Assembly (NCBI GenBank): GCA_045129715.1
Contig: JBGVKA010000068.1
Span: 1 to 35,633, forward strand
Reading direction: 5' to 3'
DNA length: 35,633 bases
From: Eubacteriales bacterium
GTDB lineage: Bacteria; Bacillota; Clostridia; Oscillospirales; CAG-272
Part shown: positions 1 to 35,633 of the stretch, one piece after another
Layout of the letters: the number at the start of each line of letters is the position of its first letter
How positions within the stretch are numbered: position 1 is the first letter of the stretch
Position numbers and translations under genes: made by a program
Notes under the pieces: generated by a model
What the model was told of the DNA's origin: nothing
The model's input: the letters and a program-made list of their open reading frames with translations, nothing else
Database searches by the model: none

Positions 1-303
1 TATCGGAATCGAGTAAAGCTCGTTTCCGGCGTGTATAACGAGAACGTCCTCGTTTTCTGAGTTTTTGTAAGAATAAAGACCGTTGACCTTCTTTTTGCAA
101 TCGTATATTTTTCGGTAACCGGGAATGCTTTCGATCGTATTCGCACCGCCTCTGTCGTAATCGCGATACATATTTTCCGCATACGAGAGACGGTTAGGTG
201 ATATGCGCGAGCCGTTTTCGGAAAAATCAACGCCCTTGAAATCACTGTAGATAACGTTGTATTCCGATGCCGACGAATATTTTTTCGAGGAAGAATAACT
301 CAT
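1..303 (-). CDS. Phage structural protein, N-terminal 101 codons only (ORF open to the window edge)
   Basis: My own translation of the reverse complement of 1-303 gives MSYSSSKKYSSASEYNVIYSDFKGVDFSENGSRISPNRLSYAENMYRDYDRGGANTIESIPGYRKIYDCKKKVNGLYSYKNSENEDVLVIHAGNELYSIPI with no stop. Its ATG (303-301) overlaps the TGA (302-300) of the upstream gene as ATGA. It is absent from the supplied ORF track because it is truncated. Function is not recognised. Confidence 0.55.
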   Translation of the reverse strand, partial: MSYSSSKKYSSASEYNVIYSDFKGVDFSENGSRISPNRLSYAENMYRDYDRGGANTIESIPGYRKIYDCKKKVNGLYSYKNSENEDVLVIHAGNELYSIPI

Positions 304-851
304 GTTGCCCACCCCGTAACGTCGGTATAGGAATTATCCTGAGACGGCGAATAGGTCATCGAAATGCGCCTTGCCTCGCTTCTGTAAACGCTCATATAAG
401 TCTCTGCCTTTTCGGGATCGTCGTCGAGGTGTACGAAAAACGAGGTCAGAAGCGGTAAAAGGTGCTCCGCATAGGGAGGGATATCCACGCTCTTATCACC
501 GCCGTCCACGCTGACCTCCTCAGGCATCGGTCTATAGGTGATAACTACGTCTCCGACGAACTCGTCGGGAAGGGTTACAGAGAGTCCGTCACTGTAGGCA
601 CCGCGTATCAGTCCTCCGAGCGCATCCTTCGGCGGTGCACTTATCATCAGCGGACGGCTTACGTGATCGCTTAAGCTAAAGCTTTTCTCCGAGCCTTCGG
701 TAACGCGGATGCGTACTCTTTTTTGCGGTCCGATCTCGCCGAAGATCATTTTCAGTGCACGGTTAACGCTGAAAACGAATGCATTCTCAAGCCCCTCCGA
801 GCTATCAAAGCCAAGCGCGTAAACCTCCTTTAAAAGTTGATTTAATGTCAC
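300..851 (-). CDS. Putative head-tail connector/adaptor protein (183 aa)
   Basis: GTG start preceded by GAAAGGATAAAAAA. It sits immediately downstream of the capsid gene, and the N-terminus (MTLNQLLKEVYALGF...) resembles gp6-like head-tail adaptors. The functional call rests on position and size only. Confidence 0.5.
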   Translation of the reverse strand: MTLNQLLKEVYALGFDSSEGLENAFVFSVNRALKMIFGEIGPQKRVRIRVTEGSEKSFSLSDHVSRPLMISAPPKDALGGLIRGAYSDGLSVTLPDEFVGDVVITYRPMPEEVSVDGGDKSVDIPPYAEHLLPLLTSFFVHLDDDPEKAETYMSVYRSEARRISMTYSPSQDNSYTDVTGWAT

Positions 852-872
852 TTTTTTATCCTTTCTTTTTAA

Positions 873-906
873 CCGAGACCGTCACGGATAACCGTGGCGG
901 CCTCGG
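873..906 (-). other. GC-rich imperfect hairpin directly after the capsid gene
   Basis: Minus strand reads CCGAGGCCGCCACGG-ttat-CCGTGACGGTCTCGG, about 13 of 15 positions paired. No U-tract follows on the minus strand; a T-run follows on the plus strand only. Confidence 0.45.
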
Positions 907-920
907 AATTTTTTACGGAA

Positions 921-1976
921 TTAAAGCGCGCTTGCTCCCTCTACCGCGGTAGCACTGTCTACCGCAAGGAGTATGTGCTTGTAGGTTCCGAAGCCTACGC
1001 CGAAACGGCATCTTCCGCCCCATACGTAGTTACCGGTGTGGTGATCCACCCAGTTTGAAACGGTAAGGGGAACGCGGTTGAAGAACATATTGCCCGAGAG
1101 GTTCTTGTTTGCCTCGGAGGACATTATCATAACTCTGTCGTCCGCGGTCTGCCAGTTGGGCATAACGATGATGTTCCAATTGCCGTACTGAAGGTTTATG
1201 TCGTTGTAGCCGTTGCCGAGCGCACCCTCGGAGCCGCAAACCTTCTTTGCGACCGCCTCGGCTAAGGGACGGTTGCCGGGAAGAACGATGGTGTCCGCGG
1301 TGTAGCCGAGGACCTCACCGTTTTCGTCCTTCATATTACGGATCTTGACGGCAAGCTCGCTGAGTGCCTCCTCAAACGCACCGGTGCTTGCACGGCGGTT
1401 GTCGGCACCTGTGGAGAATACGTTGCCCCAGAAATAGTTGGACTGAGTGCCCTTGGAGTCACCGATGCCGTAGCTGTGCTCGGAGGCAAAGAGGGGAAGA
1501 CCGTCGGGGGCGGTGAGATCGAGCTTTGCCTTGGCAAAGGTACCGCTGAGCGAGGTACCGGAGCTGAGAGCGTACTCGCAGATCTTGTGCATGGTCTTGT
1601 AATAAGCGCGAGTGAAATTCTCGGCTCTGCGCTTTGCATCCTGAGCCACACCGTAGTTGGCATCCTCCATCATCTCTGCGGTGATGGTGAATTCCTTCAT
1701 AAACTGAATGTGCTCGATGAACTTGCGGTAGGTCTCGGAGATGGTGTCGTTTTCCGCACCGCTGCCCTCGGGTGCCGCACGGAATACGTCAAACTCGTTC
1801 TGACCGACGATGGTCTCGCCAAACTTTCCGCTGCGCTCAACGTTGAAGAGCCAGTCGCAAATGCCTCCCTTCTTGGTCTGCATATCGCTTTCGTGCTCGA
1901 TGACCATCTTGATGGGAGTTTCGAGCTTGCCTATCGCACTGTTTGCGAGGCCGGATGATTTAGAATAGATTATCAT
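921..1976 (-). CDS. Phage major capsid protein (351 aa)
   Basis: Size, position after the scaffold and before the connector, and a GAAAGGAAG RBS. The sequence resembles HK97-fold capsid proteins but is not assignable to a named family by eye. Confidence 0.7.
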   Translation of the reverse strand: MIIYSKSSGLANSAIGKLETPIKMVIEHESDMQTKKGGICDWLFNVERSGKFGETIVGQNEFDVFRAAPEGSGAENDTISETYRKFIEHIQFMKEFTITAEMMEDANYGVAQDAKRRAENFTRAYYKTMHKICEYALSSGTSLSGTFAKAKLDLTAPDGLPLFASEHSYGIGDSKGTQSNYFWGNVFSTGADNRRASTGAFEEALSELAVKIRNMKDENGEVLGYTADTIVLPGNRPLAEAVAKKVCGSEGALGNGYNDINLQYGNWNIIVMPNWQTADDRVMIMSSEANKNLSGNMFFNRVPLTVSNWVDHHTGNYVWGGRCRFGVGFGTYKHILLAVDSATAVEGASAL

Positions 1977-1999
1977 ATCGTTTTCTTCCTTTCGATCAA

Positions 2000-2404
2000 T
2001 TAAAATTTAACGGTAAGCTTGTCACCGATATCGGTTGCGCCCATAAGGTCCACTATAGTGGCAACGCCTGAGCCGGTGTTTGAGCTGACGGTTACGGCAC
2101 AGCCGTCCTCGTCGGTTGAGATAGTGACCTTTTCGCCAACCTTGAGGTCGGTGGGATCGTCGTCGACGGTGGTTTCGAAGAGCATATTGGAGTTGACCTC
2201 GTAAACGACCGCGAGATCTTCATCGTAGTTTGCGTTGCGGATCGCAACGTGGGTGGGCTTGGTCGTTGCGGCGCAGGGATAGAGAAGTCCCTCTTCGAGA
2301 ATGAGAGCCTCACCGATCTTTATCTCGATGCCTGCGGATTTTCCGAGGATCATGGGCTCGGGTACGTTTACACCCGAATTCTGAATTTTAATAAGCTTAA
2401 ACAT
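2000..2404 (-). CDS. Head-associated protein, possibly a decoration/cement protein (134 aa)
   Basis: Clean ORF between the scaffold and capsid genes with an RBS (AAAGGATAAAAA ATG). The predicted protein looks beta-rich and acidic. Function is inferred from position only, by analogy with the SPP1 gene order. Confidence 0.45.
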   Translation of the reverse strand: MFKLIKIQNSGVNVPEPMILGKSAGIEIKIGEALILEEGLLYPCAATTKPTHVAIRNANYDEDLAVVYEVNSNMLFETTVDDDPTDLKVGEKVTISTDEDGCAVTVSSNTGSGVATIVDLMGATDIGDKLTVKF

Positions 2405-2418
2405 TTTTTATCCTTTCT

Positions 2419-2907
2419 TTATCTTGAAACTTTTTTGTAGAGCTTCTGTATTTCTCTGTCGGAAAGACCCGAGAAAAGCTCTCTTGCCGCCTCAAGCTCG
2501 CTTGAGGAGAGTATGCCCGAGGGAGCGTTAGCACCCTTGGGGACGGAGCTTCTCAAATGGCTCCTGTTATCGTATCTGTGAATAGGCTCGTTCGTAGCCA
2601 TATACGCCTCACGGGGCGTTAATCCGAGATCTCTCAGCGCGGCGTAGCGGAACGGATTCTGAAGCTCCGTAATGCTTTCGATATCCTTTAAATGAGGGAA
2701 GAGAGTGCGAAGCTCCTCTAAATCCTGTTTTTCAATCTCGCCGTAATCGACGGCATCGGTCGAGCCGACCTCCTCGCTCTCATTTTCATCATCGGCACCG
2801 TTCGTTTCCTCGTAGTTAGCCGCAGCGGTGTCCACCGCCTCCTCAGGCGTGTCCGAGCCGACCGTCGAGCCGTTGACAGTCTCGGTGTTCTTTTCCAACT
2901 CTTCCAT
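2419..2907 (-). CDS. Putative scaffolding protein (162 aa, strongly acidic N-terminal half)
   Basis: It lies upstream of the capsid gene and has an acidic, helix-prone composition (EELEKN..., DDENESEE...). No prohead protease gene is present in the module. Confidence 0.55.
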   Translation of the reverse strand: MEELEKNTETVNGSTVGSDTPEEAVDTAAANYEETNGADDENESEEVGSTDAVDYGEIEKQDLEELRTLFPHLKDIESITELQNPFRYAALRDLGLTPREAYMATNEPIHRYDNRSHLRSSVPKGANAPSGILSSSELEAARELFSGLSDREIQKLYKKVSR

Positions 2908-2910
2908 ACC

Positions 2911-3042
2911 TTAACCTCTCTTTGCTCTTAAATCGTTTGCCGTGGTTTTGGTAGCCTTGGGCTCGTTTTCGCTTTGCTTTCTGGGTGCTTCGATCTTGCC
3001 GCCCTTGTTCGTTGCGTAGGGTGAATATTTAGTGTTTTTCAT
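2911..3042 (-). CDS. Small basic ORF (43 aa), not in the supplied ORF track
   Basis: Hand translation: MKNTKYSPYATNKGGKIEAPRKQSENEPKATKTTANDLRAKRG. The RBS is GAAAGGATAACCT-ATG. Its TAA stop is 3 nt from the scaffold ATG and the ORF fills an otherwise empty gap. Confidence 0.45.
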   Translation of the reverse strand: MKNTKYSPYATNKGGKIEAPRKQSENEPKATKTTANDLRAKRG

Positions 3043-3055
3043 AGGTTATCCTTTC

Positions 3056-3760
3056 TTATTTCTTTGCTTTTGATTTTACGTAGGTGTAGTATTCTCTTGC
3101 GCTCATTCCCGAATAGCTCGTTATTTGCTCGTCGGTCAGTGCACGGATAGCGTCGTAAACGATCTTGGCGCATTCGTCGTCAAGTCCGAGCGCACGGGCG
3201 TATTTCTTTGCCTCGTATGCACTGAGACGGTTCTTTTTTGAGAAGTTTATCGCCTTTACCGTGACGTTTTCCTTAGCCTTTTCAACGCCTGCCGTAGCGG
3301 TGGCGTGAGCAAGCTCCTTTGATACGCCGGCGTTTATTACCTCGGAATAAGCGTTCTCAAGGCTTAAATTGTTGTCCGTGCTTATCTTTTTGATAAGGCT
3401 CTCGGAAAGCTTCGTCTGCATAGCCTCGTAATCGGAAAGATACGCGGCGTAGCCTGAGCGGTCGGATGCCTCGTCACGCAGGAAATTCTCGTGCGCCGCC
3501 CCAACGTCCGCCCCGTACTCCGCACTTGCACGCGATCTGAGGTAATCCTCGTACCCCGAGGCGTTGAGTCCCGCATCCATCAAGCCGTCTGCCAGGGCTC
3601 CGTAGTCGGTATCCCGAAGCTTCTGCTTTACTGCGGCATCCTCAAGCGCGGCGCGGTATTTGTTCTTGGCGGACGAGCCGTTCTTGGAAACGTAGGTGGC
3701 GTAGCTGTCGGCAGCGTTTTTGTTAAAAAGATTTTTGCGCTTTTGTTCAAGTGAGCTCAT
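3056..3760 (-). CDS. Phage minor head / internal protein of unknown function (234 aa)
   Basis: ATG start overlaps the portal gene end by 14 nt. The position after the portal matches SPP1 gp7-like minor head proteins. No motif was recognised. Confidence 0.6.
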   Translation of the reverse strand: MSSLEQKRKNLFNKNAADSYATYVSKNGSSAKNKYRAALEDAAVKQKLRDTDYGALADGLMDAGLNASGYEDYLRSRASAEYGADVGAAHENFLRDEASDRSGYAAYLSDYEAMQTKLSESLIKKISTDNNLSLENAYSEVINAGVSKELAHATATAGVEKAKENVTVKAINFSKKNRLSAYEAKKYARALGLDDECAKIVYDAIRALTDEQITSYSGMSAREYYTYVKSKAKK

Positions 3761-5465
3761 CGTAGCTATCTCCCTTCTTCACGATCTCGGAGAAATATTC
3801 AACGTTTTCTCTTGCGTGAGGATAATGCGCTCGCTCCTGGCATTGCCAATAGCGGAGCAGGGTGTGAGGTGCCGAGGGATCTCCGAGCGTTCCCGATTTG
3901 AGATTTTCGAGATTCTTTTCCCAAAGTGCCTCTCTCTGATACTCGGTTCCGGCGTTATGGTCTACCGAGAACAAGTAGGAATCGTCGTATTTGAAGCTTC
4001 CGTCCGAGTTGTCGAATATCAAGAAATCGTAACGGTTAAAGCATTCGTTATGCACTCTGCCGTAAGCATCCTTGTAGGAAAGAACGCGGGGCTCGTCGGC
4101 AAACGCCAGATAGTGCTCGAAGATGATCTTGTCAAGCGCGGCGTAGGCGGCGTAGCGCATCTTTCTTTTCGATTCAAGACGTCCGCTTGCCTGCTGTATC
4201 CTGAGTCTTCTCGCAACGCCCGATTCGTTCGCGTATTCACCGATGCCCTGATAAGCGTCGGAAATACCGAGGATCCTTTTTGAATGGGTGTAAAGCCTTT
4301 CTGCCTCCTCGATATCCTGAGATATATCGGGCGTGGTGTCCACCTTTCCGTACTGTGACATGCTTTCGCCGGGCTTCATTTTGATAACTTGACCGAAAAC
4401 GGAATTGTTTACGTTGATGCTTGCATCCTCGGGAACGACGGGTGTGACTCCCGAGCGCAGGAGCTTCTGCAATATTCTGGACTCGATCTTGTTTATCGCC
4501 TGCTGCTCGGGGCGAATGTATTTACAGTCGGATTGACCGAAAAGACTGTTTTCCGCCGAGGTGTTTTTTCTTATGACGATAGGGAATGATCTCGGTGTGT
4601 AGTAAGGGACCTTGATAGGTCTGTCACCGGTCAGGCCGTTCGATATCTCCTCGTAGTCCACGTTGACGGTGGTGAAGCTTCTGTGACCGACACAGTTGCA
4701 CGCCGCCTCGTTCTGAAGACATCTTTTGCAAACTTTTGTTTTCCTTTTGTAGTAATTATCGATATCAAGGAGCACTAAGTCTCCCGAAAAAACGAACTGA
4801 CCGATACTGCCGTTTTCATCCTTATAGAAGCAAACTATAACGTTTACGGTATCGTCAAGCGCATCGTATTCGTTATCAACGCTCTCTTCAAGCAAGAAGG
4901 AGTCCTCGGCACTTATGCCGTATCTTCTGATGACCTCAGCGCGAGTAGTCGAGAAGGTCAAGAAGCAGTACTCCATATCCTCAACGGAGTAAACGTTGGG
5001 CTGGGGAATAAAGTTTCGCGGTGAGATACAGTGAACGCGCACGCCGCCCGTAACCTCTCCGAAATCCTTCGCGCTGTCCCATTCCACAAACCAGACGCTG
5101 CCGCCGTATATGTAGGTGTAGCGTTCGTCAAGATCGTTGAGCTCGCCAAAGGGAAGCCTTGAGCGAAGCGAACGGCAGAGCGTTTCGACCGCGTGTGCGG
5201 CGCGCTCCTTTTCTTCGGAATAAACCGCCGCATCGGTCTTCGGCTGAGGTATCTCCGAGGATACCTGGCTCTCGATGATCTCGTAGGTAATATTGCGTAT
5301 GGTCAAAGCGTTTTCCCGACTCCCGTCGATCTCGTAAGAACCGCGATACTGCGCCATGTTTTTGTCAAATTCGTCGAGTATATCGGAATATGCGTTTTTA
5401 GAGCTCTCGTAAAGGCATCTGTAGTGATCGAGCCTTCGTCTCTTATTTTTATTTACAGTGTTCAA
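3747..5465 (-). CDS. Phage portal protein (572 aa)
   Basis: Size and position immediately after terL. The TTG start is embedded in a TTGA overlap with the terL stop. It contains a CxxC-x7-CxC-xxH insertion at 4683-4730. Confidence 0.8.
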   Translation of the reverse strand: MNTVNKNKRRRLDHYRCLYESSKNAYSDILDEFDKNMAQYRGSYEIDGSRENALTIRNITYEIIESQVSSEIPQPKTDAAVYSEEKERAAHAVETLCRSLRSRLPFGELNDLDERYTYIYGGSVWFVEWDSAKDFGEVTGGVRVHCISPRNFIPQPNVYSVEDMEYCFLTFSTTRAEVIRRYGISAEDSFLLEESVDNEYDALDDTVNVIVCFYKDENGSIGQFVFSGDLVLLDIDNYYKRKTKVCKRCLQNEAACNCVGHRSFTTVNVDYEEISNGLTGDRPIKVPYYTPRSFPIVIRKNTSAENSLFGQSDCKYIRPEQQAINKIESRILQKLLRSGVTPVVPEDASINVNNSVFGQVIKMKPGESMSQYGKVDTTPDISQDIEEAERLYTHSKRILGISDAYQGIGEYANESGVARRLRIQQASGRLESKRKMRYAAYAALDKIIFEHYLAFADEPRVLSYKDAYGRVHNECFNRYDFLIFDNSDGSFKYDDSYLFSVDHNAGTEYQREALWEKNLENLKSGTLGDPSAPHTLLRYWQCQERAHYPHARENVEYFSEIVKKGDSYDELT

Positions 5466-6826
5466 ATTGGTTCTCCGTATTTTTGCTTAAGATATTTTTT
5501 CTCATTCTCGTCCGCCGAGTTGTAATCCTCCCACATATCGCGTGTCCACACCGTTTTTCTGAGCTTCGTTACGGTCTCTGCGGGGCGCGTGTAGAAGATA
5601 GCAAATCCGCGCAGAGCATCGGGGGCGTGCGTTAATTCGTGCGGCTCGTTTGAGCAATCCGAGGGCCTCAGCTTGTCTACGGTGAGCGCGGGCAGACAGC
5701 GTATGAGCTCGGTGCAGAAGGAGAATATCTTCAGCCTTGCACCGAGGTGCGTGTCGCACAAAAGCTCCTTTATCGCAAGCCAGCCGGTCTCTCTGTCGTT
5801 TGAGGTCTTCGTGAAAACGACTCCTCGCTCGGCAAAAAGACTTGCCTTGGTCTTGCCCGTTTCCTGAGTCCTTGAAAAAAGATCGGGAGGCGCAAGCGTT
5901 GCGTATATATCCTCGTTTTTCGGAGTTCTTTCCGTGATGCCCGTCGCCGCCGCGCCTATCGGGAGATTTGACTCGCAAAACTCTCGGTAAACGTAGGCAA
6001 CGCCGTCGGGCGAGACCGCGATCCAAAGGCAAACGAGTCGGTCAAGACCGTAGTCGATAGTGCGGTACCGTCTCCATGACGAAGGGATCTCGAAGGGCTC
6101 GCAAACGTGCGCTTTGTGATTGAATTCGCTGAAATACTGTCCCTCGAAAATGTTCCAATCACCGTAAAGAAGTGCCTTTCTCTCCCTTTCGGGCAGAGCC
6201 ATAAGTCTATCCTTATAATAGGGATCGGAGCTCATAAGAAAAGCGTTGTCATCGAGCAGGGAAGGGATAAAGATCCTTTTCATACCGTCCTCACCGATGA
6301 AGGCTTCTCCGTGTGGCGCGGGATCTATAAAACGCGCCTTTACCCAGCTGTGTCCAACACCACCCGGGTTGGTGGAGGACTTTATCTGCTTCGGGAATTC
6401 GTTTGCACCGCGGACTCGCGAGATGAGATAAACGTATTGCGCCTCTGTAAAGTGCGTGAGCTCGTCAAAGCGTATGCAGTCGTACTCGGCACTCTGATAC
6501 TGATAAACGTCGTTTTCGGTGGCGCAGTACCCGAAATCGATTATAGAACCGTTTTTTAATTTTCCGGTGTGATTTGACGAGTTGAAGGTGTATATTTCTC
6601 TCGGAAAAAGCGCGAGGCTCGTTCGTATGAGAGATTTTTCAAGCTCGGAGAAGGTCCTTCTCAGGATAAGCTGCTTCGAGCCGCGGTGCTTAAGAGCGAA
6701 GAGTAGCGCGTCAACCATTTGGCCGTATGATTTTCCGCCTCCTGCCGCACCGCCGAACAGCACCTCCGATTCGTCGGCATCGATAAAGAGCTTTTGCTTT
6801 TTCGTAACGGTAAGATCGAGCTTCAA
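5462..6826 (-). CDS. terL: Terminase large subunit (454 aa)
   Basis: Walker A GGAAGGGKS and Walker B-like IRFDELTHF, followed by a C-terminal nuclease-type region. The TTG start lies in a TTGA overlap with the terS stop. Confidence 0.9.
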   Translation of the reverse strand: MKLDLTVTKKQKLFIDADESEVLFGGAAGGGKSYGQMVDALLFALKHRGSKQLILRRTFSELEKSLIRTSLALFPREIYTFNSSNHTGKLKNGSIIDFGYCATENDVYQYQSAEYDCIRFDELTHFTEAQYVYLISRVRGANEFPKQIKSSTNPGGVGHSWVKARFIDPAPHGEAFIGEDGMKRIFIPSLLDDNAFLMSSDPYYKDRLMALPERERKALLYGDWNIFEGQYFSEFNHKAHVCEPFEIPSSWRRYRTIDYGLDRLVCLWIAVSPDGVAYVYREFCESNLPIGAAATGITERTPKNEDIYATLAPPDLFSRTQETGKTKASLFAERGVVFTKTSNDRETGWLAIKELLCDTHLGARLKIFSFCTELIRCLPALTVDKLRPSDCSNEPHELTHAPDALRGFAIFYTRPAETVTKLRKTVWTRDMWEDYNSADENEKKYLKQKYGEPI

Positions 6827-7197
6827 CCCTCCACCTTGACCGTTACCGCGAGAGTCTTGTCCTCGTCGTTTTCGTCCTCTTCGCCGAGCTCGATGCCCAG
6901 AATGAATTTTACGAACGACGGATCGTAGCGACGTGTCAATGCGCAGTCTGTAAGGTAATCCCTTCTGATTTCAATGCAGTCGCGCCACGCTCTGTCAAAT
7001 TCGGCGTGTCTTCTGTAGCTCTCAAGATCCTCAAGCGTCGTGCCTATGCTTCGTGCAAACTTTGAGAAGCTCGGCACCGAGGAGCAATCGTTTGCGGTGC
7101 TCACGAAATACGAGTACATCTGTCTTGGAAGCCCCTTGTCGTATTTGCTTTTCGTTTTCAAATTTAAAACGGTCCTTTCACAAGGCGCAGATTTCAC
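6823..7197 (-). CDS. terS: Terminase small subunit-like DNA-binding protein (start codon uncertain)
   Basis: HTH-like segment SFSKFARSIGTTLEDLESYRRHAEFDRAWRDCIEIRRDYL, typical of small terminases, and a position directly upstream of terL. The annotated GTG at 7197 has no SD. An in-frame TTG after GAAAGGA or the ATG at 7119 are alternative starts. Confidence 0.65.
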   Translation of the reverse strand: MKSAPCERTVLNLKTKSKYDKGLPRQMYSYFVSTANDCSSVPSFSKFARSIGTTLEDLESYRRHAEFDRAWRDCIEIRRDYLTDCALTRRYDPSFVKFILGIELGEEDENDEDKTLAVTVKVEG

Positions 7198-7198
7198 G

Positions 7199-7307
7199 GA
7201 TGAGATATCGATATGCGCTTACCGTAGCGGTTCTTCGCAAGGTGCTTGAACCGCCGTATCTCATCGGTGCTTTGGCGGTGGAGCTCTGTCGACCGAGCCT
7301 CTCCGCC
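7199..7307 (-). promoter_or_regulatory. Structured 5' leader of the phage head operon
   Basis: Hairpin A spans 7274-7307 (GGCGG...CCGCC with an inner GCTC/GAGC stem). A 9-bp outer stem GATGAGATA/TATCTCATC (7199-7207 with 7257-7265) encloses a 7-bp GCGGTTC/GAACCGC stem. Confidence 0.45.
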
Positions 7308-7323
7308 ATCGCCTTGCAAAACC

Positions 7324-7352
7324 ATTATAGCAACGAAAATGCGTCTTGTAAG
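7324..7352 (-). promoter_or_regulatory. SigA-type promoter for the phage head module
   Basis: Minus strand reads CTTACA-17 nt-TGcTATAAT, a perfect -10 with an extended TG. Confidence 0.55.
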
Positions 7353-7366
7353 TATACTCCGCTTCC

Positions 7367-7394
7367 AAAAAACAAGGGTTTTGCACACCCTGTT
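7367..7394 (-). terminator. Intrinsic terminator-like hairpin upstream of the phage promoter
   Basis: Minus strand reads ACAGGGT-gtgcaaa-ACCCTTGT followed by TTTTT. An A-run on the other side makes it potentially bidirectional. Confidence 0.4.
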
Positions 7395-7434
7395 TTTGTG
7401 CATTTTTCACTATGAAAATGGCCTAAAAAGGCAT

Positions 7435-7463
7435 AAAAAAAGACCCTATGTCCATAGGACATA
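7435..7463 (-). terminator. Intrinsic terminator downstream of the ABC-F gene
   Basis: Stem TATGTCC-ata-GGACATA. On the minus strand it is followed by gggtc + T7; on the plus strand a T6 follows 7 nt later. Confidence 0.5.
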
Positions 7464-7632
7464 AGGAAGATTTTTTGGACTTTGTCTAAAAAATGAAAAA
7501 TCTACATTTTTCCGTTCTCGGAATTTATCTCGATTTCGGTGTCGTTAAGAAAAAATCGCTCACGGAAAAAGAAAAAAAGGCCTCAGCGGAAAAGCGTTGC
7601 GCATTCTCCAAAAGAGACCTTTATATTAAATT

Positions 7633-9576
7633 TTACATTACTATTTCATAAAGCTCAAGAAGCTCTTCTTCTATTGCACTCTTGCGCTCCTCTATCTCTG
7701 CTGCGCGCACGTAGTTCGTTGCCGCCTCGCCGAAGAGCTCCTCCTCAAGAGCCTCGAGCTCAGCTTCAAGCTTTTCGATCTTTGCCTTCGCCTCGCGCTG
7801 ACGCTTTTCCTCGCTTCTGCGCTCTGCTGCCTCGCGCTTTCTCTGCTCGTATTCCTGCTTTGACGAGGTTTCGGGCTTCGAGGCGAGAGCCTCTGCCGCT
7901 TTTTGTAGCTTTGCTTCCTTTGCCGCGGTACGAATGCGCATATATTCGGTGTACGCGTCGTCGTAATCCTCAAGAGAGTAATCTACGAGTCCGCGCTCGT
8001 TTTCTGTGTCAAGCTCGATTATGCGCGTGGCTATTCTGTTTATAAAATATCTGTCGTGCGATACCGCTATGATGGTTCCGTCAAAGGCTAAAAGCGCGTT
8101 TTCAAGAGCCTCTGCGGAGCCTATGTCAAGGTGGTTCGTGGGCTCGTCCATAATAAGAAGATTTACCTTCTTAAGCATAAGCTTTGCAAGAGTGAGTCTT
8201 GCACGCTCGCCGCCCGAAAGCACGCTGATAGGCTTTATTATATCGTCTGCTCCGAAAAGGAAGAGCGCGAGGACCGAGCGAAGCTCACCGTCCTTCTTGT
8301 CGGGATATTCGTCGTGAAGCTCGTCAAAAACGGTCTTGTTTTGCGAAAGTCCGCGGTTTTCCTGATCGTAGTAGCCGATCTTTATGTTATACCCAAGCGT
8401 TATTTTTCCGCGAGTGGGAGTAAGCATAGAGTTGATAAGCTTCATAAGAGTCGATTTACCGCAACCGTTTTTACCGAGAAACAGCACGCGCTCGTATCTT
8501 CTTATAAGAAAAGAAATATCGTTGATGAGGGGCGAGCCCGTGTAGGAAAACGAGAGGTCCTTGACGTCGATAACGTCACCTGCGCTCTCCTCCTCGGCGT
8601 TGAACGAAAGGCGTATATCCTTCGGGGGAGGCGGTGCGAGCTCTATCTTTTCCATTCTTGCGAGCTGCTTTTCCTTCGATCTTATCGTCACGAAATTGTG
8701 CTCTCGGTTGCATCTGCGCTGGAATTCTATATTTGCCTTGATCTTGGCAATTTCCTTTTGCTGCTCCTTGTATCTCTTTTCAAGAGAAGCCGCCTCAGCC
8801 TCCTGCATATCCTTCGTTGCGGTGTAATTTCCGTTGTAAAGCTTTGCGCCCGCGTACTGTATATGAAGAGTTTTATTGGTGGTCCGGTCAAGGAAATATC
8901 TGTCGTGCGAGATTATTATAACGGTCTTCTTGTACGTTGAGATAAAGCTCTCAAGCCAAGCGAGAGAGTCAATATCAAGATGGTTCGTGGGCTCGTCGAG
9001 CATAAGAACGTCGGGCTCGGTCGCAAGAAGTCTTGCCAAGGAAAGACGGGTGTACTGTCCGCCCGAGAGGGTGGATATGTTCTGCATAAGCAGAGCCTCG
9101 TCAAAGCCGAGTCTTAATAGCATGCTCTTACATCTTGAGCGGAATTCAAGACCGCCGTCAAGCGCGAATTTTCTGTTGAGCTCCGTGAGCTCCTCGGTCT
9201 TCTTTACCGCCTCGTCGTGCATACCGTGAGAGGAAAGAATGGATATCTCACTCTCAAGTGCCGCGATTCTTGCCTCTGCCGCCACAAGCGCGGGGAACGC
9301 GGAATACATATAATCTATGCATCTCGTTGCACCGGGCAGAGCGGTAAGGTCGGGGTTCTGCTCAAGACAGCCGACGGTGTATCCCTTTTGCAGATACACG
9401 GCTCCCGAGTCTGCCGAATACACGCCGGTTATTACTTTAAAAAGCGAGGTCTTGCCCGCACCGTTCACTCCGATAACGCCAACTCTGTCACCGTCGTTTA
9501 CCGAGAACGAAACGTTTTTTAAAACGGTTTCCATACCGAAGGATAGGGAAACGTCGGATACCGATAATGCAATCAT
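7633..9576 (-). CDS. ABC-F family ATPase (two ABC domains, inter-domain linker, C-terminal coiled coil; Uup/YdiF-like)
   Basis: Two Walker A motifs (GVNGAGKTS, GKNGCGKST), two LSGG signatures (LSGGQ, LSGGE), no transmembrane domain and a lysine/glutamate-rich C-terminal coiled coil. Confidence 0.95.
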   Translation of the reverse strand: MIALSVSDVSLSFGMETVLKNVSFSVNDGDRVGVIGVNGAGKTSLFKVITGVYSADSGAVYLQKGYTVGCLEQNPDLTALPGATRCIDYMYSAFPALVAAEARIAALESEISILSSHGMHDEAVKKTEELTELNRKFALDGGLEFRSRCKSMLLRLGFDEALLMQNISTLSGGQYTRLSLARLLATEPDVLMLDEPTNHLDIDSLAWLESFISTYKKTVIIISHDRYFLDRTTNKTLHIQYAGAKLYNGNYTATKDMQEAEAASLEKRYKEQQKEIAKIKANIEFQRRCNREHNFVTIRSKEKQLARMEKIELAPPPPKDIRLSFNAEEESAGDVIDVKDLSFSYTGSPLINDISFLIRRYERVLFLGKNGCGKSTLMKLINSMLTPTRGKITLGYNIKIGYYDQENRGLSQNKTVFDELHDEYPDKKDGELRSVLALFLFGADDIIKPISVLSGGERARLTLAKLMLKKVNLLIMDEPTNHLDIGSAEALENALLAFDGTIIAVSHDRYFINRIATRIIELDTENERGLVDYSLEDYDDAYTEYMRIRTAAKEAKLQKAAEALASKPETSSKQEYEQRKREAAERRSEEKRQREAKAKIEKLEAELEALEEELFGEAATNYVRAAEIEERKSAIEEELLELYEIVM

Positions 9577-9587
9577 TTTGAATCCTC

Positions 9588-9640
9588 AAAAAAAGCGGGC
9601 GTAGGCTCCTCCTGCTAAAAGCGAAACGCCGTATGCCCGC
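9588..9640 (-). terminator. Intrinsic terminator between rluD and the ABC-F gene
   Basis: Minus strand reads GCGGGCATACGGC...GCCTACGCCCGC followed by T7. The T-run ends only about 11 nt before the ABC-F ATG; the GAGGA RBS lies in between. Confidence 0.7.
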
Positions 9641-9658
9641 ATTATGTAAACAATTATT

Positions 9659-10606
9659 TTAATTTATAGCCTCGTTTTCGAGAATATCGAGAAGCTTTTT
9701 GAAATCACTCGGGAGATCTGATTCGAAGGTCATACGATCCTTCGTCCTCGGATGCGTGAGGGTGAGTCTTTTTGCGTGGAGTGCCTGACCTGAAAGAAGC
9801 CTTGCGTGAGCTTTTTCGAACTGACTCCTTCCGCCGCCGTAGACCGTATCTCCGAGAAGAGGATGCCCCGTGTGAGACATATGCACTCTTATCTGATGCG
9901 TTCTTCCCGTTTCAAGAACGAGCTTAAGGTAGGTTATTCTGCCGTATGCGGTGATGACCTCATAGTGAGTCACTGCGTTCTTCGCGTGTGCCGCGGGTGC
10001 GGTAACGACCGCCATTCTTTTTCGGTCAACGGGATGTCTTCCGATGGGAAGGTCGACCGTTCCCGAGTCGTTTTTAAAGCCACCGTTAACGAGCGCGTGA
10101 TATTCGCGCACTATTCCGTGGTGCTCAAGCTCCTCCGAGAGTGCTCTGTGCGAAAAGTCGTTCTTTGCGCAAACGAGAAGTCCCGACGTGTCCTTGTCTA
10201 TTCTGTGCACGATGCCGGGGCGCATAACTCCTCCGATTCCGGAGAGCGAGCCTCGACAGTGGTACAAAAGTGCGTTGACGAGCGTTCCCGAGAGGTTTCC
10301 TGCCGCAGGGTGAACGACCATCCCAGACGGCTTGTTTATAACTATGATATCCGAGTCCTCATAGACTACGTCAAGAGGAATGTTCTCGGGCTCAGCCTCG
10401 TATTCCGAGACCTCCTCAGCCTCAAAGGATATCTCGTCGTCCCTTTTGACCTTGTATTTTTTATCTATGGAGTCCGTGACGCCGTTTATCGAAACACGCC
10501 CCTCCTCGATAGCGCGGACTACCGCGCTTCGCGATTCTCCCGTAGCGGCGGCAAGATACGCGTCGAGTCTTGCGCCTGCGTCGTTTTCACTAACCGTATA
10601 AGTCAT
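9659..10606 (-). CDS. rluD: RluA-family 23S rRNA pseudouridine synthase (RluD-like, N-terminal S4 domain)
   Basis: HRIDKDTSGLLV catalytic-Asp motif, an N-terminal S4-like segment, and a position after lspA as in Bacillus. Confidence 0.9.
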   Translation of the reverse strand: MTYTVSENDAGARLDAYLAAATGESRSAVVRAIEEGRVSINGVTDSIDKKYKVKRDDEISFEAEEVSEYEAEPENIPLDVVYEDSDIIVINKPSGMVVHPAAGNLSGTLVNALLYHCRGSLSGIGGVMRPGIVHRIDKDTSGLLVCAKNDFSHRALSEELEHHGIVREYHALVNGGFKNDSGTVDLPIGRHPVDRKRMAVVTAPAAHAKNAVTHYEVITAYGRITYLKLVLETGRTHQIRVHMSHTGHPLLGDTVYGGGRSQFEKAHARLLSGQALHAKRLTLTHPRTKDRMTFESDLPSDFKKLLDILENEAIN

Positions 10607-10608
10607 AA

Positions 10609-11136
10609 TTAATTTTTGCCGCCGTTCTTTTCCTTGAGTTCCTTTGCTTCCTTTACGATGTCACGTACGAGGGCGAGAACGAGAAGTCCCGCACCGACGC
10701 ATACGAAGGAATCGGCACCGTTGAAAACGGCAAAGTTTATAAGTCGGAAATCAATGAAATCTATAACGTACTGCAGCGCGATGCGGTCTATCATATTACC
10801 TATTCCGCCGGATATGATCATAGCTATCGAGATCTCGTAAAGCTTGTTTTCGGCAAGTCCGAGATAGAGATAGATGAGAAGACCGACTATCATAACCGTA
10901 GAGGTCGTCATAAATATCCAACGCTGATCCTTGAACATTCCGAATGCGGCACCGCGATTCTCAACGTAGGTGAGGTGAATAACGTTCTTGATTATCGGAA
11001 CGGTATCCACCACGGAGAGAAATTTAACCGAGAGCCATTTCGTGATCTGGTCGAGAAATATACCAACGACGATGATTGCGGAATAAAGGATGTAGTCGCG
11101 CGCGCTTTTTTTGGTTATCTTAAGAGATGAAGCCAT
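10609..11136 (-). CDS. lspA: Lipoprotein signal peptidase II
   Basis: Motifs VENRGAAFG, GNMIDR and FNGADSF, four predicted TM segments, 175 aa. Confidence 0.95.
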   Translation of the reverse strand: MASSLKITKKSARDYILYSAIIVVGIFLDQITKWLSVKFLSVVDTVPIIKNVIHLTYVENRGAAFGMFKDQRWIFMTTSTVMIVGLLIYLYLGLAENKLYEISIAMIISGGIGNMIDRIALQYVIDFIDFRLINFAVFNGADSFVCVGAGLLVLALVRDIVKEAKELKEKNGGKN

Positions 11137-11142
11137 CTATTC

Positions 11143-11544
11143 TTACGCCTCTGTTTCGTCGGATACGTCAACGTCGTGAGGAGTTATGATGAAGGTGTTT
11201 GCCGCAACGGGATTGATAAATCCGTCGGTGGTATAGGTAACTCCGTTAAGGAAATCGAGCATTCTGCGGCAGGTGGGCATATCGAGAAGCTCGGTGTTGA
11301 GAACGACGGTGCATCCCTCGATAAGATGGTCTGCAATCTTGCTTACCTCCTCAAAGCCCTGGGGCTTAACGAGCTTGAATTTAATGCTGCTATCCTTCTC
11401 GCTTTCGTCTGCCTTGAGGGTAGAGCCGAGAGACTCGCTCTTCTGAGCCTCGTCGTCGTATGAATCGGTAAAGCTTTTGAAGGTTATTTCCTCCTCGGAA
11501 TCCTGAAGTCTTTTGTTGAGCTTGTCTGCGATCTTTCCAAACAT
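11143..11544 (-). CDS. sepF: Cell division protein SepF
   Basis: 133 aa with a C-terminal SepF core (PQGFEEVSKIADHLIEGCTVVLN...FIITPHDV). It lies downstream of yggS, as in the Bacillus ylmE-sepF order. Confidence 0.9.
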   Translation of the reverse strand: MFGKIADKLNKRLQDSEEEITFKSFTDSYDDEAQKSESLGSTLKADESEKDSSIKFKLVKPQGFEEVSKIADHLIEGCTVVLNTELLDMPTCRRMLDFLNGVTYTTDGFINPVAANTFIITPHDVDVSDETEA

Positions 11545-11559
11545 TGTTTGTTCCTCCTG

Positions 11560-12252
11560 TTATTTTATAAAAAGTCTGCGTCCGACTCGAACGAGCGTAG
11601 AGCCCTCTTCGATAGCAACTCTGTAGCTGTCGCTCATTCCCATCGAAAGAGTTGGCTCGTTACCGAAGCCGTATTGCGAATTTAATTTATCAAAAAGATT
11701 TTTCGTAAGACGAAAATATTTTCTGAGATCCTCGGGATCCGTAACTGCGGGTCCCATAGTCATAAGTCCCGAAACCGCGATTCCATCGAACTTGGATACA
11801 CTTTCGAAAAAGCGCTCCGCATCCATGGGTAAGACTCCGCTTTTTTGCGGCTCCTCGGCACTGTTTATCTCGATCAAAACGGGAATCGCTTTGCCGAGCT
11901 TTTTTGCCTGTTTATCGATCTCCTTCGCGAGTGAGAGGGAGTCGAGCGAATGTATAAGCGTTGCCTTGTCGCAAACGAGCTTAGCCTTGTTCGATTGAAG
12001 CGTGCCTATCTGATGAAGCTCGGGAAAAAGCGCGGAATCGGTGAGAAGCTCTCCTCGTCTTTTGAGCTCACCGGGACGGTTTTCGCCTATAGCCGAAGCT
12101 CCGGCTCTTGCGAGAGCCAAAAGCTCCTCGTCTGTGCCGCTCTTAGTAACGCATACGAGCTTGGGCACGTTCGTTCCAACGCGCTCTGCAATGCTCGAAA
12201 GCTCGTCGTAAAGCTCTTTGAAATTTCTCTCTATATAGCCGTAATCAGTCAT
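11560..12252 (-). CDS. yggS: YggS/YlmE-family PLP-binding homeostasis protein (230 aa)
   Basis: The LVCVTKSG lysine motif and overall family resemblance. I place the start at the ATG at 12252 (MTDYGYIERN...). The 38 extra N-terminal codons in the ORF track (to 12366) look non-protein-like and overlap the hairpin array. Confidence 0.9.
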   Translation of the reverse strand: MTDYGYIERNFKELYDELSSIAERVGTNVPKLVCVTKSGTDEELLALARAGASAIGENRPGELKRRGELLTDSALFPELHQIGTLQSNKAKLVCDKATLIHSLDSLSLAKEIDKQAKKLGKAIPVLIEINSAEEPQKSGVLPMDAERFFESVSKFDGIAVSGLMTMGPAVTDPEDLRKYFRLTKNLFDKLNSQYGFGNEPTLSMGMSDSYRVAIEEGSTLVRVGRRLFIK

Positions 12253-12315
12253 TGAAAATACCACTCGGATCACAAAATATATTTCTTTAACTACCATTAA
12301 AACTATGATCGGAGA

Positions 12316-12471
12316 TCGAAATCTCTGATTTCGACGGCAAATCCATGATTTGCGAACAAATTTCAAACAGAAATTTGCCGATCAACGTTTCAATGATTTG
12401 GTCGCTAAAAGCTTTAGGGCTTTTAGCACGACTGAAAAAATTCAGTCGCGAAAAGGCGAGGTGCCTTTTCG
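12316..12471 (-). promoter_or_regulatory. Array of seven contiguous distinct hairpins (probable 5' leader RNA of the yggS operon)
   Basis: H1 12316-12334, H2 12337-12353, H3 12357-12377, H4 12380-12403 (one T-G pair), H5 12404-12427, H6 12429-12448, H7 12449-12471. Stems are 6-9 bp, loops 3-12 nt and spacers 0-3 nt. See the first finding for sequences. Confidence 0.6.
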
Positions 12472-12485
12472 ACGTACCATAAATC

Positions 12486-12515
12486 ATTATAACACATGCG
12501 GAGCCGTGATTTCAA
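12486..12515 (-). promoter_or_regulatory. SigA-type promoter reading into the hairpin array and yggS
   Basis: Minus strand reads TTGAAA-18 nt-TGtTATAAT. The predicted TSS is near 12479, about 7 nt before hairpin H7. Confidence 0.5.
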
Positions 12516-12551
12516 GTATTAAATTAAATATTTGATAAAATAATAAAATCC

Positions 12552-12580
12552 TATTGATTTTACACGAAAAATTTGATATA
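12552..12580 (+). promoter_or_regulatory. SigA-type promoter for mrnC-hisS
   Basis: TTGATT-17 nt-TGaTATACT, about 45 nt upstream of the mrnC ATG. Confidence 0.55.
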
Positions 12581-12623
12581 CTGTTAGGGTGAAATTAATT
12601 CGACTTTTCCGAGAGGTAGAGAG

Positions 12624-13037
12624 ATGCATGAAAAAATAAGAGGCGCGGCGTTGCCGTCGGTGGGAGCCTTGTCGTACGTCGGTGATGCGCGGCATTCGCT
12701 TTACGTCAGAACCATGCTCGTCAAGCGCGGTATTTCGAAATCCGGCGAGCTTAACGAGACGGCTCTTCGTTACGTGACCGCCGAGGCGCAGGCGGAGGCG
12801 TTTGCCAAAATAGAAGATCTGCTCCTCGAGGACGAAAGGGACGTGTTTAAAAGAGCGTATAATTCGACTCATCTTAACAAGCCGAAGCGTGCTTCGGGTA
12901 AGGATTACAGAACCGCAACGGGATTTGAGGCTGTGATCGGAATGCTGTCGTTTATAGGCGACGAAGAAAGAATAGATTATCTTCTCGGTGTTGCTCACGG
13001 AGAAAACGGAGGAATAGAAAATGATACAGAAAATTAA
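12624..13037 (+). CDS. mrnC: Mini-ribonuclease III (23S rRNA maturation)
   Basis: 137 aa with LSYVGDARHSLYVR (the RNase III-like signature of Mini-III) and FEAVIG. It overlaps hisS by 17 nt. Confidence 0.85.
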   Translation: MHEKIRGAALPSVGALSYVGDARHSLYVRTMLVKRGISKSGELNETALRYVTAEAQAEAFAKIEDLLLEDERDVFKRAYNSTHLNKPKRASGKDYRTATGFEAVIGMLSFIGDEERIDYLLGVAHGENGGIENDTEN

Positions 13038-14262
13038 AGGAACGATGGATATTTTGCCCGACGAAACTCCCCTGTTTCGTTATATTGAGGGCATTATGAG
13101 GGAGGAGGCCGAGAAATACGGCTACGGCGAGATAAGAACTCCTACCTTTGAGAACACCGAGCTCTTCGTAAGAGGAGTGGGTGATACGACCGACGTCGTT
13201 CAGAAGGAAATGTATACCTTCCAGGACAGAGACGAGGGACGCTCGATATCTCTTCGCCCCGAGGGAACCGCTTCGGTTGCAAGAGCCATAATAGAGAACG
13301 GCAAGTACGCCGATCCCATGCCTCTTAAATATTACTATATCATCTCCTGCTTCCGTCACGAGAAGCCCCAGGCGGGAAGAAGCCGCGAGTTCTTCCAGTT
13401 CGGAACCGAAATGTTCGGCTCCGAGAGTCCCGCATCCGATGCAACGGCAATTTCTCTTGCCGCCGCGGTCATCCGCCGCCTCGGTCTTAAGAACGTTAAG
13501 CTCCATATAAATTCGATCGGCTGTAAGGAGTGCAGACCTGCTTACCGCTCCGCTCTCGTTTCATATTTCGAGAGCCACAAGGAGAAGCTCTGCGATACCT
13601 GTAAGACTCGTCTTGACAAGAATCCCTTGAGACTTCTTGACTGTAAAAATCCCCCTTGCCACGAAATAGCGGTTGGTGCTCCGAAGACCGTTGAGCATCT
13701 TTGTGAGAGCTGTGAGGCTAAGTTCGATATGCTTAAGAAATCGCTCGACGCTATGGGCATTGAATACGTAGTTGATTCCTCTATCGTAAGAGGCCTTGAT
13801 TACTACACCGGCGTGGTGTTTGAGTTCATTGCGGAGGGCATCGGTGCTCAGTCCACCGTTTGCGGAGGAGGACGTTATGACGGACTCGTTGAGTCTCTCG
13901 GCGGTCCCAGCCTCTCGGGAATCGGCTTCGGAATGGGCATTACGAGAATAATCCTCGCTATGAAGGATCAGGGACTTGATAATATCGTAAATCCCGCGCC
14001 CGTGCTCTACGTTGCATCTCTTGGCGAGCGCGCGCAGATTAAGGCACTTGAGATAGTTGAGAGACTTCGTGCCGAGGGTAAGATATGCGAATGCGATATC
14101 GTTGGCAGAAGCCTTAAGGCTCAGATGAAATACGCTAATAAGATCGGTGCAGAGTACACCCTTATCATCGGAGACTCCGAGATGGATGCAGGACGTGCGC
14201 AGATGAGAAATATGAAGGACGGCACTCAAACAGAGGTCGAGCTTGATAACTTCACCGTATAA
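13021..14262 (+). CDS. hisS: Histidine--tRNA ligase
   Basis: KGTMDILP N-terminus, class II motifs (FRHEKPQAGRSREF, GGGRYD) and a C-terminal anticodon-binding domain, 413 aa. Confidence 0.97.
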   Translation: MIQKIKGTMDILPDETPLFRYIEGIMREEAEKYGYGEIRTPTFENTELFVRGVGDTTDVVQKEMYTFQDRDEGRSISLRPEGTASVARAIIENGKYADPMPLKYYYIISCFRHEKPQAGRSREFFQFGTEMFGSESPASDATAISLAAAVIRRLGLKNVKLHINSIGCKECRPAYRSALVSYFESHKEKLCDTCKTRLDKNPLRLLDCKNPPCHEIAVGAPKTVEHLCESCEAKFDMLKKSLDAMGIEYVVDSSIVRGLDYYTGVVFEFIAEGIGAQSTVCGGGRYDGLVESLGGPSLSGIGFGMGITRIILAMKDQGLDNIVNPAPVLYVASLGERAQIKALEIVERLRAEGKICECDIVGRSLKAQMKYANKIGAEYTLIIGDSEMDAGRAQMRNMKDGTQTEVELDNFTV

Positions 14263-14279
14263 ATTACAATCAGAAGAGT

Positions 14280-14315
14280 GCTGTTACAAATCTTAATTTG
14301 CAACAGCCTTTTTTG
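14280..14315 (+). terminator. Intrinsic terminator of hisS
   Basis: GCTGTTACAAAT-ctta-ATTTGCAACAGC (12 bp, one mismatch) followed by CTTTTTT. Confidence 0.8.
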
Positions 14316-14378
14316 TAAAGGATATGAAAATGACTGTGATAGCCTTTAAAACGCTATCAGATCGGAAAGGAACTGAAA

Positions 14379-16424
14379 ATGCGAGATAGAAGAGACTTTC
14401 TTCCTGTGAATATGGCTGACGTGAGAGAGCGTAATTGGTCAGAGGTGGATTTCGTTTACGTTACGGGAGACTCCTACGTTGATCACCCCTCATTCGGCGT
14501 TTCCGTTATAAGCCGAGTGCTTGAGGCGGAGGGCTACCGAGTTGCTATAATAGCTCAGCCCGATTATAAGAGCACCGCGGATTTCACGCGCTTCGGCAGG
14601 CCCCGTCTTGGATTTTTGGTTACCTCGGGAAATATAGATTCGATGGTAGCTCACTACACGGTATCGAAGAAAAAGAGAAGCTACGATTATTATTCCGCGG
14701 GCGGAAAAATGGGTGCGCGCCCCGACAGAGCCGTTATAGTCTACTGTAACAGAATAAGAGAGGCGTACGGAGACGTTCCGATCGTTATCGGAGGTCTTGA
14801 GGCATCGCTCCGCCGATTTGCTCATTACGATTATTGGGACGACAGAGTCCGCCGCAGTATCCTCGTTGATTCAAGAGCGGATATTCTCGCCTACGGTATG
14901 GGCGAAAACATACTTATAAGAATAGCAAAGCTTCTCGACAAGGGCGTTCCGATCAAGAAGATCCGTGACGTGCGCGGTACGGTATATCTCGCCAAAAAAG
15001 GAGATAAGATAAATTACGAATACAACGAGACCTACGATTACGACGTTTTAAAAACCGACAAGGAGGCTTACGCTAAGGCGTTTGCCATGCAGTATAAGAA
15101 CACCGACTCCGTAAGAGGAAAGGCGATAGTCGAGTACTACGGAGATAAGATGCTCGTGCAGAATCCTCCCATGCCTCCGCTTGAAAGAGAGGAGCTTGAC
15201 CGCGTATATTCCTTGCCCTATGCAAGAGATTACCACCCCGACTACGAGAAGGAGGGCGGAGTTCCCTCCATCACCGAGGTCAAGTTCTCGATAACTCATA
15301 ACCGCGGCTGCTTCGGTGCCTGCAACTTCTGTGCCATAGCCTTCCACCAGGGAAGAGAGGTGCGCTCAAGGAGTGAGGAAAGCGTTATAAACGAGGCTCG
15401 TCTTATAGCTGCGATGCCCGATTTCAAGGGCTACATAAACGACGTTGGAGGTCCCACGGCAAACTTCCGCTACCCTGCGTGTGAAAAGCAGCTTGAGAGC
15501 GGTGTATGTCCCAACAGAAAGTGTCTCGCTCCCACGCCCTGCAAGAATTTGCGCGTCGATCATACGGAGTATATGAATATGCTCGCAAAGATCGAAGAGA
15601 TAAAGGGTATAAAAAAGGTGTTTATCCGTTCGGGAATACGCTTTGATTATCTCGTCTATGACGAAAGCGACGCCTTCTTCAAAAAGCTCGTGCGCGATCA
15701 CGTTTCGGGACAGCTTAAGGTAGCACCCGAGCATTGTGCTAACAACGCTCTTATGATGATGGGAAAGCCGAGCATTGAGGTCTACGAGGCGTTCAGGAAA
15801 AAATATTTCGAGCTCAGCCGTGAGGCAGGGCTTGAGCAGTATCTCGTTCCGTATCTTATGTCAAGCCACCCCGGAACGACGATGAAGGATGCCGTCGATA
15901 TGGCGGTATGGCTTAAAAAATGGGGTTATTCGCCGGAGCAGGTGCAGGACTTCTATCCTACCCCCGGAACGATCTCCACGGTAATGTACTATACGGGCAT
16001 ACATCCTATGACGGGAAAGCGCGTGAGCGTCACGACCGACTATCGCGAAAAGCAGCTTCAGCGCGCGCTTTTGCAGTTCTCAAGGCCCGAGAACGCAAAT
16101 CTCGTGAGAGAGGCGTTGAAGATAGCGGGCAGAGAGGATCTTATCGGAAACGGCCCCGAGTGTCTTGTGAGACCTGCGTTCAGAGGAGTTGATAAGACCG
16201 CTACGGCAAAGCGCGGTGCCCCTCATTCCTTGCGCGGCGCGTCCTCGCCGTCGCAAAACCACCGCAAGACGAAGGGCGGTGCGGTAAGAAACGCGAAAAA
16301 CGACGTGAAGAGAACGAAATCGGATAAGCTTCAGCGAGTTTTCGGTAAGGATGCCGAAAGAATAAGAAAAGAAGCGGATCAAATGGCGCGCAAAAGCTCG
16401 TCAAAATCGAAAAAACGCCGTTAA
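14379..16424 (+). CDS. ygiQ: YgiQ-family (UPF0313) radical SAM protein
   Basis: CFGACNFC (CxxxCxxC) cluster motif, an N-terminal YgiQ-type domain, a long basic C-terminal tail, 681 aa. Confidence 0.9.
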   Translation: MRDRRDFLPVNMADVRERNWSEVDFVYVTGDSYVDHPSFGVSVISRVLEAEGYRVAIIAQPDYKSTADFTRFGRPRLGFLVTSGNIDSMVAHYTVSKKKRSYDYYSAGGKMGARPDRAVIVYCNRIREAYGDVPIVIGGLEASLRRFAHYDYWDDRVRRSILVDSRADILAYGMGENILIRIAKLLDKGVPIKKIRDVRGTVYLAKKGDKINYEYNETYDYDVLKTDKEAYAKAFAMQYKNTDSVRGKAIVEYYGDKMLVQNPPMPPLEREELDRVYSLPYARDYHPDYEKEGGVPSITEVKFSITHNRGCFGACNFCAIAFHQGREVRSRSEESVINEARLIAAMPDFKGYINDVGGPTANFRYPACEKQLESGVCPNRKCLAPTPCKNLRVDHTEYMNMLAKIEEIKGIKKVFIRSGIRFDYLVYDESDAFFKKLVRDHVSGQLKVAPEHCANNALMMMGKPSIEVYEAFRKKYFELSREAGLEQYLVPYLMSSHPGTTMKDAVDMAVWLKKWGYSPEQVQDFYPTPGTISTVMYYTGIHPMTGKRVSVTTDYREKQLQRALLQFSRPENANLVREALKIAGREDLIGNGPECLVRPAFRGVDKTATAKRGAPHSLRGASSPSQNHRKTKGGAVRNAKNDVKRTKSDKLQRVFGKDAERIRKEADQMARKSSSKSKKRR

Positions 16425-16570
16425 AGAGTAGTTCGTTCGTATAACTTACGAATGAAAAATACAAAAAATGAAGGCAGAAAAACGGACGGGCTTCTCCGAG
16501 TCGTATTATGCCGAAATGAGAGAAAACGCTTCAAAAAACGGAAAAAGGATAAAAAACGCACAGGGAGAAG

Positions 16571-16701
16571 TTTTCCACATTCTCCACATTTGAAAAGGTG
16601 GAAAACCCACCGTAAAGAAGAGCGCAAGCCGAAAACCCTTGAAGAATCAGGCTTTTTTATCCTTGGTTTTCCACTTTATCCACTATTTGCGGTGTGGAAA
16701 A
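16571..16701. promoter_or_regulatory. Two 35-bp modules, each of three DnaA-box-like 9-mers
   Basis: Module 1 (16571-16605): TTTTCCACA TTCTCCACA -8 nt- GGTGGAAAA. Module 2 (16667-16701): TTTTCCACT TTATCCACT -8 nt- TGTGGAAAA. Both have the same architecture and lie 96 bp apart. Confidence 0.55.
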
Positions 16702-16884
16702 CGTTGAATTGCATTTTTGTGGCATCCTTCAAAAATAATTGAAAAGAATAATTGCTTTAGGGTGTTTTGAGGCTTGCACGGCTCCGCTTTTTACGAAGCG
16801 AAGAGACGGTGAGAACGAAAAACGTTGTACTATTTACGAATTTGTGCTTTTGGTATGTAAAAACGCATGAATTGAGGAGCGTTT

Positions 16885-19302
16885 ATGGTGAATTTGAGCA
16901 TAGAATATACAAATGCAAAGAGAGCACTTTTCGATAAAGTGTTCGAAAAGAGACTTAATAAAGAACAGTGCCGCGCGGTCTTTACCACTAAGGGACCGCT
17001 TTTGGTGCTTGCAGGTGCGGGAAGCGGAAAGACCACCGTGCTCGTAAACAGAATAGCGTATATTATTAAATACGGAAACGCCTATTTTTCCGAAGACGTT
17101 CCCGATACCGTAAGTGAGGAGACCGTTGAGGCACTTCGCGATGCACAAAGGCTTTCGGCAGAGGAGATCGAGGAGATACTGCCCGAATTTATAACCGAGC
17201 CCTGTCCTCCGTGGTCGGTGCTTGCCATCACCTTTACTAACAAGGCGGCAAACGAGATGAAGGAGAGACTTGCCTCGATATTCAAGCACGACGATCTTGC
17301 CGACTCTATCTGGGCGGGCACCTTCCATTCCGTATGCCTTCGCATACTCCGTAAATACGGTGAGCGTCTTGGATACCGTCAGGGCTTTTCCATATACGAT
17401 ACGGACGATTCGAAGAGAATGATCCTCCAGTGCATGAAGGATCTGGATATCGACGATAAAAAGCTTTCTCCGAAGGTGGTTCAGGGTGCCATAAGTCGCG
17501 CAAAGGACAGATTAACGCCCGCTTCGGAGTTTGAGCTTACCCACGATCCGCGAAGCCGCGACGTAAAGAGAATATACGAGCTTTATACCGAGCGTATGAT
17601 GTATAACAACGCCGTCGATTTTGACGATATAATAATGCAGACGGTCGCGCTTTTGAACAACTATCCCGACGTGCGCGAATATTATCAGAACAAGTTCAAA
17701 TACATACTCGTCGACGAGTATCAGGATACGAACTACGCTCAGTTCGTTTTGACCGAGATACTTGCCGCAAAGTATAACAATATTATGGTCGTCGGTGACG
17801 ACGATCAGAGCATATACCGCTTCCGCGGCGCAACGATAGAAAATATTCTTAACTTTGATAAGACCTACCCAAAGGCAACGGTGGTGAAGCTTGAGCAGAA
17901 TTACCGTTCTACCGAAACCATACTTGAGGCGGCAAACTCCATTATTCATAACAATGAAAAAAGACACAGCAAGAGTCTTTGGAGCGAAAAGGGGCGCGGT
18001 GATAAGATCACCGTCAGAGAGGCGGCGGATCAGAACGAGGAGGGAAGATACATTATCGACCGAATCAATCAGGGCGTCAGAAATCAGGGTAAAAAATATT
18101 CCGATTACGCAATACTTTATCGCATAAACGAGCTCGCGCGCTCGCTTGAGACGACCTTTGCCAAAAGCGGAGTTCCTTACAGGATATTAGGAGGCACGCG
18201 CTTCTACGATCGCAAGGAGATAAAGGATATGACCGCGTATCTTTCGGTCATCAACACCTCAAGCGATTCCCTGAGGCTTAAGCGTATCATAAACGAGCCT
18301 AAGCGAAAGATAGGTGCCACAACGGTCAGTGCGATCGAGGAGATAGCCTTCAGAGAGGGACTCAGCATGTACGAGGTCATGCGAAGATCCTCGGAATACG
18401 TTGCGCTTTCAAAGAGTGCGGATAAGCTTATAGCCTTCACCGAGATGATGGACAAGATCGCGAGCGAGGGCGGCCGTCCCTCAGAGATCATCGAAAAGGT
18501 CTTTGAGCGAAGCGGCTATGCCGATATGCTTATCGCGGAGGGCTTTGAGGGAGAAGGAAAGAGAGATAACGTAAACGAGCTTATAGCGGGTGCCCTCGAA
18601 TACGAGAAGAGATGTGCGGAGAGTGATACCGAGCCTACTCTTTCGGGATATCTTGAGGATATCGCGCTCGTCAGTGACGTTGATAAATACGACGAAAATG
18701 CCGATGCGGTCGTTATGATGACTGTGCACTCGGCAAAGGGACTTGAATTCCCGATAGTATTCCTCGCAGGTATGGAGGACGGAATATTCCCCTCCGAGCA
18801 GAATATGAGGGACGAGGAGGAGCTCAGTGAGGAGCGCAGACTTGCTTACGTTGCGATAACGCGTGCCAAGGACAAGCTCTTTATAACCTACGCTAAAAAC
18901 AGAATGATGTACGGCAAGACCGCATACAATATGCTTTCCTCGTTCGTAAGGCGAGAGATTCCAACCTCGCTTATTGAGAACGATATGCCTCGCCGCGAGC
19001 CTCCGAGGGCGGCGGCATCCCGGTATAGCTCGGGCGGTTACGCTAACCGCAGCTATCAAAGAAGCAATTCCGAGATCAACAGAGTTCCCGATTTTTACCG
19101 TCAGACTCAAAAGCGTGCGAGTGCATCCTCGTTTGGAATTGAACGCTTGGAGCCCGGATGTGCGGTAACGCACTCGATGTTCGGTGACGGTGTGATAGTC
19201 AGTGCGAAGGATATGGGCGGAGACATACTTTACGAGGTGGATTTCGCATCCTGCGGTAAAAAGAAGCTTATGGCTACCTTTGCCAAGCTTATGAAAAAAT
19301 AA
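16885..19302 (+). CDS. pcrA: ATP-dependent DNA helicase PcrA (UvrD/Rep superfamily 1)
   Basis: AGAGSGKTT Walker A, VDEYQDTN, the helicase motifs through the VMMTVHSAKGLEF and YVAITRAK motifs, and a C-terminal Tudor-like tail. GAGGAG RBS. Confidence 0.95.
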   Translation: MVNLSIEYTNAKRALFDKVFEKRLNKEQCRAVFTTKGPLLVLAGAGSGKTTVLVNRIAYIIKYGNAYFSEDVPDTVSEETVEALRDAQRLSAEEIEEILPEFITEPCPPWSVLAITFTNKAANEMKERLASIFKHDDLADSIWAGTFHSVCLRILRKYGERLGYRQGFSIYDTDDSKRMILQCMKDLDIDDKKLSPKVVQGAISRAKDRLTPASEFELTHDPRSRDVKRIYELYTERMMYNNAVDFDDIIMQTVALLNNYPDVREYYQNKFKYILVDEYQDTNYAQFVLTEILAAKYNNIMVVGDDDQSIYRFRGATIENILNFDKTYPKATVVKLEQNYRSTETILEAANSIIHNNEKRHSKSLWSEKGRGDKITVREAADQNEEGRYIIDRINQGVRNQGKKYSDYAILYRINELARSLETTFAKSGVPYRILGGTRFYDRKEIKDMTAYLSVINTSSDSLRLKRIINEPKRKIGATTVSAIEEIAFREGLSMYEVMRRSSEYVALSKSADKLIAFTEMMDKIASEGGRPSEIIEKVFERSGYADMLIAEGFEGEGKRDNVNELIAGALEYEKRCAESDTEPTLSGYLEDIALVSDVDKYDENADAVVMMTVHSAKGLEFPIVFLAGMEDGIFPSEQNMRDEEELSEERRLAYVAITRAKDKLFITYAKNRMMYGKTAYNMLSSFVRREIPTSLIENDMPRREPPRAAASRYSSGGYANRSYQRSNSEINRVPDFYRQTQKRASASSFGIERLEPGCAVTHSMFGDGVIVSAKDMGGDILYEVDFASCGKKKLMATFAKLMKK

Positions 19303-19326
19303 TACGGTTTTAAAGAGGATAAACAA

Positions 19327-20019
19327 ATGATAAAGGCTTGTCTTTTTGACCTTGACGGCACGCTTTTGAATACTTTAGCATCGATAAGATATTACGTAAA
19401 CAGAAATATCTCAGGATACGGTATAAGAGCCGTAAGCGAAGCGGAGACGAAGATCTTCGTCGGAAACGGTGCAAGAGTGCTTATTGAAAATATTTTTAAG
19501 GATAGGGGTCTTGACCTTAGAGAGAGTGATACCCGTGAGCTTTTTGAACGCATCTTAAGGACGTACGTCAAGGAATACGACGACGAGCCTGCGTATTTGA
19601 CGGAGCCCTACGAGGGAATAGTTGACACCGTGAATAAATTGAAGAGCCTCGGCATATCCCTTGCGGTAATATCCAATAAGCCCGATCCGACGGTGAAAAG
19701 CCTTGTAAATAAGTTCTTCGGCAACGCATTCACGATAGTCGAGGGAGCGAGCGAGAGAATGCCGCTGAAGCCCTGTGCCGAGTGGCCTCTTGACATATGT
19801 GAAAGACTCGGTGTTTTGCCGAGTGAGGTAATGTACGTTGGCGATACCTCCACCGATATGCAGACTGCAAGGAATTTCGGTGCTAAGCTTTCCGTCGGAG
19901 TTTTGTGGGGCTTCCGCGACGAGGCGGAGCTCGTTAACAGCGGTGCCGACGTTATAGTATCGAGGGCGGAGGAGCTTTACGCCCTTGCCATAAAAGAAGC
20001 TCAAAAGGAGAATACGTGA
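19327..20019 (+). CDS. HAD-superfamily phosphatase (phosphoglycolate phosphatase-like)
   Basis: DLDGTL motif I, SNK motif II and GDTSTD motif IV, 230 aa. Confidence 0.8.
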   Translation: MIKACLFDLDGTLLNTLASIRYYVNRNISGYGIRAVSEAETKIFVGNGARVLIENIFKDRGLDLRESDTRELFERILRTYVKEYDDEPAYLTEPYEGIVDTVNKLKSLGISLAVISNKPDPTVKSLVNKFFGNAFTIVEGASERMPLKPCAEWPLDICERLGVLPSEVMYVGDTSTDMQTARNFGAKLSVGVLWGFRDEAELVNSGADVIVSRAEELYALAIKEAQKENT

Positions 20020-20540
20020 TGAAGAGAGTTACGGCACTCGTTGCGGCTATCGTTCTTGCCTTGGTAACACTCGTATCCTGCTCCGAGGATATCGAGTTTT
20101 CGGATATTGAATACAAGGAAAACGGAATATCGTTTTCCTTGCCGAACACCATGAAGCGCAGTGCGACCGAGGATTACGAGTTTTATTTCACGGGAATGAG
20201 TATGGACGTTATATTCAGTGCTATGAAGATAACGGACGAGTTTTTGAAAAAGGTCGAGCTTGAGCCGGGAATCAGCGCGAAGGAGTACGTTGATACCATC
20301 ATCGAAAGGCAGGGGCTTGATAAATCAAAGCTTTTCTATAAGCATTACGAGGACAAGGATCAGTATAATTTCAGATACAATTACGTTAGTGAATCGGGCT
20401 TTGAAATGTTCTATTACGTGACGGTGACGGGCCCTACCGATAACCTTTGGTATGTTGAAATGTGCTGTGAGGCAGAGGACTCCTCAAAATACCTTGATAT
20501 GTTCGATAGCTGGAGAAGAAGCATAGGAACGTATCAGTAA
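20016..20540 (+). CDS. Lipoprotein of unknown function
   Basis: Signal peptide with the lipobox LVSC (MMKRVTALVAAIVLALVTLVSC). The start is GTG at 20016 or ATG at 20019, overlapping the upstream stop. Confidence 0.7.
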   Translation: MMKRVTALVAAIVLALVTLVSCSEDIEFSDIEYKENGISFSLPNTMKRSATEDYEFYFTGMSMDVIFSAMKITDEFLKKVELEPGISAKEYVDTIIERQGLDKSKLFYKHYEDKDQYNFRYNYVSESGFEMFYYVTVTGPTDNLWYVEMCCEAEDSSKYLDMFDSWRRSIGTYQ

Positions 20541-20572
20541 TGTAAACAAAGATTAGAAAAAAGACTGATTTA

Positions 20573-20662
20573 AAATAAAAAACAGCGGACAGATCGTCTG
20601 CAATAAGCTTTATTCCTTGCATAGAATAAAGACGGTTGCAACGGTTGTCCGCTGTTTTTATT
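20573..20662. terminator. Bidirectional terminator between convergent genes
   Basis: An 11-bp outer stem AACAGCGGACA/TGTCCGCTGTT (20581-20591 with 20647-20657) encloses an 8-bp CTTTATTC/GAATAAAG hairpin. An A-run lies upstream and a T-run downstream. Confidence 0.7.
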
Positions 20663-20676
20663 CGTGAAATTTGAAG

Positions 20677-21435
20677 TTAAACGTAAACCTCAAGCTCTAT
20701 GTTGAGCTTTCCCTTTTTAGAGGTGCCCGTGACACCGAGATAGATAAATCTTCCGTAACCGCGAACGCTTACGACGTCGTTTGGCTTCGGTGCGTAGGAG
20801 TTGTTCTCAACGAGCCTGCCCGAAACGAAAACGAGTCTCTTTTTGAAAAGTGAAAGCGATTCCTCGCGAGACATTGAATAGAGCTTGGATATAACGGCGT
20901 CAAGCCTTTCACCCGAAAGCTGAATTTTTCTATTCTCGGTCTTGAAAAGCTCACCGTCGGGAAGCGAGTCGGTTATACTCGTCTTGATGTCGGTCCTTTT
21001 TATCCTTTCAAGGCTCCTTGCGACGTAATCCGCCATATCGTCGGTGACGAAAATATATCCTGAGTTATCCTTTATTATTATATCACCGATAGCCTTCCTC
21101 TCTATTCCGAGGTTGAGTATCGCGCCCAAAAAATCACGGTGAGTGAGAGTGTCTGCAAACTTCGGTGCCTTAGGCTCCGCGAGAACTATTCTGATAGGGA
21201 AGTCCTCCTCGTAGCCGAGCTCCTCCGCGTCGCCGAAGCGAGCCATAACTCGCTCGCATCCCTGAGCACCGCCAAAGAGCGTGTATCTCGCGCGGCCGAA
21301 TTTAAGCTTAGCCTCGTTGAATATCGATTGCTCGTTGAGACCGAGAAAGTCGGAGAAAAGATAGTATCCTCCGCCGTCACTCTTCCGCGCGAGCTCGATA
21401 AAGCGTTTGTATAAAAGCTCTTCCTCGTTAGTCAT
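20677..21435 (-). CDS. ylmH: YlmH-family RNA-binding protein (C-terminal S4 domain)
   Basis: 252 aa with overall YlmH resemblance and a C-terminal S4-like segment (RLDAVISKLYSMSREESLSLFKKRLVFVSG). The start ATG overlaps the stop of the upstream PPIase by 1 nt. Confidence 0.8.
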   Translation of the reverse strand: MTNEEELLYKRFIELARKSDGGGYYLFSDFLGLNEQSIFNEAKLKFGRARYTLFGGAQGCERVMARFGDAEELGYEEDFPIRIVLAEPKAPKFADTLTHRDFLGAILNLGIERKAIGDIIIKDNSGYIFVTDDMADYVARSLERIKRTDIKTSITDSLPDGELFKTENRKIQLSGERLDAVISKLYSMSREESLSLFKKRLVFVSGRLVENNSYAPKPNDVVSVRGYGRFIYLGVTGTSKKGKLNIELEVYV

Positions 21436-22184
21436 CAGAGTATATCAACGGGATACATGATCTTGAGCTGATTGATCTTGCTATCGTATGCGGCTCTCTG
21501 GTTCTCAGCCTCAAGATGCTCTCTGATAGCACCCTTCACCTCGTTAAGATCTGCGGTTTTAGACTCCTCCTTGGAGTTGAGCTTGATGAGGTGGTAGCCG
21601 AACTGAGTTTTAACGGGAGTTGCGGTAACCTCTCCTACCTTCATTGCGAAAACTGCCTCGTCAAATTCGGGAACCATCTGTCCCTTGGTGAATTCACCGA
21701 GCGAGCCTCCGTTTGCTTTAGAGGGGCAGGAGGAGTTTTCCTTTGCGGCATCCTCGAAGGTGATCTCGCCGCTTGAGATCTTTGCGTAAAGCTCGTTTGC
21801 GAGGTCCTCGCTATCAACGAGAATGTGGCTTGCGTTAACTACCTCACCGCTTTGGAACTTCTCAACGTTCTCCTCGTAGTATTTCTTAACGTCCTCGTCA
21901 CTTACGCGCTTAGCGTTTGCAAGAGCCTTTTCCGCGGCGTAGCTTACGAGAAGGTTGTCGCGGATCTTTGCGAGCTGTGCTCTGAAATCCGCCTCTGCCT
22001 CAAAGAGATTTCTCTTGGCGTCAAGTAAAAGGAGCTTAGAATCGATAAGCTGCTTTAATACCAAGGCTCTGCCCTGAGGATTGTTGTAGTTCTCGGCTCT
22101 CGGACCGAGATTTGCAAGAAATTCGTCAACCTCTGCAGAGGTTATAGGCGAACCGCCTACTGTTGCAAGAATTTTGTTTTCCAT
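21435..22184 (-). CDS. Parvulin-type peptidyl-prolyl cis-trans isomerase (SurA-N-like domain plus PpiC rotamase); no signal peptide seen
   Basis: Rotamase motifs ASHILV, GGSLGEF and FGYHLIK. I place the start at ATG 22184 (MENKILATV) behind AAGGAGA, rather than at 22220. Confidence 0.85.
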   Translation of the reverse strand: MENKILATVGGSPITSAEVDEFLANLGPRAENYNNPQGRALVLKQLIDSKLLLLDAKRNLFEAEADFRAQLAKIRDNLLVSYAAEKALANAKRVSDEDVKKYYEENVEKFQSGEVVNASHILVDSEDLANELYAKISSGEITFEDAAKENSSCPSKANGGSLGEFTKGQMVPEFDEAVFAMKVGEVTATPVKTQFGYHLIKLNSKEESKTADLNEVKGAIREHLEAENQRAAYDSKINQLKIMYPVDIL

Positions 22185-22230
22185 AATATATCTCCTTAAA
22201 ATGTTAACTAAAGTTATCAAATAACGTGTA

Positions 22231-23598
22231 TTATCTTACCCTGAGTCCCTTTGGATAGTGGTTTTTGATCTTTCCGCCACTTATCTTTCCGCCGCCTATT
22301 GATGCGCCGGAGAAGAAGAGCGCGCAGTACCCCGAGCCGCTTTTTGTGTGTGCGTCGATCTCCTCGCCTGCAAGATATCTTTCGGCATCAGTGCGGTCGA
22401 GCGTTATCTTGAGCTTGAAAAGATTGCCGTAAGAGGAGAAGAACTGGTGGGAGGGGAAGAGATTTTTGCCTCTTATCTCGCCTATAAGCACGCCTGCGGA
22501 AAATACGCTTCTTGGCGGAATGGGCATACCGTGTGAGATTAAAACGAGGTTTTCTCCGTATTTTGCTATTCTGCCCTCAGGCTTTTCGGAAAGAGCCGTC
22601 TTGAAGAAGTCCTCTGCGAGCTTAAGCTCGTCCCTTGTGGGAGCCTTCGTGCTGTCCTTGTATAAGAATTCGCCCCCGTCGTCTCCGTTTTTCTGCATAA
22701 GCGCGATAAATTGACCCTCACCGTCTGCCCGATGAGGATAGAAGCGTCGGCATTTCCAAAGATCGTCTCTGTCGGCACCGTCGTAAGCTATGCCGTCGGA
22801 GGTAGCCTTTTTTAAAGACTCGTTCACCTCGCAAAGCTCAAAGTCGGGATGGTCGCGCAAAAAATCGTTGACCGTCATCTCGTTTTCCTCAAGAGAATAG
22901 GTGCAGGTAGAGTAAAGAAGCTTGCCTCCGCTCCTTAGCATAACGGCTGCGTTGTCAAGGATGTCACGCTGTCTTGCCTGACAGATCCTGACGTTTTCCT
23001 CGCTCCATTCCTCGATCGCGGGCACGTCCTTTCGGAACATTCCCTCGCCCGAGCAGGGGGCATCCGCTACCACGACGTCGAAAACTCCGTCGTAAAGCTT
23101 TGCGAGCTCCTTCGTATCAAGGGATGTGACTATCCCGTTTCTTATTCCCATTCTTTCGAAATTGCTGACGAGTATCTTTGCTCTTTTCGGAACGTATTCG
23201 TTTGAAAGGATCACGCCCTTGTGCATTAGCTTTGCGGCTATCTGCGTGGACTTTCCGCCGGGGGCGGCGCAAAGATCGGCAACGAGCATTCCGGGTGTGA
23301 TATCGAGAGCCTCCGCGCTTGCCATAGCTCCGGGATCCTGAACGTATATCTGTCCCGATGCATGCTCGGGCATATTTCCTATACCCTTGACCTCGTCGGT
23401 TAAGATAAATCCGTTTTCTGCGTAGCTAAGAGGACAGAGAGGAAGAGAAGAGTTCTTTAAAAGCTCCTCGCCCGTGCATTTGAGCGTGTTGGCGCGCACT
23501 CCCTTTTTTGCTTTTTCTTCGGTAAGTGCCTTTTCAAATTCGTCATACTCGTCGCCGAGCAGAGACTTCATTCTTTCGGTGAATTTTAAGGGAAGCAT
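22231..23598 (-). CDS. NOL1/NOP2/Sun-family rRNA cytosine-C5 methyltransferase (RsmF-like, with C-terminal extension)
   Basis: SAM-binding DLCAAPGGKS, catalytic DAPCSGEG and YSTCT motifs, 455 aa. Confidence 0.85.
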   Translation of the reverse strand: MLPLKFTERMKSLLGDEYDEFEKALTEEKAKKGVRANTLKCTGEELLKNSSLPLCPLSYAENGFILTDEVKGIGNMPEHASGQIYVQDPGAMASAEALDITPGMLVADLCAAPGGKSTQIAAKLMHKGVILSNEYVPKRAKILVSNFERMGIRNGIVTSLDTKELAKLYDGVFDVVVADAPCSGEGMFRKDVPAIEEWSEENVRICQARQRDILDNAAVMLRSGGKLLYSTCTYSLEENEMTVNDFLRDHPDFELCEVNESLKKATSDGIAYDGADRDDLWKCRRFYPHRADGEGQFIALMQKNGDDGGEFLYKDSTKAPTRDELKLAEDFFKTALSEKPEGRIAKYGENLVLISHGMPIPPRSVFSAGVLIGEIRGKNLFPSHQFFSSYGNLFKLKITLDRTDAERYLAGEEIDAHTKSGSGYCALFFSGASIGGGKISGGKIKNHYPKGLRVR

Positions 23599-23879
23599 AT
23601 TCTCTCCTTTCCGAGCGGTGTGCTCAAGACTTTTTTCGACGTATTATTTTACAATATTTTCTCGCTTAAGTCAACACCTCGGTCAACTATTTTGAAATTC
23701 CGTGTTAAAAAATCGTGAATTCTTATTTTTATTTAACGGTTTTCAAGATTTTTTAAGGTTTATATAATAAATATTTATATAGTGGCGTGCCCTTGGCGAT
23801 AATTAAACCGCACGGGCGTATATTCACGTCGGGCATAATTGCCCAAAGCCGTTAAAACGGTTATCGAAAGGAGACTAAT

Positions 23880-25613
23880 ATGTCGTTTAAAAACAGAAAA
23901 AGAAATTACGCGCTTTACGAAACCACGAAATTCAGCGATTTCCGTGAGATGACGGAAAACGTGGCAAAGCGTTTTCCCGATAAAACCGCATTTCAGTATA
24001 AGCTCGATCCCAAGGATAAGGTGACTCAGCGCGTTACCTTTGCCGAGGCAAGAGAGTTTATAATGAACCTCGCAACCGAGCTTCACTCTATGAACGTAGA
24101 GGGCAAGAGAGTTGCCATTATCGGTCAGGCGTCGATCGAATGGTTCTTCTCCTATACCGCGCTTATGTCGGTCGGAGCTATAACCGTGCCGATCGATAAG
24201 GAGCTTCCCGTACCCGAAACCGCGTCCATCATCAATACCGCAGGCTGTGAGTACGTATTCTTTACCGATAAGCTCGCGGATAAGATCAACGAGCTCAAGG
24301 GCGTGGCAGAAACTCTCACGGGCTTCGTTTCCATGGGTGCCGATGACGTTGCGGGTGCAACCAAGCTTTCAAACCTCGTTGAGTTCGGAAGGGCTCGCGT
24401 TGCCGAGGGAGACACCTCCTATTTTGATTACAAGATAGACACCGAGAAGCTCGCCTCAATCGTGTTTACCTCGGGTACCACCGGCAAGGGCAAGGGCGTT
24501 ATGCTCTCTCTTAAGAATATCTGCTCGGATATGGAGCAGGGAATGTATAACTTCAACATTACCGAGAGAACCCTCTTTGCTCTTCCTCCCCACCACACCT
24601 TCGGCTCTACCGTTAATTTCGTAGGCCACTTTGCCCAGGGCTGTGAGATATACATTTCCTCGGGCCTTCGTTACATTCTCGACGAGCTTAAGTCCTTCAA
24701 GCCCACCCACCTTATTCTCGTTCCCCTCTTCGTGGAGACCTTCTACAAGAGAATTATGGCTACCGCGGAGAAGAGCGGAAAGCTCGAAACGCTGAAGAAG
24801 GGTATCAAGCTTTCAAATATGCTTCGTAAGATCGGTATAGATTTAAGAGGCAAGCTCTTCGGAGAGTCGGTGCTCTCAAGCTTTGGCGGTGAGCTTAAAA
24901 TGATAATCTGCGGCGGTGCGGCTCTTAACCAGACTATAATCGATTTCTTTGAGTCCATAGGCGTCGTGATCCTTAACGGCTACGGTATCACCGAGTGTGC
25001 ACCCCTTATCTCCTGCAACAGAAACGAGTGCAGAAAGCAGGGCTCCGTCGGTATGCCCATCATAGGCGGTGAGGTCAAGATCGATAATCCCAACGAGGCA
25101 GGCGAGGGCGAGATATGCTATCGCGGTCCCAACGTTATGCTCGGATATTTCGGTGACGAGGAGGCCACTCGCGCGGTCATCGACGAGGACGGCTTCTTCC
25201 ATACGGGAGACCTCGGCTACGTTAAGACGTTTGGAAAGGATCAGTGGATATACATTACGGGAAGAAGCAAGAACCTTATTATCTTCTCCAACGGTAAAAA
25301 CGTTTATCCCGAGGAGATCGAGACCGATATCCAGGGCGTTTACGGTGTAAACGAGGTAGTAGTTTACGCGGGCAAATCCAAGTCCGATCCTCAGAAGGAG
25401 GTAATCGTTGCCGAGATATTCCCCGATTTCGACGCTCTCAAGCTTCATAATATAGACGATGCGCAGAAGTATTTCGACGACGAAATAAAGAAGATCAACG
25501 CAAAGAACGTTTCCTATAAGACCGTAGGAAAGGTGAAGATAAGAACCGAGGAATTCCCCAAGAATACCTCAAGAAAGATCACTCGCTTCAAGCTCGATAA
25601 GTCGATAGATTAA
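23880..25613 (+). CDS. AMP-binding enzyme, long-chain fatty-acid--CoA ligase-like
   Basis: TSGTTGKGKGV AMP-binding signature, GYGITE and TGDLG motifs, 577 aa. AAAGGAG RBS. Confidence 0.9.
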   Translation: MSFKNRKRNYALYETTKFSDFREMTENVAKRFPDKTAFQYKLDPKDKVTQRVTFAEAREFIMNLATELHSMNVEGKRVAIIGQASIEWFFSYTALMSVGAITVPIDKELPVPETASIINTAGCEYVFFTDKLADKINELKGVAETLTGFVSMGADDVAGATKLSNLVEFGRARVAEGDTSYFDYKIDTEKLASIVFTSGTTGKGKGVMLSLKNICSDMEQGMYNFNITERTLFALPPHHTFGSTVNFVGHFAQGCEIYISSGLRYILDELKSFKPTHLILVPLFVETFYKRIMATAEKSGKLETLKKGIKLSNMLRKIGIDLRGKLFGESVLSSFGGELKMIICGGAALNQTIIDFFESIGVVILNGYGITECAPLISCNRNECRKQGSVGMPIIGGEVKIDNPNEAGEGEICYRGPNVMLGYFGDEEATRAVIDEDGFFHTGDLGYVKTFGKDQWIYITGRSKNLIIFSNGKNVYPEEIETDIQGVYGVNEVVVYAGKSKSDPQKEVIVAEIFPDFDALKLHNIDDAQKYFDDEIKKINAKNVSYKTVGKVKIRTEEFPKNTSRKITRFKLDKSID

Positions 25614-25649
25614 TTTTAAAAATAATATTCAAAGAAGAGCGCGCCTCTA

Positions 25650-25678
25650 TTGACAAGTCTTGTAATTTATGGTAAAAT
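25650..25678 (+). promoter_or_regulatory. SigA-type promoter of the yccF-like gene
   Basis: TTGACA-17 nt-TGgTAAAAT. Confidence 0.6.
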
Positions 25679-25710
25679 TGAGTTACCAAACAATGTAAGG
25701 AGACTTTATT

Positions 25711-26076
25711 ATGCGTCTTTTCTTGAATATATGCTGGTTTATTCTTATCGGAATCGGCTTCTTCGTTTTGTACGCGTTCATTGGCGCACTGTTTTGCGTA
25801 TCGATCGTGTTCATCCCCGCCGGATTTAAGTGCTTCAGATTGGCAGGTCTCACACTCCATCCCTTCGGCCGCACCGTTCAGATCGATCCCTCTGACAGAG
25901 TGATCAGAAATATCCTTTGGTGTTCCGTTTGCGGTATTGAGGCAGCTACCGTGTTCTTGATCACGGGTATATTGCTTTGCTTGACCATCATCGGTATTCC
26001 CTTCGGACTCCAGTGCTTCAAGCTCGCAAAGTATTCCTATGCTCCCTGCGGTGCAACTATCGAGAAGGTAGATTGA
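25711..26076 (+). CDS. yccF: YccF-domain inner membrane protein (DUF307, two repeats)
   Basis: Two repeats of the IPxGxxCFKLA motif (IPAGFKCFRLA, IPFGLQCFKLA), 121 aa, hydrophobic. Confidence 0.85.
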   Translation: MRLFLNICWFILIGIGFFVLYAFIGALFCVSIVFIPAGFKCFRLAGLTLHPFGRTVQIDPSDRVIRNILWCSVCGIEAATVFLITGILLCLTIIGIPFGLQCFKLAKYSYAPCGATIEKVD

Positions 26077-26094
26077 TCTTAAAAAAAGATAAAA

Positions 26095-26134
26095 AGGCGA
26101 TCGGAAAGAAAAATCCGATCGCCTTTCGCGTTTT
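26095..26134 (+). terminator. Intrinsic terminator after yccF
   Basis: AGGCGATCGGA-aagaaaaa-TCCGATCGCCT (11 bp) followed by TTCGCGTTTT. Confidence 0.7.
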
Positions 26135-26137
26135 GAC

Positions 26138-26166
26138 TTGCAAAACCCTCTGCGGTGTGGTATCAT
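26138..26166 (+). promoter_or_regulatory. SigA-type promoter of the M16 peptidase gene
   Basis: TTGCAA-17 nt-TGgTATCAT, 34 nt upstream of the ATG at 26200. Confidence 0.5.
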
Positions 26167-26199
26167 ATATTTATAAAGCTTTTACGGAAAGGAGCGAAA

Positions 26200-27471
26200 A
26201 TGGAAAAGGAAAGAGAATTTACCTCGAAAAGCGGCGTTAAGGTGTATTGCTATAAAAATCCTGCACTGCACGGCTTTTATATTTCGCTCTTCGTAAGAGC
26301 GGGAATGCTGTACGAGAGGGAAGAGGAGGTTGGTATAACCCATTTCCTTGAGCACGCGATAATAAGAAACGTCAACAAGCTTTACGGAATGAAGCTTTAT
26401 TCCGAGCTTGATAAAAGGGGACTTGAATTCAACGCGTCGACCTTCAGCGAGATGGTTCAGTTTTACGTCGGCGGAGCGTCCGAGGAGTTCCGCTTCGGTG
26501 CGGACGTGATAACCAAGGCTCTCGATCCGCTCGTGCTCACTAAGAGCGAGATCGATTGCGAGAGAAGGCGTATCAAGGCGGAGATAAGAGAGAGTGACGA
26601 GAAGAGCTCGCTCGCATCCTTTACCTCAAAGGTCGCGTTTGGAGAGACACCGCTCGCGCGCTCGATAGTCGGCACGAATAAGACCGTTGACGCTATTACG
26701 GGCACGAGGCTTGAAAGATACCGCCGTGAGATGCTGGCGTCGGAAAACGTGTTCTTCTATATTACGGGAAGCTTTACCGAAGAGGACGTCGGAGAGCTTC
26801 TTTCCCTGATCGACGAAAAAGAGCTTGACCGTGGCTATTGCCGTGACAATGTGGCTCCCGTGCCGGCAGAGTTTGGAAAAAGAGTACCGGATGTGCATAT
26901 AAAGAGCTCGGATTTCACGATGGCTCGTCTGACCTTCGATATAGATATGAGCCGTTTTTCGATAGCCGAAATAGATCTTTTGTACGACGTTTTGCTTTCG
27001 GGCTATAATTCAAAGCTCTTTTCCGAGCTTAGCGAGAAAAGAGGTCTTTGCTACGATATAAGCGGAGGCACGGAGAGATATAAGAACGTCGGCACCTTCC
27101 ATTTTTCATTTGAGCTCAAGGAACGCGATCTTTACGAGGCAATGAAGATAACCGTCGATATTTTGCGCGAAATGAAGACGTCGCCTCTTGATGCCGACGA
27201 ATGCATGAAGGCGGGATACGTCAAGAATGCGTATATGCTTTACGATGATTTCAGAGAGCTGAATTTCACCTTCGCCTACGATAATCATATAATGGGCGAG
27301 AGCTACACGGGTATCGAGGATAGAATAGCAAAATATAAGAGCGTCAGCGCGGAGCAGATAAGAATGCTTTCGGATGCCCTCTTCACCAAGGAAAACCTGA
27401 CCTTGACGGTCAAGGGAAACAAAAAGCGCATAGATAAGGCAAGGCTTATCGACGAGATAAGCAGGCTGTAA
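26200..27471 (+). CDS. M16-family (pitrilysin-like) zinc peptidase
   Basis: HFLEH inverted zinc-binding motif. I place the start at ATG 26200 behind GGAAAGGAG, rather than at 26155. Confidence 0.85.
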   Translation: MEKEREFTSKSGVKVYCYKNPALHGFYISLFVRAGMLYEREEEVGITHFLEHAIIRNVNKLYGMKLYSELDKRGLEFNASTFSEMVQFYVGGASEEFRFGADVITKALDPLVLTKSEIDCERRRIKAEIRESDEKSSLASFTSKVAFGETPLARSIVGTNKTVDAITGTRLERYRREMLASENVFFYITGSFTEEDVGELLSLIDEKELDRGYCRDNVAPVPAEFGKRVPDVHIKSSDFTMARLTFDIDMSRFSIAEIDLLYDVLLSGYNSKLFSELSEKRGLCYDISGGTERYKNVGTFHFSFELKERDLYEAMKITVDILREMKTSPLDADECMKAGYVKNAYMLYDDFRELNFTFAYDNHIMGESYTGIEDRIAKYKSVSAEQIRMLSDALFTKENLTLTVKGNKKRIDKARLIDEISRL

Positions 27472-27473
27472 AA

Positions 27474-27514
27474 AAGAACCGCCGCTTCATTTGAAGCGGC
27501 GGTTCTTACTTTTT
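27474..27514. terminator. Bidirectional terminator between convergent genes
   Basis: AAGAACCGCCGCTTCA/TGAAGCGGCGGTTCTT, a near-perfect 16-bp palindrome flanked by an A-run and a T-run. Confidence 0.85.
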
Positions 27515-27523
27515 AAGATAAAA

Positions 27524-28081
27524 CTACAATAGGAAGGACAAAAATCCGAGAACGCCGTAGCTGATAAGCGTGACAATTATTCCGCATCCGAGAACGCCGA
27601 GCGTTATGGCAAGGAAGGATTTAAGCTTCGGAAACTCAAAGAGCGAGGCAACGAGTGCTCCCGTCCACGCACCCGTTCCCGGAAGGGGAATAAGAACGAA
27701 GAGCAGAAGCCCGAGAAACGCTCCGCGAGTCATTTTGCCCTCGCGCGCGGTCGGTGATACGGGCTCGCCCTCGGGAAGACCGAGCGTAGTACCGTCGGAG
27801 ATGCGAGGCGATTCGGTAACTATTTTGCTTCTGTATTTTACCGCCTTTTTGCGAACCCACTGTACCGTGGGACGAAAGATCTTAAATCTCTCCATAAAGT
27901 TAAGAACGTATGGAATGAGAAGCAGGATGAACGGTACGGGCAGTAAATTTCCAATCACCGCCAAAGCGTAATTGACGTGGTACGGAAGCCCTAATCCGCA
28001 ACCGATCGGAATGGCTCCTCGAAGCTCAACTATGGGGAGCATGGATACGAAGAGCACCCAAAATATATCTCTTATTTTCAT
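27524..28081 (-). CDS. COG2426-type small membrane protein (annotated in databases as putative small multidrug export protein)
   Basis: N-terminal LPIVELRGAIPIG motif and C-terminal PLPGTGAWTGAL motif. I place the start at ATG 28081 behind AGGAGA. Confidence 0.7.
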   Translation of the reverse strand: MKIRDIFWVLFVSMLPIVELRGAIPIGCGLGLPYHVNYALAVIGNLLPVPFILLLIPYVLNFMERFKIFRPTVQWVRKKAVKYRSKIVTESPRISDGTTLGLPEGEPVSPTAREGKMTRGAFLGLLLFVLIPLPGTGAWTGALVASLFEFPKLKSFLAITLGVLGCGIIVTLISYGVLGFLSFLL

Positions 28082-28128
28082 TACGTCTCCTGAAATTTTA
28101 AAACTAATATATTTTACCACGAAACGAC

Positions 28129-28168
28129 AAAAAAATCAAGTGCCGAAGAAACAACACTTGATTTTTTG
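28129..28168 (-). terminator. Terminator after the 28181-28930 membrane protein gene
   Basis: ATCAAGTG-12 nt-CACTTGAT flanked by A7 and T6. Confidence 0.6.
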
Positions 28169-28180
28169 TTTTATTAAGCT

Positions 28181-28930
28181 TTACGCCTCGATGCCGTCAC
28201 CGTCAGGTTCGGTATCCTTTTCTGCGTGATGTCCCTTTATCTTATCAAGGAGCTTGCAAAGGGCGTATCCCGATTGCATACCGATTGTGATAACGAGCGT
28301 AACGCCGAGATAGTAAGCAAGAACGGTGGCCTCAAACGTGCCGAAGATATCGAGCATATAGATGGAGTATCGCTTCGGATTGAGATTGAAGCAGCGCGTA
28401 TCGAGAAGAAGGTTGAGCGAAATGCCGAAGGTTATCCATCCGAGCATAAATACGATGGCCTTTATCCAGTGCGAGAAATCGGTCTTTACCTGATTCGTAA
28501 GAATGAGATAAACGCCGAAGAGCGCGGAAAGAATGTGGCACATAGCCTCGGTTGCATAGGTGAAGGTCGCTTCGGTCTTGTAGGCGAAGAGAACCTCGTA
28601 TTCGGGGCTTATTATCGTTGCGAGGAATAAGCCGAGGTGCAGGAATGCTATTGCGGAAAAAGCGAATTCCTTCGTTTTCTTATTCATAAATACCGTAAGG
28701 GGAATGACCGTGAAGATGAACGGGCTTATGTTTTCAAGAGTCATAAAGCCGTCTGCAAGCCAGCCCATATCAGCGCAGGCGATATTCCACAAAAGGAAAA
28801 GTATCATATCGAGCACTATGAAAAGGCCGTTGAAGAATTTTATATTCAGCTTGTCACGGTAAAAGCAAAGGAAGAAAAGGCTTATGAAATAGCATGCGAC
28901 ACCAACGCCGAGCATTATTTGCATATCCAT
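28181..28930 (-). CDS. Polytopic membrane protein of unknown function (249 aa)
   Basis: About 7 hydrophobic segments and an AAGAGG RBS. It starts 12 nt after the LRR gene stop, so the two are probably co-transcribed. It may be YwaF-like, but I cannot confirm that. Confidence 0.65.
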   Translation of the reverse strand: MDMQIMLGVGVACYFISLFFLCFYRDKLNIKFFNGLFIVLDMILFLLWNIACADMGWLADGFMTLENISPFIFTVIPLTVFMNKKTKEFAFSAIAFLHLGLFLATIISPEYEVLFAYKTEATFTYATEAMCHILSALFGVYLILTNQVKTDFSHWIKAIVFMLGWITFGISLNLLLDTRCFNLNPKRYSIYMLDIFGTFEATVLAYYLGVTLVITIGMQSGYALCKLLDKIKGHHAEKDTEPDGDGIEA

Positions 28931-28942
28931 ACGGTGTACCTC

Positions 28943-30070
28943 TTATTCGTTAGCTTCGCCGTCAGGTGCTTCAAGATCCTCACCCGTGTATCCGTAGGAT
29001 ACGGTTACCTCGCCGCTCGTCCAGTTGGATGCCCATCCCGAAGGAATCTCGGAGGCGGATTCGAAATACAGATATACGGTCGTTGCGCTCGTGAATACCG
29101 CGCTTGAAACGAATTTCGTTTCCTTGGGGATTATCGCGTATTCAAGAGAGATACATCCCGAGAAAGCGTAGGTCTGAAGAGAGAGAAGCGTTTCGGGGAG
29201 CTTGATGCTCTTGAGTGAGGTGCAGTTCTGGAATGCGGATTTTCCGATCACGAGAACGGGCTCTATAGGCTTTTCGGTCTCCTCGTCCTTTTCCTCTTCC
29301 TCGTCAAATATATCTACGTCTTCCTCGACCTCGTAGAAAACGACGGATTCGAGATTGTAGCATCCCTCAAACGCGCTCTCGTCGATCTTCTTTAACGTAG
29401 CGGGAATGCGAACCTCTTTAAGAGAAGTGCATCCCATAAACGCTCTTGGGCCGAGCTCCTCAAGGCTTTCTGGGAGGGTTATCGTCTCAAGGCTCGAGCA
29501 TCCGTAAAACGCCTCGCTATCGATCTTAAGAGCAGTGTCGGGAAGCTCTATGGAAACCATCTCCGTGCATCCCGCAAAGGCTCTTTTGCCTATTTTGAGG
29601 ATACCGTCAAGAAGGTGGATATCCGTGATCTTAGTCTTTCCCTCAAACGCGCTATCGGTTATCGAAAGAACCTTAAGATCGTTGTGGTAAGCACCTATAT
29701 ATACCTTGCCTGCAAGATATTCGTAGCATCCGATGATCTCCGTATAGGTAGCACCGTCTATCTCGTTGTATACGATACCCGGAGTCGTTTCATACTCCCA
29801 GATGGCTCTGATCTCTATATTGTTAGTAACCTCGCGGTAATTTCCGCTCCAGCCACGCAGGTAATGTCCCTCCTTGGCTACGGAGGGAGGCGTTGCGGCG
29901 TGACCTTGAGTTACCTTTTGCTCAAGGCTGCCAGAGATGAGAATTCCTCCGTCAATGTCGAAAACGACGGTGTACTGCTTCTTTCCCGAGAAGAAAATGA
30001 GTATAAGCACTATTGCTATTGCTATAAACTCAACTCCGAGAATAAAAGCAAGCTTCAGTTTATGCTTCAT
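28943..30070 (-). CDS. Membrane-anchored BspA-like leucine-rich-repeat surface protein with a Listeria-Bacteroides repeat domain
   Basis: N-terminal TM anchor. The YTVVFDIDGG...GWSG segment is a Flg_new-type repeat. It is followed by repeated xIxxSAFxGCxxLxxIxLP units of LRR_5 type and an acidic spacer. Confidence 0.85.
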   Translation of the reverse strand: MKHKLKLAFILGVEFIAIAIVLILIFFSGKKQYTVVFDIDGGILISGSLEQKVTQGHAATPPSVAKEGHYLRGWSGNYREVTNNIEIRAIWEYETTPGIVYNEIDGATYTEIIGCYEYLAGKVYIGAYHNDLKVLSITDSAFEGKTKITDIHLLDGILKIGKRAFAGCTEMVSIELPDTALKIDSEAFYGCSSLETITLPESLEELGPRAFMGCTSLKEVRIPATLKKIDESAFEGCYNLESVVFYEVEEDVDIFDEEEEKDEETEKPIEPVLVIGKSAFQNCTSLKSIKLPETLLSLQTYAFSGCISLEYAIIPKETKFVSSAVFTSATTVYLYFESASEIPSGWASNWTSGEVTVSYGYTGEDLEAPDGEANE

Positions 30071-30227
30071 TGATGTTTACCTCCTGAGTAATGAGAGATA
30101 AGTCGTCCCATTTAAAAATAAATCAATATATTTTATCACAAAATAAGTGCGCGATTGTAGACATTTGTCAAATAAATTGTTAATTTTTTTAAAATTCTGC
30201 CGATCGGTGCAAAAATAACGGGAATAA

Positions 30228-30235
30228 GGGGGGGG
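30228..30235. repeat. G8 homopolymer (C8 on the coding strand of the flanking genes)
   Basis: Eight consecutive G in the 192-bp gap between the 78-aa membrane protein gene and the LRR gene. Confidence 0.9.
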
Positions 30236-30262
30236 AGCTGTTTTCGGAATATAAACGGCGAG

Positions 30263-30499
30263 TTATTCCCCGTCGTTAAAAACGATGAGCGCGAGCATAA
30301 GGCTTACCGCACTTCCGAAGATGAAGAGTGTGCCGAGGTTTCCGATAAGATTGCTTACGAAGGGCTTGCCGGGCTCGGGATTCCAGGTGAGAGATATTCC
30401 GGTATCGGTAACGAAATGGAAGAAGAAATAGTTGATGATAAATACGCACGCTGCGACGATAAGCATCCATAAGGAAAGCTTTAAAAGCTTGTTTTTCAT
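30263..30499 (-). CDS. Small two-TM membrane protein (78 aa)
   Basis: TAGGAGA RBS and two hydrophobic helices. No family was recognised. Confidence 0.65.
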   Translation of the reverse strand: MKNKLLKLSLWMLIVAACVFIINYFFFHFVTDTGISLTWNPEPGKPFVSNLIGNLGTLFIFGSAVSLMLALIVFNDGE

Positions 30500-30519
30500 A
30501 ATGTGTCTCCTAAATTATT

Positions 30520-31104
30520 TTAAAACTCGTTGTTCTTTTGGGATAAATATTTTTCAAGGTCGATATTCAGTTTTTTGAAATACTGAACCTTGTCCGAGCT
30601 GTAGTAGCTCAACTCCTCAACGTAAAGAAGGGCGAAGATGATCCTCGATTCCGCTTCGTTATAGATGACCTTTTCCACCTTAGCACTCTCGATCTTGTCT
30701 ATGTATCCGCCGAGCGCAAGATCGATCTCGTCACTGAATATAACGTCGGTGTACGATGCGGAGTGGTACGCGCTCTTTACGGTTTTTGCGCGGTCGTCTG
30801 CATTTACCTTGGCGATAACGGTCGTGAACGCCTCCTCGGTAACGGTTATGTCAAGATAGATCTCGTAGCAAAGCGTAGTGCTCTTGTCTACCGTGTAGAA
30901 GTAGTCGTTTACCGTGTATCCGGAAAGAGTCTCGGGATAGTAAGAGGGGATCTCAACGTCATCGTGGAAGCTTCCGTATTTTCCCGCATCGGTAACGGTC
31001 TCGGAATCGTTTGAGCCGAGAAGCGAGCTGATCAGGATTAGCGTGCATCCCGTGTTGCAAAGAAGGGATAAGCAAAGAATGAGAGTCAATATTATTTTTT
31101 TCAT
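30520..31104 (-). CDS. Lipoprotein of unknown function (194 aa)
   Basis: I place the start at ATG 31104 behind GGAGG. The signal peptide MKKIILTLILCLSLLCNTGC carries a lipobox. The upstream 43 codons in the ORF track look spurious. Confidence 0.7.
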   Translation of the reverse strand: MKKIILTLILCLSLLCNTGCTLILISSLLGSNDSETVTDAGKYGSFHDDVEIPSYYPETLSGYTVNDYFYTVDKSTTLCYEIYLDITVTEEAFTTVIAKVNADDRAKTVKSAYHSASYTDVIFSDEIDLALGGYIDKIESAKVEKVIYNEAESRIIFALLYVEELSYYSSDKVQYFKKLNIDLEKYLSQKNNEF

Positions 31105-31141
31105 AACGTCCTCCTTCGTTGTTATGTTTTGTTTTTTGTAG

Positions 31142-32074
31142 TCAAGGTCGGTCGGATGCCGAGCCGTCCGAGTGTTTCGTGTCAGCACGCGCCTCGCAAT
31201 CGTTTTCCGCCTTGCCGAGCATAAAGGTTGCAAGAAGGATAAGGATTATTCCGACCGAGGAGATCGCGCTTGGTATTTCAAAGAATATTACGGCACTGAA
31301 GACCGTTGCCGCAAGCGGCTCTATAACGCTGAGCGCAGAAGCCGTTCCCGCAGGCAGATCTCGCATTGAGAGAGTGTAGAAGAGATAGGGAAGAACGAAC
31401 GTGAAGATTCCAAGTCCGAGCATAAGCGGTACGGTAACCGCAGGCTCACCCGATGCGTTTTCAACGATGCTTTTCGGACGGGCGGTGATAAGTGCCGTCA
31501 GAGCCATAAACAAGAAGCCGTAAAGCGAAAGCGTTGCCGCACCGATCCCTCGCCTGAGCGCGATCTTCGTAATAACGTTGTACGCGGCGTAAACTACGCC
31601 CGAAAGAATACCGAGGAGTATTCCAACGGGATCGAATGCAAGACCGCCGACGACTCCCGATACCAAAGCGCATCCTACGAGCATCACACCGAGTGAGATG
31701 AGCTTCATTTTAGATGATCTCTCTTCAAGAAAGGCTATTGAGACTGCGGTAACGTATACGGGGGCGGTATACATAAGCACCACCGCCGTTGCAACCGAGG
31801 TCATCTGCATTGAGGAATAGTAGAGCGTTGCGGTTCCGAAGAGGGTTATTCCTACAAGGACGGCAAACGGCAGGTGCTTAAGACCTATCCTAAGAATTTT
31901 TTTGTCGAAAACGAGCGCATAGAGAAGCATCGCAACGAACGATATCGTTCCTCTTATGAGACTCAGCTGAGGTGCCGTGAAGCCGTAGGGCGTGAGAAAT
32001 TTAACGAATATTCCCGACGTTCCCCAAAGCATACCCGCGATGACTATATATAAGAATGCTTTAGTTTTCATCAA
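31142..32074 (-). CDS. EamA/DMT-family transporter
   Basis: About ten hydrophobic segments in two repeats and a GMLWGTSGIF-type N-terminus, 310 aa. Confidence 0.85.
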   Translation of the reverse strand: MMKTKAFLYIVIAGMLWGTSGIFVKFLTPYGFTAPQLSLIRGTISFVAMLLYALVFDKKILRIGLKHLPFAVLVGITLFGTATLYYSSMQMTSVATAVVLMYTAPVYVTAVSIAFLEERSSKMKLISLGVMLVGCALVSGVVGGLAFDPVGILLGILSGVVYAAYNVITKIALRRGIGAATLSLYGFLFMALTALITARPKSIVENASGEPAVTVPLMLGLGIFTFVLPYLFYTLSMRDLPAGTASALSVIEPLAATVFSAVIFFEIPSAISSVGIILILLATFMLGKAENDCEARADTKHSDGSASDRP

Positions 32075-32723
32075 GTGCCTCCGCTATGACCGAAAGCAGC
32101 TTGTCCGCGTAGACCGCCTCAAGCGAAAGGGAGTCTATCTTCTTAGGTAATTCACCGAAAAGCGTACGGTAATGGCATATTGCCGCAACCGCACTTCCGA
32201 GATACGAGGGATGCGAAAGGTCGGGATCGTATATATCGAGCGCGGGCATATCCTTTGATATCCTGCGGAACACCCTGCCTACGTGAGATATCTCTGCATC
32301 AACGTGTTTTGCCGCGGAAATGTAAGCTTTTATTAGCATATCCGTCATTTCTTCACTCGTGAGTCCGAGCTCCTCGAGCTTTTTGGAGCCCGCCTTCCTG
32401 CCCCACGTTGCGTATAAGATATTGCGCTTGGCTTTAACGAGAGCTACGAGATCGCGTACGCCTCCGAGAAAGGCTTCGTAATCAACGATCGCCAAAAAGC
32501 TTTGCTCTTGAAGTATCAGGGCATCGTATTCGTTCCTCGTGGCGAGAGATCTTATTTTTTCTCCCTTCTCGTCTCCCTCCTTGAGATTTTCGTATAAGCG
32601 TCTGCCTCCCTTGGTTACCGAGTCAGCCGTAAGCTCCTTGCCGTTTTCTTGGGCGAGAGCCTCAAGAAGAGTCGGCATATCGTTAAAGAAGGTGTAGCTG
32701 TTTCCTATGAAAAGTATTTTCAT
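32061..32723 (-). CDS. SGNH/GDSL-like hydrolase-fold protein
   Basis: N-terminal ILFIGNSYT block (GDS-like) and a C-terminal DLSHPS (DxxH-like) motif, 220 aa. Confidence 0.55.
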   Translation of the reverse strand: MKILFIGNSYTFFNDMPTLLEALAQENGKELTADSVTKGGRRLYENLKEGDEKGEKIRSLATRNEYDALILQEQSFLAIVDYEAFLGGVRDLVALVKAKRNILYATWGRKAGSKKLEELGLTSEEMTDMLIKAYISAAKHVDAEISHVGRVFRRISKDMPALDIYDPDLSHPSYLGSAVAAICHYRTLFGELPKKIDSLSLEAVYADKLLSVIAEALDEN

Positions 32724-32752
32724 CGTGCCTGCGTTTTCTCCTTGGAAATTGA

Positions 32753-33394
32753 TTATAAAAGCTCGTCGAAGCTTGTGAGATAGCGGTCGGATACCGCCTT
32801 CATCTGCTCAATAAAATCGCTTGAGGAGTCGTCGTAAATACCGTACGATATCATTCCGCCCTCCTTGGCGGTTCTGACCGCGTTAACGTTATCGTCGACG
32901 AATATGACCTCACCGACGGGAACGCCTATGCGCTTTGCCGCCTCGCGATATATCTCGGGATCCGCTTTCGTGGTTCCGAAATCGTCCGAGGACCAAACGT
33001 TATTAAACATCTCGTAAAGACCGAGTCTTTCTAAGCACGGATCAAGGGCAGAGTGAGGACTTGCGGTGAGAATGTTGAGACACGCTCCGCGTTTTTTGAG
33101 CTCCCTTAAGGTTTCGCTGACGTGGGGCTTCTCGCCTATCTTATAGGTATAAGCCTCACGGGCGTACTCCTGCATTTTTTCCATAAGCTCCTCAACGCTT
33201 GCATCGATCCCAAGCGTGCGGAAATAACGTGCCGTTCCCGCGTATCCGAGGGGCGTGATGATCTTAACGATATCGCTTTCGTATTTTATGTTGTTTTCGT
33301 CGAGTATTTTTAGCATAAGTCCGACGAAATACGGCATCGAATCAACGAGCGTGCCGTCAAAATCAAAAAGGTACGTGTTTTTTTCGCTTTTCAT
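32753..33394 (-). CDS. HAD-superfamily hydrolase
   Basis: FDFDGTLVDS motif I and VDDN motif IV, 213 aa. TAGGAG RBS. Confidence 0.8.
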   Translation of the reverse strand: MKSEKNTYLFDFDGTLVDSMPYFVGLMLKILDENNIKYESDIVKIITPLGYAGTARYFRTLGIDASVEELMEKMQEYAREAYTYKIGEKPHVSETLRELKKRGACLNILTASPHSALDPCLERLGLYEMFNNVWSSDDFGTTKADPEIYREAAKRIGVPVGEVIFVDDNVNAVRTAKEGGMISYGIYDDSSSDFIEQMKAVSDRYLTSFDELL

Positions 33395-33410
33395 TGTATG
33401 CTCCTAAGTT

Positions 33411-34298
33411 TTATACCTTGCGCTTGAAGTTTCCGAATACCTCGTTCGCCTTTTCAAAGCTTGCAAAGGTTCCGGGGTGGCTCTTGATTATCTTCATCAT
33501 TTCACCTATCTGACGCTTGTTGACTATGCAGATAAGAAGGGATTTGTCCGTATCGGAGTACATACCGTGTGCTTTAACGAGAGTTACGCCTCGCTTGAGC
33601 TTGGTTATGATATCGTCCGTGATACCCCCGGGCTCGTCCGTCACTATCTCGAATCGGTAGCCGTCCTTTATTCCCGCAAGGATATGATCGACTATAACGC
33701 TTGCGATAAAGAGGTTTATAAGTGTACAAACGACGGGCGTGACCTTCATTCCGTAAACGAAGAAGGCTATGAAAACGACCGATGAGTCGAGAATGAACGC
33801 AACGTACGCTATGTTCATCTCCGGGTGAGCTCTTTTTAAAAGTGCAGATATACCGTAGGTTCCTCCGCTCGCGCCGAATCTCTTGAGCATAATGGAGAAG
33901 CCGAATCCCGAAATAACTCCCGTGGCTATGCAGGCGAAGATAACGTTAAAATCCTCACCGCTCGTTGCGAGCGAATACGGTGAGCATCCCATAGCCTCGT
34001 AAAGAATGGGCATAAGGGATTGAATGATGACGTATGCGCTGAGCAGAATCCCGAGCTTTTTATTGATAAGCGCACTGACGAGTATGAATATCGGGAGATT
34101 GAACGCGATCATAAGGAGTGACCAACTGACTCTGCCGTTCAAAAAATGATGGGTGATAGTTGCAATACCTCCCACGCCTCCGGGCGCAAAGGAGTTACTG
34201 TTCTGGAAGAAATAATAAGCCGTGCCGACGATGATTCCGGCAACGAGAACGTGTAAAATATCGATAAGTAAAATTTTTGCTTTGTCTTTGTTTTTCAT
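33411..34298 (-). CDS. YitT-family membrane protein (DUF161 repeats plus C-terminal DUF2179)
   Basis: Polytopic N-terminal part and a soluble C-terminal domain (RFEIVTDEPGGITDDII...), typical of YitT, 295 aa. Confidence 0.8.
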   Translation of the reverse strand: MKNKDKAKILLIDILHVLVAGIIVGTAYYFFQNSNSFAPGGVGGIATITHHFLNGRVSWSLLMIAFNLPIFILVSALINKKLGILLSAYVIIQSLMPILYEAMGCSPYSLATSGEDFNVIFACIATGVISGFGFSIMLKRFGASGGTYGISALLKRAHPEMNIAYVAFILDSSVVFIAFFVYGMKVTPVVCTLINLFIASVIVDHILAGIKDGYRFEIVTDEPGGITDDIITKLKRGVTLVKAHGMYSDTDKSLLICIVNKRQIGEMMKIIKSHPGTFASFEKANEVFGNFKRKV

Positions 34299-34410
34299 AG
34301 CATTAGCCTCGGGATTTCGGTCTCCATTTAAAAAAACTTTTTGTTGAACGAAAGAGCTTTCGGCTCCTCCGTGTGATTTTTATCTTTCGGGCACCTTGGT
34401 GCTCTTGGTG

Positions 34411-35124
34411 TTATTCTTTTATTTTGCACGCACCGATAAAGTCCGTGAATACGGCGCGGTTGAGCATATCCGAATCAAAGAGTCTTTCGGGGTGCCACTG
34501 ATAAGCGCGAAGATAAGGATGCTCGGTTGAATACACCGCCTCAACTATACCGTCGTCTGCGGTAGCCATAACCGAAAGTCCCGTGCCGAGCTTCTTTAAC
34601 GCTTGGTGGTGGAAGCTGTTGACCTTAGCGCGCTCGCCCGCGGCGAGAGCTCTTAGCGGAGTGTCCGCGAAAACGCAAATTTCGTGCGAGCTCGTGTCTT
34701 TCGGCTCGCTTTGAACGTGAGGTATCTTTGAGGGTATCTCCGTGGGGATATCCTGATAAAGCGTTCCGCCAAGCGCGGCATTGACAAACTGAGCACCGCG
34801 GCAGATAGCCATAACGGGCTTTTTCGTTTCGTATATTTTCTTGAATGCTCTGAATTCTATATCGTCTCGGTATTTCTGCACGGCGTGGCAGGTCGGCTTG
34901 ACCGCCTCGCCGTATCGGCGCGGATCAATGTCAGCACCGCCCGTAAAAAGAAATCCGTCGCAAATATCAACGAAAGCCTCGATGCTTTCGTCCTTTTCAA
35001 CGTAGGGGAGGAGAAGCGGTGCTCCGCCCGATTCCTCTATTGCCTTGGTATACGTATTTTGAAGCGTGGTAACGACCTTGTCGTCAACCGCACCGAGAAT
35101 ACCGATGATCGTTGGCTTTGTCAT
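34411..35124 (-). CDS. Class I glutamine amidotransferase-like, peptidase C26 (gamma-glutamyl-gamma-aminobutyrate hydrolase family)
   Basis: ICRGAQ nucleophile motif, FHHQA and QWHPE. I place the start at ATG 35124 (MTKPTIIGILG). Confidence 0.85.
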   Translation of the reverse strand: MTKPTIIGILGAVDDKVVTTLQNTYTKAIEESGGAPLLLPYVEKDESIEAFVDICDGFLFTGGADIDPRRYGEAVKPTCHAVQKYRDDIEFRAFKKIYETKKPVMAICRGAQFVNAALGGTLYQDIPTEIPSKIPHVQSEPKDTSSHEICVFADTPLRALAAGERAKVNSFHHQALKKLGTGLSVMATADDGIVEAVYSTEHPYLRAYQWHPERLFDSDMLNRAVFTDFIGACKIKE

Positions 35125-35343
35125 AAATAAACCTTTCTTTTGCCGCTTTTGCGGCAGGGGGATTGGGTATGGACGGTAAATCCGTCGCGTTAACAAAGTG
35201 ACGGAATAGCGAGCCTGCGAGTGTCCGTAGCGTAGCTCTTCCGTGCGTACATAAAAAGCCGTTGGCTTTCGTGCTTATCTTCTTTCGACGCGCGTGAGCA
35301 CCTCGGAGAATTTCTTGAAGGCGCGCGAGGGGGGATCAAAGCG

Positions 35344-35633
35344 TTACGCGTTTTTTAATATCTCGGTCACCGCCGAGCCGGTTGCATCGTTCAGCTTTAC
35401 TCCGAGCACCCTGGCAAGCGTTGGCGCGTGGTTTAATATGTTTCCGCGCTCAAGCACTACGTTCGAAGCAAAGGACGGGCCTTTTGCAATAAAAGGCGGT
35501 TGCGGTCCGAGGCTTGGCTCGTGTCCGTGAGTTGCTCTGCCCGAGCGGTAGTCACCGGGATCGTAGAAGGTAACCGCGGGGCGCGTGAGCTTTTCGGAAA
35601 AGCTCGTATAGCCGTCGGTCTCCAAAACGAAGG
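35344..35633 (-). CDS. Alkaline-phosphatase-superfamily protein (nucleotide pyrophosphatase/phosphodiesterase-like), C-terminal part only
   Basis: The frame stays open to the window edge. An ATHGHEP (GxHGxxP-like) metal-site motif lies near the C-terminus. The M in the ORF track is an internal TTG. Confidence 0.5.
   Translation of the reverse strand, partial: FVLETDGYTSFSEKLTRPAVTFYDPGDYRSGRATHGHEPSLGPQPPFIAKGPSFASNVVLERGNILNHAPTLARVLGVKLNDATGSAVTEILKNA

Follow-up and report, generated by a model that had tools for sequence, protein, structure and literature searches.

The locus analyzed here is the region upstream of yggS on the minus strand of the window, i.e., of the whole 35.6-kb stretch of DNA under study. 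yggS opens the operon yggS-sepF-lspA-rluD, and an orthologous contig carries the Pfam families of the genes that follow (PF04472 SepF, PF01252 LspA, PF00849 RluD). Transcription is predicted to start at about 12478-12480, from a minus-strand promoter that the first-pass annotation had already read as TTGAAA-18-TGtTATAAT and that stands as proposed. Relatives share its -35 and -10 hexamers whether or not they carry the insertion described below, and it is the sole promoter that reads through the hairpin array. The divergent mrnC has its own promoter (12554-12582, plus strand) and is context, outside the module. The array had been placed between divergent promoters; the two promoters, however, stand back to back (12486-12515, minus strand; 12554-12582, plus strand), and the array lies between the yggS promoter and yggS. 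Because it lies downstream of the minus-strand promoter and not between the two, the suggested role as a DNA insulator between promoters does not apply. In the direction of yggS transcription, the features are as follows.

12554-13037, plus strand: divergent mrnC, Mini-RNase III of 137 aa (CDS 12624-13037; PF00636 on the identical protein)
12486-12515, minus strand: yggS operon promoter, -35 TTGAAA, 18-nt spacer and extended -10 TGtTATAAT (11 of 12 consensus matches, plus TG)
12468-12493, minus strand: left copy of the duplicated target, GTTATAATGATTTATGGTACGTCGAA, comprising the working -10 box and the first transcribed bases
12291-12484, minus strand: the module as modelled, 194 nt, with two domains, six hairpins and two long-range helices
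12476-12479, minus strand: 5' arm of helix P1, UGGU, pairing with 12399-12402 (ACCA) and closing domain I; present in the MFE fold
12449-12471, minus strand: hairpin H7, CGAAAAGGC-ACCUC-GCCUUUUCG, 9 bp
12429-12448, minus strand: hairpin H6, CGACUGAA-UUUU-UUCAGUCG, 8 bp
12404-12427, minus strand: hairpin H5, GCUAAAAGC-CCUAAA-GCUUUUAGC, 9 bp
12378-12397, minus strand: 5' arm of helix P5, AUCAUUGAAAC-GU-UGAUCGG, the region first read as a hairpin H4; an inverted copy of the -10/+1 segment
12357-12377, minus strand: hairpin H3, CAAAUUUC-UGUUU-GAAAUUUG, 8 bp
12337-12353, minus strand: hairpin H2, GCAAAUC-AUG-GAUUUGC, 7 bp
12315-12335, minus strand: hairpin H1, GUCGAAAUC-AGA-GAUUUCGAU, 8 bp and an outer G.U
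12293-12312, minus strand: 3' arm of P5, CCGAUCA-UA-GUUUUAAUGGU, closing domain II around H3, H2 and H1
12285-12303, minus strand: right-hand target duplicate, GUUUUAAUGGUAGUUAAAG, in which the second -10 has decayed; overlaps the 3' arm of P5
12253-12284, minus strand: ancestral short leader and ribosome-binding region, nearly invariant in empty and filled sites
11560-12252, minus strand: yggS, PLP-binding YggS family (from its translation; PF01168 on homologues)

The hairpin cluster is real, and chance is excluded as its source, as had been claimed from the sequence alone. All seven inverted repeats reported at first pass are present, and six of them (H1, H2, H3, H5, H6 and H7) are perfect, with stems of 7-9 bp within 156 bp; H1 can be extended to 12315-12335 by an outer G.U pair. 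The seventh, H4 (GATCAA/TTGGTC), contains one T.G pair on the plus strand, which on the yggS-sense strand is a C.A mismatch. The 35.6-kb window holds 43 perfect hairpins (stem of at least 7, loop of 3-8), six of which fall inside the 156 bp, against 0.16 expected per 156 bp from the rest of the window (Poisson probability of at least six, ~2e-8). No other 156-bp window of the 35.6 kb contains more than two, and 20,000 shuffles of the segment yielded at most three. With both strands compared, the array is the strongest-folding 160-nt stretch of the window (fold z-score -9.0 on the sense and -8.2 on the antisense strand), and the sense fold was the more stable one in seven of eight variants. The six stems are mutually unrelated, share no single consensus of the kind that defines REP/BIME or CRISPR repeats, and are accompanied only by short internal direct repeats of 8-19 nt, in agreement with the earlier statement that this is not a CRISPR, REP or tandem-repeat array. 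Neither strand has a terminator-like site at the array, so that the hairpins were rightly said not to be terminators. Other pairs of hairpins in the window (17704-17747, 25470-25531 and 8154-8203) are located inside long open reading frames, at no more than two per 156 bp, and were treated as chance occurrences and not as further arrays.

The array is a clean, lineage-restricted insertion of ~190 nt at +1 of the yggS operon. Empty sites in relatives read G(G/T)TATAATG(G/A)TAGTCGAAGAAATA, and in an alignment with the closest of them the flanks are conserved, interrupted by one gap of ~190 nt directly after TATAAT. The stretch TTATAATG(A/G)T..GTCGAA flanks the insert at either end, whereas an empty site has it a single time; it thus forms a target-site duplication, which at 10-17 nt is longer than typical duplications. 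The insert ends are direct copies of the -10/+1 segment, and an inverted copy of this segment is located mid-unit. The repeat period of 190 nt (12301-12490) is the unit period between two ATAATG-type anchors. The right target copy reads GTTATAATGGTAGTCGAAG in three carriers (L054, L065 and L056). A second promoter arising from the duplicated -10 was considered and rejected, as this copy has neither a -35 nor a TG and is decayed to TTTAAT in the window.

Besides the window with its one copy, carriers of the module comprise six related metagenome lineages in different states: units doubled in tandem (periods of 190 and 191 nt) in L050 and L051, a unit that has lost 45 nt, and H7 and H6 with them, in L054 and L065, and strongly diverged versions in L052 and L056. 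The carrier contigs belong to ENA assemblies ERZ28633639, ERZ27297708, ERZ28633347, ERZ27297707, ERZ27297559 and ERZ27297711. Empty sites are present in L057, L061, L062, L063 and L001. No hairpin cluster occurs upstream of yggS in any of 45 species-level relatives, and close relatives of the carriers live without the module. Accordingly, the mrnC-yggS spacer measures 371 bp here versus ~160-185 bp in relatives that lack it. The module is known from a single locus, in a few uncultured Oscillospiraceae-like lineages of Clostridia from the ruminant gut. The exact YggS protein of the window has no database record, and contigs with the exact mrnC are uninformative on the array because they end ~100 nt before the gene.

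The evidence supports the array as an RNA structure on the yggS-sense strand, and comparison of its variants suggests that the helices of the module are kept by compensatory changes. A covariance model (R1) scored 233 bits on the window copy and also scored every related copy. Changes on both sides of a pair were counted at 19 of 72 pairs, whereas shuffles gave 2.7 +/- 1.4 and slid controls 1-3, and 96.3% of cells were paired; RNAalifold re-predicted seven of eight helices with 17 compensatory pairs. As these counts derive from three independent sequence types and an alignment fitted to the structure, the covariation is suggestive and not statistically rigorous. Variable columns among the near-identical copies are located in loops or linkers or keep their pairing by G.U, except that pair 96/189 of P5 is A.A.

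Eighteen pairs make up P5, a long-range helix whose arms are ~65 nt apart; 93% of its cells are paired, three pairs changed on both sides and seven on one side only. H5 is paired in 100% of cells over the variants and has three both-side changes, as well as two G.U pairs on the sense strand in L052. H1 has three pairs with both-side changes and a different loop in each lineage, and H3 shows both-side changes at five of eight pairs in L052 and L056. H7 is retained in L056 as GUGAAAAUG/CAUUUUCGC with a double change from G-C to U-A. H6 has two both-side changes in L056, is degraded in L052, and was lost along with H7 in L054 and L065, and the H2 stem is identical in L056 and gone in L052. P1 begins 1-2 nt from where the transcript is predicted to start and has both-side changes at two of its four pairs in relatives. 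This helix, which is proposed below to bury the 5' end, is the weakest of the module because RNAalifold did not predict it. The seventh hairpin of the first-pass annotation does not stand beside the other six: as a local hairpin H4 is 74% paired and lacks covariation, and its bases serve as arms of P1 and P5, which both covary. The 11-bp P5a of L052 contains four G.U pairs, each of which would turn into an A.C mismatch on the opposite strand or in duplex DNA. Assigning the strand from the overall wobble count was rejected, as the excess of ~16 G.U over 10 A.C in all helices is not significant; clear strand specificity is confined to the L052 P5 helix. The structure is not indispensable, because H6, H2 and P1 are broken in L052 and several pairs are broken in the second copy of L050. 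The idea of an operon leader thus holds in that the array is structured on the yggS-sense strand and read through by one promoter only; a dedicated, ancient leader it is not, with most orthologous regions lacking it. Likewise, the comparison of orthologous regions proposed at first pass revealed covarying helices where the array is present, together with absence from most relatives and a variable copy number.

The structured RNA leader module is not previously described and belongs to no known RNA family. Rfam 15 gave no match over the whole window at gathering thresholds, and permissive E-values around the array returned only chance-level matches (E 2-10) with scores far under threshold, as expected from the first-pass view that it is no known riboswitch, T-box or ncRNA family. 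Many near-identical copies elsewhere in the genome had been named as evidence that would speak against a structured leader. With blastn-short and the covariance model, only yggS copies and palindromic echoes were found in the window and 65 related loci (431 kb), a scope that covers 35.6 kb of this genome plus the relatives' loci. BLAST detected no second copy in plasmids or phages, and neither did pattern scans of IMG/VR or a scan of JGI metagenomes for the exact core. With a loose core, JGI metagenomes yielded 105 matches over many sample types, as chance predicts, and none of the 80 put to the covariance model fitted it.

Known systems resemble the module in part. BOX elements of Streptococcus pneumoniae (boxA-boxB(n)-boxC), RUP and SPRITE are likewise short AT-rich Firmicute inserts in intergenic regions or 5' UTRs, with predicted stable stem-loops on transcription and a modular make-up whose copy number varies between strains, and BOX-type elements can in principle raise or lower the expression of downstream genes (PMC3049150). 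However, BOX has more than 100 dispersed copies per genome and iterates one internal module between flanks, whereas here one locus is known, without sequence similarity outside it in the window, relatives' loci, plasmids or phages, the six hairpins are unrelated, and what varies is the whole 190-nt unit (one or two) and a 45-nt deletion. Neisseria Correia MITEs, which create promoters or sit at them and are RNase III substrates, share an A/T-rich, -10-like target duplication, a highly base-paired RNA and a position at a promoter/leader junction (summarised in PMC3049150). Correia elements have 26-bp terminal inverted repeats, a TA duplication, one long hairpin and hundreds of copies. The module has the target-site duplication of a MITE but direct-repeat ends in place of terminal inverted repeats, two multi-hairpin domains, and an apparently single copy within the searched data. 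REP/BIME sequences are also clusters of short palindromes in transcribed extragenic DNA and able to stabilise mRNA. BIMEs, in contrast, are dispersed mosaics of one to three REP types in alternating orientation, usually 3' of genes, while the module combines six unrelated stems at the 5' end of a single locus. With riboswitches and other Rfam cis-regulatory leaders it has in common a 5' leader position, multi-helix junctions and covarying helices, but it has no Rfam match, no conserved unpaired nucleotides over diverged members and no expression platform (terminator or RBS sequestration), its stems are near-perfect, and it is confined to a handful of close lineages. The feature it does share with generic structured cis-acting RNAs is compensatory substitution, as seen in three sequence types and a model-fitted alignment. 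The functional analogy we favour is to the 5' stabilisers of Bacillus (aprE leader, ermC, hbs 5' UTR), in which a stable structure stands at or near the 5' end with neither a terminator nor RBS sequestration coupled to it (PMC3997798, PMC5737220). These are single hairpins or ribosome-stall sites of an ancestral leader, unlike the recent, duplicable, 190-nt module with six hairpins, which might stabilise its mRNA in a similar way.

We tentatively favour, with confidence a little short of even, the reading that the array is a young, structurally selected 5' leader module of ~190 nt at the start of the operon, which probably affects the fate of the mRNA. The module would have inserted exactly at the transcription start of yggS-sepF-lspA-rluD, duplicating the -10/+1 segment, and transcription would still proceed from the unchanged upstream promoter, so that the module makes up the first ~190 nt of a predicted ~227-nt leader. 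This leader RNA would fold unaided into domain I, with P1 around H7, H6 and H5, and domain II, with the 18-bp long-range P5 around H3, H2 and H1. Only the pairing is conserved, no terminator is present, and predicted RBS accessibility (-18 to +6) is unchanged (0.45-0.49 with one module, 0.48 without), which makes a generic structural 5' module more likely than a sensor. Burial of the 5' end in P1, followed by stable hairpins, could hinder 5'-end-dependent decay (RNase J, RNase Y entry), and P5 might also serve as a site for a double-strand RNase; either would set the mRNA level of the operon. In Bacillus, 5' stem-loops and structured 5' UTRs protect mRNAs from RNase J1 and RNase Y (PMC3997798; hbs case, PMC5737220). 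If this reading is true, a bacterial operon has been caught acquiring a large structured 5' leader, with empty, single, double, part-deleted and decaying states coexisting in available metagenomes. For RNA-motif hunters, the case would be a caution that clear covariation is possible in a young, dispensable and possibly laterally spreading element.

A possible, if less probable, explanation is that a selfish or neutral small insertion element (MITE/BOX-like) or a recombining cassette settled in the -10/+1 segment and is merely co-transcribed. Its perfect stems would then stem from palindrome correction at the DNA level (template switching) or from a need of the mobilising machinery, and not from a benefit to the host. 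Our favoured reading, too, allows that the origin of the element may be mobile or recombinational. The insert is flanked by a direct repeat of its target, occurrence among close relatives is patchy, and a single gain does not fit the yggS tree cleanly. Variation by tandem duplication and microhomology deletion and the decay of the L052 element and of the second L050 copy fit the selfish or neutral explanation as well. So does the identity of the elements, which between window and L054/L065 is 99%, loops included, although the 4-fold sites of yggS differ by 49-51%; the high-identity tract stops at the element borders, since the -35/-10 spacer just outside is diverged. Under the favoured reading as well, such identity despite half-saturated neutral sites suggests that the allele also spread laterally, into the same site. 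The identity of the window element to that of L052 is 77% at an equal neutral divergence of 49%, a contrast that function explains no better than does lateral spread of a selfish or neutral element. Template switching is a known process by which the two arms of a short inverted repeat become alike and perfect repeats are preserved (PMC5941160, PMC7202029). Structured co-transcribed repeats are common in Firmicutes (PMC3049150). On the other hand, no second copy was found in the window, the 431 kb of related loci, plasmids, phages, IMG/VR or JGI metagenomes, a protein search with the reading frame of the element retrieved only a variant from the same locus, and the insert ends in direct and not in inverted repeats. 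Moreover, short-range palindrome correction fails for P5, because its distant arms covary and tolerate G.U on one strand only, and G.U pairs inside the hairpins stay uncorrected.

Unlikely, in our view, is a combination of both, in which a non-coding mobile module of a new kind homes to the -10/+1 segment of one promoter, duplicates it and is at once selfish and domesticated. Its central inverted copy would let each half zip against a flanking -10/+1 copy. It would move laterally from species to species, entering the same site, mobilised by a trans-acting enzyme or purely by recombination via the conserved promoter and leader arms, and the RNA form would be under selection as a two-domain, six-hairpin 5' cap.

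That the array is a responsive regulatory leader, in which binding of a protein or small molecule or processing by RNase III or Mini-III tunes the operon, appears distinctly unlikely. RNA helices are conserved, P5 is an interrupted duplex of ~18 bp, and the middle segment can pair with the upstream or the downstream -10 copy, which would give alternative folds mainly in the two-copy allele; in the one-copy allele, however, the transcript is predicted to start after most of the upstream partner. RNase III targets transcribed Correia repeats, according to work cited in PMC3049150, and mrnC is the divergent neighbour. Yet the adjacency of mrnC and yggS is uninformative, because it is also found in ~35 species without the module, and nothing other than this adjacency was found in favour of a Mini-III substrate. 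Loops and junctions differ among the window type, L052 and L056, save for 14 nt, GATTTGCCGTCGAA, common to all three. The leader has neither a terminator nor an anti-terminator, predicted RBS accessibility is unaltered, and Rfam provides no match, all of which argues against a responsive device.

Action at the DNA level, with the palindromes serving as cruciforms or operators that affect the divergent promoters or local supercoiling, is very improbable. It could draw on the six perfect palindromes in an AT-rich divergent intergenic region and on the almost equal folding of both strands. However, the array follows the yggS promoter and does not separate the two promoters, stems with arms of 7-9 bp are short for cruciform extrusion, and the six palindromes, being unrelated, would each call for a dimeric regulator of its own. 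Pairing in L052 and L056 is kept by G.U, i.e., by mismatches in duplex DNA or in a cruciform of the other strand, and the long-range P5 covaries.

A small protein encoded by the 66-aa ORF at 12287-12487 (minus strand), which spans the insert exactly, is effectively refuted: a 66-codon frame is open through the AT-rich insert, survives the 45-nt deletion in L054 and L065, and is matched by database entry P0121, an ORF called over a variant of the same stretch, but its ATG is part of the -10 box, hence upstream of the predicted transcription start, and has no Shine-Dalgarno sequence, a stop ends the frame within 2-5 codons in L052 and L056, L050 has its second unit in a different frame, no genes were called there on any of the long contigs, and P0121 itself is a same-locus variant that fuses two different frames of the window sequence.

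The hairpin array upstream of yggS, the first gene of the yggS-sepF-lspA-rluD operon, is best filed as a small structured insertion that has turned into part of the 5' leader. The pattern is genuine, novel and instructive about evolution, with a narrow distribution and a putative function. The array lies in the 371-bp intergenic region between yggS and the divergent Mini-RNase III gene mrnC:

11560-12252, minus strand: yggS
12515-12486, minus strand: yggS promoter, TTGAAA-18-TGtTATAAT
12554-12582, plus strand: mrnC-side promoter, TTGATT-17-TATACT
12624-13037, plus strand: mrnC

The seven inverted repeats reported in the first-pass annotation (H1-H7, 12316-12471) were all found where stated (7/7), six of them with perfect stems of 7-9 bp as described. 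Across its 35.6 kb, the window has 43 perfect hairpins (stem of at least 7, loop of 3-8), six of which fall inside the 156-bp array where 0.16 are expected (Poisson P ~2e-8); elsewhere a 156-bp window contains two at most, and 20,000 shuffles of the array segment never gave more than three, so that the clustering is indeed far beyond chance. A sliding fold identified the array as the most structured stretch of the whole window on either strand, with z-scores of -9.0 for the yggS-sense (minus) strand and -8.2 for the other. The second most structured segment on both strands, 20521-20720, sits in the short spacer between the ORFs 20016-20540 (plus) and 20677-21435 (minus) and is probably a bidirectional terminator. 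The yggS promoter was found as annotated. However, the two promoters stand back to back, and the array is therefore downstream of the yggS promoter and not, as had been proposed, between the two. In agreement with the earlier reading, the array region contains no terminator-like site, and Rfam returned no match at curated or permissive thresholds.

The array is an insertion of ~190 nt. A YggS scan of species-representative genomes returned 45 loci (best 77% identical), all from ruminant or gut Clostridia MAGs (Eubacteriales/Oscillospiraceae), and in none of the 45 is yggS preceded by a hairpin cluster. Most have mrnC as the divergent neighbour, with a spacer of ~160-185 bp in the closest. Alignment to the closest loci leaves the flanks conserved on both sides of a single clean gap of ~190 nt, which starts directly after TATAAT. 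The empty site reads G(G/T)TATAATG(G/A)TAGTCGAAGAAATA, and in filled sites this segment flanks the insert on both sides. In the middle of the array, CGACCAAATCATTGAAAC repeats the -10/+1 segment GTTATAATGATTTATGGTACG in inverted orientation, and the array ends in a direct copy of that segment, decayed to GTTTTAATGGTAG. In six loci (L002, L012, L030, L035, L039, L041) mrnC starts ~0.9-1.8 kb upstream of yggS instead of ~180 bp, owing to another insertion, probably of a gene, in the same divergent spacer. The short ancestral leader AGAAATATATTTTGTGATCCGAGTGGTATTTTCA (window 12253-12284; equivalents in L001, L057, L062 and L063) is almost invariant across species with yggS only 73-80% identical, and may be a conserved translational or regulatory signal in its own right.

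Closer YggS homologues were taken from the protein collection and their contigs fetched.

Carrier and empty loci, with yggS nucleotide identity to the window
L050, L051: 90%; two tandem units with periods of 190 and 191 nt, the second slightly degraded
L052, L053: 82%; one unit, 77% identical to that of the window
L054, L065: 80%; one unit, lacking H7 and H6 through a 45-nt deletion
L055: 80%; one unit, truncated where the contig ends
L056: 76.5%; one unit, 79% identical, many indels
L057, L061, L062, L063/L064, L001: empty; 73-77% where computed (L057, L061, L001)

The deletion junction in L054 and L065 falls in AAAAG, common to H7 and H5. In a neighbour-joining tree of yggS, the window, L050, L052, L054 and L055 form one clade, and the carrier L056 stands among empty lineages; judged from this tree, the pattern would need two gains, or a single gain together with losses. 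The empty-site relative L061 has an atypical leader (L061:290-349, TATAATGAATACAGTATGTCGAAAAAATG) resembling the left junction of the insert, which may be the scar of a deletion between GTCGAA repeats or a pre-insertion intermediate. When the window is set against L050, its closest relative, yggS (11560-12252) stands out as the part of the locus that has diverged most, at 79-93% identity per 150-nt bin; mrnC, hisS, sepF and lspA are mostly 91-99% identical. This points to either unusually rapid evolution of yggS or a mosaic locus.

The minimum-energy fold of the yggS-sense strand is not seven separate beads on a string, as two long-range helices organize the hairpins:

12476-12479 pairing with 12399-12402, minus strand: P1, a short helix enclosing H7, H6 and H5
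12387-12397 and 12378-12384 pairing with 12306-12312 and 12293-12303, minus strand: P5, a long interrupted helix enclosing H3, H2 and H1

P5 comprises 18 pairs, two of which are G.U pairs on the yggS-sense strand only. The six perfect hairpins of the first-pass annotation thus stand, whereas H4 does not: its bases contribute an arm to each long-range helix, the 3' one in P1 and the 5' one in P5, and as a local hairpin it is 74% paired and without support in the model alignment.

This structure appears conserved among carriers. A covariance model built from the near-identical copies and the modelled structure recovered every copy, and otherwise only weak palindromic echoes on the opposite strand (window and 65 loci, 431 kb). 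In the model alignment of ten sense-strand matches, 96.3% of cells hold standard pairs. Both partners changed in 19 of the 72 pairs, compared with 2.7 +/- 1.4 in column shuffles and 1-3 with partners slid by 1-3 columns, counts that come from only three independent sequence types and an alignment fitted to the structure, and that are to be read with the covariation tool's own documentation that related sequences can beat shuffles. These changes are spread over all helices except the invariant H2. From the same alignment RNAalifold re-predicted H7, H6, H5, P5, H3, H2 and H1, but not P1, with 17 compensatory pairs. The arms of H3, for example, are CAAATTTC/GAAATTTG in the window, GCAATTTC/GAAATTGC in L052 and CAGTTTC/GAAACTG in L056; those of H7 are GAAAAGG/CCTTTTC in the window and GAAAATG/CATTTTC in L056, and the inner part of P5 reads GATCGG/CCGATC and AATCGA/TCGATT, respectively. 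Among near-identical copies, variation is confined to loops, linkers and columns that stay paired via G.U, the sole exception being an A.A at pair 96/189 in P5. Conservation is incomplete, with H6, H2 and P1 lost in L052 and several pairs broken in the second copy of L050. In the tandem loci, the promoter-distal copy (L050:2761-2961, L051:1468-1668) carries pair-breaking changes (H2 A.C, H1 A.G, P5 A.C) and one compensatory change in H1, from C-G to U-A.

The functional form is likely the sense-strand RNA. The yggS promoter is the only one to read through the array, and the sense fold beats the antisense fold in seven of eight distinct variants, by 1.4-8.7 kcal/mol. L052 retains an 11-bp P5a with four G.U pairs that would turn into A.C mismatches in DNA or on the opposite strand; across all helices the wobble count (~16 G.U versus 10 A.C) is not significant.

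A serious rival explanation is that the array is a selfish or neutral insertion, which would accord with the flanking direct repeat, the patchy distribution and the near-identity of elements in diverged hosts. The elements of the window and L054/L065 are identical at 136 of 138 positions, loops included, although 49-51% of yggS four-fold sites differ; upstream of the -10 box, overall identity of the intergenic DNA is 86%, and in the -35/-10 spacer, just outside the element, roughly half of the positions differ. Neutral divergence is equal in L052 (49%), where the element shares only 77% identity with that of the window. These sequence comparisons suggest either hugely unequal constraint between lineages or recent movement of the window/L054/L065 allele between lineages into the same site. 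The array may belong to an interspersed family, the copy-number searches having covered no complete carrier genome. No second copy was found in the window and related loci, plasmids, phages and IMG/VR, or with the exact core in JGI metagenomes; a loose-core scan of the latter gave 105 matches, and among the 80 listed none fit the model. The element's open frame had a single match in the protein collection, the entry P0121, which comes from the same locus, since its first residues are the translated yggS promoter sequence. Template switching, which corrects imperfect palindromes in DNA, can give short hairpins the look of compensatory change (PMC5941160, PMC7202029) but poorly explains the long-range P5 helix and the persisting G.U pairs.

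With regard to its role, the module is self-contained, since loops and junctions differ among the three sequence types, a terminator is absent and predicted accessibility of the RBS region (-18 to +6) is unchanged (0.45-0.49 in all one-copy variants versus 0.48 in the empty L001 leader). The loop comparison, terminator search and accessibility predictions revealed no ligand pocket and no expression platform. In the modelled fold, P1 would enclose the 5' end, and stable hairpins and an 18-bp duplex would follow as a block. Structures at the 5' end in Firmicutes shield mRNA from RNase J1 and RNase Y-entry-dependent decay (PMC3997798; PMC5737220), and RNase III can target long duplexes in transcribed repeats (summarised in PMC3049150). 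By analogy with these systems, we favour a generic effect on mRNA fate.

In the way it would work, the element is closest to co-transcribed structured insertions, such as BOX elements and Correia-type MITEs, and to 5' stabiliser structures. It does not, however, pass as a member of any family whose defining tests could be applied: its ends carry no terminal inverted repeats, its stems share no repeat consensus, no internal module is iterated, Rfam gives no match, and no unpaired nucleotides are conserved across its types. Unusual are the six unrelated hairpins in two junction domains, the central inverted copy of the element's own target, the tandem duplication of the whole unit and the cross-species covariation at a single locus.

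Contigs with an identical mrnC protein (L046:1-100, L047:1-100; ~window 12525-12623) all end ~0-100 nt upstream of mrnC, in the AT-rich inter-promoter stretch adjoining the array, which may be a spot where assemblies tend to break, possibly through variation in copy number. A 66-codon frame (12287-12487, minus strand) spans the insert exactly and is kept by the 45-nt deletion in L054/L065; the corresponding 66-aa ORF was rejected as an artefact. P0121, a 69-aa database 'protein' called over a frame-shifted variant of this frame, is very likely a spurious gene call.
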